Virus record (IMG/VR): IMGVR_UViG_3300028638_000008
Location: 1 to 64,000 of that record
Reading direction: 5' to 3' (one strand)
Length of the DNA: 64,000 bases
From: a virus
Taxonomy: Duplodnaviria; Caudoviricetes
Made by a program: the position numbers and the translations under genes. A model generated the notes under the pieces. That model searched no databases, was not told the origin of the DNA, and was given only the letters and a program-made list of their open reading frames with translations. This document shows, piece by piece, positions 1 through 64,000 of the stretch (positions within the stretch are counted from its first letter, which is position 1; every line of letters begins with the position of its first letter).

Positions 1-60
1 ACATTCGTGGTCGCACACACTGCGGGTCGAGTAGGTTTTGCCAACTTCAAATTTACTCAT
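1..60 (-). CDS. 5' end of a hypothetical early gene, truncated by the window edge (MSKFEVGKTYSTRSVCDHEC...)
   Basis: ATG at 60-58 preceded by a GAGGT RBS and an early promoter at 93-121. Confidence 0.55.
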   Translation of the reverse strand, partial: MSKFEVGKTYSTRSVCDHEC

Positions 61-92
61 ATTTACACCTCGTTTTAATTTCGCACAAATTT

Positions 93-121
93 AATATAAC
101 ACCACGGGAAAATAATTGCAA
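93..121 (-). promoter_or_regulatory. Early sigma70-type promoter
   Basis: Minus strand TTGCAA-17nt-TATATT, AT-rich upstream, AAAACGAGGT leader downstream. Confidence 0.75.
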
Positions 122-141
122 GCAAAAATAAAATTATTTTC

Positions 142-176
142 AAAAAAAATACCCGGCCATTGCGACCGGGCAAAAA
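142..176 (-). terminator. Intrinsic terminator
   Basis: CCCGG/CCGGG stem flanked by A-tracts, directly after ORF 201..1583. Confidence 0.65.
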
Positions 177-200
177 GAGAGGATTTATGGACAAAACAGC

Positions 201-1583
201 CTAATCAAGCCGAAGCAATCTTTCTGAAGCCCTGCCGCGTCGGTCGTATTCAATCAACCGACAACCACAACCGCCGCCTAACCCTTTTGAAATGGCGTAT
301 TGGTCGGCACCGCAGAAGCTTTCGTGATAAAAAACGGTTATGCCGTTAAATTCTTCAATTTTCCTGTGGTGCAGGTGGCCCGCCAAGACCTCAAGGACTG
401 ATTCACCGCGCCACATGCGTTCAAGTTCTGCAAGGCGTTTAATGTCGCCCTGATGCCCGTGACAGCAAAGCAGGCTATAATCAAAAATCTTTACAAGCGC
501 CATGCTATAAACTGGTTCAATAAATTCAACCTGTTTAAATTGCTGAAACTTGGCTTTTAAGCCCCACTCAATAAAGCGCCCGAAGCTTTCTTCGTCGGTT
601 CTATCTTCCCCTGCCTTTTCAATACTGCAATGATTCCCGTTTACATGTGCGATTCTCAGCGAAAATCCTGCGTTTATCAGTGTTATAAAAAGCTCTGAAA
701 GGCACTCGGTTACCTTAAAAACAGAATCAACCACGTTCACCGAATGTTTTTGTATGCTTCCCTTGATTCTGCCGTGGATAGCATCGCCAAGGCTTGCAAT
801 CGTTAAGCGACAGGGCTGAATTGTCGCGCAAATCCGCGTAGCAAGCACCTTAAATCGGCGCTTCATTACATCAAAATTGTAAACATTCCAAGGGCTGTCA
901 ATCTCAAGGCCGCTGTGAATGTCGGTAATTACAAGCACCCTTTCAATATCGCTTTCGGTGGTTATCGGCGTCGCCGGGTATGGGCGCGGGTCGATTGCGT
1001 TTATTTTTGCCGAAAACTCATCTTTCCAATAATCGGCCTTTTGAAGCCGTTTAACTTCACTCTCAATATCGCTATGTTTGTTTTTTTCGTATTTTTGCAG
1101 GGCATAACGTTTTTTTGCAATTCTAACCTGCTCTGCCATTTCATCAACGGTCATTTCGTCGATTCTATGCGGCGCAAAAGGCAACGACGTTTTTACGATT
1201 GAAAAGGCCGTTTTAAGGGCATAAAACTCAGCGCGGGTAATGCCGATTTTGATTGCCACTTCTTCAAGATTCAAATCGGCAACACAATAGAGCTTGAAAG
1301 CCTCATCAATCTTATCGTCAGAAATGGTTAGCTTCTGATTTTTACCGTAGTAAATCACGTAACCTGTTTCGGTTTTTTCGTATTTCGGCTTGCGCTCGGT
1401 TTCACCCTGTTTTTCTATTGGTTCTGCCCGCTCTTTTGCGTCGCCAACCAAAGGCCGCAGAGCATTTCTAACCTTGCGCGGTGTCCATGCGTCGAAGCCC
1501 TTTTTAACAAGCATGTCGGATATTTCTTTTACCGAACAGCCCGCAGCATGATTATCAATGCAGAATTTTCGCAGCTCATTCAT
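201..1583 (-). CDS. N-terminal helical/HTH-like region fused to a calcineurin-like metallophosphoesterase
   Basis: Motifs DIH (ITDIHSG), GD (SLGDAIHG), GNH (VNGNHC), HGH (CCHGHQ), GHLH (LAGHLHH). Confidence 0.75.
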   Translation of the reverse strand: MNELRKFCIDNHAAGCSVKEISDMLVKKGFDAWTPRKVRNALRPLVGDAKERAEPIEKQGETERKPKYEKTETGYVIYYGKNQKLTISDDKIDEAFKLYCVADLNLEEVAIKIGITRAEFYALKTAFSIVKTSLPFAPHRIDEMTVDEMAEQVRIAKKRYALQKYEKNKHSDIESEVKRLQKADYWKDEFSAKINAIDPRPYPATPITTESDIERVLVITDIHSGLEIDSPWNVYNFDVMKRRFKVLATRICATIQPCRLTIASLGDAIHGRIKGSIQKHSVNVVDSVFKVTECLSELFITLINAGFSLRIAHVNGNHCSIEKAGEDRTDEESFGRFIEWGLKAKFQQFKQVEFIEPVYSMALVKIFDYSLLCCHGHQGDIKRLAELERMWRGESVLEVLAGHLHHRKIEEFNGITVFYHESFCGADQYAISKGLGGGCGCRLIEYDRRGRASERLLRLD

Positions 1584-1830
1584 CGTCTGGCTCCATGTGA
1601 AAGCCTATTGCCGATTCTCTTTCTGGCGGTTCCTGCTCTCCCTCGCATAGCTGGCCTTGTTCAATCATAACCTGCAAGCCGATTTCGAGAAAAAGGCGAG
1701 CCTGCTGACTAACCGTTCTGATTTCGTCTTTTGCAAACTGCTTAATATTGTAATAGATTTCTTCAGGCACAGTCAGCGTTATTTTGCGCGTGTCGCGCTG
1801 TTTTTTAACAACTCGCTTCTTTTTCTGCAT
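1576..1830 (-). CDS. Ribbon-helix-helix (Arc-like) DNA-binding protein
   Basis: KITLTVPEEIYYNIKQFAKDEIRTVSQQARLFLE fits the RHH pattern. Confidence 0.6.
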   Translation of the reverse strand: MQKKKRVVKKQRDTRKITLTVPEEIYYNIKQFAKDEIRTVSQQARLFLEIGLQVMIEQGQLCEGEQEPPERESAIGFHMEPDDE

Positions 1831-2054
1831 GATTCACCGCCCTTTGTTGATTTAAACCGTCTGCAAGTCGCGCTCTAACAATTCTTGCAGATAACACAGC
1901 CCGCATTTTCTACCCTCTAGGCTTTTCTTTTCTTCTGCCGTCAGCTCACGGCTTGTTTTTGCTGTCATTATCGCGCCGCAAGCACATTTTATCTGTATTT
2001 CGTAATTACATTCCATTTCACAATACCCCATTAAAAATTTAAGCCGATACGTTT

Positions 2055-2083
2055 ATGATACAACGCACCGGCTTGTTTTGCAA
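2055..2083 (-). promoter_or_regulatory. Early promoter
   Basis: TTGCAA-17nt-TATCAT. Confidence 0.55.
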
Positions 2084-2161
2084 AATTAAATTATTTTTTG
2101 CCGAAAATTAACGCATATAATCGACGCAATTCATCAAGTTGCCATTCCGTGTATTTTTCCA

Positions 2162-2464
2162 TTAATCCCCCATTATTGCCGAAATGATTTTTTCAAAGAT
2201 TGTGTCATTGTTCCAAATTGCCTCGTAATGGCCTTCTCGCAGCTCGATTTCATTGTAATTCTCGTCTTCAAAAACGCCATTAAAGAGCTTATGAATATCA
2301 ATATCAAAATCTGCCGGGTCATTCCACGTTGCGGGCAAGTCATGGCCTGAATGCAGCGCGGTTATACGCAATTCACCAGGCAAGGCGGGCAAGTTGATTG
2401 AACCTGCTTCGTCAGAATAAAGTTTAATTGTTACGTTTGTTTGCCTGTTTTGCCATCTTGTCAT
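2162..2464 (-). CDS. Hypothetical protein (likely start MTRWQNRQ at 2464)
   Basis: ORF track; start overlaps the upstream gene. Confidence 0.5.
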   Translation of the reverse strand: MTRWQNRQTNVTIKLYSDEAGSINLPALPGELRITALHSGHDLPATWNDPADFDIDIHKLFNGVFEDENYNEIELREGHYEAIWNNDTIFEKIISAIMGD

Positions 2465-2624
2465 GTTCAAGCTCCTTTCTTGCAGCCTCGTAGCCTTTGT
2501 TAAACCAATATTCGATAAAATATCTATCATCTTTAAGGCGCAAAAGCCTTTCAAGCTTTTGTTTTTCACGATTCAATCGCCGGTTTGTTTCGCGGGCTTC
2601 TTTCAATTCTTCGGCTTCGGTCAT
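2424..2624 (-). CDS. Hypothetical coiled-coil protein
   Basis: ORF track, GAGGT RBS. Confidence 0.5.
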   Translation of the reverse strand: MTEAEELKEARETNRRLNREKQKLERLLRLKDDRYFIEYWFNKGYEAARKELEHDKMAKQANKRNN

Positions 2625-2690
2625 ATACTTTTACCTCTTTTACTATTTGCGTTTAAATTTGCCCCGTTTCCGGGGCAGGAAATGGTAGCT

Positions 2691-2921
2691 TTAAATATAA
2701 TCTATACGCGCATGTCGTTTTCCGATTGATTCAAAATACGCGCGAATGTTCGGCCCCCAAAATGCAGCATCAAGAATATTGTTAAAAATCTTGGCTGCAT
2801 TTTCGTTTTTTGAAACACTAATAGCAATTATGCCGCCATTTTTATCAGTTAAAATGTCGGTTATAAAGTCACAATCAAGATTTTCTATGTTTGCATTATT
2901 TACAATTCTAATTTTTTTCAT
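2691..2921 (-). CDS. Hypothetical early protein
   Basis: First gene behind the promoter at 2955-2983, GAGGT RBS. Confidence 0.6.
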   Translation of the reverse strand: MKKIRIVNNANIENLDCDFITDILTDKNGGIIAISVSKNENAAKIFNNILDAAFWGPNIRAYFESIGKRHARIDYI

Positions 2922-2954
2922 TATTCACACCTCGTTTTGATTTTGGACAAATTC

Positions 2955-2983
2955 AATATAGCACCATTAAAAAATATTTGCAA
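2955..2983 (-). promoter_or_regulatory. Early promoter
   Basis: TTGCAA-17nt-TATATT. Confidence 0.75.
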
Positions 2984-2988
2984 GCGTT

Positions 2989-3282
2989 TTATTTATTCAA
3001 TCCATAGCAAATATATTTTTGCCGGTGATTATCCCATTGTGGCCTTGCAGCTTTAGCCCATTCGCGAAACTGTCTATTAAAAACTTCGCGGTCAATTACT
3101 TCCTTAGCCCTTTTGCGCAAGTATTTTATAGACTCAAGACCTAATGCTACTCTTGCAGCAATCGCCGCGCTATTGGTTGCAAAGTCGAATTGCACGAGGT
3201 CGAAAACTTCTTCTTCTGTTAAGGCGGGCACTTTTACTTTGCTTGCACGCGTTTCTGCCTCTTTTTGGCTTAATTCTATCAT
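2989..3282 (-). CDS. Hypothetical early protein
   Basis: ORF track, adjacent to 3284..3670. Confidence 0.55.
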   Translation of the reverse strand: MIELSQKEAETRASKVKVPALTEEEVFDLVQFDFATNSAAIAARVALGLESIKYLRKRAKEVIDREVFNRQFREWAKAARPQWDNHRQKYICYGLNK

Positions 3283-3283
3283 G

Positions 3284-3670
3284 TTATGACTCCATCATCA
3301 TTTTGGCAACTTCAAAAGATTCGGAGGAAATTGCCTTTAATTCAGCCATTTTGTTTTCAATTTCAGATGCAATAAAAGAAAGTTTCTTTTTGCGTTTAAT
3401 TTCGTTGATTTTTGCAATAGTATAGCTTCTTGGCATATCATCGCGGTCGTCGTCGATGTCGCCATAAGTGATTTTATCGGTATTATCTTTATAAACTTTT
3501 GCGGCGAGCTCATTTTTTTTGTTAAAAAGTGCAATTATTTCAGTAACTAATTTTTCTTCATTTGCCTTTGCTTCTGCAACTTCAGATGCAAAAAACGCAT
3601 CAACTTCAGAGTTGCCACCAAAAAGAATATCTAACGGCGATACGTTTTCCCAGTTAATTTCAGTTTTCAT
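3284..3670 (-). CDS. Hypothetical early protein
   Basis: First gene behind the promoter at 3712-3740, GAGGT RBS. Confidence 0.6.
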   Translation of the reverse strand: MKTEINWENVSPLDILFGGNSEVDAFFASEVAEAKANEEKLVTEIIALFNKKNELAAKVYKDNTDKITYGDIDDDRDDMPRSYTIAKINEIKRKKKLSFIASEIENKMAELKAISSESFEVAKMMMES

Positions 3671-3711
3671 TTTCTTACCTCGTTTTTATTTTATTCGTCG
3701 TTCACAAATTA

Positions 3712-3740
3712 AGTATAAAACAAACAAAATAAAATTGCAA
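3712..3740 (-). promoter_or_regulatory. Early promoter
   Basis: TTGCAA-17nt-TATACT. Confidence 0.75.
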
Positions 3741-5006
3741 GCAAAAAAATAAAATTTATCTCACCTCGCCAAAATTAGCCCGATTAGCCCATTGCATAAG
3801 TTCGGCATAAAGCATGACCTTGTTTTCTTTGATTATATCGGCAACCCTTTTATTTAACATAAACATGGCCGATTCTGCCGTTGTTAGTCGCGATTGTCTT
3901 ACAAAAGCATCATCTAACACAAAAAACACCTGTCTGTTTCTCATGCCGATTGTAATTGTGCATGTTGTATTTTTATTTGTTCCGCTTCGATATTGCTCAA
4001 CGTGGTAATTTTCGGCAATGCTTGGCCTTCCCGCCGACAAAGTATGCTGAAAATCAAGGCTAATCGGCGCATTTAAGAACCGCCGCGATGTGTAAACACA
4101 ATCAATCGTTTCGTATGCTGTTTTCAAAGCACTCTGGCCTTGCTGCAAAAAAAATAATCGGCGGGTTATCTTTGCCCCACCATTCGCGGGCCGCCGCTTT
4201 AACATCATCGGTTAATCGGCGCTCGCATGTCGTGTTTTTACAATCAAGATAAGTGCAAAAAGTTCTATCGCGATAGCCTATCATCTCACCCCACTTAAAA
4301 AATACCGATAGCGCCACATTGCGACGCGATAAATGGCTTCAAGATGTTTCAAGCTGCCGCTTTCGCGGGCAAAGTTTGCATCATCGCAGCCTTTTGCGTA
4401 ATTTATGCCTGATTTTTGCATTTCTTGGATTAGTTTTTGTTCTTTCATTTGTTCGCTTTCTCCCATAATTCCAAAAGTTTTTCGCAAGCCGCTTCCGCGG
4501 TAGGCTCTTGTATTTGCGTTTCAACACCCCGGTCATAGTTGCGCAAGCATGCAGACCACTTCTTTGTATCAAAGTTATAGCTTACAATCAGCATCGGCAG
4601 GCCGATTGATTTGTATTTTATATCGGTTGCGCGTTCAAATACGGTTTTATCGGCTTCTTTATAAAATTCGCAATCTTCATGCGTTTTGCCTCGTGCTTGT
4701 AAATCCATTAAAACACTGCAATCATGCGGTATTGCCGCGTCTTTGTCAAAAACGATGCAAGGCTGTTTTTCTTTTATATCTACGCCATCAACCGTGCAAA
4801 ATTTCATATATTCGCCCCTTTCAGCCACTCTTCGGCGGCTTTTAATGCCTCGACCTCTTCTGTTGATGCCGATATGGTTGTAGCTGTGTTGGTTTGGCCC
4901 CATTCGGGGTGGTATGAGAGCCTTTTCCCGTAGGCGATATAGAGCCGTTTAAAAGTCTTAACGACTCTTACAAGCCTATCGCCTCGGCTCTGCACGCTGA
5001 TTAGTT

Positions 5007-5324
5007 TCATTTTTTACCTCTTTCTATTCTTTTCAGCCTGTCGCGCAAACTCAAAAGCACGTGTTTTGCATAACATTCATGGCCCTGCATTTTGTATTCG
5101 TCGATATTTTCGAGTGTTTTTAAAATGCTTTTAAGGCCGATGTTTTCGCGGTTAAGGTCTCCGATGTCGGCTTGTAGGTCGTTTTCAAGTGGGCGATTGT
5201 TCCAAAACTGTTCAGAAATGCAGGCGTTGAACATAAAACAATCGCTGTTAGAGCATATAATGCCGCCCTGATGATTAAAGCCGTCGCTGCCGCAGAATGG
5301 GCATGGTTTTAATTTTGGGTTCAT
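5007..5324 (-). CDS. Lar-like restriction-alleviation family protein
   Basis: N-terminal LKPCPFCG...C...C...WNNR zinc-ribbon signature. Confidence 0.55.
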   Translation of the reverse strand: MNPKLKPCPFCGSDGFNHQGGIICSNSDCFMFNACISEQFWNNRPLENDLQADIGDLNRENIGLKSILKTLENIDEYKMQGHECYAKHVLLSLRDRLKRIERGKK

Positions 5325-5656
5325 TTGTTGCCTTTCGCGGCAGCTATGGCCGCTTTAATCAATCGTTGTGCTTGTTCTGCGCCAAGGCTAATTAGCTCCG
5401 ACTGCTCTGGGATGCTTGGGCTTCTTTTGTAATACCAGTATGCGGCGCACGCTTCCAGCGCCTCAAGCATCTGCTCAACCAGCTTCCGCAGCTCGGCTAT
5501 TTCGTCTATCAGTTGCTCCTGCTCTGCCATCGTAATATCAAGTTCTGATTCGCGGTCAGATAATGATTTCCGCAGCTCGGCGTTCTCAATTTCCAATTCG
5601 TCGCGTCGCTGTTCTGCCGGCCTTTTCGGCCATCCTACAATTTTTATGTCGCTCAT
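5321..5656 (-). CDS. Hypothetical coiled-coil protein
   Basis: ORF track, ATGA-coupled to neighbours. Confidence 0.55.
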   Translation of the reverse strand: MSDIKIVGWPKRPAEQRRDELEIENAELRKSLSDRESELDITMAEQEQLIDEIAELRKLVEQMLEALEACAAYWYYKRSPSIPEQSELISLGAEQAQRLIKAAIAAAKGNK

Positions 5657-5985
5657 ACTTCCCCCTTCGCGGCAACTATAGCCGCTTCTGCCTGCTTCAC
5701 AGCCAAAAGCGCGTTATTCTGCAGACGCAATAGACTTACTGCGTCGGTTATTACGATCTTGTCGTGAACAGTGCTGATCTGCTCGTCAAGTGACCTGACC
5801 GCTTCAGATAACAGCTCAAGCGCCTCAAACATCTGCGGCGCGGCGGCTATCAGGCGGGCGTTGGCCTCATCGTTCGTGTCTTTAAGCACAACGGCAACGC
5901 CCCAGCCGGTCGAGTCCGAAACGCGGTAGCCGTTTACTTCTGAGTGCGTTATTTTCCAAGGGCCGGGCGCGTGCGTCTTGCTCAT
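5653..5985 (-). CDS. Hypothetical phage protein (HxPGPW...ANARLIAAAP family)
   Basis: Common phage motif THAPGPW...EANARLIAAAPQM. Confidence 0.6.
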   Translation of the reverse strand: MSKTHAPGPWKITHSEVNGYRVSDSTGWGVAVVLKDTNDEANARLIAAAPQMFEALELLSEAVRSLDEQISTVHDKIVITDAVSLLRLQNNALLAVKQAEAAIVAAKGEV

Positions 5986-6164
5986 TCTTTCGCCTCCAAT
6001 AACGCCGCAACGTGCTCAAAAAGAGCTTGCGCGGCTTCCGGACTGTTTTTAGTGATAGATACAGTATTTCTATCGGCATAAATAAAAACGATGCTCTTTT
6101 GCGAAAGCTGAACCTCTGTAATCTTGCTTAAATCAATTAAAAGTTTTTCAGTTTTTAACCACAT
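5982..6164 (-). CDS. Hypothetical protein
   Basis: GGAGGT RBS; promoter at 6183-6211. Confidence 0.5.
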   Translation of the reverse strand: MWLKTEKLLIDLSKITEVQLSQKSIVFIYADRNTVSITKNSPEAAQALFEHVAALLEAKE

Positions 6165-6182
6165 TTTAATACCTCCATGATT

Positions 6183-6211
6183 AGTTTAATACAAGTTTTG
6201 AAGAATTGCAA
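6183..6211 (-). promoter_or_regulatory. Early promoter
   Basis: TTGCAA-17nt-TAAACT. Confidence 0.6.
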
Positions 6212-6502
6212 GCGTTATTTTTTATAAAAATTGAAAAACATTCAGGGCAAAGCAAAATTAAATTTTCAAGAAAATCACCCGAAGTTTTCAGATAAATATC
6301 AGACCTACCGCAAACATGGCATTTGCAAGAGCCTATCATTGTCGTAACACCACGGCGACAAAATCACCGGCTTTATATAAATGCGTTTCCATCATGCCGT
6401 CGTAAGTGCATTTATAACCAGCTTTGCACAAGTCTATAATTGTTTTTTGGTAAGCAGTAAAATCTCTGGTAATAATTTCGCGAGGTTGTTCTTTGTTCAT
6501 TT

Positions 6503-8605
6503 TTAATTGCTCCTATTCTTTTTTTGTGGTGTAGCCAAAAAACCAATTTCTTGAAACGTCGGGCCGCTAGAGTTTTGCAAATATGCCAATTTTGAGCGCG
6601 TTCCGGGGCCGTTTCTCGCCGCTGCAATCAGCAAAATTCTATTTGCTTCGGCCTTTTTTGTTGTATTGCCAGAAAGTTTTATTTCTTTTTCTTCAAGTTC
6701 ACAAGTATCAAGAATTAGCGTGGTTTGAGCAAGCCTTGTCAGCATCGCAGACCCTTGAACATCGCTAGACGAGCGTTCAACGCCATTAGCCCCGCTGCCT
6801 TTTACCGTATGGCAAACAAGAATCAAAGAACATCTCCCATCTTGAACGATTGCACAGCAATTTCTGATAAAATCTGCTTCCTGTTCCCATGAATTGCGCC
6901 CGGTAAAATCAATTTGGCTCATCGGGTCAATTACAACAATTCTAGCTCGCTTTGATGCTCTGCGTAGCCAGTTCAAAACTTTATCGGCGGTCACTTTCGG
7001 TATTTCGGTTTCGCCCTTTGCGTTTTTATGCCCATTTCGCGGGTTTTCGGTTACGTTTACGGCATAACCACCCAACTCATCACGCCGCCGCTTGTATGCC
7101 TCGGTTCTTTCCATTACCGTTTCTTTTCCGGTATCAATCATCTTATAGTTTTGCTCAAGAATCGCCAACATTCTCCAAGTCCACGCCTCTACGTCATCTT
7201 CAAGTTGTAGATATGCCCAACTTACGCCCATTTCTTGTGCGTGCTTGATAATATTCATAGTTAAAAAACTCTTGCCTGTCTTTTCTGCACCGGCGAGAAC
7301 TGTAACGGTTTTCTCTCTTAATGCTTGAGTCGAGCTTGTTAAGCGCGGCCACGGAAAACTAATCGGCATACTTTTGCCGCTATCTTGTTCTTCGAGGCTT
7401 TCAAACATTTTATCTAATACTTTATTGGCATTAGTGATTTTTTCGGTTGAGTCTATGCGCTTCAGCTCGAAAGTTCTGCCGCCATGCGCCAAAGAATAAA
7501 GATTCTGTTTGCCTTCAGTAAGATAAAGTATTCCGGTTCTGTGATAGCCATTGTATTCCGGTTCAATCGGGTCGAGAGTAATGCAGCCGTGATAATCTTT
7601 CGGATTATTCAAAATATCATCTACGGTTATTGAGATTTCGGCACCATCTTTGATAACCGTTATCATAAAGTCACCTGATAAAACGCCGCCCTGATATGCC
7701 CGTTGATAAAATTCTCTGATTTGTTTTTTGTGTGCCTCTGGCACATTTTTAATTCTATTTTCAATATGTTCTGCTTGCTTGCGCTGTGATTCTGGCTTCA
7801 GGCGCTTCTTTTCGCTCAAAACCATTTCTTGATACGCTTGTAACTCTTTGCTGCTCAAATTTTTTATGGTCGCAGATACAAGCAGGTCACTAGCTCCAGA
7901 AATCAAAACCGGGTCGCCGCGCTTTTGAATTAATGGTTTATCGCATAATGCCCCGCTTGCAAAGTCTAATCGGTTCGGCTGCCAAACAGTAGCATCAACC
8001 GCGCTGCGTTCAAGCAATGAACCCGCAGCACTAACAAAAATATGCCCGTGACCGGCAAGCCACATGCGTTGATGTATAATCTTGCCAATTCGCGGCATTT
8101 CTGATGCCCTATCAACCGCAAAATACAAACGCTGCCCTTTTAGGCCGTTAATTTGTTCATTGCCGTTGAAAATATAGCTACTGCTCGACGGATACCATAT
8201 TTTAACAACCTGCCGCGCCTCTGGTAGTGCTTGCTCAATAATCGCAAGAAAGTTTTCACGGTCAAGGCCGGTGTCGTGGTCGATAAACAAAATTCCGGGT
8301 TCGTTCGACCAGAAAAAATCTTTATTTGTTCTGCTAAGATTTTCCGGGCTTCTGTTTGCCTCAGTCGTTAATTTCTTGCTTGCGCCAACCATTAAACCTT
8401 TCGGCACGCCATAGCACAATGCTTGATTATGTTTTAATTCCGGCAGAATCGCCGCAAATTCAAGCATATTTGCAACCGATACAAGTTTTACGCTGCCAGA
8501 TGTCATCTGCCCGCCCGATGATTTAACCGGCTTGCCATTTTCAAGCCGATACCGCTTTGTCAGATAAGCGGGCTGTTCCGACGTGATAACTGAAAATTTT
8601 ATCAT
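6503..8605 (-). CDS. Primase-helicase fusion: putative AEP-like primase N-terminus plus DnaB/RecA-fold SF4 helicase
   Basis: LFIDHD (DxD) and SSSS...GLKGQRLYF in the N-half; Walker A VLAGAEKTGKS and Walker B IVVIDP in the C-half. Confidence 0.7.
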   Translation of the reverse strand: MIKFSVITSEQPAYLTKRYRLENGKPVKSSGGQMTSGSVKLVSVANMLEFAAILPELKHNQALCYGVPKGLMVGASKKLTTEANRSPENLSRTNKDFFWSNEPGILFIDHDTGLDRENFLAIIEQALPEARQVVKIWYPSSSSYIFNGNEQINGLKGQRLYFAVDRASEMPRIGKIIHQRMWLAGHGHIFVSAAGSLLERSAVDATVWQPNRLDFASGALCDKPLIQKRGDPVLISGASDLLVSATIKNLSSKELQAYQEMVLSEKKRLKPESQRKQAEHIENRIKNVPEAHKKQIREFYQRAYQGGVLSGDFMITVIKDGAEISITVDDILNNPKDYHGCITLDPIEPEYNGYHRTGILYLTEGKQNLYSLAHGGRTFELKRIDSTEKITNANKVLDKMFESLEEQDSGKSMPISFPWPRLTSSTQALREKTVTVLAGAEKTGKSFLTMNIIKHAQEMGVSWAYLQLEDDVEAWTWRMLAILEQNYKMIDTGKETVMERTEAYKRRRDELGGYAVNVTENPRNGHKNAKGETEIPKVTADKVLNWLRRASKRARIVVIDPMSQIDFTGRNSWEQEADFIRNCCAIVQDGRCSLILVCHTVKGSGANGVERSSSDVQGSAMLTRLAQTTLILDTCELEEKEIKLSGNTTKKAEANRILLIAAARNGPGTRSKLAYLQNSSGPTFQEIGFLATPQKKNRSN

Positions 8606-9642
8606 ATCAATTCCTCTTTAAGTTTTCGCAGTTCTTCGGCCTTTTCTTCGCGCTCCCGCTTCATTCGCGCTATTGTTTCTTCGTATTCTTCTTGCTGTCG
8701 CTTCATAAGCTCCGGGTTTTTCGCCCAACACTCGGCTTCTATGGCTTCGATAATGGCGTCATCGCAGCCTTGTTCGTCGTCATAGCTTTGTTGATGGCTT
8801 TTATTCAAATATTTGTTAATTCTACTGCTCAAAAAGCTAATACTGTGGCCGTTTTGCATCAAGAATCGGTCGTCATCGGCAAGATACTGCCGCAAAATAT
8901 CTTTGAATTTTTCAGGGTCTTGTATTTGCGATAAGATACTTTTTGCCGCTTTGGTGTCTTTACCGCTAGCAAAAGGGTCGGCCCTGCCAAGTTCGCGATT
9001 TATATCAATCCAGATTGCCCATGCGTTAGGCTTTGAGTCTTTGGGCATTTTAGCTGCTTTAACTTTTTTCGATTTTGTTTTAATCCCTTCAATTTGTTCG
9101 AGATCGCCTTCATCTGCGAAAGGCAATTCATCATCCGCTGATTTTTCAAAATCGGCGGGAATATCTTTTCTTTTATTTACTATACTTTCCTTTACTTTAC
9201 TTTGTGGCATTTCTGTATCAGAAACTCCGGCATTATTGTCGTTTCCGTTCCCGAAACTAGGGTTCCCGGCACAGAAATTCGGTTTTTTTGGCAAATCTCT
9301 TTTTCTCTTGTTATAAACCGTTGCCAATCTATCAACAAAATTTTGTGACCACACTATTTTTTGTGACCATAAAAACGAATCAATCGCTCCCAGTTTTGAT
9401 AGCAAATCAAGCAATCCGGCACAGAAACTCCACTCAAGTCTAGTTTTTGCTGCCAAAAACTCTTGAGATATTTCTTCTCTAAGGTCTAGCGAATGACCCG
9501 GCGTAGCGCCAAGTAATTCTAGTAATTTAAACCAAAAAGCATAACCATTGTTTCCATGTCTACTTTCAAGAATATACATGGTTTGCTTATGCTGACAATC
9601 ATGAGGAAAATAATCAATCGTATTTTGCGTAGGTCTTGCCAT
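8602..9642 (-). CDS. Replication initiator, DUF4373 (Lin1244/Lin1753-like)
   Basis: MARP...DYFPHD...GNNGYAFWFKLLE N-terminus; GAGG RBS before 9642; directly upstream of the helicase. Confidence 0.75.
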   Translation of the reverse strand: MARPTQNTIDYFPHDCQHKQTMYILESRHGNNGYAFWFKLLELLGATPGHSLDLREEISQEFLAAKTRLEWSFCAGLLDLLSKLGAIDSFLWSQKIVWSQNFVDRLATVYNKRKRDLPKKPNFCAGNPSFGNGNDNNAGVSDTEMPQSKVKESIVNKRKDIPADFEKSADDELPFADEGDLEQIEGIKTKSKKVKAAKMPKDSKPNAWAIWIDINRELGRADPFASGKDTKAAKSILSQIQDPEKFKDILRQYLADDDRFLMQNGHSISFLSSRINKYLNKSHQQSYDDEQGCDDAIIEAIEAECWAKNPELMKRQQEEYEETIARMKREREEKAEELRKLKEELI

Positions 9643-9643
9643 T

Positions 9644-10087
9644 TTATTTCCCTCGTCGTATAGAATGCGCCGCTTTATGACAATCATAGCAAAGCGTTAT
9701 GCCGTTTTCGGGGTTAGTTCTTTCGCTTGGGTATTTTGCAAAAGACCTCACGTGATGAGCGTTTAATATTCCGCCCCTCTTGCCGCACAGTCGACAAGTA
9801 TAATTATCTCTTTCAAAAACAATATTTCTCCAAGCGATTGCCTCTGGTGTCTGACGCTCATTTTGTTTTTTCTGCTTTCTAATTGGCATTACGTATATTT
9901 CATCATTCATAACAAATGCCTTGAAAAACGGAACGCCAATTCCATGAATCCTTAAATAATATTCTCCGGTTATCATTCCTTGTTTGAAAGCGCAGTCAAC
10001 ACAGCAGTAATCGTCGTTTATTTTATGATGCGGATTTCTCAATTCAATAAATTTTCTGCAAAATATACACCTTTTATCAAGATTCAC
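9644..10087 (-). CDS. HNH endonuclease
   Basis: WR..VFERDNYTCRLCG...AHH...N..TLCYDCH. Confidence 0.8.
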   Translation of the reverse strand: MNLDKRCIFCRKFIELRNPHHKINDDYCCVDCAFKQGMITGEYYLRIHGIGVPFFKAFVMNDEIYVMPIRKQKKQNERQTPEAIAWRNIVFERDNYTCRLCGKRGGILNAHHVRSFAKYPSERTNPENGITLCYDCHKAAHSIRRGK

Positions 10088-10088
10088 T

Positions 10089-10268
10089 TTATTCCTCCGA
10101 AAAAGGCATTATATCGAATAATTTTATTATTTTCTCGTAATTTTCCAGATTTGGCTTGCCTGCTCCATTTTCCCAAAGTCTAACCGACATAAGCGAAACG
10201 TCTAACTTTTCAGCAAGCGTCATTTGTGACCAGCCTTTTGCTTTTCTCAATTCTTTAAGATTCTTCAT
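10089..10268 (-). CDS. Cro/XRE-family HTH regulator, 59 aa (not in ORF track)
   Basis: Manual translation MKNLKELRKAKGWSQMTLAEKLDVSLMSVRLWENGAGKPNLENYEKIIKLFDIMPFSEE. Confidence 0.85.
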   Translation of the reverse strand: MKNLKELRKAKGWSQMTLAEKLDVSLMSVRLWENGAGKPNLENYEKIIKLFDIMPFSEE

Positions 10269-10301
10269 TTTTCGTCCTTTCGTGTAAAAACTTGTTTATT
10301 T

Positions 10302-10330
10302 ATATTAACACTTTTAAGTGCTCATGTCAA
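10302..10330 (-). promoter_or_regulatory. Promoter of the cro-like/replication operon, with a palindromic operator in the spacer
   Basis: TTGACA-17nt-TAATAT; CACTT-TT-AAGTG at 10309-10320. Confidence 0.7.
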
Positions 10331-10360
10331 TTTAAATTTTCAAATTATTTTGCGCTTTCA

Positions 10361-10387
10361 AAAAAAATACCCCGCCGAAGCGGGGTT
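10361..10387 (-). terminator. Intrinsic terminator
   Basis: CCCCGC-CGAA-GCGGGG plus T-tract on the minus strand. Confidence 0.7.
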
Positions 10388-10446
10388 AAAATGAGCACAA
10401 GACCAAAAAATATTTTAAATTATAAAAATACAGCCACGACACAACA

Positions 10447-10653
10447 TTATTTTATACATACGCCATCGGAGTTCATTCCATTTTTAATAAGTTCTATAAT
10501 GGCTGATTCTGGTATTCTCCACGCCTTATGACTTATTTTTGTTCCCCTAAGTAATCCCGACCTCAAAAGACTTCTAATGTGCCAGTCGTTTAATGTTAAC
10601 CGCTCTGCCGCTTCTTTAACAGTTAAAAATCGCTCGTAATCATTTTTTGTCAT
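10447..10653 (-). CDS. Excisionase-like MerR-type HTH protein
   Basis: FLTVKEAAERL...IRSLLRSGLLRGTKI...WRIPESAI; RBS before 10653. Confidence 0.75.
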   Translation of the reverse strand: MTKNDYERFLTVKEAAERLTLNDWHIRSLLRSGLLRGTKISHKAWRIPESAIIELIKNGMNSDGVCIK

Positions 10654-10681
10654 ATAAATCTCCTTTTTTGCATTATAAGCT

Positions 10682-10710
10682 ATAATATAACATTGTATAA
10701 ATAAAGTCAA
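10682..10710 (-). promoter_or_regulatory. Promoter of the xis-like gene
   Basis: TTGACT-17nt-TATTAT. Confidence 0.65.
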
Positions 10711-10794
10711 CATATTTCTTAAAAATCTTCAAATTAAAATAGGCCACTCACTCAATCTGTGATAAAATAAAAATATACAATCAATGGGGGTATT

Positions 10795-11268
10795 ATGCGA
10801 ACTACCGAAGAAAAAAAAGAAATTTTGCAGAAAGTTGTTGACTTTTTGAAACAGGGCTACCCGGTAACGGGCAAAGGTTCAGCCGCAGAGCTTGCAGGCG
10901 TGAATTATGTAACGATTTACAACTACTTGCGCGACTTGCCCGAAATGCAGGTTGAGTATCAAAAGGCAAAGAAGATTTTGCAGGCTTCGCGCAAGGCAAG
11001 CGAGAAACGCATGGGCGTTGCTCAAAAACGCGATTATCTCAAAAAGATTATCGCCTACATTGCTGATGGTTGCAGCGTTAGAGGCAAACATAGCGCGGTA
11101 TTACTTGCTGCCAAAGACTTAAACCTGCCGATTGTTCACTGGCAGACTGTTTTCGTTTGGCTCAGGCGCGATTTTAAAGACCTTTACGACACTTACCGGG
11201 CTGCAAAAGAAGCGCGTAAAAATTATAAATTGCGCGAAAAAGCCGCCTGTGGTAAAATTACCTCATGA
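10795..11268 (+). CDS. Protein with two tandem terminase-small-like HTH repeats
   Basis: Two ~65-aa repeats; the second (IADGCS...TVFVWL...Y..AKEAR) resembles the Sf6-type TerS N-domain. Confidence 0.5.
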   Translation: MRTTEEKKEILQKVVDFLKQGYPVTGKGSAAELAGVNYVTIYNYLRDLPEMQVEYQKAKKILQASRKASEKRMGVAQKRDYLKKIIAYIADGCSVRGKHSAVLLAAKDLNLPIVHWQTVFVWLRRDFKDLYDTYRAAKEARKNYKLREKAACGKITS

Positions 11269-11798
11269 ACATAGAATATTTTAAACTTGCCGAAATTAAG
11301 CCATACGAGCAAAACCCGCGATTGAACGACGCGGCGGTTGATGCTGTTGCAAAATCTATCGCTGAGTTTGGCTTTGTTCAGCCGATTTGTGTTGATAAAG
11401 ATATGGTTATCGTTATCGGCCACACTAGATTTCGCGCTGGTAATAAGCTTGGCCTGAAAACCGTGCCCGTGATTAAGCTCGACCTGCCCGACGATAAAAT
11501 CAGGCAGTTACGGCTTATCGACAATTCAACTCACGACTTATCGGCATGGGATATTGAAAAGCTACTTGCAGAAATGGAAGCAATGCCAGAGGTTGATTTT
11601 ATCAACTTTGGACTTGATATTGACGCGATAATGGCTGATTCTCAGGGCATTGTGGCCGACCCGGACGAAGAATCACCCGAAGATGGCCGCAAGCAGAATG
11701 ATAGGATTACGGTTATTATCGACGATATGACGCAGAAGGCTGAGATAAAAGAAGCCGTGGAATCGGCTATATCAGGCTTTTCGGCGCATGTAAAATAA
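11265..11798 (+). CDS. ParB/Srx-like N-terminal domain protein
   Basis: IKPYEQNPR...SIAEFGFVQPI.VD....IGHTRFRA. Confidence 0.8.
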   Translation: MNIEYFKLAEIKPYEQNPRLNDAAVDAVAKSIAEFGFVQPICVDKDMVIVIGHTRFRAGNKLGLKTVPVIKLDLPDDKIRQLRLIDNSTHDLSAWDIEKLLAEMEAMPEVDFINFGLDIDAIMADSQGIVADPDEESPEDGRKQNDRITVIIDDMTQKAEIKEAVESAISGFSAHVK

Positions 11799-11813
11799 TT
11801 AAGGCGGTGTGTT

Positions 11814-12305
11814 ATGGCTGGAAAGCCGAAGGAAGGCTCTGGAAAGGGCGAAAAGAATCTTGGCGGCGCTAAGATTAAGTATAATGATGATTTTCCCTTG
11901 CTCGCAGAAGCGTTTGCAAGGCGTGGTTTAAGCGATGAGCAGATTGCAAAGAATCTGAACATCAGCCTTGAAACATATTATTCTTATCAGAAGCGGTTTC
12001 CAGAGTTTTTAGAGGCAATTAAAAAAGGCAAGGGGCCGGTTGATGTAGAGGTTGAAAATGCCCTACTTAAAAACGCTCTTGGCTTTGAGTATGAAGAAGT
12101 GCATACTGAAATAACAAAAAATGGCGATAAGCAAAACGTAAAAAAACGAATTGTTAAAAAATATCAGGCTCCGAGTTTGGGCGCTCAGATTTTTTGGCTC
12201 ATAAATCGCTTGCCCGATATTTGGCAACAGCGCAAAGAAGAACAAAAGAAAGATAACCTTGAAGAAATCAAGACAACTCTTGCAGAGTTCGTTAAATCGC
12301 TTTAA
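11814..12305 (+). CDS. terS: Terminase small subunit
   Basis: GLSDEQIAKNLNIS..TYY.Y...FPEFLEAIKKGK..VD.EVENALLKNALG; position upstream of terL. Confidence 0.7.
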   Translation: MAGKPKEGSGKGEKNLGGAKIKYNDDFPLLAEAFARRGLSDEQIAKNLNISLETYYSYQKRFPEFLEAIKKGKGPVDVEVENALLKNALGFEYEEVHTEITKNGDKQNVKKRIVKKYQAPSLGAQIFWLINRLPDIWQQRKEEQKKDNLEEIKTTLAEFVKSL

Positions 12306-12316
12306 ATGGGGAGTTT

Positions 12317-12832
12317 ATGAAAGAAACTAAGTTGAAGGTTGAATATAAATCAGTTGATAAGTTAATACCGTATGTAAATAACGCGAGAACTCACGACGAA
12401 AAGCAGGTTACACAAATAGCCGCTTCAATAAAGGAGTTCGGCTTCAACAACCCGATTTTGCTTGATGGCGATAATGGCGTTGTGGCTGGTCATGGGCGTT
12501 TGATGGCAGCAAAGAAATTAGGGCTTAAAGAAGTGCCTTGCATTGAGCTTTCGCATTTAACTGAAGTGCAGAAAAAGGCGTATATTTTGGCCGATAATAA
12601 ATTGGCGCTTAATGCAAGTTGGGATAACGAACTACTTGGGTTAGAATTAAAGGCGCTTACAAATGCAGATATTGATTTGATAAATCTTGGGTTTGATGAA
12701 TATGAAATTCAATCATTAACGGGCAATTCAAGCAATGTCGATTTGAATAGTTTTTTTGAAAATTCTGAATCAACTTCAAAAAAACCAAAAACTACAAAAT
12801 GCCCATCATGCGGCGAGGAATTTGAAATATGA
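12317..12832 (+). CDS. ParB/Srx-like protein with C-terminal CxxC
   Basis: LIPYVNNARTH...IKEFGFNNPIL...AGHGRL...YILADNK; ends KCPSCGEEF. Confidence 0.8.
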   Translation: MKETKLKVEYKSVDKLIPYVNNARTHDEKQVTQIAASIKEFGFNNPILLDGDNGVVAGHGRLMAAKKLGLKEVPCIELSHLTEVQKKAYILADNKLALNASWDNELLGLELKALTNADIDLINLGFDEYEIQSLTGNSSNVDLNSFFENSESTSKKPKTTKCPSCGEEFEI

Positions 12833-13473
12833 AAAAAAATGGTATAATTATTTTGTCTGGCGGGATGGACAGCACAACTCTTTTATATGATTTTAAAAAA
12901 GATATCGCGTTGGCATTATCTTTTGATTACCAATCAAAGCACAATAAAAAAGAGCTTGCTTTTGCAAAATACCATTGTCAAAAACTTGGCATTAAACATT
13001 TTGTTATTAATCTTGATTTTATTGACAAATTTTTTGCATCTTCTTTGTTAAAATCTGGAACCAATATTCCTGACGGACACTACGAGGATGAAAACATGAA
13101 ATCAACGGTCGTGCCCTTCCGAAATGGCATCATGCTTTCGATTGCAGCGGGAATTGCGGAAAGCAACGGGTTAAGCAATATTTACATTGGAAATCATGCT
13201 GGCGACCATGCTATTTATCCAGATTGTCGGCCGAATTTTATTAATTATATGTCTGATGCAATAACTGCGGGAACTTATGTTAAGGTAGAAATAAAAGCAC
13301 AATATACCAATATTAATAAAAGACAAATCGCATTAATTGGCAAAGAACTTGGTGTCGATTATAGTAAAACATGGACTTGTTATAAAGGTCGTGACAAACA
13401 TTGTGGAAAATGTGGCAGTTGTGTGGAGCGACAAGAAGCCCTCAATGGGTTTGATACAACGGAATACGAATAA
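12829..13473 (+). CDS. queC: 7-cyano-7-deazaguanine (preQ0) synthase
   Basis: SGGMDS, VPFRN, YPDCRP, CY...CGKCGSC. Confidence 0.93.
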   Translation: MKKNGIIILSGGMDSTTLLYDFKKDIALALSFDYQSKHNKKELAFAKYHCQKLGIKHFVINLDFIDKFFASSLLKSGTNIPDGHYEDENMKSTVVPFRNGIMLSIAAGIAESNGLSNIYIGNHAGDHAIYPDCRPNFINYMSDAITAGTYVKVEIKAQYTNINKRQIALIGKELGVDYSKTWTCYKGRDKHCGKCGSCVERQEALNGFDTTEYE

Positions 13474-14207
13474 TGAAAATTTTTTTGGCCGGTTCTGGAT
13501 GGGAAAAGACGTGTTGGGCTAATAGAGATTTTTTTGATTTTTTTCGTCTTGAAAGTTTTGCATATATTTCAACATACGAACGATCTGTTATAAATAAATA
13601 TCGTTCTTTTTTATTAGATAGTGGAGCATTTACATATCTTAATAAAAAGACGGGTGATGTGGATTGGCTAAAATACATTGAACAATATGCTGATTTTATA
13701 AAAAAGTATAATGTTGATTTATTTTTTGAATTAGACATAGACTCTGTTATTGGACTCCCTGCTGTTGAGCGACTAAGAGATATTCTTGAGGCTCGTTGCA
13801 ATAAAAAATGTATTCCAGTTTGGCATAAAAGCAGGGGGTTGGATTATTGGAAAATGTTGACTCAAAAATATGATTATGTGGCTATTGGAGGAATCGTTAC
13901 AAAAGAAATTAAGCCGAGTGAATACGATGTGTTTTTATCTCTTCTTGCCATTGCCAATTCAAATAATTGTAAGGTGCACGCATTAGGATTTACTAATTTA
14001 ATTGGATTAAAAAAATATCCGTTTTATTCTGTTGATAGCACAAGCTGGCTAAGTGGCAATAGATTTGGCTCTGTTTATTTATTTGATGGCAAAAACATGC
14101 AAAAACAAAATAAAAAGACAGGACAAAGAGTAATAACAAATAAGACCGCAATACATAATTTTAATGAATGGGTGAAATTTCAGCGGTATGCTGAAAAAAA
14201 TTTATAG
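13473..14207 (+). CDS. dpdA: DNA 7-deazaguanine transglycosylase (phage DpdA/TGT-like)
   Basis: LLDSGAF, FELD, PVWH, VAIGG, VHALG, SVDSTSW TGT-barrel motifs; embedded in que genes. Confidence 0.8.
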   Translation: MKIFLAGSGWEKTCWANRDFFDFFRLESFAYISTYERSVINKYRSFLLDSGAFTYLNKKTGDVDWLKYIEQYADFIKKYNVDLFFELDIDSVIGLPAVERLRDILEARCNKKCIPVWHKSRGLDYWKMLTQKYDYVAIGGIVTKEIKPSEYDVFLSLLAIANSNNCKVHALGFTNLIGLKKYPFYSVDSTSWLSGNRFGSVYLFDGKNMQKQNKKTGQRVITNKTAIHNFNEWVKFQRYAEKNL

Positions 14208-14216
14208 GAGTATAAA

Positions 14217-14546
14217 ATGTATAAAATACAAAAACGAATGGAAATTTCAGCTAGTCATAAGCTCAATCTTGACTATGATAGTAAATGTCGGAATTATCAC
14301 GGACATAACTGGATTGTTATTGTTTATTGTAAGGCAGAAAAATTAAATCATAATGACATGGTAATTGATTTTACTCATGTAAAAAGAATAATTCATGATA
14401 AACTAGACCATCAGTGTTTAAATGACCAATTAAGTTTTAATCCTACTGCTGAAAATATTGCTAAGTGGATTGTTGATAACGTAGATAATTGTTATCGCGC
14501 AGATGTGCAGGAAAGCGAGGGAAATACGGCTAGTTATGAAATATAA
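14217..14546 (+). CDS. queD: 6-carboxytetrahydropterin synthase
   Basis: SASH...CRNYHGHNW...LDH..LN...PTAEN...ES. Confidence 0.92.
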   Translation: MYKIQKRMEISASHKLNLDYDSKCRNYHGHNWIVIVYCKAEKLNHNDMVIDFTHVKRIIHDKLDHQCLNDQLSFNPTAENIAKWIVDNVDNCYRADVQESEGNTASYEI

Positions 14547-15096
14547 AGTTAATGAAATTTTTAATAGCTGGCAGGGAGAGGGGTTTTTTACTGGAACTCC
14601 GTGTACTTTTATTCGATTATCCGGCTGTAATCTTAATTGTGAATGGTGTGATACTGATTTTTTAAGCTTTTCCACTCAAAATATTGAACAAATTATGAAA
14701 AAAGCTGCTTATCGTTTTGTGGTTATAACGGGTGGAGAGCCTACCATTCAAAATATTCAACCATTGATTATTGCGTTGCAAGAAAAAAAACATTTCGTTG
14801 CGATTGAAACAAATGGATTGAATGCACCACCGATTTGTGATTGGATTTCGATGTCGCCCAAAAACGGACATTATAATAAAAATCATTTGGCCTACGCTAA
14901 TGAGATTAAGTTGGTTGTTGACAATTCAGACTTAAATCAATTATTAAACGATGTCGCAGAACATAAGAAAACTGATTTGGTTTGGTTGCAACCGGAAGGG
15001 AACAAGCAAAAATATATTGAACAATGTCAAAAAATAAGCTTGGTGACTGGCTATAGAGTTGGGCATCAGATACACAAGTTAAGAAATTGGAGATAA
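14536..15096 (+). CDS. queE: 7-carboxy-7-deazaguanine synthase (radical SAM)
   Basis: EIF.S.QGEG...FIRLSGCNLNCEWCDT, TGGEP, IETNG; likely start MKYKV at 14536. Confidence 0.92.
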   Translation: MKYKVNEIFNSWQGEGFFTGTPCTFIRLSGCNLNCEWCDTDFLSFSTQNIEQIMKKAAYRFVVITGGEPTIQNIQPLIIALQEKKHFVAIETNGLNAPPICDWISMSPKNGHYNKNHLAYANEIKLVVDNSDLNQLLNDVAEHKKTDLVWLQPEGNKQKYIEQCQKISLVTGYRVGHQIHKLRNWR

Positions 15097-15098
15097 AT

Positions 15099-15638
15099 AT
15101 GATAAAAGAAAGCATTAAAAACATATTAAAATCAATTGGCGAAGACCCGAATAGAGAAGGTTTAATAGATACACCGCGACGAGTAGAAAAGGCTTATGAT
15201 AAGTTGTTTGGTGGTTATAAACAATGCGCTTGCGATGTATTGAAAACATCTTTTAAAGAAGGCAGTTGTGATGAGATGGTTATTTTAAAGGATATTGAAT
15301 TTTATTCAACATGCGAACATCATCTACTTCCCTTTTTTGGGGTTATTTCAGTTGGATATCTGCCAAATAAAAAAGTCGTAGGAATATCGAAACTTGCTAG
15401 ACTTGTCGAAGTATTTGCTCGTAGAGCGCAAATTCAGGAAAGATTAACTGCTCAAATCGCAGATTCAATTATGCAAGAGCTAGAAGCTAGGGGCGCTATT
15501 GTAATTTGCGAAGCGCAGCATTTTTGTATGACTGCTCGCGGTGTTGAAAAACAAAAAAGCAAAATGGTGACAAGTGCTTTGCGTGGTATTTTTCGGCAAC
15601 ATATTGTTAGACAAGAGTTTTTACAGTTAATAAAATGA
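15099..15638 (+). CDS. folE: GTP cyclohydrolase I
   Basis: REGL.DTP.R, CEHHLLPF, GISKLAR, QIQERLT, HFCMTARG. Confidence 0.95.
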   Translation: MIKESIKNILKSIGEDPNREGLIDTPRRVEKAYDKLFGGYKQCACDVLKTSFKEGSCDEMVILKDIEFYSTCEHHLLPFFGVISVGYLPNKKVVGISKLARLVEVFARRAQIQERLTAQIADSIMQELEARGAIVICEAQHFCMTARGVEKQKSKMVTSALRGIFRQHIVRQEFLQLIK

Positions 15639-17051
15639 AGACATCAATCCCCAAATGGAAGCGTCGCCTCTGGAAGATGATAGACAACCCCGAAGGGTTG
15701 CGGTTTACTTTATCTGAAAAACGATACGAGGTTGTTGCGGCTGGCCGCCGCAGCGGTCTACGTTTGCCCTTGTCTTAATTGGCAAGGGCAGGCGTAGATA
15801 AATAAAGGCAAATCAGAAAGAGCGAAGAGAAAATTTATAAAAAAAGTATTGCGTGGCTCGAACTTTGAAGACCCGCGCTATGCTGTTTGCGCTCCGACAC
15901 AAGGTCAGTGCGTAAAGATTTACTGGAACGACTTTAAAGCAATGATACCGCCTGAGTTAATGGCAAAAAAGCCGAACGAATCTGATAAAGAGATTTATTT
16001 AATCAACGGCGCGACAATATTTCTTGCAGGGCTTGATAACCCGGCGCGCATTGAAGGCGCTCCTGTAGACGGATTTCTTTTCGACGAAGTAGATGATATT
16101 AAGCGTTCGGCATGGGAAGCTCACGTTTTCCCGTGTTTTATCGACAGGGGCGCTTTTGCGATGTTTTGCGGCGTGCCCAACGGTTTGCAGTATCTTTATG
16201 AATTAAGTCTTAACGCGGCAAAATACCCGGATGAATGGGATTTTTTCACTTGGAAAAGTGCCGAAGTTATCGACCCGAAAGAGATTGCAAATTTTAAAAG
16301 AATTTACGACGAAAGAACTTTTGCACAAGAATTTGAGGGTAGTTTTGTAACTTTCTCAGGTCGCGTTGCCTATGCCTTTGACCGCGAACACTACAAGCAC
16401 GAACTTGTTCATAGCTTACAAAAGCCGCTTGAAATCTGTTTTGACTTCAATAATGCTCCCGGTATCGCCGCAATCGTTCAAGAACAAGTAATGCCCGGCC
16501 AATTTGAATACATCGAAACAGGCAATGGCGTGATAAAATCGCCAGTTATTGGCTCAGGCGTAATCGGTGAAGTATGGATTCCTCGCCATTCTAACACGCT
16601 TCTTGTGTGCCGCAAGCTTTATGAAGATTGGAAGCACCACAAGGGCGAAATAATCTTCTACGGCGACCCGGCAGGCGGTAACAAAACTTCGCAGGGCGTG
16701 CAAGGTTCAGATTGGGATTTGATAAAAGATTTTTTTGAACAAACAGACTGGAAACACCGAATGAGCTTCGACGTGCCACGCGCTCACCCGTCAGTAAGGT
16801 CGAGAATTAACGCAATGAATTGTAGAATTAAGTCGATTGATGGTATAATAAGATTTATGGTTGACCCTGTTGCCGCGCCGCATGTTGTTGAAGATTTTGA
16901 GCGGCTAACGGTTCTTGAAGGCTCTAATGGCGAGATTGATAAGAACGCAAATAAGGCAATCGGGCATTTGTTCGACGCGGTATCGTATCGCGAATGTCAG
17001 AAATACCCGGTTGATGAAGCGACCCGCATTATAACGGTAAAAGATTTTTAA
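15635..17051 (+). CDS. terL: Terminase large subunit, coding sequence interrupted by a 52-nt insert (segments 15635-15757 and 15810-17051; ~454 aa if joined)
   Basis: ATG 15635 overlaps the folE stop and gives ...RYEVVAAGRRSG; the downstream frame resumes KSERAK...; Walker B DGFLFDE; RNaseH-fold CFDFN, GDPAG, HLFDA. Confidence 0.85.
15758..15809 (+). other. 52-nt hairpin insert in terL (candidate translational bypass or mini-intron)
   Basis: Stem 15757-15774 pairs with 15781-15798 using 3 G-U pairs; loop TTAATT; TAGATAAATAA; bounded by GGT (15755-57) and GGC (15807-09). Confidence 0.8.
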
Positions 17052-17060
17052 GGAGCGAAT

Positions 17061-18518
17061 ATGTTTAAAACCTTGCCTATGACTATCACAAGTGCCAAAG
17101 GCCCGGCTTATAAGCGGCAGGAACTTGAATGGCAGATGATTAACGCGCTGCTCGGTGGCACTGGCGCAATGCGGGCGCATGGTCAGACTTATTTGCCCGC
17201 GCTTGATAATGAAACCGATAAAAGATACAAAAAACGGCTGTCTAAGGCTGTTCTTGCGCCCTTTTTCAAGCGTGCCGTAGGCTTTTCTGCAGGCAAGGCT
17301 TTTTTCAGACCGATTACCGTTAGGGCGGTCGATGAGAAAAACACAATCAGCGAAAAAATGCAAGCAGTAATTGCAGACGCGAACAGAAAAAGCGATTCAC
17401 TGAACAAGTTTGCCGCTTCAGGCTTCAAAAACGGGCTTGCTAAGGGGTTAGGTTATATTTACGTTGAGGCCGACGCTTACGATGCAACCAAAATACGCAC
17501 AGAAGCAGATTTTAAAGCCGCAAACATCAGGCCGTATTTGCTTTTCATTCCCGCCGAAGATGTTCTTGATGCTGATATCGACGCAGACGGCAATATCATT
17601 TATGCAAAGATTCTTGAAAAATACACACAGTTTAACAATGAAACAAAAGCTACCGAAGAAACTACGCGCATACGGCTTGTGACTCAGAATTTTATCGGCA
17701 TTTATGAAACGCCGCAGGCTGTTACAGCTGCTTATAATAGCAAAGTCGGCACTTTCAGCTATTCGATGGTTGGTGAACCAATGATTAACGCTCTTGGCAA
17801 GGTGCCATTGGTGCCGTTTTACGCTGGTGAAAAAATCACCGAATTTGAAGCGGTCGGGCCGTTTCTCGATTTGGCTTATACAAACGTGCAGTATTATCAA
17901 GACGAAAGCACGCATGAAATGGCAATATCAACCGCTGAATTTCCGATTCTTGCGGGCAAAGGCAAGGGCTCTGATATTGAAATCGGGCCGCATAAGATTG
18001 TAATACTGCCTGCTGATGGTGATTTGAAATACGTCGAGCACTCGGGCGCGGCTCTTGAAGCTGGTCGAAAAAACCTCGAAGAATTGCGCATTAAGGCGGC
18101 TTATTGTGGCCTGAAGGCGCTTTCTGCCGATTCTACCGGCTCAAGCAAAACAAAAACGGCGTCAGAAGCCGAAATGGATTACATCGACAATAATTCAGAT
18201 TTGAAGGTTGCCGCTGACGCCTTTGAAGATTCGTTAAACATGGCATTGTGGTATGTTCAGCGATATTTGGGCGAAGTTAAAGACGACGAGCCTTCAAAAT
18301 ACATGGCAAAGATGAATGGCATGTTTTCGGTGACTGCAAGCGACGTGCAGGAAATTGGTTATTTGATGGAACTGAAAAACCTCGGCCAGATGCGCCTTGA
18401 GAACTTCTACAAAGAACTTAAACGGCGCGGCACGCTGTCTGATGATTTTGATATTGAGTCAGAAGTTGCTTTTGCTGATGAAAACGCCGATATTCCGGCG
18501 GGGGGCTCAAATGATTGA
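17061..18518 (+). CDS. Portal protein (DUF4055-like)
   Basis: LLGGT.AMR..G..YLP...E....Y..RL; directly after terL. Confidence 0.85.
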   Translation: MFKTLPMTITSAKGPAYKRQELEWQMINALLGGTGAMRAHGQTYLPALDNETDKRYKKRLSKAVLAPFFKRAVGFSAGKAFFRPITVRAVDEKNTISEKMQAVIADANRKSDSLNKFAASGFKNGLAKGLGYIYVEADAYDATKIRTEADFKAANIRPYLLFIPAEDVLDADIDADGNIIYAKILEKYTQFNNETKATEETTRIRLVTQNFIGIYETPQAVTAAYNSKVGTFSYSMVGEPMINALGKVPLVPFYAGEKITEFEAVGPFLDLAYTNVQYYQDESTHEMAISTAEFPILAGKGKGSDIEIGPHKIVILPADGDLKYVEHSGAALEAGRKNLEELRIKAAYCGLKALSADSTGSSKTKTASEAEMDYIDNNSDLKVAADAFEDSLNMALWYVQRYLGEVKDDEPSKYMAKMNGMFSVTASDVQEIGYLMELKNLGQMRLENFYKELKRRGTLSDDFDIESEVAFADENADIPAGGSND

Positions 18519-18699
18519 TTTAAACAAGTATCGTGAAGAAAAGACGCCGCATAAAGTTAGTGAGGTTATCTGTGTAAAGTGCTTTCACCGTTGGGTTGCG
18601 ATTAGGCCCGTCGGCACTTTACTGAAAGACTTGCATTGTGAAGGTTGCGGCGCGGGTTTTGTGATTGAAACGGGCGAAACAGAAGGATTTAACGATTAG
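18511..18699 (+). CDS. Small zinc-ribbon protein
   Basis: MIDLNKYR...CVKC...CEGCG; start overlaps the portal stop. Confidence 0.55.
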   Translation: MIDLNKYREEKTPHKVSEVICVKCFHRWVAIRPVGTLLKDLHCEGCGAGFVIETGETEGFND

Positions 18700-18707
18700 G
18701 GGTATTT

Positions 18708-19892
18708 ATGGCTAATTTGCAGGAACAGCTCCAAGATATTTACCTTGCGAGGGCTTTCGACCTCGAAAAGGTGAAAAACGCAAGCGCGAAAGACATCAGC
18801 AAGATTCTTGAATCTTTGATAGCCGAAATTATCAGAGAGCTTGAATCTGTTGACCCAACGGGCGTTCAGCGTTCAGCCTATCAACAAGAGCGATTGAATA
18901 AGCTTTTTAATATGGCTGACAAAACGATTAAAAGCCAATACAAGCTGATTGCGGGTAATATGACAACCGAACTGATGACGCTTGCCGAAATTGAATCAAT
19001 GTTTGCGGCAAAGGCTATAAATAGCGTTTTAAAGGTCGATTTGGTTGATTATGCCTTGTCGCGTGAAGTGCTTGAAGAATTGGCAAAAGATACGCTGATT
19101 CAGGGTGCGCCGTCGTCAGAATGGTGGGCAAAGCAAGCCTCGTCATTGCAAGATGAATTTAAGCGCGTTATGCGTGTATCAGTCGCACGTGGCGAAACTT
19201 TGGGGCAGATGACAGCAAGAATCAAGGGCACTCAAGATGTTACAAAGTTGGGTGTGAAGGGTAAAGTGCCGGGCGTTACTGATGAGATGTTAAGGGCGGC
19301 GTTGGGCGAGCCGGGCATGATTAAGAAGGCTAATCGTAACGCTAAGGCGCTTGTGAAAAGCAGCTATCAGGCGGTTATGGGCAGTGCCAGAATGGAGGTT
19401 TATAAGCAAAATAGCGATGTAATTAAGGGTGTCGAGTATATGGCAACTCTCGACAATCGCACAACTCTGCTCTGCCGGGCTTATGACGGGTCACAGTGGT
19501 CGTCTGATGGGCAACCAATCGGCAAAACAAAGCTACCGTTTAAACAGCCCCCAACCGACACGCACTGGGGATGTCGGTCGATTTTACTGCCTATCATGCG
19601 AAGCCTTTCAGAGATTCTCAACATCCCCGGAATACCTGATATTCCTAAGTCTAGCCGCTCTGCATTCTCTGAAACAGGCATGCGCGGCCAGATTTCAGGA
19701 GATATTAACTTTGAAAAGTTTATGCGCAGCATGGCTCCCGAAGAAGGCCGCAAGGTGATAGGCAAAAAACGATATGAACTTTGGTCGAGCGGTAAAATTA
19801 CGCTTCAGGACATGCTCAACTCTGAGGGCAACGTAATGACGTTAAAACAGCTCAAAGATAAGACCGAAAAGGGTTTATTTTGGGCTGATTAA
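18708..19892 (+). CDS. Minor head protein (SPP1 gp7 / Mu F-like)
   Basis: ATLDNRTTLLCRAYDG...PP..HWGCRS. Confidence 0.85.
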   Translation: MANLQEQLQDIYLARAFDLEKVKNASAKDISKILESLIAEIIRELESVDPTGVQRSAYQQERLNKLFNMADKTIKSQYKLIAGNMTTELMTLAEIESMFAAKAINSVLKVDLVDYALSREVLEELAKDTLIQGAPSSEWWAKQASSLQDEFKRVMRVSVARGETLGQMTARIKGTQDVTKLGVKGKVPGVTDEMLRAALGEPGMIKKANRNAKALVKSSYQAVMGSARMEVYKQNSDVIKGVEYMATLDNRTTLLCRAYDGSQWSSDGQPIGKTKLPFKQPPTDTHWGCRSILLPIMRSLSEILNIPGIPDIPKSSRSAFSETGMRGQISGDINFEKFMRSMAPEEGRKVIGKKRYELWSSGKITLQDMLNSEGNVMTLKQLKDKTEKGLFWAD

Positions 19893-19903
19893 GGGGTTTT
19901 ACG

Positions 19904-20725
19904 ATGAACTTAACAACCGGCCTGATTCACAATAAAACTAACCCGGTTTTCAATGACCCTATCGGCGCGGGCCTATTTAAAATGCCTGAAAAGCTGATTG
20001 AAGCCATAAAGCCGCGCAATCATCAGGAAGCTTTTATCGTTGGTTGCTCTCCGACTTTGCATAAACTCACTGACACGCAATTAAACCGCATTAAAGCAGG
20101 CTTTTCTATTGGCACAAGCTCTATTGCATTATTCAGCGGCTTAATGGTAGATTTAATGACGGCAGAATGTGGCCCGTTTGTCGAAACTGATACAAGCAAG
20201 GCTGTGTTAGATGCAATAAGTAGCCGATATAACCGCAGCGACCGGCTTTTGCTTGTTAAAGATGCCTTTTTCGACAAAACAAGCGATTGTCAAGACCTGA
20301 TTAACGCTTGTAAGAAAGCCGATAAACTTAACCGCTTTATCACGCCAGACTATTTCATGCCCGGCCACGATACAGAGCGATTGCAGGCAAATTATGCAGC
20401 GTTCTTTAAGGCTTTGGGCGATAACGTGCCGCCGTTCTTCATTCGTCGCCGCGCTTCAATCTCGATGATGCTTTTTATTCTGCTTTGCGCGGGGTTTAAA
20501 AGAGTTCATTTTGTGGCTTACGAGCTTGAAAGTAATGACTACTATTATGGTGCAGAGAACACCGCAATTCACCTAACTGAAGATGCCCGCTTTGGCTTGC
20601 CCGTTTCAGATGTTATCGGCGCGTTGATTCGTGGGTATAATTCAGTTGCAAAAGAACCGGCAGAGATTTTATCTTATGGCGGGCGATTGGTTAAAAAGGG
20701 AATTGCAAAAGATTTTGAATTGTGA
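19904..20725 (+). CDS. Putative MptE/DUF115 or sialyltransferase-like nucleotide-sugar enzyme
   Basis: AFIVGCSPTL and S..MLFILLCAGFKRVHFVAYE resemble the IxGNGPS...S....A..LG..EI.L.G pattern. Confidence 0.45.
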   Translation: MNLTTGLIHNKTNPVFNDPIGAGLFKMPEKLIEAIKPRNHQEAFIVGCSPTLHKLTDTQLNRIKAGFSIGTSSIALFSGLMVDLMTAECGPFVETDTSKAVLDAISSRYNRSDRLLLVKDAFFDKTSDCQDLINACKKADKLNRFITPDYFMPGHDTERLQANYAAFFKALGDNVPPFFIRRRASISMMLFILLCAGFKRVHFVAYELESNDYYYGAENTAIHLTEDARFGLPVSDVIGALIRGYNSVAKEPAEILSYGGRLVKKGIAKDFEL

Positions 20726-20746
20726 TAACATGGCGCGGGGGTATTT

Positions 20747-21952
20747 ATGAACTTTCTCTTGAGCTTTTGGCACGACGAAAACTGGCAATCAAGCTACACC
20801 GCCGCCGATGTAGCCCTTTATGCCGATATGATAAGGCGCAACTACAAAAAGCCATGCAAGATTTATTGCGTGACCGATAAACCTGAAAGCTTGCGTAAAG
20901 ACATCATACCGCTGCCGATGTATCGCGACTTCTGCGAGTTAGGGCGCTGTTACCGGCGTTTATCGGTATTCGCGCCTGATTTCTGCGATGTGATACCGGG
21001 TAAGTTTTGTTCAGTTGATCTTGATTGCGTGATAACCGGCGATTTAACCGACTTGCTCGACAATTCGCCTGATTTTGCTATCTGCAAAGACTATCAGCCG
21101 CCGCAACCGTATAACGGTAGCTTTTTCGTGCTTAAACCGGGCGCAAGGCCGCAGGTTTATGAGCAATTCAAAGCTGACCCGCAAGGCGTAGCCGATAGAG
21201 CGCATAAAATGGGTTTTACGGCCTGTGACCAATCGGTTTTGGCATATATTCTTGATGATGAGCGCGTATTTTCAGAATCAGACGGCTTCTACAGCTACAA
21301 ATACAATATCAAGCGCCAATTTAACGGCAACCTACCTGAAAATGCAAGATTTATCGCTTTTCACGGGCACCCGAAGCCGTCAGAAGTTAATCTGCCGTGG
21401 GTTAAGCGGTATTATCGACCTTCCAAGCGTGCTATCGTTCTAGGCGGTGGCCCCGGCGTTTGGCAGGAACTTGAAGCCCTTGGCAACGTCAAAGACTCTG
21501 CCTCGGTCTTTGCCGTTAATGACTCAATCGCGGCGTATTCGGGCAAGATTGATTATGCAATCACGCTGCACCCCGAAAAGATGCCGAAATGGAAACAGGC
21601 ACGCGAAAATAACGGCTATGACATGGCCCTTAAATCTATCGGCTTCGGCAGGCGCGGCTTTTCAATTCCCAAAGAAACCGATTATTATCTTGATTATTGG
21701 TATCAAGATGGTGTAAAATGTTCAAGTGGTTCTAGTGGGTTGTTTGCGGTTAAGGCGGCCCTTGAACTTGGCTTTGATGATGTTATTCTCTGCGGCGTGC
21801 CGATGGACGGCGGTATTAACATTCACAGGGGCAAAGAATGGACTGATTTTAAGGGCTACCGCGACGCGTGGCTTGAGCAGTTGCCACGGCTCAAGGGGCG
21901 CGTGTTCTCGCAGAGCGGCTGGACGAAAGACTTGCTTGGTTCATTTATTTAA
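20747..21952 (+). CDS. Glycosyltransferase (GT-A, DxD) fused to an MptE/DUF115-like domain
   Basis: SVDLDCVITG, YNGSFF, DQ..L, FHG.PKP; C-domain AIVLGGGP...FAVN...SSGLFAVKAALELGFDDVILCG. Confidence 0.7.
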   Translation: MNFLLSFWHDENWQSSYTAADVALYADMIRRNYKKPCKIYCVTDKPESLRKDIIPLPMYRDFCELGRCYRRLSVFAPDFCDVIPGKFCSVDLDCVITGDLTDLLDNSPDFAICKDYQPPQPYNGSFFVLKPGARPQVYEQFKADPQGVADRAHKMGFTACDQSVLAYILDDERVFSESDGFYSYKYNIKRQFNGNLPENARFIAFHGHPKPSEVNLPWVKRYYRPSKRAIVLGGGPGVWQELEALGNVKDSASVFAVNDSIAAYSGKIDYAITLHPEKMPKWKQARENNGYDMALKSIGFGRRGFSIPKETDYYLDYWYQDGVKCSSGSSGLFAVKAALELGFDDVILCGVPMDGGINIHRGKEWTDFKGYRDAWLEQLPRLKGRVFSQSGWTKDLLGSFI

Positions 21953-22007
21953 CACGTTCATTTTTTATGAACAGGCCGGATTTTGAACAATAAAAGGGGA
22001 TAGTAAT

Positions 22008-22121
22008 ATGTGGCCCGAAAATGACAACGATAAACTCGTGGCAATTATTGCCGTAGCCGCCTTTTCTTCATTAGCCATTGCGTTGATTTGTGATACTTTG
22101 GTTAAGGTTTTCGCGAAATAG
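22008..22121 (+). CDS. Small membrane peptide (37 aa)
   Basis: MWPENDNDKLVAIIAVAAFSSLAIALICDTLVKVFAK; GGGGA RBS. Confidence 0.4.
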   Translation: MWPENDNDKLVAIIAVAAFSSLAIALICDTLVKVFAK

Positions 22122-22131
22122 GGGGGAATTT

Positions 22132-22332
22132 ATGGTTTGCGTTAAAAACATTATTGCCTTTATTCTGACCACTATTATACTCGTGGTCATGTTTTTGCCC
22201 GGTTATTTTTTGTATTTTACAAGCAAACTGCTTCGGGCGCTTGGCTATCTGATGATTATGCGGCCGTTGAGTGCAAGGCAAGAGTTGCAGAATTTTTGGT
22301 CTATTGAATATGTTTTGGGCGATATAAGATGA
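22132..22332 (+). CDS. Small membrane protein
   Basis: GGGGGA RBS; hydrophobic N-terminus. Confidence 0.45.
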   Translation: MVCVKNIIAFILTTIILVVMFLPGYFLYFTSKLLRALGYLMIMRPLSARQELQNFWSIEYVLGDIR

Positions 22333-22601
22333 AATTCCCGTCAAAAAAGATTATCCAGAAGCAACGCAAACGCCTTAATATTCAGCTTGGCGTAAACACG
22401 CCTTGTATTGTTAAATTTTGGCGTAAGCAAAGAAAAGCATGGCGGCAAAGTTATGTTGAAATGACCGCGCTTGAATATTGGAATGGTGCCTATAAAAATT
22501 ATGTAATTCGAGCGCAAGAGCCTTATACTTGCGTCGTTTATGTTTGCAAGCGCAAAAAGCCGTTAAGCAAGAAAGGTAAATGGCATGCCAAAAGCACTTG
22601 A
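22329..22601 (+). CDS. Basic hypothetical protein
   Basis: ORF track, ATGA-coupled. Confidence 0.45.
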   Translation: MKFPSKKIIQKQRKRLNIQLGVNTPCIVKFWRKQRKAWRQSYVEMTALEYWNGAYKNYVIRAQEPYTCVVYVCKRKKPLSKKGKWHAKST

Positions 22602-22722
22602 AGAAAAGTTGAAAAAAGAAGCCAAGAAAAAAGGCTTAACCGGGGCTGAATTTGATGCCTATGTTTACGGGGCGCTCAGAAAAGCCGGGTGGGTGCCGAA
22701 GGTTAAACGCTCAAAAAGATAG
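22585..22722 (+). CDS. Small basic phage protein (45 aa)
   Basis: MPKALEEKLKKEAKKKGLTGAEFDAYVYGALRKAGWVPKVKRSKR; AAAGG RBS. Confidence 0.55.
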   Translation: MPKALEEKLKKEAKKKGLTGAEFDAYVYGALRKAGWVPKVKRSKR

Positions 22723-22750
22723 AACAACTTAGTTTTAAACTGGGTTGAAC

Positions 22751-22809
22751 GCCTCGCAGTAATGCGGGGCTTTTCTTTTATGGGCAAAGAAAAAGCCCCT
22801 TTCGGGGCT
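22751..22809. terminator. Back-to-back terminators of convergent late and early blocks
   Basis: GCCTCGCA-GTAA-TGCGGGGC-TTTT (+) and AGCCCC-TTTC-GGGGCT with a T-tract on the minus strand. Confidence 0.75.
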
Positions 22810-23324
22810 GGTGTTTAATTCATTCCTTTATACATATTATTTAAAAGGTCAAGATTTTCTCTTGCGATTTTAAACTCTTTTTCAAAGCCTTCTTTGGCCT
22901 TGGTCATCAGCATATTTGCCGAATAGCACATCAGATTATGAGCTGTCATGTCGATTCTCTTTTTCATTTCTTCTTTATTTGTCCAGTAATTCATTTTGGC
23001 ACCTCGTTTTTTATTTTGTAAGTTTGTTTTCCTTACATACCTAGTATAATCATTTCGGTTTTGTTTTGCAAGCATTATTTTAAATATTTTTTTTGCATGA
23101 CAAAACGGCCCCTTTCGGAGCCGCTTATAATCAACGTTTCAGCCTGTAATTTTTTTTATGATTTTCTCACAAACTTCATATTTTTTTTGCTCATTTTTAT
23201 TTTTGTCTGCCATTTCACAAAATCCAGACATGCTTAAATGGCTTTCTAGGATTTCGCGCAATGCGTTTGCTTCAACGGTGTCTAGGGTGAATTTAATCAT
23301 GGTTTTCCTTTCGGGGCTGGTGTT
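22798..23324. repeat. 18-nt direct repeat CCTTTCGGGGCTGGTGTT (22798-22815, 23307-23324) bracketing two small genes
   Basis: Identical copies 509 nt apart. Confidence 0.8.
23043..23071 (-). promoter_or_regulatory. Early promoter
   Basis: TTGCAA-17nt-TATACT. Confidence 0.7.
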
Positions 23325-23333
23325 AGGATTTGA

Positions 23334-24446
23334 TTAGCTTCCAATCACGCTAACATCAACAACCTCGCCGAAATTTTCAGCTAGAATCTGCTTCAGGCCA
23401 TTAGTTGCATCTTCGGCGGTTGCACTTATATCGCAGCAAAGCTTGATTTTGGCAGTCATAAAGAAAACTTTCGTCTGATGGGGTTTTTCTTTTGGTTCCG
23501 GCTTTGCTTCCCGTTCCATTTCAGCAAGTGCAAGCTCGATAGCCTGCTGTCTGCGTTGTTCTTCTGCTTCTGCGGCACGTTTTTCAGCGGCTTCGATTTC
23601 GCGCTTTGCTGCTTCAAGTTCTTCTGCTGCCTTTCTTGCGGCAGCGTTGGCTTCATGTTCAGCCTTCAGGCGCTCATTTTCTGCTTTCTGTTCTGCTTCT
23701 CTGATTGCCCTCGCAGCGGCTTCGGCGGCCTCTCTTTCTTTGCGTTCTGCTTCTGCTTTCATGCGCGCTTCGATAGCCTTCTGGCGGCTGATTTCGGTAT
23801 CAATCATGCGGTTCAGCTTATCGGTGTAAATCGCTTCAGGTTCACGAATGAAGGCCATGATTGCATCAGGATTGATTGCAGGCTCAAGCCCGGCGCGTTT
23901 ACAGATACTTTCGAGATTCGCGATACGCGAATTAACAGTATCCTGCACGTTTTTGTCTGCCTGCACCATTTCAAGCACTGCATCAGTGGCTTTCTTTGTC
24001 AGCTTCATATTGCCTGTCAGATTACTTGAAATTGCAAGCTTGTCGATGTTTGCGGTTCTATATTCCGGCGATACCGCAAGAGCTTCATAGAGCCGCGTTA
24101 ATTCTTCGGTGAGCAGCTTTTTGCAAAGTTCGCGCACTTTGTTTTCGTAAACTTCGGTCTGCGCAATAATCTTAGCGCGGCCTTCAAGAATCAGGGTCGT
24201 CAGCTCTTTTACTTTTGCCTCAAAAGCAACGACGGGCGCTTTAAATTCGGTTGCTTTGGCCTTTCTTACATCATCAATCTGCTTTGCCAGTTTGTTAAGG
24301 TCTGTTGCCATCTTTTTTGCTTCTGCAAGGTTTTCATCGGTTACGGCAATCTCGAAGGTTTTCAGGTTCTCGATAAGTTCGGCTTTGATTTCGTCGAAGT
24401 TGCCGGTAATGTCGATTGGTGACGCGGTGATGATTAGTTCATTCAT
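23334..24446 (-). CDS. DUF1351-family coiled-coil protein
   Basis: NFDEIKAEL...VTDENLAEAKKMATDLNKL...IDDVRK...F.AP. Confidence 0.7.
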   Translation of the reverse strand: MNELIITASPIDITGNFDEIKAELIENLKTFEIAVTDENLAEAKKMATDLNKLAKQIDDVRKAKATEFKAPVVAFEAKVKELTTLILEGRAKIIAQTEVYENKVRELCKKLLTEELTRLYEALAVSPEYRTANIDKLAISSNLTGNMKLTKKATDAVLEMVQADKNVQDTVNSRIANLESICKRAGLEPAINPDAIMAFIREPEAIYTDKLNRMIDTEISRQKAIEARMKAEAERKEREAAEAAARAIREAEQKAENERLKAEHEANAAARKAAEELEAAKREIEAAEKRAAEAEEQRRQQAIELALAEMEREAKPEPKEKPHQTKVFFMTAKIKLCCDISATAEDATNGLKQILAENFGEVVDVSVIGS

Positions 24447-25680
24447 AGAAAATACCTCTTTTCATAAAGTTAAGTTATTAAAACACAAATTAGGTCAGAT
24501 TTCAAGCGTTTTTGCACGATAACATCATCAATGTTAAAGTGCAGACTTCTTGTTATTCCAGTATTCAAAATCCTCAATCTCAGCCGCAAGCACGGCAAAA
24601 GCAAAATAAACATCTTGCTGCGTTTCTTGCGCGTGGTTGATAGTATTTACCGCCTTTTCAATTTCAACGCAATCTTGCCCAGTTTCCGCGCAACGGATTA
24701 GTATCGCATGGGCAAGGGTTAGTAGTTCGTCGTTAGTCATTGACTTCTAACTCATGTATGCGATATTTACAAGTCGCCGAACTATAAATCAGGCCAAGGC
24801 CGTGACTCATAGGCTTATCGGCGCGGGATTCTACCCACAAGATAGCCTCGTCGATGTTTTTAAAGGCGAAGCTAGAAAGTTTGTCGTTGGCTGTGATTGC
24901 ATAGATTTTCATTTATCTTCTACCTCTAACATTTTTTCAACTTGTCGCATTTCGTGCGCAAAGCGCATTGAAAGTTCGTGCAGCATTGCCCGAAGCGCAA
25001 GCTTTTTTGTTGAATACATGTAAATTGGTTGTTGCGAGGTGGTTTTATCAGTAATGCCTATCGCATGACCAACAGAAGAAGAACAAGCAACGCAAACAGT
25101 TTTTGAATATGTGTTGAACACGTAGCCGATTGTTAACTTGTTAAAAGAATCAATACTTGTTGTAGGCGGCGCAACATCTGGCAAAACTTCCGGCCAATGT
25201 TTCAGCGCAAGCATTGTTTTAAGTTTTTCAAATTCTTTTTGTTCGGTTTTGTTCATTTCAATTTCCCCTTAATCCAATCCTCTAGGTGGTCGCCGCAAAG
25301 CTCGACCAGAGTTGAGAACGCGCCTACAAGGGCGATTGCAAGAAGCAGCGCGATGAAGTTAAGCATGGTTTGTCCTTTCGGTATGCGGGGCTTTCGCCCC
25401 GCTTCTGGTTGTTACAGGCTCAGGTAGAGGCCGGTTTCGGTTTCAAATGTGTTTTTCAGCATATCGGCATAAAGGCCGCCGAAGCGGGCCTTGTAATCAA
25501 TCTCTGCCGTGTATTTGATTAAAAACATGCCTTGCATATCGTTCAGTCTGTTCGCGGGTTGTTAGGTCTGAATGAACTATGAAGGCATCGCCCCTCAAGT
25601 CATCAAGCGCCGGGTAAGTAGCGACGCTTCTCTTGAAATCATCATTTGCATCAAAGAAAATCACCGCTACTTGCTGCATG

Positions 25681-26253
25681 TTAGCCTCTTTTCGTGACTA
25701 CCGGGCAAATCATGGGCGATGCTTCTGCGACCACTTTCAGAACCGCAAATTTCTGATTGTGCTTTTTGCAGAGTCTTTCGGCTTCTTTGATTGCCTCAAC
25801 TTCTGAATAGTGCTGTTTCGGCACGTCGGCGGGCTTCAATCCGTCTAATTCTGAGAGGCAAACGATGAATTTATCGGCTTCTTTGAACGGCGAATGTTTT
25901 ATAATATTGCTTGTTGCCATAAGAATCGAAGCCATTTCTTTTGCTGTAGAATCGCTCCTCTTACCGGCCATAAGCGTTTCTGTTGGCGTCGTTCCGCGCG
26001 TGGCTTCTACTTTTGCCAGCTTGATTTTTTCAGGCTTCTTTTTCGGCGTGACTTTTTTCAAAATCATTTTATAAGAAACGCTACACGTTGGCGCGCCAAA
26101 TGCCGCTTCAAAAACTTTTGCATTGTCGGTGCTTGCTTTACAAGTTGCAATACCATCTATGCAAAACGCGCAATCATTGCAATTATATCCCTTCTGCGGC
26201 ACCGCCACATATTCAACCCCATCAATCACGATCTTTTTACCATAAACGCTCAC
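25681..26253 (-). CDS. Hypothetical protein with an N-terminal Cys cluster
   Basis: CNDCAFC...C. Confidence 0.55.
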   Translation of the reverse strand: MSVYGKKIVIDGVEYVAVPQKGYNCNDCAFCIDGIATCKASTDNAKVFEAAFGAPTCSVSYKMILKKVTPKKKPEKIKLAKVEATRGTTPTETLMAGKRSDSTAKEMASILMATSNIIKHSPFKEADKFIVCLSELDGLKPADVPKQHYSEVEAIKEAERLCKKHNQKFAVLKVVAEASPMICPVVTKRG

Positions 26254-26375
26254 TTCTTAACCTCCACGTTTTTCATAAAATTCTTATCAATCAGAACCGC
26301 GCCGGTATCAAAATAGTCACCGCGCTCGCAACCAACACAGAATAACATAAGCACAATCAGGATTGCAAGCTTCAT
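26250..26375 (-). CDS. Tiny lipoprotein (41 aa, not in ORF track)
   Basis: MKLAILIVLMLFCVGC|ERG... lipobox; coupled to flanking genes. Confidence 0.55.
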   Translation of the reverse strand: MKLAILIVLMLFCVGCERGDYFDTGAVLIDKNFMKNVEVKK

Positions 26376-26608
26376 CTGTAAATACTCATGTAATTCAAGT
26401 AATTGATGATTGCATTCAGCTTGCTATCAAGTTCAGCAGTTGTCGAACCGACCTGATTATTTATCATTGTTTCGATTTCCTGCTTTGCAACAACCATTTC
26501 AGCGGCGATTTCGGCGCGTGTTTCGTCGCCCTCTTTGTCAATCTGGTTTGAAATGGGATTATTGCACCCGGTTAGCATTAAAAGGCCGATTAATAGCAGT
26601 TTTTTTAT
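26372..26608 (-). CDS. Lipoprotein, apparent ATA start at 26608
   Basis: In-frame ATA-KKLLLIGLLMLTGC signal peptide; GGAG RBS; overlaps the upstream TAA. Confidence 0.55.
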   Translation of the reverse strand: MKKLLLIGLLMLTGCNNPISNQIDKEGDETRAEIAAEMVVAKQEIETMINNQVGSTTAELDSKLNAIINYLNYMSIYR

Positions 26609-27579
26609 TTTGTTTTCTCCTCTTTGTATTTAATCGTAAAAGTAAATGTTTGGGTTATTTCTGGTTCATAAAACGTTATCAATAACTTGTCTTTGTAATA
26701 AAATCTTGTTTCTTTGACTGTTCTTTCTGCTCTTGCATCTCGCAAAAATTCGTTTTGAGTTAAACCGTGATTTTTACAGGCATTAAGCAAGATTTCATCG
26801 CGTTTTGAATATAGACTTTTTGCTGCGCCTTTTATGATTTCGGTTATAACATCATTTGCTATGTATTTTTCAAATTCTGTGTTCATTTTGTTTTCTCCTT
26901 CAAATCTTCTTTCAACCGTCTTAAAAACGATTCTTCTCCATCATCGCCGCTGACAAGGTAATCAATGCGATGCACGTAAACATCGGCTTGTTTCAGCAAC
27001 TTAACAGCCTTTTTAAACTCTTTGATAACCTCTGGCGGGTAGAACTTGCCTCGTGGCGTCCCCCATTCGTTTAAATCGGTGTCGTTGTTACTTCTGATTA
27101 GTTCTTCGATTTCCCGCGCAATCTCGCCGATGTGATAATTGCCGGGGAAGTGGCCGCCGCTCATTCTGACAACTCCTTTATTTTGTTTTCAAGCTCATCA
27201 GCGTTTCTACTTATTTCCTCTGCAAGCTCATAAATCTCAGACAGCCACAACGCTTCATTTTGGCCGTTATCTTCTATTTTCTTCTGTATCATGTAAGACC
27301 AGTCTAATATGTCACCTATTTTGCTCATTCTTTACCACCTTTCAAGTGCTTTTCAATATCTTTAATCACAATGCCATGCTTGCAAGCGCCGCAATGCTCG
27401 CCAACGCCTTCATTTTCACAGTAAAGATGCGCCCGTATTTTGCCCATTGCAGTTCTCAGCCTTGCCAATTCTTTTATATACCGCTTAACTTCTCTGTCGT
27501 GTGCTAATTCTTCTTTGGCGATTCCTTCGGTTATTGAATCAAGTAATTCCATTGCTGCTAGCGTTTTTGGGTTCATTCT

Positions 27580-28395
27580 CTACCACCTTTCTGCCAGCTC
27601 TCGCAGGCTTTTAATCCGCTTATGCCCGACATAATACCGCTGATTATGTTTTGCGTCCATCAAAAAACAGCAGATGCCTTGTTTTGTGAGTTCTACAAAC
27701 GTCTGCATATTGTCGTCAACAAACCAATCGAGTTTTAAATCTTTGATAAAATCAGCCTTTTTCTCGCCGCTTGAAACAGTAATCACCGGCGCAATAGGGA
27801 AGCCGTGAAGATTCAACCATTCTTGAGTCCACTCATTAGGTATCAAGCGGCTGGTGATGTATGCAGCGGGTTCAAATGGCAATTCCTCGGGCTTAATCAG
27901 CGGCTCGATATTCAACCAAAAAGCTTTATCTTGCGATAATTCTTTCATTCTTTCGGGAAAAAGCGGGTCGAAGTTCCAACAATGCGGGGTCGGTATGTTG
28001 TAGCGGGTGCAATAGGCCGGAACAAAGCCCGCTATTGTTTCGTCTATATCTAGGCCAATTCGCGGGATTTTCATATATCGGTGTTGTCGGTCGTCGCCTT
28101 GCGGGTAGTAGCGATAAAAGCTCACAAGAGCCAATGCATTCCAAGCCGCATGAATCATGTGTAGATTGCCACTCTCAGGATCATTATCTTCGCCGCGCTC
28201 AAAAGCTGAAATATGCCTTTTAAGGCTTGCTAGAACTGTAGACCATGCCTGACCTTTTGACCAGTTGTTATCGCCGTATTTTTCAGCGCCCATTGTGTAA
28301 ACCTTGGCAAGCTCTTGAATTTGCCAAGGGTCTATTAAATCATGGCGTAGTTTTCCAGTGTTGAATCTCTTGCCTTCGTGTTTTTGTTCGATCAT
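27580..28395 (-). CDS. dATP/dGTP diphosphohydrolase-like domain (DUF5664) fused to a HAD 5'-nucleotidase-like domain
   Basis: K...GK.R.DL...GAEKYGDNNW.KG...RH....GE..DPESG..H..HAAWN; DIDETI and FVDDN. Confidence 0.78.
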   Translation of the reverse strand: MIEQKHEGKRFNTGKLRHDLIDPWQIQELAKVYTMGAEKYGDNNWSKGQAWSTVLASLKRHISAFERGEDNDPESGNLHMIHAAWNALALVSFYRYYPQGDDRQHRYMKIPRIGLDIDETIAGFVPAYCTRYNIPTPHCWNFDPLFPERMKELSQDKAFWLNIEPLIKPEELPFEPAAYITSRLIPNEWTQEWLNLHGFPIAPVITVSSGEKKADFIKDLKLDWFVDDNMQTFVELTKQGICCFLMDAKHNQRYYVGHKRIKSLRELAERW

Positions 28396-28764
28396 TTCGT
28401 CCCTCTATTTTTCAATTCGTCTTTTAATGAATCCTGAAAAGAAAGCTCAACGCCGTTAGATTCTTTCCATACAAAGGTCAGCGCGTCATAACAGCCATAC
28501 TCGTGATTTTCTGTATAAACGATAGCATCTTGCGGCATTTTCTGCAATTCTGCAATCAGTTCTTTAACGGTCATTCTTCATGCCCCCAATCTAACAAAAC
28601 ACCGGTCAGGCCATCGCCCTGATAATGCGATTCGCTTCCGGCTATATCAACAACACGGCCAATCGGTGCGGCCACATAACCATCATCATCAAAATAAACC
28701 TTTGCATCCATCGGGAATTTTTGAAGTTTTTCAATAAGTTCTTTTACCGTTAATTCAATATTTT

Positions 28765-29106
28765 TCATCTCATATCCCCACTTCCACCAATAACCCCGCG
28801 ATTCTGCCGCGAAGCGAGCTTTTCAATATTAGCGTCTGCAATTTCTTCAAGCTCAAAGCCAAGCGCTTTTCCAAGGCATGAAACATACCAAAGCACGTCG
28901 CCGAGTTCTAACTTGATTGCCTGCCGCTTATCTTCTGGTATCGCAGGCATTTCGCCGTTGCCATTATCGCGAATAAGTTTTTTGATTTTATCGGCAACCT
29001 CGCCCGCCTCTCCTGCAATGCCAAGGGCAAGATAAGGTATCTGCATTGGCGACTTATCAAGCTTGAATGTAGACCATGCTGCTTTTTCGTAGGTTTTGAA
29101 GTTCAT
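28765..29106 (-). CDS. MazG-like NTP pyrophosphohydrolase
   Basis: LGIAGEAGEVADKIKK...ELGDVLWY...N.EKL..R. Confidence 0.85.
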   Translation of the reverse strand: MNFKTYEKAAWSTFKLDKSPMQIPYLALGIAGEAGEVADKIKKLIRDNGNGEMPAIPEDKRQAIKLELGDVLWYVSCLGKALGFELEEIADANIEKLASRQNRGVIGGSGDMR

Positions 29107-29883
29107 TTTTCCCCCTTAAAATACTTGACCAGCTTCCCGCCGTTAGGAAACAAGATAGCACCCTCAGAATCTTTTTTCAAGTCTTTCGGCAAACTTTTCA
29201 CAATTTGCCGCCAAAGGTAAGGGCTGCCGATTAGAACTGTTTCGCCACACAGGGCGGCGTGAACGCTGTTGAAGGTTGATAGTGAGGTTTTATTCATTAT
29301 TTGATTCTTTCTATTAGCGTTTTTGCTTTTATGTTTGATTCAAGTGTCTTAAATTTCGCATGACAAAAACGGCAATTTATTCTTGACTCTGCTTTTAAAT
29401 GACCATTAGAGTCTAGTCTTTGCCAATAATAACGGTCATGATGCCGCCGATAACTGATAATTTCATTATTTTTGTGGCAAATCGGGCAGTCAAATTCTAC
29501 ACCTAATATAACTACGTCAAATTCATCTGCACAGCCGTCATCCAAAATATCTATAGAAATATTAAATGTTTCGTTCATATTACCCTCGCAGTTGCGCGAA
29601 TATGTTCAATTTCATCGCGGCTTAACATGCCAACCATGCTTTGATTTTATGCCTTGCAACCGATATTCTATAAATTCAAGTTCTTTTTGGTAAGAATGGT
29701 TAGGCGTTGTTTCGCCGTAGCCGCCTCGCATTGTGCCGCTTGCCAAGCACGCGGAAAGCTGTTTTTTTGAGCTTTCAAGCTGTTCTCTGTCGAGAGAACA
29801 GAGAATCTTATAAATATCTTCTCTGATAAACTTAATCATGCTTTATTGCACCTCTTTTTGATTTCGTAATTGCTTACAAACCA

Positions 29884-29912
29884 AATATAACACCTTCAAC
29901 CATTACTTGCAA
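29884..29912 (-). promoter_or_regulatory. Early promoter heading the 22.8-29.8 kb leftward block
   Basis: TTGCAA-17nt-TATATT. Confidence 0.75.
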
Positions 29913-29969
29913 GTAAATATTTTTTATCTCTTAAAACCGCACCACAAGCGACTTTGCAAAAAAAATAAA

Positions 29970-29998
29970 TTGACACAACAAAAAAAAAGTTGTAAAAA
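29970..29998 (+). promoter_or_regulatory. Promoter of the scaffold/capsid/tail operon, with an inverted repeat in the spacer
   Basis: TTGACA-17nt-TAAAAA; ACAAC...GTTGT. Confidence 0.5.
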
Positions 29999-30089
29999 TA
30001 GGGTAGTGGTAAAAATACCGCAGGAATGTGGTTATTTTACCGCAAAAATTTACGGTCTGGAAAGACCAAAAACGGGAGACTGGAAAGTC

Positions 30090-30878
30090 ATGGCTTTTAA
30101 ACTGAAGATGAACGAACAGGGTCACGCCGTGGTAGTTGATGGCAAGCCGATTTACGTTGACGACGAAGGCAAGGAACTGCCGTTCTGCGCTAACGAGGCT
30201 TGGAACAAATACCACACGCTGAATGAAGAAAACAAGAAACGTCGAATGCAGGCGGAAGAACTGAGCGCGAAGCTCAAAAATTACGAAGGCTTCGACCCCG
30301 AAGTTATCAAGAGAAATGCTGAGATTGCTGAAAAGTTTAAAGAACATGAAGCAATCAAAAACGGTGAAATCGAAAAGCTGAAAAACGAACTTGTTACCAC
30401 TTCTGAGAAGAAAATCAAAGAATGGGAACAGAAATACAATCAGCTTAACGAAGCCGCTAGACAGCGTGAAGAACGCCTTAACAACGAAATTAACAACAGC
30501 ATTCTTGATTCAATGTTTTCTGGCAGCGAATACGTGAAGAAGAACGTAGAAATGCCGGTTCGCGGGCTTAGAGCACTTTTCGCCAATCGTTTCAAGGTAG
30601 ACCCGGAAACCCGCAAGGTTTACGCGGTAGATGAAGAAGGCAATACGCTTCTGAGTGAAAACAAAATTGGCGCGGTGGCAAGTTTTGAAGAAGCCCTTGA
30701 ACTGCTGATTAAACGTGACCCTGACCGTGACAGAATTTTGAAACCGACAGGCGTAGCAGGCGGCGGTATGCAGAGAAACGGCAAAGGCATTACCAATGCA
30801 GACGAAGCATATCTGAATGACCCGAAAGTCAGCCCGGTTGACAAACAGAATTTTTTACGTAAGCGGCAACTTGCATAA
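30090..30878 (+). CDS. Capsid scaffolding protein
   Basis: MAFKLKMNEQGHAVVVDGKPIY, coiled coil, GGG..NG tail; directly upstream of the capsid gene. Confidence 0.75.
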   Translation: MAFKLKMNEQGHAVVVDGKPIYVDDEGKELPFCANEAWNKYHTLNEENKKRRMQAEELSAKLKNYEGFDPEVIKRNAEIAEKFKEHEAIKNGEIEKLKNELVTTSEKKIKEWEQKYNQLNEAARQREERLNNEINNSILDSMFSGSEYVKKNVEMPVRGLRALFANRFKVDPETRKVYAVDEEGNTLLSENKIGAVASFEEALELLIKRDPDRDRILKPTGVAGGGMQRNGKGITNADEAYLNDPKVSPVDKQNFLRKRQLA

Positions 30879-30933
30879 GGTGGAAACCGGCGCGGTTGTC
30901 AGAGTTGACAACTAATAACAGGAGAATTTTAAA

Positions 30934-31878
30934 ATGGCTCTTACTCTTATCGAATCTGCCAAACTGCACCGCATGAATGGCAACCACGTCGAAGCTAACA
31001 TTGTTGAAATGTTTGCTATGTCGAACAGGCTCATGCAGATTCTGCCGTTCAAAACCATTAACGGCTCTGCATACAAATACAATCAGGAAGGCGAGCTTCC
31101 CGGCGTTGCTTTCCGTGGCGTTAACGGTTCATTCGACGAATCAACTGGCGTCATCAACCCGCAGGTCGAACCCCTGCACATCTCTGGCGGCGATCTTGAC
31201 GTAGACGTTTTTATCGTTAAGACCGAAGGCGAAGAAGCCCGCTCGATTCACGAAAACATGAAAATCAAAGCCGTTGCTAACGATTTTCAGCGCGTTACCT
31301 TCAAGGGCGATTCTTCGACCAACCCGAAAGAACCTGATGGACTTCAGCGCAGACTTACCGGCGATCAGGTAATCAGCAACAAGCGTGCTAACTCTCCTGC
31401 AGGTGGCGAAGTTCTCAGCCTTGCCAAACTCGACGATGCTATCAATGCCGTTTACAATCCGACCCACATTTTCGTCAACAAAAAGATGCACAGCCGCCTT
31501 TCTCAGGCCGCCCGCAATACTTCGGTTGGCGGTAACATTCAGTGGGCACCGAATGAATTTGGTAAGCAGGTTATGATGTATGGCGACCTGCCGATTATCC
31601 CGCTTGAAGATGCTTCAGGCCGCGACCTTGTTCTGCCGTTCACCGAAACCTCATCTGACGGCGCTAGTACTGACTGCACCAGCATCTACGTTGTAAGCGT
31701 TGGCGAAGAAGGCTTCACTGCTATTCAGAACAGCGACATGGAAGTGCGCGACCTCGGCGAAATCGACAGCAAGCCTGTTTATCGCACCCGCGTTGAATGG
31801 TATATCAGCATTTGTCTGAAACATGGCCGCTGTGCTGCCCGCCTGATGGACATCATCGACGGCGCTGTTGTAGCTTAA
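30934..31878 (+). CDS. Major capsid protein (HK97 fold)
   Basis: MALTL.E.AK...LPF..I.G..Y.YN.E..LPGVAFRGVN; strong RBS, biased codons, followed by a terminator. Confidence 0.88.
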   Translation: MALTLIESAKLHRMNGNHVEANIVEMFAMSNRLMQILPFKTINGSAYKYNQEGELPGVAFRGVNGSFDESTGVINPQVEPLHISGGDLDVDVFIVKTEGEEARSIHENMKIKAVANDFQRVTFKGDSSTNPKEPDGLQRRLTGDQVISNKRANSPAGGEVLSLAKLDDAINAVYNPTHIFVNKKMHSRLSQAARNTSVGGNIQWAPNEFGKQVMMYGDLPIIPLEDASGRDLVLPFTETSSDGASTDCTSIYVVSVGEEGFTAIQNSDMEVRDLGEIDSKPVYRTRVEWYISICLKHGRCAARLMDIIDGAVVA

Positions 31879-31884
31879 CCTCAC

Positions 31885-31911
31885 CGGGCGGGGTTAATCC
31901 CCCGCCCTTTT
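31885..31911 (+). terminator. Intrinsic terminator
   Basis: GGGCGGGG...CCCCGCCC-TTTT. Confidence 0.75.
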
Positions 31912-31937
31912 AACCCTTTAAGGAGCAAGATTTAAAA

Positions 31938-32372
31938 ATGTCAAGAAATATTCACCTCGGCACTCTCGATGATCTCCGCATTCTGAAAGATGCAGGCGCT
32001 ATTACCGCTTCTGCCGCTGGCACCGTTGGCGGTTCTGCAAAAGTTATCGACCTTGGCGAAGCTCGCACCGATGCAAAAGCTATTGTAAACGTAACTGCCG
32101 CAGGCACCGGCACCGGCGAAAAACAGGTTATCAATATTCAGGTTTCTGACGACAACTTCGCAGGCGACATTTACAATGTTGCAGTGCTTGAGCTTGGCGA
32201 TGCTGGTCAGCTTGTTGGCGATACCGATGTGGGCGTTGGCACTTATGAACTGCCGTTCACCAATGTTATCAACGGCGTTGTTAAGCCTTACGTGCGCGTA
32301 TATGCCACCATTACCGATGTATCGCCTGATACCTCGCTGAACTACGAATGTCATCTTGTGCCGCTGAAATAA
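31938..32372 (+). CDS. Capsid decoration/cement protein (Bbp16-like)
   Basis: Beta-rich, ...VIDLG...VRVYAT; follows the capsid gene. Confidence 0.55.
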   Translation: MSRNIHLGTLDDLRILKDAGAITASAAGTVGGSAKVIDLGEARTDAKAIVNVTAAGTGTGEKQVINIQVSDDNFAGDIYNVAVLELGDAGQLVGDTDVGVGTYELPFTNVINGVVKPYVRVYATITDVSPDTSLNYECHLVPLK

Positions 32373-32382
32373 GGGGTAACGC

Positions 32383-32721
32383 ATGAAAGTTGTTGATGAA
32401 ATCAAGGAACGTGTCAGCAAGGCGGATAAACCCGGCTCTTATCGCCCTTATATCACTCTGTTTAACAAAGTGACCGGCGCGACTAAGGTATTCCCGGCTC
32501 TTGATGCCGTTGCTGCGCTCAGCTTGCCGAATAGCAAATGGTCAAAAGAGCCTGTCACTGCCGCCGCTCCGGTTGTGGTTGCAAAACCGCTTTCTGAAGC
32601 AGTCGTAGAAAAGGCGCCTGAACCCGTTGCAAACCCTGACGAAGCCATGCCGCTTCCGGTTGCTGAAGAACAGCCCGAAGAAAGACCGGCAAGGCGCGGC
32701 AGACGGCCTGCTGAATACTAA
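32383..32721 (+). CDS. Hypothetical virion-associated protein with an Ala/Pro/Glu-rich tail
   Basis: Position and composition. Confidence 0.5.
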   Translation: MKVVDEIKERVSKADKPGSYRPYITLFNKVTGATKVFPALDAVAALSLPNSKWSKEPVTAAAPVVVAKPLSEAVVEKAPEPVANPDEAMPLPVAEEQPEERPARRGRRPAEY

Positions 32722-32782
32722 CAAAGCCGGGGCTGGTTGAGCAATCGGCCAGCCCCTTTCTTTTGCTTTAAGGGAGCGTAAA

Positions 32783-33325
32783 ATGCCTGTATCGCCTGAT
32801 TTATTAATCGTTGAGGACGGCTCAATCGTTGCTGATGCTAATTCTTACATTACATACGATTACGCCGAAAACTATCACGCATTGCGCGGCAATTCCGCAT
32901 GGGCGGCGGGCGACCCTTCCGAAAAGCAATACGCAATCATTCGCGCAACTCAGGCAGTTGATTCAATATACAAAGGCCAATGGGAAGGCTCGCAGACGGA
33001 ATACGGCACACAAGAGCTTGAATGGCCGCGTCAAGGCGTATGGGTTGGCGATGTTGAAATAGCCGATGATACCATACCGACTGCGCTGAAAAAAGCCGTT
33101 TGTGAAGCCGCATTGCGAGAGCTTGCAAGCCCTAACAGTATGATGCCTGATCTCGATCGGGGCGGCAAAATCAAAAGAGTTAAAGCCGATACCGTCGAAG
33201 TCGAATACTCAGAAGGCGCAAGCTCGACCACTTCATTCACGGCCATTGATGGGCTTCTAGTTGATTTAATCGCGGGCGCAAGTGCAGATGGGCTTGCATC
33301 TTATGACATTGAGTTAGGCGGCTAA
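32783..33325 (+). CDS. Head-tail adaptor (DnaT-like family)
   Basis: IVEDGS....ANSY......YH..RG...Q.LEWPR...IP..LK.A.CE.AL. Confidence 0.75.
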   Translation: MPVSPDLLIVEDGSIVADANSYITYDYAENYHALRGNSAWAAGDPSEKQYAIIRATQAVDSIYKGQWEGSQTEYGTQELEWPRQGVWVGDVEIADDTIPTALKKAVCEAALRELASPNSMMPDLDRGGKIKRVKADTVEVEYSEGASSTTSFTAIDGLLVDLIAGASADGLASYDIELGG

Positions 33326-33327
33326 TC

Positions 33328-33687
33328 ATGGGCTTGTTAGACGGTGGCATAAAATCAATCGTTGGAAATGCCTTACAGGGTATTTTTCTCGATTTTTCTA
33401 TCATTAAGAAAACTGTAACCCCCGGCGCTGACCCGTGGCAACCTTCAATTACCACTGAAACCGTCACCGCTTGCAAGGCCATTGTTACCCGCTTCAAATA
33501 CCACGAAATCGACGGCGAGCGTGTTAAAATGGAAGACCGCAAAATCATTATACTTGCCGAAGGCTTGGCTGTTGTGCCCGAAATTGGCGATTATATGAAG
33601 GGTTCTACTGACTCACGGCGTTATCAGGTTGTCAGCCCGGTTACAAAAGACCCGGCAGGCGCGACTTATGTTGTGCAGGCGCGTTAA
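33328..33687 (+). CDS. Head closure protein
   Basis: Size and synteny. Confidence 0.55.
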   Translation: MGLLDGGIKSIVGNALQGIFLDFSIIKKTVTPGADPWQPSITTETVTACKAIVTRFKYHEIDGERVKMEDRKIIILAEGLAVVPEIGDYMKGSTDSRRYQVVSPVTKDPAGATYVVQAR

Positions 33688-34160
33688 TGGCAAAGAAAAG
33701 CTATAAAATCGACGGTTTTATCGCAGAAATGAAGTCTTTTCAAGATAAGATTCTGCCTGAAACTTTCGTGGCTTTTCAGAAATGGGTTGCACTTGAAGTT
33801 TATAAGCGAATCATGCAAAAAACACCCGTTGATGAAGGCATTTTGCGCGGCTCTTGGACGATAAGCGTTGGTCAGCAAGATAAGACTGAAGCCAATCGCA
33901 AAACAAGCGCAAATCAGGGCGATTCTATGGCCCCCGACGAATTAGCCTTTTTCACATCTGGTGTTGCGCAAATGAACAATCTTGAAATCGGGCAGATAGT
34001 TTGGATTAATAACGCGATGCCGTATGTTTTGCGCATTGAGTTTGATGGGCACTCAAGCGTTAAAGCGCCGAACGGCATGGTTCGTTTAAGTATTCAGGAA
34101 GTTAAAACATACTTTAAATCTATCAAAAACGTGAAAATTACTCCGACAAAAGGCAAATAA
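33687..34160 (+). CDS. HK97 gp10-like tail completion protein
   Basis: TPVDEG.LRGSW...N..PY...IEF..S.KAP.GM. Confidence 0.7.
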   Translation: MAKKSYKIDGFIAEMKSFQDKILPETFVAFQKWVALEVYKRIMQKTPVDEGILRGSWTISVGQQDKTEANRKTSANQGDSMAPDELAFFTSGVAQMNNLEIGQIVWINNAMPYVLRIEFDGHSSVKAPNGMVRLSIQEVKTYFKSIKNVKITPTKGK

Positions 34161-34610
34161 ATGACAGCGCCAACAAATTACAAATCAGAATATCAAGCGA
34201 TAGCCGGTATTTTCAATGCGGGTTGGAAACAAGGCTCGCCCGCTGTTTATATCACGCCTATTTTGTGGCCCGGTGTTAATTCGGCCATACCAACCGACGC
34301 CAACGGTGAGCAGGTTAATCACGTTAGATTTTTCATAACCAACGGCGAGGCACAGCAAATCAGCGTAGGCGCACCCGGCGCTAATGTTTTTCGGCACCCC
34401 GGCATTGTTTCTTGCAAGATTTACACAAAATCAAACCTTGGCGAAATTCCCGCAAAAGAGTTAGCCGATAAATTTTGTGCAATTTTTCGTAACGCAAACA
34501 CGCCCGGAATTAGGTTCGACGCGCCCTACAGTGTTATAATAGGGCAGACTGAAAATGGCTTTTATCAAATCAACTGTTTTGCCCCGTTTGAGCGGGATTC
34601 ATTACTTTAA
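34161..34610 (+). CDS. Tail terminator protein
   Basis: Synteny; precedes the tail tube gene. Confidence 0.55.
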   Translation: MTAPTNYKSEYQAIAGIFNAGWKQGSPAVYITPILWPGVNSAIPTDANGEQVNHVRFFITNGEAQQISVGAPGANVFRHPGIVSCKIYTKSNLGEIPAKELADKFCAIFRNANTPGIRFDAPYSVIIGQTENGFYQINCFAPFERDSLL

Positions 34611-34623
34611 AGGAGATTTTTAA

Positions 34624-35541
34624 ATGAACAGTTCTGAAACCACAATCGGCATTTTGGCCGAAACCACATGGGGCGAATTACCATCACCGGCAGTATTTAC
34701 CCCGGTTCGCTTCACGGGCGAAACTCTGAAAATTGGCCGTGAGTATGTTGAAAGTGAAGAAATAGAGCCAAGCGGCAACGTTACTGATTCAATTATGGTT
34801 GGTGGCGACGCTTCTGGCGGGTTTGATGCAGAATTTAGCTATGGCACTTTCGACGCCCTTATCGAGTCAGCACTTAGAAGCACATGGTCAACTAATGTAA
34901 TCAAAAATGCCGTTACTCAGAAATCTTTTCACATTCAGAAAAAGCAGACTGGCGGCGGCGATGCAGCGGTATATGAGCTTTACAAGGGCATGGTTGTCAA
35001 CACAATGGCAATCAATATCAGCGCAAAAGCCAAAACAACCGTATCTTTCACTTTTGCGGGCAAAAATGGCGTTACGGGCACCGCCCCGACCGGCTCTTTC
35101 GGCTCTGCAACTGATACCGCCATTCTCGACGCCTCTAACGCTTTCGTGCTTGATAAAGCTTTCGGCCCTTCGCCGCTGCCTAAGCTTATGAGTATGACTA
35201 TCAATATCGACAACGGCCTGACTGGTAGACCCGTAGCCGGTTCAGTAGACCTGCTCAGGATTTCGCAGAGTAGATGTAGGGTTACTGGTTCTGCAAGTTT
35301 CTACTTTCAGAATAAGGCTATGATGGACTTGTTTCTTGCAGGCACCGGCGGCGAGCTTGCTGTAACTCTCGGCAAGGTTACCGGCGAAAAGTATTCAATC
35401 TCTATGCCTTCGGTTAAAATCACTGACGCAGACCATTTCAGCCCGAACAATGAAGATGATGTTATGCTGAATATCACTTGGCAGGCGTCAAAAGACACCA
35501 CCCTTGGCGCAACTATCGAAATCACCCGCGCCGTAGCGTAA
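34624..35541 (+). CDS. Major tail tube protein
   Basis: ETTWG..P...RFTGETL...ESEEI; followed by a terminator and the chaperone gene. Confidence 0.8.
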   Translation: MNSSETTIGILAETTWGELPSPAVFTPVRFTGETLKIGREYVESEEIEPSGNVTDSIMVGGDASGGFDAEFSYGTFDALIESALRSTWSTNVIKNAVTQKSFHIQKKQTGGGDAAVYELYKGMVVNTMAINISAKAKTTVSFTFAGKNGVTGTAPTGSFGSATDTAILDASNAFVLDKAFGPSPLPKLMSMTINIDNGLTGRPVAGSVDLLRISQSRCRVTGSASFYFQNKAMMDLFLAGTGGELAVTLGKVTGEKYSISMPSVKITDADHFSPNNEDDVMLNITWQASKDTTLGATIEITRAVA

Positions 35542-35597
35542 CGAACTTGAGCGGGGTAGCAATACCCCGCTTTAAATAAAACATAGGAGAAATCAAA

Positions 35598-36355
35598 ATG
35601 GCGGATATCAAAAAACTTTTCGGAACCAACAAGCAGAAAGAATCAGAAGGCACTTTCGTTTCAATCGGCAACGGCATTGAAGTTAAAGTAAAACGCGCTG
35701 GCACGGCCAATAAAGACTTCACTTTTGCTCAGGCAAAGATGCTTAGACCCTATTCAAAGCAGATTCAGGCGGGCACCGTAGACCCGGCAGACCTTACCGC
35801 GATTAACATTAAGCTATTTGCTGACCACGTTGTCACCGATTGGAAGGGCGTCGAGATTGATTGCGTCGAGATTCCTTTCAGCAAAAAGGCATTTATCGAA
35901 CTCTCAAAAGAAATGCCTGATTTTTTCTCTGAAGTATTTAACGCGGCCTATGAAATGCAGAATTTCAAAGACGCAGAGGACGATGAACTGTTGGGAAAGC
36001 CAGAGAGTTCTACCGATACCGATTAAACTACCGCGAATTATGGGAAGTCTTTCAAAAAGACACTGACGAAACGGGGAAACTGCATGAGAAGCTTGCTAAT
36101 GCGCCATCGTTGCCTCAAGTGTGCGAGCCGTTTTGGAACGCATACGGCGAATTGTCCGGCAGTAGGGGCTATTCAGAATGTATCCCCGTTTCGGAAGTTA
36201 AAGCCTATTGCGAGTTTTACGGTATTAACGATGATTGGTGCAAGTCTTTTCTTATGGCGTTCTCAGCAGAGTTAAACTGCGAATTACTCGAATACAAAGA
36301 ACGTCAGCGGGAAATCGAACAAAGTAGAAACAAGATAGGGCGTAAAACTAAGTAA
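35598..36355 (+). CDS. Tail assembly chaperone G (35598-36026) with -1 frameshift extension GT (to 36355)
   Basis: Lambda-type slippery heptamer GGGAAAG at 35993-35999; the -1 frame is open to 36355 and in frame with ORF 36110..36355. Confidence 0.8.
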
Positions 36356-36366
36356 GGCGGTGGCTT

Positions 36367-39300
36367 ATGGCTGAAGTATATCTTGGAGTCGGCATTGATG
36401 CCAGCGGTGCGCAACAAGGCGCGGCGCAATATGATAACGCGGCGAAAAAGGTTACTGAAGGCGCGAAAAAAGCCACAAAAGAAAATGAAGCCTTAACTAA
36501 GCAAATCAAAGAAGCTCAGAAGGTTATTCAGCTTCAGCAAAAGCAACTTGATTCAGTCGGCGGGGCGCTTGACCAGTATAAAATGGCTCTTGGTCAAGCC
36601 CGCCTTGCTGTTTCTCAGAAGCAAAAGCAGATTGATTCAATCAAACAGGCTTTGATGCAGTATGAAAACGCTTTGAGGGCGTCAGAAAAAGCTGTTCGCG
36701 ATCAGGGCGAAGAAATCGAATCTTTAAAGCAGAAACTTGAAGATAGTAACAACAAAATAAAAGAATCTCAAAAAACATGGGACGGCTATAAATCGCAGAT
36801 TAACAATACTCTGCTGGTGGTTAAAGCCTTCGCTGCCGCTACCGCCGCCCTTGCCGTGCGTGAAATATCTAATTTTACGCAAGAGCTTTCTAATGCCCGT
36901 GCTATGACCGGCGCTTCTGGCGAGGACATGGATAAACTAACAAAAGTTATTCGTGAACTTGGCGCGTCCACCGTATTTTCTGCTGGTGAAGTTGCAAAAG
37001 CTGCCGCAGAGCTTGGCAAGGCTGGTTTTAATACGCAGGAAATTATGACCGCTCTGCCCGCAACTCTCGACCTTGCATCAGCGGCAACCATCGGCATCGC
37101 AGAGGCTTCAAAAATAACCGCAAACGTTATGAACGGTTTCGGGTTATCTACGGCAGACGTTGGCAGAGCCGCTGATATTCTTGGCGCAATCGCTATTAAC
37201 TCAGCTACCGACGTTTCAGGGCTTGGCGATGCGATGAAATTTGCAGGCCCGCCCTCAAAAATGCTTGGCATTTCGCTTGAAACTACAGCAGCGGCAATGG
37301 CTACAATGGCTCAAAATGGCCTTGAGGGTGGTCAGGCAGGTAGAAACTTTGCAAGTATGCTTTTTGCGCTTTTAAAACCGACTGGCGAGGCTAAAAAGGC
37401 CATTAAAGAATTAAAAATAAGCCTTGACGATGTTAACCCTTCAATGAATAAGATTGAAGATATTATCAAGCGCTTTACCAAAGCCAATATCGACGCAACG
37501 CAAGCGGCTATTATTTTTGGGGCAGAAGGATTCAGAGCTTTCAGCGCCCTTTCCACAAGCCCCGAAATCTTTGAAAAAATGACTCAGGTTATCGGCAAGG
37601 CTGATGGTTCTTTGCGTAAAATTTCGCAGATAAAACTTGATAATATTGCAGGTGATTTTGAAAAGCTTACCGGCGAGCTTTCAGAATCAGCTTTACAACT
37701 TGGCAACCTTGGATTAACAGGCGCAATTAGAAGCTTTTTGCAAGAATCTACAAAATGGGTTGAATCGTTAAATCAAACTTTTGAAGCAATCAGCAAAAAT
37801 AAAGAAGCTGCCGCGTTTTTTTCTGATGTTATGGGCGGCCTTGCTTTAACTATTGGCGGCGTTATGGTTTTAAAACTTGCCGAGTGGGCCTATGGTGCCG
37901 CCGCCGCCTTTGCTGCCGCTGGCATTGCTGCCGGTGCTTTTACAAGCGCCCTTGTTTTACTTACCGGTGGAGCTACAATCGGCGCTCTTGCCTATCTCGC
38001 AAAGCTTAGAATGGAAACAATCGACCTTGAAGAAGAAACGCGCAAACAAGAAGAAGCCCTTCTCGACCTGCCCGGCGCATACGGCACTGCTGCAAGAGCG
38101 GGCCGCGTTCACATGCTTGAGTTGCAGCTTGCAACCATGCGAACTACTGCCGAAATTGAAAAAATGATTGCAGAATTGCAAGGAAAACAGTTTGCGCCTG
38201 ATTTAATGGGCATCGGCGGCACCGCTCAATTTGCAATTACTCAGCAAATCGACGCGGCTAATGCCGAACTTGCAAAACGCGCAAAGATTGAAAAAGAAAT
38301 TGCAGACCTAAAAAATACTCAGTTTTATTGGGAAACCATGAATAGCAAAGCGGCCCGCGACGGTTTGCGGGGCGCAACTGATTATGCAGATAAAATCGCC
38401 AAAGGCATGCTTGGCCTTGCGGGTGGTTTTTCTGTTGGGCCACTGCCAAGAGGCGAAAGCGCAACTACACCGCCCGCTACTGTTTCACAAGCAGCAGGCG
38501 CAACAAGAGCAGAAAAGCCGGTAAAATCATCGCCATACGATACTGACGGCATTATGTCTTTCGCTTTTTCTCAGATGGCTGTTTTAAAGCAAGAATCAGA
38601 CAAGGCTATTGAAGTTTTTAAACAGCAGGAAATGGCAAAAGAAAAATATATGCAGGGGCTTGAAAAGCAATCACAAGCAGAACAAAAGCGCCTTGAATTA
38701 ACCAAACAATACGGCGACAATGTAGCCGAAATTGATACTCAGATGCAGCTTTACAACGCAACCAGAGAACACGGGCTGGTTGTTGGCAGCGAAGAATATT
38801 TACAGGCAGAGCGACTTATTAAGGCGCAAAAAGATTCTGCCGCAAGCACAAAAGAACTTGAAGAAGCCCGCAGAAAAGAACTTGATGCAACAAAGAAGGC
38901 TGAAGAAGCTCACAAGCAATGGGCTAACTCAATGACCTACGCTTTCAAAGACGCGATAATGAACAGCAAAAACTTAGGCGACGCTCTGAGTAACCTTGCC
39001 AACCGCGTTCAGGATATGCTTGTAAACAAGGCGCTTGATAGTCTGCTTGGCGGCTTTTTCGGTGGTTTTTCAAAAGGTGCAGCATTTCAGGCAGGCGGCG
39101 TTACGGCTTTTGCAAGCGGCGGCGTAGTTTCTCAGCCTTCATTTTTCCCGATGTCAGGCAATAGAACCGGCTTAATAGGCGAGGCAGGGCCAGAGGCAAT
39201 CATGCCCCTTACTCGCACAAGCTCAGGCGATTTGGGCGTTAGAGCAATCGGCGGCGGTGGCACAACCGTTATCGCGCCCGTGGTTAATATCAGCGTCAGC

Positions 39301-39426
39301 GGCGGTTCTGAAGAACAGAATCAAGACGCAGCAACCAAGGTCAGCGCGGCTGTTAGAGATGCAATCGACGACGTAGTTATGAATGTTCTTTTGCGCGAAA
39401 AGCGCCCCGGAGGTAGTTTAACATGA
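36367..39426 (+). CDS. Tape measure protein
   Basis: 1019 aa, Ala/Gly-rich helical; TP901-like core; C-terminal F..GG...GEAGPEAIMPL. Confidence 0.92.
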   Translation: MAEVYLGVGIDASGAQQGAAQYDNAAKKVTEGAKKATKENEALTKQIKEAQKVIQLQQKQLDSVGGALDQYKMALGQARLAVSQKQKQIDSIKQALMQYENALRASEKAVRDQGEEIESLKQKLEDSNNKIKESQKTWDGYKSQINNTLLVVKAFAAATAALAVREISNFTQELSNARAMTGASGEDMDKLTKVIRELGASTVFSAGEVAKAAAELGKAGFNTQEIMTALPATLDLASAATIGIAEASKITANVMNGFGLSTADVGRAADILGAIAINSATDVSGLGDAMKFAGPPSKMLGISLETTAAAMATMAQNGLEGGQAGRNFASMLFALLKPTGEAKKAIKELKISLDDVNPSMNKIEDIIKRFTKANIDATQAAIIFGAEGFRAFSALSTSPEIFEKMTQVIGKADGSLRKISQIKLDNIAGDFEKLTGELSESALQLGNLGLTGAIRSFLQESTKWVESLNQTFEAISKNKEAAAFFSDVMGGLALTIGGVMVLKLAEWAYGAAAAFAAAGIAAGAFTSALVLLTGGATIGALAYLAKLRMETIDLEEETRKQEEALLDLPGAYGTAARAGRVHMLELQLATMRTTAEIEKMIAELQGKQFAPDLMGIGGTAQFAITQQIDAANAELAKRAKIEKEIADLKNTQFYWETMNSKAARDGLRGATDYADKIAKGMLGLAGGFSVGPLPRGESATTPPATVSQAAGATRAEKPVKSSPYDTDGIMSFAFSQMAVLKQESDKAIEVFKQQEMAKEKYMQGLEKQSQAEQKRLELTKQYGDNVAEIDTQMQLYNATREHGLVVGSEEYLQAERLIKAQKDSAASTKELEEARRKELDATKKAEEAHKQWANSMTYAFKDAIMNSKNLGDALSNLANRVQDMLVNKALDSLLGGFFGGFSKGAAFQAGGVTAFASGGVVSQPSFFPMSGNRTGLIGEAGPEAIMPLTRTSSGDLGVRAIGGGGTTVIAPVVNISVSGGSEEQNQDAATKVSAAVRDAIDDVVMNVLLREKRPGGSLT

Positions 39427-39773
39427 GCTTGCAAACCTTTACGCCTGCCATTCGGCCCGATGTAGGCTCTGGCGGCTCGCATCAGTTCAGGACTCTGACC
39501 GCTAATTTTGGCGACGGTTACGACCAAGAAGCCGCCGATGGCATTAACCCGCTGAAATCAGATTATACGCTGAATTGGAGTAATTTAACCGTTGCCGAAG
39601 CCGATGCCATTATCGCCTTTTTCGATGCAAGAGGCGGCTATGAGGCGTTCAACTACACAATTCCGGGTCAGTCAACGGCGTATAAATTCCGATGCAAGCG
39701 GTATAGCGATACATGGGCAAAAGGCGATCATAAAGACGTTTCGGCTACCTTAACCCGCGTATATGACTTGTAA
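39423..39773 (+). CDS. Minor tail protein M-like
   Basis: FGDGY.Q...DGINP. Confidence 0.85.
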   Translation: MSLQTFTPAIRPDVGSGGSHQFRTLTANFGDGYDQEAADGINPLKSDYTLNWSNLTVAEADAIIAFFDARGGYEAFNYTIPGQSTAYKFRCKRYSDTWAKGDHKDVSATLTRVYDL

Positions 39774-39782
39774 GGGGATAAC

Positions 39783-40502
39783 ATGACAAATACGATTAAC
39801 AGTGCAGTTCAAGAATTTTCACCGGGCAAACTGGTCGAGCTTTTCGTTGTCGATTTAACCGTGTTAGGCGGCGGTGTGTCGCGTTGGGCTAATACCGCGT
39901 TTGCCGATAATGCAATCGTTTTTGATGGCGATACTTATACCCCGATGAAAATGGAAGTCGAAGGCTTTGAATGGAACGGCAGGGGCGCAATACCGACGCC
40001 GCGCATTAGAATATTTCCGAATGATGGTATTAAAGCCGCAATGTTAGCCTATGATGATTTAATCGGCGGCAAAATCACCCGCATTAAAACCTTTTCGCGC
40101 TTTCTCGATGGGCAACCCGACGCAGACCCGTCGCAGCGCTTTCCCGATGAAGTTTATTATTTTGAGCAGAAAACTGCATTTAATAAATCGGTGGTTGAAT
40201 GGACTTTATCATCAACGCTCGACCAAGAAGGCGTTATGCTGCCGAAAAGAATTTTTTTAAAAGATATTTGCCAACTTGAATACCGCCGATACAATCCCGC
40301 TACGTTAGTTTTTGAATATGTCGCAGAAATTGACGGCGGTTGCCCTTACAACGGCGCTAATTATTATGATGTAGACGGAAATAGTGTTACAATAGATAAA
40401 GACAAATGCGGCAAGCGTTTAAGCGAATGTAAAAGGCGTTTTGGCGATTATGCAAAATTGCCTTTTATGGGTTTTCCGGGCATTACCGCATTTAAACGAT
40501 AA
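39783..40502 (+). CDS. Minor tail protein L-like
   Basis: C...YR...C.Y.G...DKCGKRLSECK.RFG...PF.GFP Cys cluster. Confidence 0.85.
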   Translation: MTNTINSAVQEFSPGKLVELFVVDLTVLGGGVSRWANTAFADNAIVFDGDTYTPMKMEVEGFEWNGRGAIPTPRIRIFPNDGIKAAMLAYDDLIGGKITRIKTFSRFLDGQPDADPSQRFPDEVYYFEQKTAFNKSVVEWTLSSTLDQEGVMLPKRIFLKDICQLEYRRYNPATLVFEYVAEIDGGCPYNGANYYDVDGNSVTIDKDKCGKRLSECKRRFGDYAKLPFMGFPGITAFKR

Positions 40503-40519
40503 CTTTGAAAGGTTCTAAT

Positions 40520-41293
40520 ATGTTCTACGAGCGGCAACCGAAAGATTTAACCGAAAAAGATTTAAAAAAAGCAATCGAACACGCTTTAAAAGAATTTCCG
40601 CGTGAGGCTTGCGGCGTGTTTACGCGGTCATGCGGTTATATCGCTTGTAAGAATGTAGCCGAAAAGCCAGAGCTTGATTTTGTAATGCAGGAATACAAGC
40701 AAATTGCAGCCAATGAGGGCGATGTAATTGCAATTTTTCACAGCCACCCTGACGGCACTAATCACCCGTCGAAAGCCGATATGAAGGTGCAGATAAGCAC
40801 TGATTTGCCGTGGGGTATCGCGGTTTTGTCAGATAAAGGCGCTTTAACTGATTTATTCTTTTGGGGTTCTGATAACATACCCGCCCTGATAGGCCGAAAA
40901 TACCGCTCAGGCTCAATGGATTGCTTTTCGATTATTCGCGATGCTTATAAGCTTTGGTATAATATCGACCTTCCCGAATTTCCCCGCGATGAGGAATTTT
41001 GGAAGCACGGCGAGAATAAGTATATCGACGGCTTTTCAGAAGCGGGCTTTGAGATTATACCCGTTGAAAAGCTCATGCCCGGCGATGTAATTCTTGGCAA
41101 CGTGCTAGGCAAAGGTATCGTAAATCATGGCGCGGTTGTTCTCAATCACCGCGAATTGATTCACCACCTTTCAGGCCAATTATCTCGCAGAGATAGCCTG
41201 TCGAAATGGTTCAGGCATCTTAATATATGTTTGCGGCACAAAGCATTTGAATTGAACGGCGGGCCGCCTATGCCCCCGGAAATAGGTGTTTAA
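40520..41293 (+). CDS. Tail tip protein K-like (JAB/MPN plus NlpC/P60)
   Basis: P.EACG...HSHP......S..D; DCF...H...L..H. Confidence 0.85.
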   Translation: MFYERQPKDLTEKDLKKAIEHALKEFPREACGVFTRSCGYIACKNVAEKPELDFVMQEYKQIAANEGDVIAIFHSHPDGTNHPSKADMKVQISTDLPWGIAVLSDKGALTDLFFWGSDNIPALIGRKYRSGSMDCFSIIRDAYKLWYNIDLPEFPRDEEFWKHGENKYIDGFSEAGFEIIPVEKLMPGDVILGNVLGKGIVNHGAVVLNHRELIHHLSGQLSRRDSLSKWFRHLNICLRHKAFELNGGPPMPPEIGV

Positions 41294-41294
41294 A

Positions 41295-41888
41295 ATGGCA
41301 GTAAAACAAATCTATTTACACGGCGTTCTGAAAAAACAATTCGGCGAGGTTTATAATCTCGACGTTGCAACGCCAATCGAAGCGGTTAAGGCGCTTTGCC
41401 ACGTTGTAAAAGGCTTCAGAGAAGAATTTGCAAAGCACTCTTACAGTGTTATCAAAGGCGCGTTAGAAAAGGGTTGGATTCTCGACGAAAACACTGTCGG
41501 TGTGCAGCTTGCAAAAGATGAGCTGCACTTTATACCGGTCGTTTCGGGTTCTAAGGGCGGCGGTCTTGGTAAGTTAATTACTGGTATCGTATTAATCGGC
41601 CTTGCTTTTACTGGGGCGGGTGCAGCCTTTGCGGGCTTTCTTGGCGTAACAACCACAAAACTTGCAATCATGGGCGGTATTCTTGCCCTTGGTGGCCTTG
41701 CGCAAATGAACGCAAAAACGCCGAAATACGCCATGAGCAGCATGGAACCAGCAGAAACAAGAGCATCGCATATTTTCACGGGTGCGGTTAACACAACCGA
41801 ACAAGGTAACGCAATTCCGCTTGTATATGGCCGAATCCGCATAGGTTCTCAGGTTGCCGCGCAAGGCATGGACACCGTAAACATTTAA
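41295..41888 (+). CDS. Tail assembly protein I-like
   Basis: I.L.G.L...FG...T..EAV.AL...N...QG..IPL.YG. Confidence 0.85.
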   Translation: MAVKQIYLHGVLKKQFGEVYNLDVATPIEAVKALCHVVKGFREEFAKHSYSVIKGALEKGWILDENTVGVQLAKDELHFIPVVSGSKGGGLGKLITGIVLIGLAFTGAGAAFAGFLGVTTTKLAIMGGILALGGLAQMNAKTPKYAMSSMEPAETRASHIFTGAVNTTEQGNAIPLVYGRIRIGSQVAAQGMDTVNI

Positions 41889-41900
41889 GGAGCCGTTAAA

Positions 41901-44900
41901 ATGCCAACTGAAGCCCCGAATACACTGCGTTCACGCGCAAGGTATAAGATTGTCGATATTCTTTCCGAAGGCCCAATCAAGGGGCTTGTTAACGGCGCAC
42001 AGAGTATCTTTCTCGATGATACACCGATTCAAAACCGTGACGGCACTTATAATTTTCCGAATTTTGATGTAACTCGCGACGTAACGGAATTGCCAGTTGT
42101 TGCGCCAACAGGCTCAAACGCGCCTCTTTTCCACGGCACGTTCCCGGCATCCGAAAATACCGTTAATGTCGGCGTAAAGGTTACAAACGATAGCCCCGAA
42201 GGTAGCGGTAGCGGAGATGGCTCTGTAACTCGCACGATTACAGACTCAAGCCTTGATGCCGCCCGCGTAACCCTTCGCATTCCGGCTCTTGCAATCACCA
42301 ACACAACAACCGGCGACATTGCGGGCGGGCAAATAAATTTTAATATCTATGTAAAGCCTAATGGCGGCGACTTTTCGCCTATAGACGCAGGCGCGGCATG
42401 GACTAATTTAACCGTTGGCGGTAACACTCTGCCTGAAAGCTCTGGCGTCGAGCTGACAGTCAGGCTTAGCGGCGATAGAACAACCGCGAAAAAAATTACA
42501 TGGCAATATGCTGAAGTTGTTGGCGGCATTGTTGGGGAATGGATAACTTATGCAAGCGTAGATATTCCCGCTACGTCATCATCTCAGCAGGCCGAAGGTT
42601 TTTACAACTGGTCTGCTAATCTTGGCGATTTTACCCGCTCTGTTAAATATCTTGGCGCGGGCACGTATCGCGTCCGATCTGTGACTACTGGCGGCACCGG
42701 CACCGATATTAGCGCAAGGCAATATCAGGTTGTTGGTCTGCAAATATCGGGCAAGACCGTATCGCCATACGACGTCAGCTATAACGTGCCATTGCCTGAC
42801 GGTGGTGCACCTTGGGAAATTAAAGTGCAGCGGTGGACAAGCGATAACACTGCCGCAAATTATCAAGACGACCTTTATTGGCTTTCTTATACCGAAATCA
42901 TCAACAACCGTTTTTCGTGGCCTAATATTGCGGGTATGCAGCTTACTTTCGATGCTGAAAGCTTTGGCGGCAATGTTCCGGCACGCTCGTATGATGTTAT
43001 GGGCCTTATGGTGCAAATACCGTCGAACTATGACCCATACAACCGGCTTTATACCGGCACATGGGACGGCACGTTTAAAACAGATTGGACTGACAACCCC
43101 GCATGGATTTTTTACGATCTGCTGACAAATAAGCGTTATGGCCTTGGCAGCAATATCGACGCTGCGCAAATTGATAAATGGGCGCTTTATTCAATCGGGC
43201 AATACTGCGATGAGCTTGTAGACGCGCCAAACGGCAAACAGGAGCCGCGTTATACTTGCTCTTGCGTTATCAACTCGCAGCAGGAAGCCTATGACCTTTT
43301 AACCGCGATTGCATCAGCCTTCAGAGGCATGATTTATTGGTCAAATGGCGCAATAACCGCGACCGCCGATATGCCCTCAGACCCGGTTATCGACGTTGGG
43401 CCTGCAAATGTTATCAACGGCGAATTTACTTATCAGGGCGCAAGCAGAAAAGCCCGCCATACCGTTGCCCGCGTTAGTTGGAATAACCCTGATGACGGTT
43501 ATAAGCTCAATGTAGAAATTTACGAAGATACCGAAGCAATCAGAAAATACGGCTACCGCCCGATTGATATTAACGCTTTCGGCTGCACCTCGCGCGGCCT
43601 TGCCCGTCGTTGGGGCAAGTGGCTTATTTCAAGCGATAATGACGCGCCTGATACCGTTACATACAAAGCATCTTTCGACCATTTCGCAATCAGGCCCGGC
43701 GATGTTATCCGCATTGCAGACCCGAACTATAGCGCCGAACAGAACTTCGGGCGCATTGTGTCGATTGTTGATAATGAAGATACAACACACACAATCACGC
43801 TCGACCGTGCCGTAACGCTTATCGGCGGCGATGATTCCGAGCTTGCGCTAACTTTGCCAGACCAAACTCAGCTTTTGCTTGATGTTTCAGTGCTTGTAAC
43901 CGCTACAAGCTCCGAAATCACCGTGCCGTCTGCGTCATTAACCACAATGCCGATGATTGGCGCGGTATGGCTTCTCAAAAAAGAAACCGTAGAGCCGCGT
44001 CAGTGGCGCGTATTCAGTGTTGTAGAATCTGAGAAAAATATTTATCAGGTTTCTGCAATGCTTTACAACCCGAATAAGTATGCAGAAATCGAAACCGGCT
44101 TAAACTTTGAAGAAGCCAATTTTTCAGCAATGCCAACGGGCGAAATTCCCGCCCCGACCGGTCTTGTCGTTTCTGAATTTCTCAAACAGACTGGTTCTGC
44201 TATTCTTGAGTGTGCAACTCTTTCATGGACGCGCCCCGATGATGCCCGCGCCGACTTTTTCGAGGTGCAGTATCAAATCGACGGGCGCGATTGGCAAGCA
44301 ACTACGCCGAATCTTGTAGGCACTACAAGCGTCGATATACTTAACATCGTGCCCGAAACATACAACTTTCGCGTCAGGGCGCAAGATTCTACCGGCCTTT
44401 TCAGAAGCTCATGGGCAACGCTTTCTAGCCAAACATTGCTCGGCAAGCAGAAAAAGCCTGAAAACGTAACCGGATTTACCGCAACCGTTGAAAAATTCGG
44501 TATTTTGCTGAAATGGACACCCGTTTCTGATATTGATATCGACTTTTACGAAATCAGAAGCGGCGCCTCATGGGCTGCCGGAACTGTCATTGGCAAGCCA
44601 AAGGCCGCCGAATTTAAATATGAAGAAAATGTAACCGGCGCATATACGTTTTGGATTGCCGCAAAAGATACAAGCAAAAACTATTCAGCAACCCCCGCAA
44701 GCGCGTCTGCAACCATTTCGGCGCAAGGCACACCAACACTATCAACCGTCGCGGTTAATGGCGGTATTCAGCTTACAATCGGCGGCACCGTTTCTCGCGG
44801 CTTCAAAAACTATGAAATTCAGCGCAAGGAATACCCGTCTGGCGCAGAAACAACAATTAACAACAATGTTCTGACCCGCATTTTCACTGATTCTGACATT

Positions 44901-47900
44901 GCAACGCTTGGTTATGTAAAATCATGGCAATACCGCGTTAGAGCCGTTGACCAGAACGGTTCAGCATCGGCTTACACTGCATGGTCGGCACAGCTTACGC
45001 CGAAGCAGATTGAAAATAACGACATTACCGCCAATCAGATAATCGCAAAAGACTTCAGAACTGCTTGCAATGCCGGTAATGGCACTGTATCAGGCGTTCT
45101 TTTCAATGCTAACGGTATTCAGGCTTGGAATGGCGCAACGAATACGTTTTGCATCGACGCGGCAACGGGTAACGTCAGCCTAACCGGCACTATTACCGCG
45201 AACATCGGCTGTATCGGTGGGTGGTGCATTGCTACCGGCTGCCTATACGCAACAAACGCAAAAATGTATTCGGGCGCGGCCAATACCGCACGCATGGAAT
45301 TTGGCACGGGTGCATGCTCTGCTGGCATTAACTCAGCAAACGCAGGCACTGACATATCGTTTTGGGCGGGTTCTACGTTTGCAAACAGGGCGAGTGCGCC
45401 TTTCAGGGTTACCGCTGCCGGGGCTATAACTGCAACAAGCGGCTTAATCGGCGGCTTTACAATCGACGGCACCGAAGGGCTTTACGCAGGAACCGGCGCA
45501 ACCCGCGTGCAAATGAAGGCGGGCGCAGGTTTTTGGGCGGGTGCTACTGCGCAAAACGATGCTTGTTTTAGTGTAACACAAGCTGGTTATTTAAAATCTA
45601 CAAGCGGCTTGATTGGCGCATGGACTATTTCACAAACAAGACTTTGTAGATTATTTACAAATGGCTGCTTAGTTCTTGGTATGGGGCAGGGTGAGCAAAT
45701 ACAATGGGCTGAAAATACAGATGGTGCATGGTCAGCTATTACCATCGGCCAATGTGTCTGGACTGGCACCTATGTTGCTAGAACCGGCATGGCAATTACA
45801 TTTAATAATACGCCGTATTTTCAAGTTCATAAACCGATTGGTGGCGGTGCTATTTGTGCAAACATCGCCGGTTGGAACTTCAACGCCACTCAAATCTACT
45901 CCACCGGCTGCGGCCTAATCCTCTGCAACACCGGCGCAATCCAAACCGGCAGCTTTGTAACTGGCAATGCAGGCTGGAAAATCGACTATCTTGGCAACGC
46001 AGAGTTTAATAATATTTGCGCTCGTGGTGCTATCAGAACCGCTGTGTTCATCAAAGATGAAATCAGTGTTATTGGCGGGCGCACGCTGATTAGACCAGCA
46101 GGCGTTTCGACGCTTGATTGCAATCCCGGTGCAGATACATTCAATATTCATCTTGGCTCAAACATCGACCAATTCGCGGTCAATGACCTTATCCGCATTA
46201 AAGATGGCGCGGGTGATTTTTGGGCTTGTGTTTGTGCTTGCAATGGTGCTTCTCAGTGTTTAACCGTTGTTAAAACAGCGGGAACCCGCTTTGCCTTCAC
46301 AAAAGGGCAAGCAATCGTAAACTACGGCGCAAAAACAGGCTGTGGTGGTATTTTGCTCGATGGTCAAGCACCATACATCGACATTTACACACATAATGGC
46401 ACGCCTTGGAACGGCACCTGTTCACGCGGTAGAATGGGCAATCTTAACGGTTGGGGTAGCTTTTCTACCGACACCTATGGCCTTGCGCTTGGCTCGCCGA
46501 CCGGCAATTACATGACTTATGATTCCGTAAGCGGGAATCTGAACATTCTTGGCAATATCAATGTTTGTTCTACTTTGCCGCTTTCAATGCCGGGTGGCGC
46601 GGTGCTTGATATTTCTGCAAAAGGTTCGACTACCGACACTATTGCGCTGACTGGCGGCGTGAAAGACGTTTCCGGGAATGGCAATAATGGCACCGCTTAT
46701 AACGGCGTCACCGTGTCTGATAGCAAAATCGGAAAGGTTTTCCAATTTGATGGTGCATCCAAATACATCAACATTCCCTCACTTGGGTCTGATGCGCCTT
46801 GGACTGTTTCGGCATGGGTTGCAAGAAACGCTTTTGCGAATGCGACGTGGAAAACAATAATAGCAGTTGCAAGCGGAAACATTCACCATTTGATTCTTAC
46901 AGACGATTACGGTGTTGGCTTGTGGGATGGCTCACACAAATCGTTCGGCTATGTCGTGCCTAATGATGGGAAATTCCATGCCCTGACTGTAATTTATCAT
47001 AATTCGACAAGCGCATCTTTGTATGCCGACGGCGTTTTTGTCAGAACAATCACAATAAATTTAAACTTAAACACCTATAAATTTGGTAAAATTGGAAACT
47101 GGAGCGGGGGTGGCTATCACGCCGGCCCCATTGGAAATCTTAAAATATATAACCGCGCTCTAACCGCTGAAGAAGTAAAAACCCTCTACCTCGTCGGCAA
47201 TCAACAAGAATCAGGCACAATCACCGCCGACCGCGTTCAGACCGGCACTTTGCAGTCGATAAACTGGGGCACTTCTGCGGGGTCGCTGTTTAATCTTAAC
47301 GACGGCACTTTTGCAATGGGCGGTTCATCTGCACCAAAACTTTGCTGGAACGGAACAACTTTGAGCGTAACGGGGAATATCACAATCACGGGTGGGTCTG
47401 GGATTGGTAATTTCAGCGATGCAGGGGCACTGGCAACAGTAGACAATCTCGATGGAGTAGCCGATGGCTCAACTTATAAACGCACAACCACAAACGAAAA
47501 AACAGGCGCAGGCCGCGCTTATTCTGGCCTTGATTCAAGCAATCGCCTTGTAACCGCCGTTATTCCGGGCACCGCCGTAACGCCTTCAACCGCCGGGCTT
47601 TTCATCGGCTCTACCAACATGGGCTATCATAACGGCACCGTATGGAAAACATACATGGATAACTGCGGTAATTTCTACCTTGGCGGTTCTGCTGTTGGTG
47701 GTTGCGGGCTTGCTTGGAATGCTACGAGCAACTGCCTAACCGTTTGTGGTTGTATTACTTCGGGTGCTGGCCGTATCGGCGGGTGGAATATAACTGGCTC
47801 GCAAATAATACAAACATGTATTGGTGGGGTAAATAATCGCAAGTTAGAGATGAACGCATCGTATGCGTCAATTCATTGGTGGCAAGGTGACGCAAGCAGC

Positions 47901-49430
47901 GGTGCGTTTTTAGGGCAAATTCATACTACAGGTTGGACTGGTAGATATGGGTTGGCGGTAGTGCAAAATTCTGTATCTATTTTTGAGGCTAGTTATGACA
48001 AGTCAAATAATTTAACGGCCCAAATTGCTGGATGGAATTTTAACGCCGCCTGCCTTTACAAAGGCAACCTAATCCTGAACTCTGCGGGTTCAATAAGCGG
48101 CAACTACAACGGCGATGTTTCCGGTTGGTGCATCGACGCGGCGGGTAATGCTAAGTTTAATAATGCGACGGTTAGGGGCACGGTTTGTGCTACAAGTGGT
48201 TGTATTGGTCGGTGGACAATATTAGATACCACTATATGCTCTGTAAATTGTGGCGCAATGATGTTGTTGTCTGGCTACAATGGCGGAAGAATGTATATTA
48301 CCGCTGGTGATACGGCGCAATGCGGGAGTATTTCTATTGGCAATTATCTCAGATATCCGGGGGCTTTTTGCACGGGCTATACCGGAATAACAATTCTCGG
48401 AAAAGGTGAATCTGTATTATTCCGAGCAACGATGAACTCTACGACTGGAGAAAACTTCTGCGGAATATTAGCTGGATGGAATTTTAACGCCGCCTGCCTC
48501 TACAAAGGCAACCTAATCCTGAACTCAAACGGCGCAATCAGCGGGTGCTACAACGGCACAACGACCGGATGGTGTATAAACGCCGCAGGTGACGCGGTGT
48601 TTAATAACGCTACGGTTAGGGGCACTGTTTGCGCATCGGCGGGGCGTATTGGTTGCTTTATTCTTAATTCTGGCAATTTATTCAGTAGAAATTGTAGTGC
48701 TAACGACTGTGGTCATTTCGACCTATTCGGTGGAAGTGGCACCCCGCAATTAATGATTTGCCATAGATGTTTAACCACCGGATGCACAACCTCTCAATTC
48801 AGTATTAATTCATGGTATGATGGTAGCACGTCAGATTGGGCACCGCTACGCGTTTATTCGTTAGGAACATATACTGCATTTTTTCAAAAGTCCGTCTGCA
48901 TAGGGGTTTGTGGCGATTCTCCCCTTTTTGATTCTGCCACGTTCCGAATAAAAACCGGAAGTGGTCAGTCTTGCGGCATTTGGTCTAATGCGTATAATGG
49001 CGCTGATGCTTCTACCGCCGCAATGCGAATTTATATGTGTTGCGGCACTGCCTGCTATGCGTTCTGCACTAACGGTAAAATAAACGCGACTGGTGGTTAT
49101 ACATGTTCTTCAGATCGCAATATGAAAACCGATATTCAAGACGTGAACGTATTGCACCTGCTGCGACAAATGCCGGTTACAAAATGGCGATTCAAGGATA
49201 GCCGCGATTACAGAATTGGCCCGATGGCGCAGGATTTCAATAATCTTTTCAAGCTCAACCACGATTGGCAAACTAACCTTACCGTCAGCGGCCTAGACGG
49301 TATCGCTCTCAAAGCCGTTAAGGAAGTCGATGAGAACGTGCAAGAGCATGATAAATGTATCGTAATGCTGAAAGAAAAACTTCAAAAACTTGAATGTGAA
49401 ATGGCCGCAATCCGCGAAATGATAAACTAA
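41901..49430 (+). CDS. Central tail fibre / host-specificity protein J-like (FN3 domains, Cys-rich repeats, LamG domain, C-terminal peptidase S74 chaperone)
   Basis: DILSEGPIKG...WTDNPAW...; LamG FDG...W...IYNRAL...EV; SDRNMKTDI...IGPMAQD plus coiled coil. Confidence 0.88.
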   Translation: MPTEAPNTLRSRARYKIVDILSEGPIKGLVNGAQSIFLDDTPIQNRDGTYNFPNFDVTRDVTELPVVAPTGSNAPLFHGTFPASENTVNVGVKVTNDSPEGSGSGDGSVTRTITDSSLDAARVTLRIPALAITNTTTGDIAGGQINFNIYVKPNGGDFSPIDAGAAWTNLTVGGNTLPESSGVELTVRLSGDRTTAKKITWQYAEVVGGIVGEWITYASVDIPATSSSQQAEGFYNWSANLGDFTRSVKYLGAGTYRVRSVTTGGTGTDISARQYQVVGLQISGKTVSPYDVSYNVPLPDGGAPWEIKVQRWTSDNTAANYQDDLYWLSYTEIINNRFSWPNIAGMQLTFDAESFGGNVPARSYDVMGLMVQIPSNYDPYNRLYTGTWDGTFKTDWTDNPAWIFYDLLTNKRYGLGSNIDAAQIDKWALYSIGQYCDELVDAPNGKQEPRYTCSCVINSQQEAYDLLTAIASAFRGMIYWSNGAITATADMPSDPVIDVGPANVINGEFTYQGASRKARHTVARVSWNNPDDGYKLNVEIYEDTEAIRKYGYRPIDINAFGCTSRGLARRWGKWLISSDNDAPDTVTYKASFDHFAIRPGDVIRIADPNYSAEQNFGRIVSIVDNEDTTHTITLDRAVTLIGGDDSELALTLPDQTQLLLDVSVLVTATSSEITVPSASLTTMPMIGAVWLLKKETVEPRQWRVFSVVESEKNIYQVSAMLYNPNKYAEIETGLNFEEANFSAMPTGEIPAPTGLVVSEFLKQTGSAILECATLSWTRPDDARADFFEVQYQIDGRDWQATTPNLVGTTSVDILNIVPETYNFRVRAQDSTGLFRSSWATLSSQTLLGKQKKPENVTGFTATVEKFGILLKWTPVSDIDIDFYEIRSGASWAAGTVIGKPKAAEFKYEENVTGAYTFWIAAKDTSKNYSATPASASATISAQGTPTLSTVAVNGGIQLTIGGTVSRGFKNYEIQRKEYPSGAETTINNNVLTRIFTDSDIATLGYVKSWQYRVRAVDQNGSASAYTAWSAQLTPKQIENNDITANQIIAKDFRTACNAGNGTVSGVLFNANGIQAWNGATNTFCIDAATGNVSLTGTITANIGCIGGWCIATGCLYATNAKMYSGAANTARMEFGTGACSAGINSANAGTDISFWAGSTFANRASAPFRVTAAGAITATSGLIGGFTIDGTEGLYAGTGATRVQMKAGAGFWAGATAQNDACFSVTQAGYLKSTSGLIGAWTISQTRLCRLFTNGCLVLGMGQGEQIQWAENTDGAWSAITIGQCVWTGTYVARTGMAITFNNTPYFQVHKPIGGGAICANIAGWNFNATQIYSTGCGLILCNTGAIQTGSFVTGNAGWKIDYLGNAEFNNICARGAIRTAVFIKDEISVIGGRTLIRPAGVSTLDCNPGADTFNIHLGSNIDQFAVNDLIRIKDGAGDFWACVCACNGASQCLTVVKTAGTRFAFTKGQAIVNYGAKTGCGGILLDGQAPYIDIYTHNGTPWNGTCSRGRMGNLNGWGSFSTDTYGLALGSPTGNYMTYDSVSGNLNILGNINVCSTLPLSMPGGAVLDISAKGSTTDTIALTGGVKDVSGNGNNGTAYNGVTVSDSKIGKVFQFDGASKYINIPSLGSDAPWTVSAWVARNAFANATWKTIIAVASGNIHHLILTDDYGVGLWDGSHKSFGYVVPNDGKFHALTVIYHNSTSASLYADGVFVRTITINLNLNTYKFGKIGNWSGGGYHAGPIGNLKIYNRALTAEEVKTLYLVGNQQESGTITADRVQTGTLQSINWGTSAGSLFNLNDGTFAMGGSSAPKLCWNGTTLSVTGNITITGGSGIGNFSDAGALATVDNLDGVADGSTYKRTTTNEKTGAGRAYSGLDSSNRLVTAVIPGTAVTPSTAGLFIGSTNMGYHNGTVWKTYMDNCGNFYLGGSAVGGCGLAWNATSNCLTVCGCITSGAGRIGGWNITGSQIIQTCIGGVNNRKLEMNASYASIHWWQGDASSGAFLGQIHTTGWTGRYGLAVVQNSVSIFEASYDKSNNLTAQIAGWNFNAACLYKGNLILNSAGSISGNYNGDVSGWCIDAAGNAKFNNATVRGTVCATSGCIGRWTILDTTICSVNCGAMMLLSGYNGGRMYITAGDTAQCGSISIGNYLRYPGAFCTGYTGITILGKGESVLFRATMNSTTGENFCGILAGWNFNAACLYKGNLILNSNGAISGCYNGTTTGWCINAAGDAVFNNATVRGTVCASAGRIGCFILNSGNLFSRNCSANDCGHFDLFGGSGTPQLMICHRCLTTGCTTSQFSINSWYDGSTSDWAPLRVYSLGTYTAFFQKSVCIGVCGDSPLFDSATFRIKTGSGQSCGIWSNAYNGADASTAAMRIYMCCGTACYAFCTNGKINATGGYTCSSDRNMKTDIQDVNVLHLLRQMPVTKWRFKDSRDYRIGPMAQDFNNLFKLNHDWQTNLTVSGLDGIALKAVKEVDENVQEHDKCIVMLKEKLQKLECEMAAIREMIN
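48027..48526 (+). repeat. 56-nt near-identical direct repeat in the tail fibre (48027-48082, 48471-48526; 1 mismatch); diverged third copy near 45865
   Basis: GCTGGATGGAATTTTAACGCCGCCTGCCT(T/C)TACAAAGGCAACCTAATCCTGAACTC; offset 444 nt. Confidence 0.85.
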
Positions 49431-49538
49431 AAAATAGGCAGTATGGCGCAACCGTGCTATACTGCCTTATACACAATTCTCAATGGGGGTTGACAACTAG
49501 TTAATGATATGTTAATATCTGTTATAGGAGATTAACAA

Positions 49539-50132
49539 ATGTTTATACCAAGTAGAAAAGCTGTTAATCATCTGGGTGTTTGTGCTAATACTCTTAGAAA
49601 GTGGGCAGATGATGGTAAAATCAGATTTATCAGGAATCCAGCAGGACAAAGATTATACGATGTTAGTAGCATCGAACAATCAAGTTCTACCTGTAAATCA
49701 TACTGCTACTGTCGAGTATCAAGCCAGAAACAAGCAGATGATCTTGAAAGACAAAAAGATTTCATGCGAAATAGATACCCACAATATGATGTCATCTCTG
49801 ACATCGGAAGTGGAATCAATTTCAAAAGAAAAAACTTGCTCTACCTTCTGGAACAAGCAAGTCTTGGAAATGTCAAGGAAATTGTGGTTGCCCATCGTGA
49901 CCGGCTCTGCCGGTTTGGATTTGAACTCATTGAATGGTACTTCACTAAGTACAATGTTAAACTCGTGGTACTCGATGATAGTAAGAGTTCCCCTCAACAG
50001 GAACTTATTACCGACTTACTCTCAATTATTACCGTGTTCTCCTGCCGTATTCACGGACTCAGGAAATACCATAATAAGATCAAGGAAGATCAGGTTCTAC
50101 CCAACGAAACAACAGAAAATTCTTCTGTATAA
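49539..50132 (+). CDS. tnpA: IS607 serine transposase
   Basis: MerR-like HTH (LGVCANTLRKW), YCRVSS..Q..DL.RQ, DIGSG.NF.R, RDRLCRFG. Confidence 0.92.
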   Translation: MFIPSRKAVNHLGVCANTLRKWADDGKIRFIRNPAGQRLYDVSSIEQSSSTCKSYCYCRVSSQKQADDLERQKDFMRNRYPQYDVISDIGSGINFKRKNLLYLLEQASLGNVKEIVVAHRDRLCRFGFELIEWYFTKYNVKLVVLDDSKSSPQQELITDLLSIITVFSCRIHGLRKYHNKIKEDQVLPNETTENSSV

Positions 50133-51201
50133 GTGGTTTGGAACCGCTAGATATTCGTTTAATAAAGCAGTTGAATATCTGAAAAACCCAGATAATAAAG
50201 CAAACTGGATGCAGATAAAAGCTGGTTTAATTCATGAATTACCTGAATGGTCTAAGGAAATTCCTTACCAGATTAAATCAGTTGCTGTTAGAGATGCTTG
50301 TTTAGCTGTTACTAACGCGAAAAAGAAGTTTAATTTAACTGGTAAATTTCAGAAAGTTAAATTTCGCTCTCGTAAGAAAGCAGATTTTAATCTGTTTATT
50401 CCCAAGTCTGCCCTGCGAGAGAATGGTTTTTACCATACTCTAACAGGTACAATAAATTTAAGAGAAAGTGTAGGTAATGCTGATTATGATTGTAGGGTAA
50501 TTCTTGAGAATGATCGTTACTTTTTAATTAAGCCGGAAAATAGAGCTGTTAAAAAACCTGATAACCAAAGGTACTCTGTCGTAGCTTTAGACCCCGGTGT
50601 AAGGACTTTTCAAACTATTTACTCGCCGGAATTAGCTGTTAAAGTAGCTCAGAATGACTTTTCTAGGATTTATAGACTTTGTTACTTGTTGGATAAACTG
50701 TATTCAAACAGGAAGAAACAGATTACTAACAAATACAATGTTAAATTAAAGAAAATTCGCTGGAAAATTAAAGACTTAATTTCTGAATTACACCACAAAT
50801 TAGCTTTATTTCTTGTAAAAACTTTTGATAACATTCTAATACCTTCTTTTGAAACATCTAATATGGTAACTAAGTTACATTCTAAGGTAGCTAGAGCTAT
50901 GTTAGGTTGGTCACATTACAAGTTTAAACAATTCCTTAAATACAAGGCAGAAGAATATTCTTGCAATGTAATAGAAGTTAATGAAAGTTATACCAGTAAA
51001 ACTTGTGGTAATTGTGGTAAGCAGCAAAATATCGGTAGTAAAGAAGTTTTTAAATGTTCTTGTGGACTGGTAATAGACAGAGATTTAAACGGAGCAAGAA
51101 ACATTCTTTTAAAGAACGCTTCTTGCGTAGAAAGATTCTTCCACGGTTTAGCTAACGGCGTAGACTGTGAACCTCAATTAGCAAGTATTAATGCTTGTTA
51201 A
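49870..51201 (+). CDS. tnpB: TnpB RNA-guided nuclease of Fanzor/pro-Fanzor type (start uncertain; frame open from 49576)
   Basis: KIRFYPT..Q, ALDPG, VNESYTSKTC..CG, C.CG...DRD.NGARNI. Confidence 0.85.
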   Translation: MSRKLWLPIVTGSAGLDLNSLNGTSLSTMLNSWYSMIVRVPLNRNLLPTYSQLLPCSPAVFTDSGNTIIRSRKIRFYPTKQQKILLYKWFGTARYSFNKAVEYLKNPDNKANWMQIKAGLIHELPEWSKEIPYQIKSVAVRDACLAVTNAKKKFNLTGKFQKVKFRSRKKADFNLFIPKSALRENGFYHTLTGTINLRESVGNADYDCRVILENDRYFLIKPENRAVKKPDNQRYSVVALDPGVRTFQTIYSPELAVKVAQNDFSRIYRLCYLLDKLYSNRKKQITNKYNVKLKKIRWKIKDLISELHHKLALFLVKTFDNILIPSFETSNMVTKLHSKVARAMLGWSHYKFKQFLKYKAEEYSCNVIEVNESYTSKTCGNCGKQQNIGSKEVFKCSCGLVIDRDLNGARNILLKNASCVERFFHGLANGVDCEPQLASINAC

Positions 51202-51223
51202 TGGAAATGAATCGGTAATTCTC

Positions 51224-52267
51224 ATGGCGAAAAAAGAACCGCGTAAGATTGTTTTTCAGGTGCATGGTGGCCTTGGCGCAAACATTATGAAAACCGCCGT
51301 ATTAAAGCAGCTCAGGGCTGAAAATCCCGATGCTGTCATTCACGTAAAGGCGAGTTATCCCGATGTTTTCAAAAATCTTGATTTTGTCGATGAATACTTT
51401 GCAGGCCCGCCGCAGCAGATTATTCACGGGGCCTATCGCAATTACAAGGATTTTGAGTTTATCGGCGAGCAGGAGCCTTACCTCGACAAAGAATACCGCG
51501 CAAAGAAATGCCATTTCATTGAAGCCGCGTGCAGGCGCTATGAAATCGGCAAGCCCGCATCGTGTATCGGTGAAATAAAACTTACGCAGAAAGAAAAAAA
51601 AGACGTTAAAAAGATTCTCGACCAGATTCTTCAGCAGATGCCGAACGCAAAAGGCAAAAAGCTAGTTGCTTTTCAATGGACTGGCGGCGTTCCGACTTTC
51701 TCGCAGGATTCTGCAAACGAAATCGGGCGCGTTACTCAGGCCCGAAACATGCCGAAAGAAGCCGCTCAGAAGATTGTCGATGCTCTTGTGAAGAATGACT
51801 ACGCCGTTTTGCAGGTGTCGCTGCCGAAAGAAGAAAGCCTGAATAACGTGCTTCGGCTTTACAACGATAACAATTCAGCACCGCTGCCAATTCGCTATCT
51901 TTTCGCGCTTCTCAATGAATGTTTTGGCTTTATCGGTATTGATAGCTTTGCACAGCACGCATGGGCCGCGCTTGAAAAGAAAAACGGCCTTGTTATGTGG
52001 GGTGGCACCTCTCCCGCTCAGTTGGGCTATGATTCAATGCTGAATCTCACGCCAACAAATAACCCTTGCGACGACCTGCATTGTGGCCGCCCGTTCAGCT
52101 TTGTCGGTGATTTTCTTGGCAATGGTGAGCCGTGGTCATGTCCGTTCAATGAGGGTTGCATGAACTATAACCCCGAATTTGTTGTCGGCAAGTTTATCAC
52201 AATGGTTGCTGAAAATGAGCCAAAGCCTGAAATGGAGCTTGTAGAGACTGAACCAAAGCTGCCCTAA
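51224..52267 (+). CDS. GT9-like (GT-B) glycosyltransferase
   Basis: GGLG..IM.TA....L...PD...; FIGIDSF..H...A....MWG.T.P...GY. Confidence 0.7.
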   Translation: MAKKEPRKIVFQVHGGLGANIMKTAVLKQLRAENPDAVIHVKASYPDVFKNLDFVDEYFAGPPQQIIHGAYRNYKDFEFIGEQEPYLDKEYRAKKCHFIEAACRRYEIGKPASCIGEIKLTQKEKKDVKKILDQILQQMPNAKGKKLVAFQWTGGVPTFSQDSANEIGRVTQARNMPKEAAQKIVDALVKNDYAVLQVSLPKEESLNNVLRLYNDNNSAPLPIRYLFALLNECFGFIGIDSFAQHAWAALEKKNGLVMWGGTSPAQLGYDSMLNLTPTNNPCDDLHCGRPFSFVGDFLGNGEPWSCPFNEGCMNYNPEFVVGKFITMVAENEPKPEMELVETEPKLP

Positions 52268-52319
52268 TTAAACCATAAAGGATATTGCGTTTTCTCCCCT
52301 CCACAATATCCCCATTTTT

Positions 52320-52341
52320 GCCGGTGCAAACCGGCTTTTTT
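52320..52341 (+). terminator. Intrinsic terminator
   Basis: GCCGGT-GCAA-ACCGGC-TTTTTT. Confidence 0.75.
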
Positions 52342-52362
52342 GGCATAAGAAAGGCGTAAAAT

Positions 52363-52863
52363 ATGAACATAGTTCTAATGCGCGGCCAGACCGACTGCGA
52401 AGTTGCGATGCTTGCAACCGCCCTGCAAATAAGCTATGAAGATGCAAAGGCGGCGCTTGATTGGCGCAAATTACCGCAGGGGCTTGAGAACCCCATTTTC
52501 GGCAACCCCTACAATGTTTATCGGGCGCTAATCAGCCTTGGCTATTGGAAAAAGAATATAACTTTAACCGATATTTTAACGGGCAAGTATCAACCCGGCA
52601 AAACATGTTGCCTGATTCATAACCCGCAAAGCCCGACGCTATCGCAACACTGGATTGTTTTAGGCGCGAACCGGCCTGAATTTGGCACTATAGAGGTCTT
52701 TTGGGGTGATACCGAAAAGCCGCGAATGTTAACGCATAAACAGTTCAAAGATTATTTCATTAAAGGCTTTCCGAATTGCGCGATGGTGCCTTATAAAGCT
52801 AATGTTTGGCGCATTTTATGGGAACGCATGAAAATCTTTTTCGGGGTAAAAAATGACAGTTAA
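52363..52863 (+). CDS. Putative C39-like cysteine peptidase
   Basis: Q.DC..A.LA..L and HWIV. Confidence 0.5.
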   Translation: MNIVLMRGQTDCEVAMLATALQISYEDAKAALDWRKLPQGLENPIFGNPYNVYRALISLGYWKKNITLTDILTGKYQPGKTCCLIHNPQSPTLSQHWIVLGANRPEFGTIEVFWGDTEKPRMLTHKQFKDYFIKGFPNCAMVPYKANVWRILWERMKIFFGVKNDS

Positions 52864-53144
52864 AGCATGGGAACTGAAAAACGCTATAATAGACACGGTT
52901 GAAGTTTACTTGCGCGATAATGCCGGTTATTATGCTTTAAATCACGCTTCGGCGGCATTCTTTACCCGTGGCGTATTAGATACCGTGCGTATTTGTTTTC
53001 TGGTGACGATGTTGTGCGCTTCAATATTCCGCTAGATATTCCCGAAAAAACCGATATTGAGGTTAGAGTTATAACGCCGCTAGGTGCAGGTGAAACATCA
53101 ATGGGTGCTACTTTTGAGGCGTGGTATGAAAGGATAGTAAGCTA
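52853..53144 (+). pseudogene. Frameshifted or truncated gene: short ORF 52853-53035 overlapped by a start-less frame ending ...PLDIPEKTDIEVRV...WYERIVS
   Basis: Second frame open from ~52921 to TAA ~53144 without a start/RBS. Confidence 0.35.
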
Positions 53145-53555
53145 ATGAAAAAACTAGTAATTAAACGACTTTCAGACGATGGGCGGCAGACTTTGGGCAC
53201 TGGCACGCTTTACGATTGCGATAAAAAGGTATTTGAGTTTGTAACACTTGAACCGCCTTGGCGAAATAACGAAAGGCAGGTTAGTTGCATACCGGCAGGC
53301 GTTTACAAGGTTACGCCGCGCAAATCGCCGAAATATGGCAATCATTATCACGTGCAAGATGTTCTTTTGCGCGATTATATTCTGATTCATTTCGGAAACT
53401 ACGCCAAAGACTCTACTGGCTGCATACTTGTCGGCAAGCGGTTCTCAGACATCAACGGCGACGGGCAAATCGACATTACATCAAGTAAAGTTACCCTTGA
53501 AAAACTTTTGCATTTTGCGCCTGAAGGCTTTACAATGGTTATTGAGGCTGCATAG
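53145..53555 (+). CDS. DUF5675-family putative endolysin
   Basis: T.G...TLE.PW..N....SCIP.G.Y...ILIH.GN...D..GCILVG; upstream of the holin. Confidence 0.7.
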   Translation: MKKLVIKRLSDDGRQTLGTGTLYDCDKKVFEFVTLEPPWRNNERQVSCIPAGVYKVTPRKSPKYGNHYHVQDVLLRDYILIHFGNYAKDSTGCILVGKRFSDINGDGQIDITSSKVTLEKLLHFAPEGFTMVIEAA

Positions 53556-53819
53556 TTTTATGGCCGATATTTGATAAAAAGGGGCGATCAAGCTGAAACA
53601 TCTTAAACGCGCATCAAAGCACGATATTAAGAAAGAAAGCGGGGTGAAACATAACGAAGAACAAAGAGAAGAAAAGAAAAAATACCTTGCCGAAAGGCTT
53701 GTGGTTGCATTGGCCGCAAAACTTGACCTATGCGAGTGCGGTGGCTTAATCTATTTGATAGATGGTATTGAATACTGCGGTGATTGCGATAACCCGCGCA
53801 AATATAAGGAGTAAAAATA

Positions 53820-54101
53820 ATGCGAGCATTTTTTAAAAGTATTTTCGGCATGTTTCTTGGCGCTGATGGGATTCTCAGCAGCACAAAGCTGCTTTCATTC
53901 ATTGGTTATGCGCTTTTTGTGTTTATTTCAATCTGGACGGCGATTTACAACCCGGAAAAGTTTAATTATGAGCTTTTCGCCATTCTTTCGGCGGCCTCAA
54001 GCTCGTCAATGCGGCTGATTGATAAGTGGCTCAATGTTAAATCATTTACCGGCGCGGCTTCGGCAATCGTCGAAACAGAAGCAGAGGCAAAAAGTGAATG
54101 A
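53820..54101 (+). CDS. Putative holin
   Basis: Two hydrophobic segments, lysis-cassette position. Confidence 0.55.
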   Translation: MRAFFKSIFGMFLGADGILSSTKLLSFIGYALFVFISIWTAIYNPEKFNYELFAILSAASSSSMRLIDKWLNVKSFTGAASAIVETEAEAKSE

Positions 54102-54447
54102 AAAAAATACTGATTATTTCGGTGTTTTTGTGGGTATTATCTGCATCGCCGTTGTTTGCGCGGGAATCATATACTATTACCGGGGCGCAGATAAGCAGCT
54201 TGAGCGCGAACTTGACAACGCTCAAAGAATTAACAATCAGCTTGCGTCTGAAACTAGACAGCTACAAACAAGCATTGCAAGCCACGGCGCAGGAATTAAA
54301 AGTATCAGAAGCCAAGTTGGAAAAAGCAGAAAGCGAATCGAACACGTTTATATTGAGATTGAGCAATCAGCAAACGATGCTGACAGAGCAATCCAAGTCA
54401 TTGAGCAATGCGAAAACATCATTGAAGCGGTTAAGGCGCAAAGATAA
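54094..54447 (+). CDS. Putative i-spanin (N-terminal TM plus coiled coil), GTG start
   Basis: GAGG RBS then GTG AAT GAA...; FGVFVGIICIAVVCAGIIYYY. Confidence 0.55.
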   Translation: MNEKNTDYFGVFVGIICIAVVCAGIIYYYRGADKQLERELDNAQRINNQLASETRQLQTSIASHGAGIKSIRSQVGKSRKRIEHVYIEIEQSANDADRAIQVIEQCENIIEAVKAQR

Positions 54448-54502
54448 GGCAAAAAATATCTTGTTTATGCTGATTCTTGGCGCGGTTATCGCGAATAAAT
54501 AA
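54098..54502 (+). CDS. Putative second spanin component (signal peptide, coiled coil, C-terminal hydrophobic segment)
   Basis: MKKILIISVFLWVLSASPLFA; overlaps 54094..54447 in the +1 frame. Confidence 0.5.
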   Translation: MKKILIISVFLWVLSASPLFARESYTITGAQISSLSANLTTLKELTISLRLKLDSYKQALQATAQELKVSEAKLEKAESESNTFILRLSNQQTMLTEQSKSLSNAKTSLKRLRRKDKAKNILFMLILGAVIANK

Positions 54503-54539
54503 AAAGGCCGGGGTTGTTATGCCCCGGCTCTTTTTTAAT
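54502..54539. terminator. Bidirectional terminator
   Basis: AAAAAGGCCGGGG...CCCCGGCTCTTTTTT between convergent genes. Confidence 0.8.
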
Positions 54540-54869
54540 TATCCTCCACCGCTTCAACAAACGGCAAATCACCCGTTTTCGGCGCGTATTCCTCAACCGT
54601 TTTCTGCCAATTTTCAACAACCGCCTGATTTTTCAGGTTTTCCGCAAGGTGCGCGGCAATCTGCTCTTTCACGGTTGAAACAAGCCCGAAAGCCTGCTGC
54701 TGAGAGATTTTATAACCGTTAATCCGGTTAATAAGGTCGCAGAACATTTCGTCGAAAGTCATAAATATCCCCTAATTTAATTTAAACGCCGTATAAGCGT
54801 TTTAAACACTTCGGGCATAAACATACCCGGTAAAATCAAAACAAACGCAACCACGGGCACGCTATTGCA

Positions 54870-55493
54870 TTACATACCCATTTCCAAAAGCAGTATATCG
54901 ACGTATCTTGCAAAGTCGTTAATTCTTATCTCCTCTCTCGTCATTTTTGCTACATGCCGAATTTCATTTAAAGCGTTCGGCGCGGTTCTCAACTCAAGAA
55001 AGTTAATAAACGACCGCAGGTTAATCGACCATGAAAAGGCTGTGCGTGTCGATTCTGGTAGCAGATATTTCAGCAAGTCATTCGGAACGCCTTCGGGTTT
55101 TAATTCTGCAATAGCATCATAAACAATTCGTTCAATAAGGGCTTTTTTTGCCAAATAACGCGCCGCCAAATCTATAGAAATGTGACTTGTATCAGGAGTA
55201 AAAAAAATCATACCCAAATCATTCTCGAGTATCATTTTGCCAAGACAAAAGCGCGTTGACTTTACGGTTGGGCTTGCCATTCGATGCCGCATGTGTTCTT
55301 GCAGTTCAGCGCGGCTTGTGCCTTCGATGTGAAAATTAAGCACGATATGTTCGGCGCAAGAAAGATGTTTTTTAACGCTGATAACCTTGCGTGTTAGCTC
55401 GAAACTTGGCTCTGAATCGTAAGGTTGCGCGATTGCCTGATTAACAACTTCTACAGGCGTCACGTTAAGCAGTTTTACTTTGATTTTATCCAC
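54870..55493 (-). CDS. thyX: FAD-dependent thymidylate synthase
   Basis: H.S..EH, SR...RHRMASPTVKSTR, LLP...T....N.R...FL.LR....A..EIR; GTG start after GGGG RBS. Confidence 0.88.
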   Translation of the reverse strand: MDKIKVKLLNVTPVEVVNQAIAQPYDSEPSFELTRKVISVKKHLSCAEHIVLNFHIEGTSRAELQEHMRHRMASPTVKSTRFCLGKMILENDLGMIFFTPDTSHISIDLAARYLAKKALIERIVYDAIAELKPEGVPNDLLKYLLPESTRTAFSWSINLRSFINFLELRTAPNALNEIRHVAKMTREEIRINDFARYVDILLLEMGM

Positions 55494-56142
55494 AATTTCC
55501 CCTTTCAATTTCAGCAGCCTTTTCAACCGCCCATTTAACTTTGCAATCTGCTTTTTTCGGGCACTCATCGCAACTTGAAATACCCAAAACTTCAAAGCAG
55601 TCTGCAATCTGCAGCATAGCACAACCACAAAGAATATTCAAGATGGCGTTAAGATTCTTCATTTGCTTGCGCCTCCATTTCTTCAAGAAGGGTATCGGCC
55701 TCGTCGAGTGCTTCGGCAATAGTGCGTTCATGCGCCGCATTAGTCAGCTTTTGCAGCATGCCATACATTTTCTTTGCATTGGCAAGCAGAACCGCGTCGC
55801 CGCGCTGCATAAAACCGACAAGGCCGAAGCCGTCGCCGGTTTGCGGGTTGTAAAAGCCGCCCGCAGCATGAACGTAAAAATACTTTTTATCGACGCCTTT
55901 ATCTTTAATATCTGGATTAAAGGCAATCCATTCACCTTCTGTATGCTTAATCATGTTTCAATTCTCCCTCTGTATAATAAATAATATCGTCTGCCGCGTA
56001 GCCCTTCGGTAGTTTAAAATTCAACTTTTCGTGCAGGACACCGTATTTAACAACGCCTTTTTGATTCTCTACGGCGACTATTTTACCCTCACCGTGCAGG
56101 GTGATAACATGGTCATTCATTTTCATAAAAACTCCTATGTAA

Positions 56143-56172
56143 AAAAGCCCGGCTCATTTTCAGAGCCGGGCG
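56143..56172 (-). terminator. Intrinsic terminator
   Basis: GCCCGGCTC...GAGCCGGGC plus T-tract on the minus strand. Confidence 0.75.
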
Positions 56173-56177
56173 GTTAA

Positions 56178-56495
56178 TCAAAGGCTCAGGCCGTTAGCGC
56201 CGATTATTTGGCCGTCGGCATTTCTAACGGGTGCGCCGGGCACCATTACGTCGGCGCGGTCGGCAACGCGGTCTTTGACCATACGGCTGACGACCAATAC
56301 AACGCCATCGACTGCGGCGGGCAGGTCGATAACATCGCCGAATACCGACTTGGTAACGGCGATACCGTTTACGTTGCCAACAGTTTCTGTTTTTGCAGAA
56401 ACACGGGCAACTGTGCCAGAAGGCTGAATGTTGACGGTAGAGCCGTCAACAGAGATAAGATTCAGAATGTGGGGGGTCAGGTTGCGAATTTCCAT
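56178..56495 (-). CDS. NLTPH-motif small protein, standalone early unit
   Basis: NLTPH.L...PSG.VARV...LP....VS..V...R.D...P...VR...G.IIG. Confidence 0.65.
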   Translation of the reverse strand: MEIRNLTPHILNLISVDGSTVNIQPSGTVARVSAKTETVGNVNGIAVTKSVFGDVIDLPAAVDGVVLVVSRMVKDRVADRADVMVPGAPVRNADGQIIGANGLSL

Positions 56496-56539
56496 AAAAC
56501 ACCTCTTTTTTTAATTTTGAGCTTCAAGCTCATGTTTTT

Positions 56540-56568
56540 ATATTACCATGCAAGTTTTTAAATTGCAA
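56540..56568 (-). promoter_or_regulatory. Early promoter
   Basis: TTGCAA-17nt-TAATAT. Confidence 0.7.
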
Positions 56569-56672
56569 GTAATTTTTTAAAATATTTTAAGCCTTTTTAA
56601 AACTTGCTCAGGTTTCTATGATTAATCGAGGTCTGCCAGAAAAACATCGCCGCCGCCCATCGGGGCAACCTT

Positions 56673-56993
56673 TCAAATATCTTCCTGCCATTTACAAGCT
56701 TCGGCTTCCCGAACTTCGTCAGCTAGAGTTCTTGGCGCTCTGCTAAGGTTTAGATCGAGTTGAAGTTTTTCGGCATCGGCAAGAAGTTTGACTGCCGAAT
56801 CAATACAAGACTGCAAAGACTGTTTTGCAATCACCGGTGCAAGCAGACTTTCATCAAGCTTGCGGTTTTCAACAAGCCATGCAAGCTCGTTGAGATTGCG
56901 AGCAAGACGGCGGGTCTGCTCTGTATCTTTGCCAATTCTTGCGAACTTGGCAAGGGTTTCAATCATTTTGTTTAAAGTTTCAAGATTTTTCAT
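56673..56993 (-). CDS. Hypothetical early protein (start MKNLETL)
   Basis: GAGGT RBS; promoter at 57031-57059. Confidence 0.55.
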   Translation of the reverse strand: MKNLETLNKMIETLAKFARIGKDTEQTRRLARNLNELAWLVENRKLDESLLAPVIAKQSLQSCIDSAVKLLADAEKLQLDLNLSRAPRTLADEVREAEACKWQEDI

Positions 56994-57030
56994 ACTTTTA
57001 CCTCGTTTTTGAATTTCGCTCACAAGATTA

Positions 57031-57059
57031 AATATAAACTATGTAAAAATAAAAAACAA
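57031..57059 (-). promoter_or_regulatory. Early promoter
   Basis: TTGTTT-17nt-TATATT. Confidence 0.55.
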
Positions 57060-57131
57060 GCATTATTTTTTAATTTTTAGAAAAAAGATTTTTATGCTAT
57101 GATGAAGGTAGATAAAATAAGGAGTTTGCCA

Positions 57132-57515
57132 ATGAAAGACGCTTTTTCTGTCGAAACCCTCATCAAAGTATTATCAAGCTTCGGCGCTTATTTCGCGCTC
57201 ATGGCATTTCCTGAAAAAGTAGTTGTGATAACATTAGCTTTTATGATTCTTTGCGTGTTTATTTTTGCAATTTGGGCCTATTTTCAAACGCGCAAGAGCA
57301 ATAATCAAACTAACCGGGTTGTCGAAGTTTTTGAAAAGCGCTTTTTACTTACAGAATCACGCGCAAATCTGCTAACAGATATACATATAAAACGCCACTC
57401 CGAAGATGGAGCAGCGTTCTTTCAACTTGAGAGATTGCAGGCGCAAGAGCGCTTCGACGAAATGCAAGACGGCGCTTTGTGCGGCTCATGCGGCAAACAC
57501 GACAAAAAAGATTAG
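57132..57515 (+). CDS. Two-TM membrane protein with C-terminal CxxC
   Basis: AAGGAG RBS, extended -10 TGCTATGAT upstream, two hydrophobic helices. Confidence 0.55.
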   Translation: MKDAFSVETLIKVLSSFGAYFALMAFPEKVVVITLAFMILCVFIFAIWAYFQTRKSNNQTNRVVEVFEKRFLLTESRANLLTDIHIKRHSEDGAAFFQLERLQAQERFDEMQDGALCGSCGKHDKKD

Positions 57516-57859
57516 TTTTTTGGCATCAGAGAGGCTTTTAAAACCTCTAACAAGCCGATAGCCTGCACCCGAGTTACATTCGGCGAGTTTATTTCAAGAT
57601 TATACGCGCCCGTTTTGGCGTCGAAAAAGATAATCATGCAATCATCGGTCTTGCCGTTAAGTTCATAACGGTATTGCGTTAGTTTGCGCTCGAAAAATTC
57701 TTTATTTTGCTGCCATTGCTGATGATTGGCTACTGCTTCGGCTTGGCTCATGGCTCAACCCCGATTTTAACAAGGCCGTCGTAAATGCCTTGCGCGACCT
57801 CTTTCACCTTTGCGCGGCGCTCGTCATCTTCCGGTAGTTCATGGTAAATTTTCCAAAGC

Positions 57860-58339
57860 TTAACTCGCCTTAGTTTCAATTCTTCGACTTGCGCCTGTGC
57901 TTTTTTGCTTAGTTTTTCTTTTTTCACTTTTTATACCCTTTTCTTTCGGCTTTGTAGGCAATCTCAGCGTGTCATTAACCTTAAAGCCCGTTATATAACT
58001 AACGCCGCCGCGTGTCGCGTAAACAGCCTGAGTTATCAGCAATTCAATACCATGACAAGCATACATCAACTTAAATTTCAGCTTAAACGCTGCCGGTATC
58101 ATGCCTTTAACATCTTCGACAATCGTTTTGCCGCGATGCTCATAAACAAAATCTGCGATATAGCTGCAAACTTTCAGGCCATTAACGCATAAATCATACT
58201 TTTTCTGCAACTCAAGATTTTTTATCAGCCCGGCTTTTTCTTTGCGCCTTAACATCTGATACCGTGCGCCTTCGGCCTTAGAATCAAACCTTATGCCGTC
58301 GATAATACATTTTTTCGCGCCAGTTTTATTCCTGCTCAA
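57860..58339 (-). CDS. DUF1064 PD-(D/E)XK-type nuclease
   Basis: GAKK..IDGIRFDSKAE..RY..L...YIADFVY...VEDVKG. Confidence 0.85.
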   Translation of the reverse strand: MSRNKTGAKKCIIDGIRFDSKAEGARYQMLRRKEKAGLIKNLELQKKYDLCVNGLKVCSYIADFVYEHRGKTIVEDVKGMIPAAFKLKFKLMYACHGIELLITQAVYATRGGVSYITGFKVNDTLRLPTKPKEKGIKSEKRKTKQKSTGASRRIETKAS

Positions 58340-58631
58340 AATGGCTCCGTTTCGTTCATAAATCGCTCAAATACCGATATTTTGCCCTGTTTGCCGATAA
58401 AACGCATAAGGCCATAATGAACCAAATCATTCATAATCTGCATGGCTTCGGCTTTTGGCTTATCCAGCAAATCTGCAAGGCGCTTATAAGTCCAGAGGCG
58501 CTCTGACATCGTTTTAAACAATTCCAAAGCCGCCTCCGGGGTTATAAGCCGGTAGTCGAGATCTGAACTGTTCGCAAAAAGCACTTTCTTGAAAGGCTTT
58601 GCTTTTTCAGGTCTACCGCGTGAATTCATGG

Positions 58632-59039
58632 TTAGAAGGGCACCGGACTATCTTCATCGGCTGTCGGTGCGAAGTCTGAGCCGTTATCATAACCACTATT
58701 GCCGCCTTCGCTCTTTCCGCTCAAAAACTGCACATTATCGGCAACAATATCGGTTGCGCTGCGTTTGGTGCCGTCCTGCGCCTCCCATGAGCGGTTGTTA
58801 AGCCTGCCTTCGACAAGCACCGATTTGCCTTTTGTCAGATATTTTGCGCAATTCTCACCCGATTTGCCCCATACGACAACATTAAAAAATGCAACTTCTG
58901 TTTTCCATTCCTCACCCTGTTTATATTTACGATTAACCGCAATACTGAAATTGCAAACAGAATTGCCCTGCCCGGTATGCTTCAACTCCGGGTCGCGGGT
59001 TAGATTACCCATCAAAAATACTTTATTCAAACTAGCCAT
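58632..59039 (-). CDS. ssb: Single-stranded DNA-binding protein
   Basis: NKVFLMGNLTRDPE...VEGRL; acidic tail ending PF. Confidence 0.95.
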   Translation of the reverse strand: MASLNKVFLMGNLTRDPELKHTGQGNSVCNFSIAVNRKYKQGEEWKTEVAFFNVVVWGKSGENCAKYLTKGKSVLVEGRLNNRSWEAQDGTKRSATDIVADNVQFLSGKSEGGNSGYDNGSDFAPTADEDSPVPF

Positions 59040-59665
59040 TTAAACCCCTTTCAATTCCAAGTATCGGTATTATACTCTTTCAGTTCGTTAATATCAATCA
59101 AAATCAATTCAAAATCTGCAATTTCTTTTTGAGTTAGCTGCCGCTTGTAAAACACAACGCCATGCCTGATGCGGCTTTTTTCATTTCTATAACTCGTATC
59201 AAAACCGCAATAATCACGCGGCACTGTGCCAATATCAAGCGGCCTTGCGCGTAGCCCGTAGGCGTAAATATTATCCACCTTGTTTATCCCATTCTGCCCC
59301 CGCAATATCGGCGGCGGCTTTGTTCTCAGCCGTTGGCGCGTCTGCCAACTTGATTAACGCCTGCAAATATTTATTGCAAACATCGTAAAACGCTTTTGTT
59401 TTCGGGTTTATTTCGTCTAGCATAGTTTCAGGTAAGCAATCTCAGGCTTGCCACAATGCGGCGTCGCTCTGACTAGCACCGTATCAACCAAATCGGCCTC
59501 ATGCAGCATATTCAGAGCGCTTTTAATCGCCGTTCTGCCTTTGCCGGTTTTCTGCATAATCAGATTTTTCGTCATGTAATGGTCTTCTGAAAGTAAATCA
59601 AGTATTTTCTGTTCAAGGTCTGTCATGGTATTAACGGGCGGGTGTTACCCCGCCCTTTTCCTTTC

Positions 59666-60571
59666 TTATCTTTTCGCTTTTTCTTTGGCTTCAACGATAC
59701 CCTGCAAGCCTTTTATTACATCATTCAGGCGGCTTTCTGGCAGCGCGGCAAGCAGTTCGGCGGTTGTCTTTTCTGACGCATCGCCAAGCAGAGTTTTGAT
59801 AGTTCTTTCGGCAAATTCAGGCTTGAGTCCGGCTTTTGTTTTCAGTTCTTCGATTTCGGCAAGCAGGGCGGCGCGTGGGTCTGCTGTTTCTTCCGGCTTT
59901 TCCGGTTCTGCGTGTTTTTCGGCAAAAGCCGCATCTACCGCATTGTTAATGGCTTCGGTTGTGACTTTGGTCGGCGTCACGTTGATAACCTGCATATCTT
60001 CAATCTCATCGAGCGAGTTAAGCCCCATAAGGCACTCAGGCGCGTAGGTGCGAATCAGCCAAAGGCTTGAGCGGTATCTGAACATCTGGTCGGGCATGGT
60101 CAGCCACTTTGAGCCGCCCTTTTTGTTCCAACCTTCGGCGTTTACGGTCTGCCAGTCGATTGTGAGGCTAACCGGCTTTTTACTCTTGGCAAGAATCGCC
60201 GTAGCGGTGCAGCTTCGAGTATCGCCCTGCCCGCTGAATTTATGCTCAATCGGGCCTTCAAAAACGCCGCGCTGATTGGCGATTGCAATGGCAACCTGAG
60301 CTTCAATACCGATTTTGCCGCCGATATTGTAGATTTTCTGAAACAGCATGAATGGGTTCACGCCCAACTGTGCCGCAAGCTGCAAACCTACAAAGCACGC
60401 TGCCGGGTTGTTTTCAAAGTTCTTTGGCACAAGACCGCTTTTGCTAAAAAGCGTTGCCGCCCGCTGCATCTGCTCAAATACTGGCACATTAAGCAAAGTC
60501 TGCATCATGGCATCATTGCCGGTCATGGTCATCATCTGCGTGTTGTTTTCGTTTTTGGTTTCAGTAGTCAT
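59666..60571 (-). CDS. RecT-like ssDNA annealing recombinase
   Basis: LVPK.F...P..C...GVNP.......I.GK...W...PDQM..YR.....RTYAPE.L.G. Confidence 0.8.
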   Translation of the reverse strand: MTTETKNENNTQMMTMTGNDAMMQTLLNVPVFEQMQRAATLFSKSGLVPKNFENNPAACFVGLQLAAQLGVNPFMLFQKIYNIGGKIGIEAQVAIAIANQRGVFEGPIEHKFSGQGDTRSCTATAILAKSKKPVSLTIDWQTVNAEGWNKKGGSKWLTMPDQMFRYRSSLWLIRTYAPECLMGLNSLDEIEDMQVINVTPTKVTTEAINNAVDAAFAEKHAEPEKPEETADPRAALLAEIEELKTKAGLKPEFAERTIKTLLGDASEKTTAELLAALPESRLNDVIKGLQGIVEAKEKAKR

Positions 60572-61355
60572 CGTCGTTTTCTCCCTCGTTTATTAGTTTC
60601 AAAGCCCAATAGGGCAGTTTCACAGCTTGAATTTTGTCTGAGTAACCCGGCCAGATACCGGATTCTGAACATTCTTTATACAATTTAATCAGTTTTTGCC
60701 TTTCTTTTTCTCCCGCTTCTATAGATTCATGGTCAATCACGAATACCGCCGTGCAGTATGGCGGCTCATTCTCAACCGCGATAATGTAAAAGTTTTCAGC
60801 CGGTAATTCATTCGCAGCGGCCCCGTAAAGGTAATGCGCGGCCTGAATGTGATAACCAAACTTGAAAATACTTTTCTCAAACTCTTTCATTTCGGCGCTG
60901 GTTGTAGTTTTTAAGTCTAGCACGCCGAAAGGCAAAAGTCCATCTATTTTTCCTTTCATTTGCAAGTTATTTTCTTGCCATTCGATTTCTTTTTCGGCTT
61001 CAAGCATCAAAGCCAGCAGTTTGCTTGCTGCCGGGTGTGCCTTCACGCTTTCGGCCATTGCCTTAACTGCTTCTGCATCATCGGCACTCAATACTATTTT
61101 ATCGGCGTTCTCAAGTGCAAAATTGGCCTTAATCAGCTTCGCCGCATTGCTATTACCTTTTGCCGATTCAGGCAACACAGCAAAAACGGTTTTATTCTCA
61201 AGCACAATCGCATGTAAACAGGTTCCTAACTGCATTGCCGCGCTTGGCGATTTTGGGTTGTCCATTGCGTATTTTGCATGTGCGGGCGAGCGTCTAAGCA
61301 GTTTTAACGTGCTTTGACTGACCGCCTTTTTTGCAAAATATTCTTTATCGCCCAT
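60561..61355 (-). CDS. PD-(D/E)XK exonuclease (DUF3799 / RecE-like)
   Basis: SQS.LK...SPAH...GT..H...KGKID...DLKTT...YH.QAA.Y. Confidence 0.85.
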   Translation of the reverse strand: MGDKEYFAKKAVSQSTLKLLRRSPAHAKYAMDNPKSPSAAMQLGTCLHAIVLENKTVFAVLPESAKGNSNAAKLIKANFALENADKIVLSADDAEAVKAMAESVKAHPAASKLLALMLEAEKEIEWQENNLQMKGKIDGLLPFGVLDLKTTTSAEMKEFEKSIFKFGYHIQAAHYLYGAAANELPAENFYIIAVENEPPYCTAVFVIDHESIEAGEKERQKLIKLYKECSESGIWPGYSDKIQAVKLPYWALKLINEGENDDDY

Positions 61356-61368
61356 TTTTTACCTCTTT

Positions 61369-61788
61369 TCAATCTTCGGAAAAATCATAATCTCCCGGCC
61401 TCGCGCCGAAACGGTTGTGTTTTACATCGTGGCTTGTAAAATCAATGAAATACAGCCCCGGCTCAACAAGCCCGCTCTGCTCTGCTAATATAAGCGCCTG
61501 ATTATACGCCTTTTGAGCGGTAAAACTAAGCGTGCCGTATTCTTTGTGTTTCAGACATTCCGCAACTTCCCAAAAGTTCTGACAAACAAAGCTGCGATTC
61601 TTACGGCTACCATCAGCCCAAACACTGACCACATCAACCACGAAGTTTTCTTTATCCGTGTAATAAATAAAAAACTCTGTCCAGCGGCCTGCATCGGCAT
61701 TTACCGGCGATTTACTGCTTTTATGCGCAAGCAAATCACCGTTAAAAATCAAATCAAGGCCGCGATTTTTCACCGTGTATTTTTGCAT
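61369..61788 (-). CDS. Hypothetical early protein
   Basis: First gene behind the promoter at 61810-61838, GGAGG RBS. Confidence 0.6.
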   Translation of the reverse strand: MQKYTVKNRGLDLIFNGDLLAHKSSKSPVNADAGRWTEFFIYYTDKENFVVDVVSVWADGSRKNRSFVCQNFWEVAECLKHKEYGTLSFTAQKAYNQALILAEQSGLVEPGLYFIDFTSHDVKHNRFGARPGDYDFSED

Positions 61789-61809
61789 GGTTCCTCCTTT
61801 CTTGGGTTG

Positions 61810-61838
61810 ATTATAGCCTATTTTAATAGGGATTGCAA
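61810..61838 (-). promoter_or_regulatory. Early promoter
   Basis: TTGCAA-17nt-TATAAT. Confidence 0.8.
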
Positions 61839-62407
61839 GTTTATTTATAAATCTTTTTTCCGATACTCAAATAACCCGCATTTTGCCACCAACGCCGCAA
61901 AAGCAGTATCGCGGCTTTTTTCGGTCTTATATTTCGCGTGCAAGTGCCAATAATTAAACACGCAACCCATTTCCGGCAATGATATCCAGCCTAATTCGGT
62001 TGTGTATTCGCTTGCAAACATCGGCTTTATCAGCTTCTTTTCGATTGCAAACTTTTTCATAACAACCTATAGGCCACCTGTGCGCGACCTTTGCCGGGGT
62101 TTATTTTCACCTTGATGATTTCGGCTTCTTCACGGGCCACCAAAAAGCCCATGCAGGCGGCAACCGACTCAAGGCTTGTGTCGCTATCTTCGATTAGCAC
62201 TTTTTTTGTTGTGAAGTGCTCATAAGAAAGCACCTTCAGAATGGATGCCACCGCCTTCTTGGTTCTTGGATTAACTCTGTTTTGTCGTTTCATTTCTGCC
62301 TCTTTTGTGTTTTTGGGCCATCAGCTCTTAACTTACTTCCCATCTCGAAAGCGTTTGCTTCAGTTGCCAGCGCAAACAAGCTGCGTCAGAGTGTCGTCTG
62401 ACTCCAC

Positions 62408-62490
62408 TGCGGCGCGGGGGAATCGAACCCCCATAGCCTTTCGGCTGAGTGATTTTAAGTCACTTGTGTATGCCATTTCACCACCGCCGC
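62408..62490 (-). tRNA. tRNA-Leu(UAA), CCA not encoded
   Basis: AGTGA-CTTAAAA-TCACT anticodon arm, long variable arm AGCC-GAAA-GGCT, GGGGG-TTCGATT-CCCCC T-arm, acceptor stem with one G-G mismatch. Confidence 0.88.
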
Positions 62491-62740
62491 TAGTGCCCCA
62501 TCGCTAGAATTTGCAGTGAGGGGCTGCACCGCTTCATAACCGCTCTAGCACGTTCTCAATCAGTAGCTTTCGCCACCTTTTGAGGCTTGCAAGACGCGCC
62601 GCGTATGCACAATTACCACGACGCGCCCGTTACTACAACACCGCATGGGTGCTAAGCTCTTATTATCTGCTGAGGGCTTGAACCTCACGCGCCGACCGTT
62701 AGCCAGCATACTTTCAGGCGGGCAACCTTGCAGGCCAGTT

Positions 62741-62769
62741 ATTATACATCATTCCGCGTTATGAATCAA
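62741..62769 (-). promoter_or_regulatory. Promoter upstream of the tRNA leader
   Basis: TTGATT-17nt-TATAAT, TG immediately before the -10. Confidence 0.65.
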
Positions 62770-63420
62770 GCGAATCAGCCAAACAAGCGCATCGACCGGC
62801 AGAACCGTCGCGCCTTTCATGGCAACCTTAATCACACCCTTGTCGTTTGCCGTTACATTAGCCTTGCCAATCGGCATATTCAGCACGCCTGACACCGATT
62901 TCAGCTCATGGTTGCGGGCGTCAAGGCAATTATATTCCGAATAAGTATCAAGTTTTCCCGCCATGCTAACGGTTTTAACAGGGTTTTCTTTTGGGTTTTT
63001 GACTTTAACACTTTTGCAAAGCTCAAAACGGCTCTGAAGATTATGCAAATCTTCAAACTCAAAGCTAATTCGATTGGCGGTAGCAAAATCGTTGTTAATA
63101 AAGCTGCCAAGCAGTTTAATTGCCGAACTTGCGCCCCATGCGAAAAGAAAGCCATTGCTGATTGCAAATTCTGCCGTTTTAATGCGCTTCTTGGCTTCTG
63201 AAACGGTTATGCCGTCAACGATGTTTTCAGTTTCGTAAGGTTCGACAAAGCTAAAATAACCGCGTGTGATTGTTTCGGAAAATTCATAATCCGAAAAGCC
63301 CGGCGTTTCAGTTTCAAGATTAAACTTTTCGGCGTTGTCGATTGCCTCTTTTGCGTTGCCTTCAAAGTCGAAGGCGGTAACGCTAATTCTGCCTGATGGT
63401 AATTCTATTTCGTTTAACAT
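62749..63420 (-). CDS. Hypothetical protein (223 aa)
   Basis: ORF track, AAGGA RBS. Confidence 0.65.
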   Translation of the reverse strand: MLNEIELPSGRISVTAFDFEGNAKEAIDNAEKFNLETETPGFSDYEFSETITRGYFSFVEPYETENIVDGITVSEAKKRIKTAEFAISNGFLFAWGASSAIKLLGSFINNDFATANRISFEFEDLHNLQSRFELCKSVKVKNPKENPVKTVSMAGKLDTYSEYNCLDARNHELKSVSGVLNMPIGKANVTANDKGVIKVAMKGATVLPVDALVWLIRLIHNAE

Positions 63421-63604
63421 TTTTATTCCTTTATTTCTGGTAAGTTTCTAATAACTCCGGCGTTCATCTGCACGACAACGCCGCTAGCCAGTTTCACAAG
63501 AGCGCCTTTGTCTGCAAATGAACGCTCTACGGTGCCAATAATTTCAGCGCCTTGCGGGATTGCCCCCGCGTAGAGGCGGCCTTCGGTTTTGTTGGTGGTT
63601 GTTT

Positions 63605-63852
63605 TCATGCGTTAAGCGCCTTTAAAGTTGCAGCGCGGCTGCGGTCGTATTCTTTATTGGCTTTGTCGTTTTCGGTCATTTTGTATTCTGGAGCTTCGTA
63701 GCTCCAACTAATCACTTCACCGCGACCTGCGGCCTTAGTGTTTTCGTTAATCTTATCGGCAAGAGTCTGACTCATGGTGCCAAATTTGGCAGTTACATCA
63801 AGAGTTTCAATACTGCCATCAGGTCTTTTGATAGTTACGAGTGCTTTTTTCA
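63605..63852 (-). CDS. Hypothetical early protein (likely start MKKALV)
   Basis: GAGGT RBS; promoter at 63897-63925. Confidence 0.55.
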
Positions 63853-63896
63853 TTTTTTCCACCTCTTTTTAATTTCGCGCCCCTGCGCATGATTTA

Positions 63897-63925
63897 AATA
63901 TAAACCATTCAAAATAAAATTGCAA
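63897..63925 (-). promoter_or_regulatory. Early promoter
   Basis: TTGCAA-17nt-TATATT. Confidence 0.75.
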
Positions 63926-64000
63926 GTATTTTTTTTATTTATTTTTCACATCTTTTAAAAGCCGCTTCCATGCCCGCCTTGCCTTATCTCTTTCGCCATT

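Follow-up and report, generated by a model that had tools for sequence, protein, structure and literature searches.

The window analyzed here, a 64,000-nucleotide stretch covering positions 1 to 64,000 of the IMG/VR virus record IMGVR_UViG_3300028638_000008, carries a large terminase gene (terL) that is split within its Walker A motif (Table 1). The upstream frame reads MKTSIP...RYEVVAAGRRSG, reaches ...AAGRRSG at the GGT codon, and then runs into an insert of 52 nt, where it terminates at TAA. After the GGC codon at the end of this insert, the codons AAA TCA GAA AGA GCG encode KSERA and share the frame of the ORF whose start the gene caller places at TTG 15849. Removal of precisely these 52 nt joins 41 and 413 codons into a TerL of 454 residues containing AAGRRSGKSE. 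The initial annotation, made from sequence alone, had assigned the same coordinates to the ATG, GGT, TAA, GGC and 52-nt junction, and had claimed that the removal restores the Walker A sequence GRRSGKSE in a TerL of ~454 residues; all of these points held.

Table 1. Positions of the split terL gene and of its recoding elements in the window
Feature	Positions	Strand	Basis or remark
terL 5' segment, 41 codons from ATG to take-off GGT	15635..15757	+	ATG overlaps folE stop as ATGA; last 36 codons conserved as protein
5' stem-loop, 9 bp, 5-nt loop, formed by the VAAGRRS codons	15733..15755	+	Predicted fold; abuts the next helix without spacer
Take-off codon GGT (Gly of GRRSG)	15755..15757	+	Spans the junction of the two helices
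Coding gap, 52 nt, to be skipped	15758..15809	+	38 loci have a homologous gap at this codon
Take-off hairpin, 19 bp including 4 G-U, loop UUAAUU	15756..15799	+	Predicted fold, covariation
TAA closing the upstream frame, inside the hairpin loop	15776..15778	+	Translation
Unpaired spacer AAAUAAA, A/U only, from hairpin to landing codon	15800..15806	+	Predicted fold
Landing codon GGC	15807..15809	+	Translation, comparison of 15 variants
terL 3' segment of 413 codons and a stop, read from AAA TCA GAA AGA (KSER)	15810..17051	+	Terminase_6N match

Pfam matches above the cut-off identify the split gene as a large terminase of the Terminase_6N (T4-like) family, with the Walker A motif at the start of the domain. 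The 3' segment of the window scores 20.7 bits (22.9 with neighbouring matches) and lacks the first 48 profile positions, compared to 47.1 bits for the intact relative P0010, whose match spans residues 40-236 from AGRRSGKT onward. No other large terminase was found in the 74.5-kb virus record, which is only about 75% complete and in which the hairpin is also present as a single copy. The upstream frame is closed at gap position 18 and the resume frame is open only beyond position 40, so that the two open frames share no overlap and a single frameshift cannot join them; in addition, the 52-nt (+1) gap contains stops in all three frames.

In 38 loci from independent metagenomes, drawn from JGI, ENA, NCBI and Logan assemblies, a gap interrupts terL at the same codon; these gaps comprise 15 distinct variants in four classes (A to D). 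The gaps measure 45, 50, 51, 52, 53, 54 or 55 nt, such that all three remainders modulo 3 occur, and those of close relatives lie only 1-2 nt apart (50, 51, 52, 53). Every variant has at least one upstream-frame stop within the gap and none offers a region for a single frameshift; with non-overlapping open frames in all variants, simple frameshifting is ruled out. Compared to these gap alleles, the intact alleles L034, P0007-P0011, P0015 and P0021 read ...VVAAGRRSGK[ST]ERAKRKF without interruption, which equals the joined GRRSG and KSERAKRKF of the window, and AGRRSGK[ST]E is kept in more than 80 distant relatives. Searches against the INPHARED phage collection returned no DNA-level relative of this terL, with folE alone matched. 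A 16-mer from the 3' flank of class C gave 47 viral hits, none of which carried terL motifs by an automated check and which are apparently chance matches.

Both terL exons are under purifying selection across diverged gap alleles. For the last 36 codons of the N-exon, 14 gap alleles gave pN of 0.05-0.37 against pS of 0.48-0.90, and the C-exon gave pN of 0.07-0.31 against pS of 0.55-0.88, corresponding to a pN/pS of about 0.12-0.38. Contigs with the gap reach 112 kb, are present in many samples and show no other lesions. The initial annotation had proposed an alignment of close homologs, and the outcome is that some lack exactly the insert (the eight intact alleles above) and others carry the 15 compensated variants. 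As the exons stay under purifying selection in such a context, the insert must be precisely skipped in expression. The two outcomes named there as refutations, an assembly artefact or gene decay, fail as explanations in view of this selection and of 38 loci in independent metagenomes.

The insert is dominated by a long hairpin. Its stem pairs 15757-74 with 15781-98 over 18 bp, with three non-Watson-Crick pairs that are each G-U on the plus strand, exactly as claimed at the outset, and RNAfold adds one further pair (G15756-U15799). The 91-nt stretch around it folds at -41.4 kcal/mol (z = -5.9), which none of 200 shuffles equalled. Across the 15 variants, the predicted stems span 17-19 bp and have their first pair in the take-off codon or at the base just preceding it. 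As these stems hold 3-6 G-U pairs each, with all non-Watson-Crick pairs being G-U on the mRNA strand, and as the plus strand folds better than its complement by 9-19 kcal/mol in 15/15 variants, selection acts on the RNA; the initial annotation had suggested this from the G-U pairs of the window, and the suggestion is now supported.

Covariation is shown by changes on both sides at 10 of the 16 stem pairs. Paired cells make up 95% of the true alignment compared to 42-50% with slid partners, and values as high as those observed arise in only 0-2 of 500 shuffles. Little or no variation is seen across variants in the apical stem GCC...GGGC and the loop UU-R-A-Y-U, and the p-distance of the hairpin within a class is only 0.02-0.21. 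A search of Rfam at the site matched neither introns nor any other RNA family and returned only miRNA-like hairpin noise below threshold. The hairpin is not a dispersed repeat, since a degenerate pattern of its core retrieved only terL loci and unrelated hairpins (L011, viral; L099, L100, L101, L103 and L104, bacterial). Among the unrelated hits, L011, L100 and L101 resemble terminators. At 15756-15799 itself, an intrinsic terminator is ruled out, as there is no U tract and a terminator scan finds none at the hairpin.

Upstream of the take-off codon lies a second predicted stem-loop. Over 27 nt it folds at -9.7 to -14.6 kcal/mol in gap alleles, being weaker in class C, compared to a mean of -6.4 kcal/mol for the same region in 86 intact alleles and -3.7 to -5.6 kcal/mol in the intact sisters (Mann-Whitney p about 1e-6). 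Classes A, B and D possess this element, the intact sister alleles do not, and the synonymous codons that form it differ between classes A/D and class B. In class C the region is weak or different; in place of the stem-loop, an AGGAGGU ends 2 nt ahead of the take-off codon. An internal Shine-Dalgarno sequence of this kind stimulates the +1 frameshifting of prfB. By analogy, the AGGAGGU of class C might point to a ribosomal mechanism. A hop from Ser UCG to UCG in class C is judged unlikely, although not excluded, as its product GRRSKDKSE would have a non-canonical P-loop.

The codons around the gap are constrained to different degrees. Take-off is at GGT or GGC in 15/15 variants, and the sequence AAA-NCN-GAA-AGA at the resume point is invariant in all of them. 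The landing codon is GGC in ten variants, GGA in three (L005, L105, L121) and GAC in two (L020, L108), the latter two being diverged sequences that both keep the pair GGU>GAC. The earlier claim of matched Gly codons thus held for the window (GGU>GGC) and for 10/15 variants altogether; Gly is the landing residue in 13/15, and the remainder are GGY>GGA (3) and GGU>GAC (2). Strict matching of take-off and landing codons does not account for these GGA and GAC landings. A spacer of 5-8 nt, 67-100% A/U and free of GG, characterizes all variants of classes A, B and D, and the distance from helix end to landing codon is 4-8 nt across variants. The 10 nt preceding the landing codon contain no mini-Shine-Dalgarno (GAG, GGA, AGG or GGG) in any of the variants. 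The codon after take-off, claimed to be CUA rather than a stop, is indeed CUA in the window and never a stop among gap alleles (CUA, CGU, GGC, CCG). CUA, used in class A, is the rarest Leu codon of this phage (4.0 per 1000); in class B, CGU or UGU takes its place and the next codon is UGA, and class C has the common codon GGC. The block of stops in three frames held for the window but is not conserved in the relatives.

Gap, intact and intein-bearing alleles are interleaved on a tree of near-identical TerLs, and gap (L238-243) and intact (L250-251) alleles co-occur in one sample series (Ga05650xx). This patchy distribution is an observed fact, and from the interleaving it follows that the cassette is often exchanged or lost. 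In the same clade, an intein with Hint and LAGLIDADG domains interrupts the loop at GRR^SGK, which is 6 nt ahead of the gap. Apart from an HNH gene in L108-110, no endonuclease genes were called at those terL loci for which gene tables exist. The initial annotation had missed the 5' stem-loop, the mobility of the cassette and the intein at this loop. We propose that the cassette comprises the hairpin and ~30 nt of recoded 5' flank, and is exchanged as an allele within a population of related phages, in which the LAGLIDADG intein would target the Walker A coding site as well. Its benefit is inferred only, and might be immunity to the homing endonuclease of the intein or control of TerL dosage.

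Altogether, we propose that the only terL found in this phage carries, at 15758-15809, a cassette for programmed translational bypass, a reading to which we assign a probability of roughly 0.65; skipping by the ribosome is inferred without RNA, protein or read data. The order of events is likewise inferred. In this model, the 41-codon 5' segment would be translated in coupling to folE until the ribosome holds peptidyl-tRNA-Gly in the P site at GGU, with the A site facing CUA, the first codon of a very stable hairpin. The peptidyl-tRNA would then unpair, and the ribosome would slide across the gap without decoding, driven and directed by refolding of the 5' stem-loop behind it and of the take-off hairpin. 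The tRNA would re-pair at the first GG past the hairpin, which is the GGC at the end of the short A/U-rich unpaired spacer, and decoding would restart at AAA to yield the normal Walker A GRRSGKSE of the 454-residue TerL. Ribosomes that fail to hop would terminate at the stop in the loop.

Several features speak against this model, including the GGA and GAC landings that mismatch a GGY-reading tRNA, the missing mini-Shine-Dalgarno and the sense codon in the A site. Moreover, a hairpin of 17-19 bp cannot fit whole in the A site, being much longer than the take-off stem-loop of T4 gene 60, and an RNA-cutting activity that measures the structure is not excluded, given the narrow distance from helix to landing codon. 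The initial inference of either hopping or RNA excision is thus supported as far as precise skipping is concerned; bypass fits best, and the two have not been separated experimentally.

The closest known counterpart is T4 gene 60 (Huang 1988), the bypass traits of which were listed by Manning and Atkins (bioRxiv 10.1101/2022.08.31.505936). Both systems have a gap of ~50 nt in an invariant motif of an essential phage gene, a Gly take-off codon in the base of a stem-loop with a second stem-loop directly 5' of it, an A/U-rich 3' part without premature GG, and a mostly wobble-matched Gly landing. They also share stops awaiting non-hopping ribosomes and a mobile allele with recoded flank at a site also used by homing elements. 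A poorly decodable A-site codon may be a further likeness in some classes (CUA in terL class A, UGA one codon later in class B), but not in class C. Despite these likenesses, there is no sequence similarity, and gene 60 is a topoisomerase gene compared to the Walker A region of terL. The short stem with a tetraloop in gene 60 contrasts with 17-19 bp in terL, and nearly all gene 60 homologs have a mini-Shine-Dalgarno 5-7 nt before landing, which the terL gaps lack. The terL gaps further differ in their sense A-site codons, in the GGA and GAC landings and in that neither MobA nor another endonuclease gene is linked to most loci. Membership in the homologous gene 60/MobA cassette family is not supported, given the different gene, the different sequence and the lack of a linked endonuclease gene at the loci with gene tables (HNH in L108-110 aside), and terminase is not mentioned in that survey. 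On balance, we favor a new gene-60-like bypass family without sequence relation to gene 60 as the best reading, with moderate confidence.

The mitochondrial byps of Magnusiomyces capitatus (Lang 2014; Nosek 2015, cited in PMC5009743) are also GC-rich hairpin inserts of 27-55 nt in protein-coding genes, and like the terL gaps they are mobile, are skipped from a take-off to a landing codon that resembles it, and do not require a perfect codon match. However, byps belong to yeast mitochondrial translation and occur in many copies in many genes, compared to one site in one gene of bacterial viruses, with an extra 5' stem-loop, for the terL gap. Streptomyces phage Hau3 likewise has bypassed inserts in its large terminase, where the first site takes off at the Gly before Lys (GWG|K) and the bypassed junction peptide has been shown by mass spectrometry in E. 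coli (PMC10732093). These inserts differ in being 10 nt long and triggered by the rare UUA without a long hairpin, in an unrelated terminase family and host. The intein of the TerL P-loop resembles the gap as a selfish element in the same loop, but it is read through in frame and spliced out of the protein product, whereas the gap, with its stops and frame changes, is untranslatable.

Among the alternatives, a hairpin mini-intron survives best but remains unlikely. In this scenario, an unknown host or phage activity would cut after GG(Y) and before (N)AAA and religate the ends, and the continuous mRNA would be translated. Consistent with it, exon ends of "GG" plus "N AAA" or "GGY" plus "AAA" fit 15/15 variants, including GAC and GGA; the near-invariant apical stem and loop look like a recognition element; and the 3' junction keeps its narrow distance of 4-8 nt from the helix end. 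On the other hand, bacteria and phages are not known to perform precise excision of ~50 nt of mRNA with religation outside group I/II introns, a self-splicing core would not fit into 45-55 nt, Rfam gave no match, and neither RtcB nor an RNA ligase was found in the virus record. Nor would an intron give any role to the GG before the resume codon, the Gly take-off, the upstream-frame stops or the Shine-Dalgarno of class C. Excision by RNase III is ruled out, as such a cut could not produce a 3' junction that is unpaired and located beyond the helix. If a mini-intron were nevertheless true, it would mean a hairpin segment excised and religated by machinery not yet known in bacteria, and the GAC and GGA "landing" codons would be explained without tRNA re-pairing.

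Heterogeneity at the DNA level, in which the hairpin is precisely deleted in some replicating genomes or co-infecting intact alleles provide TerL in trans, is very unlikely. It is favored by the co-occurrence of gap and intact alleles in one series, their interleaving on the tree and the liability of palindromes to replication slippage. Nevertheless, the gap is present in every assembly of the gap lineages (38 loci), a joined form with a cassette-type 5' flank is absent from 2.9 million viral contigs, and the only direct repeat at the gap is merely 2 nt (GG). The strand-specific G-U pairs, the 5' stem-loop built from synonymous codons and a hairpin conserved far above synonymous sites all indicate a function in mRNA, and dependence on a helper would not preserve purifying selection on both exons across saturated synonymous divergence.

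Translation of the insert by readthrough, giving a TerL with a loop insertion of 15-18 residues, could apply to in-frame variants only; it is refuted for the window by the frame relation and next to excluded overall. Gap length is divisible by 3 in 7/15 variants, four of which (L023, L244, L008, L124) have a single in-frame UGA. By contrast, the window has a gap of 52 nt (+1) with stops in every frame, the frame is not conserved among close relatives that differ by 1-2 nt, and the P-loop would be disrupted by extra residues within GxxxxGK[ST]. A dead gene, inactivated by a selfish palindrome in decaying or satellite elements, would account for a broken essential motif and for two ORFs called everywhere, but can be practically dismissed given intact exons under purifying selection in 15 diverged variants, the lack of other lesions, long contigs (up to 112 kb) in many samples and a single terL in the record.

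Returning to the bypass reading, long-range hopping has for decades rested on gene 60 and its direct homologs (topoisomerase genes) as the sole natural bacterial example, in addition to the yeast mitochondrial byps. An independent family at the terL Walker A motif would add natural variation, with 15 variants in four structural classes and tandem hairpins; this variation, including absent mini-Shine-Dalgarno sequences and non-cognate landings, can distinguish essential bypass signals from replaceable ones. Moreover, the empty, intein and coding-gap polymorphism at one loop of near-identical phages offers a compact test of the idea, proposed for gene 60, that a gap confers immunity to homing endonucleases.

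The split also affects annotation. Gene callers divide the gap-type terL into two ORFs everywhere and call the start at an internal codon, giving ~400 residues. A protein search with the short N-exon ORF retrieved only four clusters, because gene callers rarely call that ORF. As a result, gap-type genes are annotated as broken terminases, which leads to misleading calls of completeness and viability for viral contigs.

In the window, the coding site of the terL Walker A motif is interrupted by a 52-nt gap, an insert that must be skipped to yield the full-length large terminase. Omission of 15758-15809 gives the joined product AAGRRSGKSE. The 3′ segment after the landing codon (the last codon of the gap) runs for 413 codons and encodes a Terminase_6N-type large terminase. 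No second terL was found in the source virus record (74.5 kb, IMG/VR; completeness ~75%), in which the gap hairpin is also present as one copy. The predicted fold of this hairpin is much more stable than those of shuffled controls, with a z of -5.9 (91 nt), or -7.0 including the upstream helix. The genes directly upstream of terL belong to the preQ0/7-deazaguanine pathway; the relatives L106/L107 have queC and folE at the corresponding place.

Features of the interrupted terL genes; positions refer to the window unless a locus is named
Feature	Position	Remarks
DpdA-like gene, queD, queE, folE	13473-15638	directly adjoining terL
terL start ATG	15635	overlaps folE stop (ATGA, 15635-38)
terL 5′ segment	ATG 15635 to GGT 15755-57	41 codons, ending …RYEVVAAGRRSG
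5′ stem-loop	15733-15755	stacks directly on take-off hairpin (predicted fold)
Take-off hairpin	15756-15799	19 bp, loop UUAAUU
Upstream-frame stop	TAA 15776-78	met after GGT 15755-57
Landing codon	GGC 15807-09	then AAA TCA GAA AGA…
Phage tRNA-Leu(UAA)	62408-62490 (-)	reads UUA/UUG
Class A gaps		window, L002, L003, L005, L105, L124
Class B gaps		L007, L023, L244, L246, L008, L238; 2x2 internal loop
Class C gaps		L020, L108
Class D gap		L121
Intein allele	L004, 1768-4239	= L021, L113; others in L025, L120, L123/L125
HNH endonuclease gene (HNH_5)	L108-L110, 375-1352	325 aa

The closest TerL protein clusters were all called at ~400 aa, and slightly more distant ones at ~455 aa. Comparison with viral, metagenome and encoding contigs revealed an insert at exactly the same terL codon in 38 loci, representing 15 distinct versions. 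The gaps are 45, 50, 51, 52, 53, 54 or 55 nt long, and thus all three frame relations are represented; close relatives differ by single bases. Each of the 15 versions contains an upstream-frame stop. The uninterrupted relatives (locus L034 and proteins P0007-P0011, P0015 and P0021) read …VVAAGRRSGK[ST]ERAKRKF. The core AGRRSGK[ST]E is retained in >80 distant relatives, and the Pfam terminase domain of intact P0010 begins at this motif. The gap is neither an artefact nor a product of decay.

Both terL pieces have remained coding while silent sites saturated, as indicated by non-synonymous p-distances of 0.05-0.37 against synonymous ones of 0.48-0.90 in the final 36 codons of the 5′ segment, and a pN of 0.07-0.31 against a pS of 0.55-0.88 in the 3′ segment. 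Within one structural class, the hairpins differ at only 2-21% of positions, far below silent sites.

Alignment of the 15 gaps showed that 10 of 16 stem pairs have changed on both sides, and that 95% of the stem cells are paired, compared to 42-50% with slid partners; shuffles almost never attain the observed covariation values. Every predicted fold contains 3-6 G-U pairs per stem, owing to which the mRNA strand folds 9-19 kcal/mol better than its complement in all 15 versions. The apical GCC…GGGC and the loop UU-R-A-Y-U vary little or not at all. Judged from the covariation and the strand-specific predicted folds, the conserved property of the gap is RNA structure.

The initial annotation, which described the hairpin insert, had missed a GC stem-loop directly 5′ of the take-off codon (the last codon before the gap). 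As the two elements are predicted to stack, the take-off GGU would straddle the junction of two helices. The 5′ stem-loop is formed by synonymous choice in the codons for VAAGRRS: GCG GCU GGN CGC CGC in classes A and D, and GCC GCC GGA AGG CGG in class B, where it gives a GGAA-capped stem. The 27-nt 5′ folds reach -9.7 to -14.6 kcal/mol in these three classes, against a mean of -6.4 kcal/mol in 86 intact alleles (sisters, -3.7 to -5.6), whose whole-site folds are no better than shuffles. Class C lacks the 5′ stem-loop and has AGGAGGU instead, a perfect Shine-Dalgarno sequence that encodes the Walker A Arg-Arg as AGG AGG and stops 2 nt short of the take-off GGU. Both class C alleles land on GAC, with UCG repeated on either side of the gap. 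In classes A, B and D, the spacer between hairpin and landing codon is 5-8 nt long, 67-100% A/U and without GG. All gap alleles share the 3′ flank AAA-NCN-GAA-AGA, which varies in several intact and intein alleles.

We favour translational bypass (probability ~0.65), an inference made without RNA, protein or read data, because the traits of the gap parallel a list drawn from T4 gene 60, where ribosomes hop a 50-nt gap, and its homologs. Shared traits are a take-off codon for Gly that lies within the base of a stem-loop, another stem-loop 5′ of it, a length of ~50 nt, an A/U-rich 3′ part in which no landing triplet occurs prematurely, a Gly codon for landing that matches by wobble (not in all variants) and, in part of the variants, an A-site codon that may be poorly decoded. 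The window has CUA in the A site, which of all Leu codons is used least by the phage (4.0 per 1000), and class B has UGA one codon after its A-site codon. The phage tRNA-Leu(UAA) does not read CUA. Unlike gene 60, the terL gaps have sense A-site codons, a much longer hairpin and no mini-Shine-Dalgarno ahead of the landing codon; moreover, after a GGY take-off the landing codon is GGA in three variants and GAC in two, the latter kept in two diverged phages. Despite the latitude of P-site re-pairing reported in the gene 60 literature (bioRxiv 10.1101/2022.08.31.505936 among the cited papers), the GAC landing remains unexplained under bypass.

RNA-level excision of the gap would account for the GAC landing, but we consider it unlikely: to our knowledge no machinery excises such a gap, no Rfam match was found at the site, neither RtcB nor an RNA ligase was found in the ~75% complete virus record, and the 3′ junction lies outside the helix. 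A single frameshift is ruled out, as none can connect the upstream and resume frames.

Gene 60 homologs have been described in topoisomerase genes, in a survey that does not mention terminase (bioRxiv 10.1101/2022.08.31.505936). The only terminase bypass in the literature searched is the 10-nt UUA-triggered case of Hau3 (PMC10732093); no description of the hairpin-gap family was found there.

In the 3′-segment tree, gap, intact and intein alleles are interleaved among near-identical proteins, requiring at least 10 changes of state. The gap alleles L121, L246 and L020 are sisters to L120 (intein), L034 (intact) and L004 (intein), respectively, and L007 and L238 group with intact P0008. A single group of all gap alleles, chosen for the test after the tree had been seen, was rejected (AU p about 2e-51). 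Over the 30 nt that precede the site on its 5′ side, the nucleotide identity of these sister pairs drops to 0.60-0.73, whereas most windows farther away have ~0.8-0.97, as expected if cassette and flank moved together by recombination. No joined allele with a cassette-type 5′ flank was found in the viral collection.

The intein (Hint and LAGLIDADG) is inserted at GRR^SGK, which places it 6 nt ahead of the gap site, so the gap would split the homing site. It is ~370 aa long in this TerL clade, contains 'LAGVFDTDGS' and ends ...VTSN|S; no allele carries both intein and gap. By analogy with the rationale proposed for gene 60, the gap could confer immunity to the homing endonuclease, which is unproven. 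A distant relative (L087, ~38% identity) has a different intein-like insert ending ...GGIITHN|SEIAKR, apparently after the Walker A Lys, and several selfish elements appear to share the P-loop as a hot spot. Immediately upstream of the 5′ segment, the class C phage L108-L110 carries an HNH endonuclease gene, the sole gap locus with a linked endonuclease among those with gene tables examined.

Several relatives deserve separate mention. A subgroup nested beside class A (L009, L024, L027; P0012, P0019, P0022-P0024) has the Walker A GRRFGKS and a quite different N-terminal region of ~60 aa, and its match to the window begins only at residue 23 of the 3′ segment, apparently through mosaic replacement of the entire interrupted region. 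The 3′ segment of L008 (= L014, L117; protein P0018) reaches 614 aa (570 aa in the gene call), apparently by fusion with, or readthrough into, the following gene. Host hints come from binning only, namely Methylotenera and a Caldithrix MAG contig. The latter, L102 (DYKF01000004.1, 41.7 kb, binned as Caldithrix sp.), is probably a phage contig inside the bin and thus a weak hint; its class B gap is identical to that of L008.
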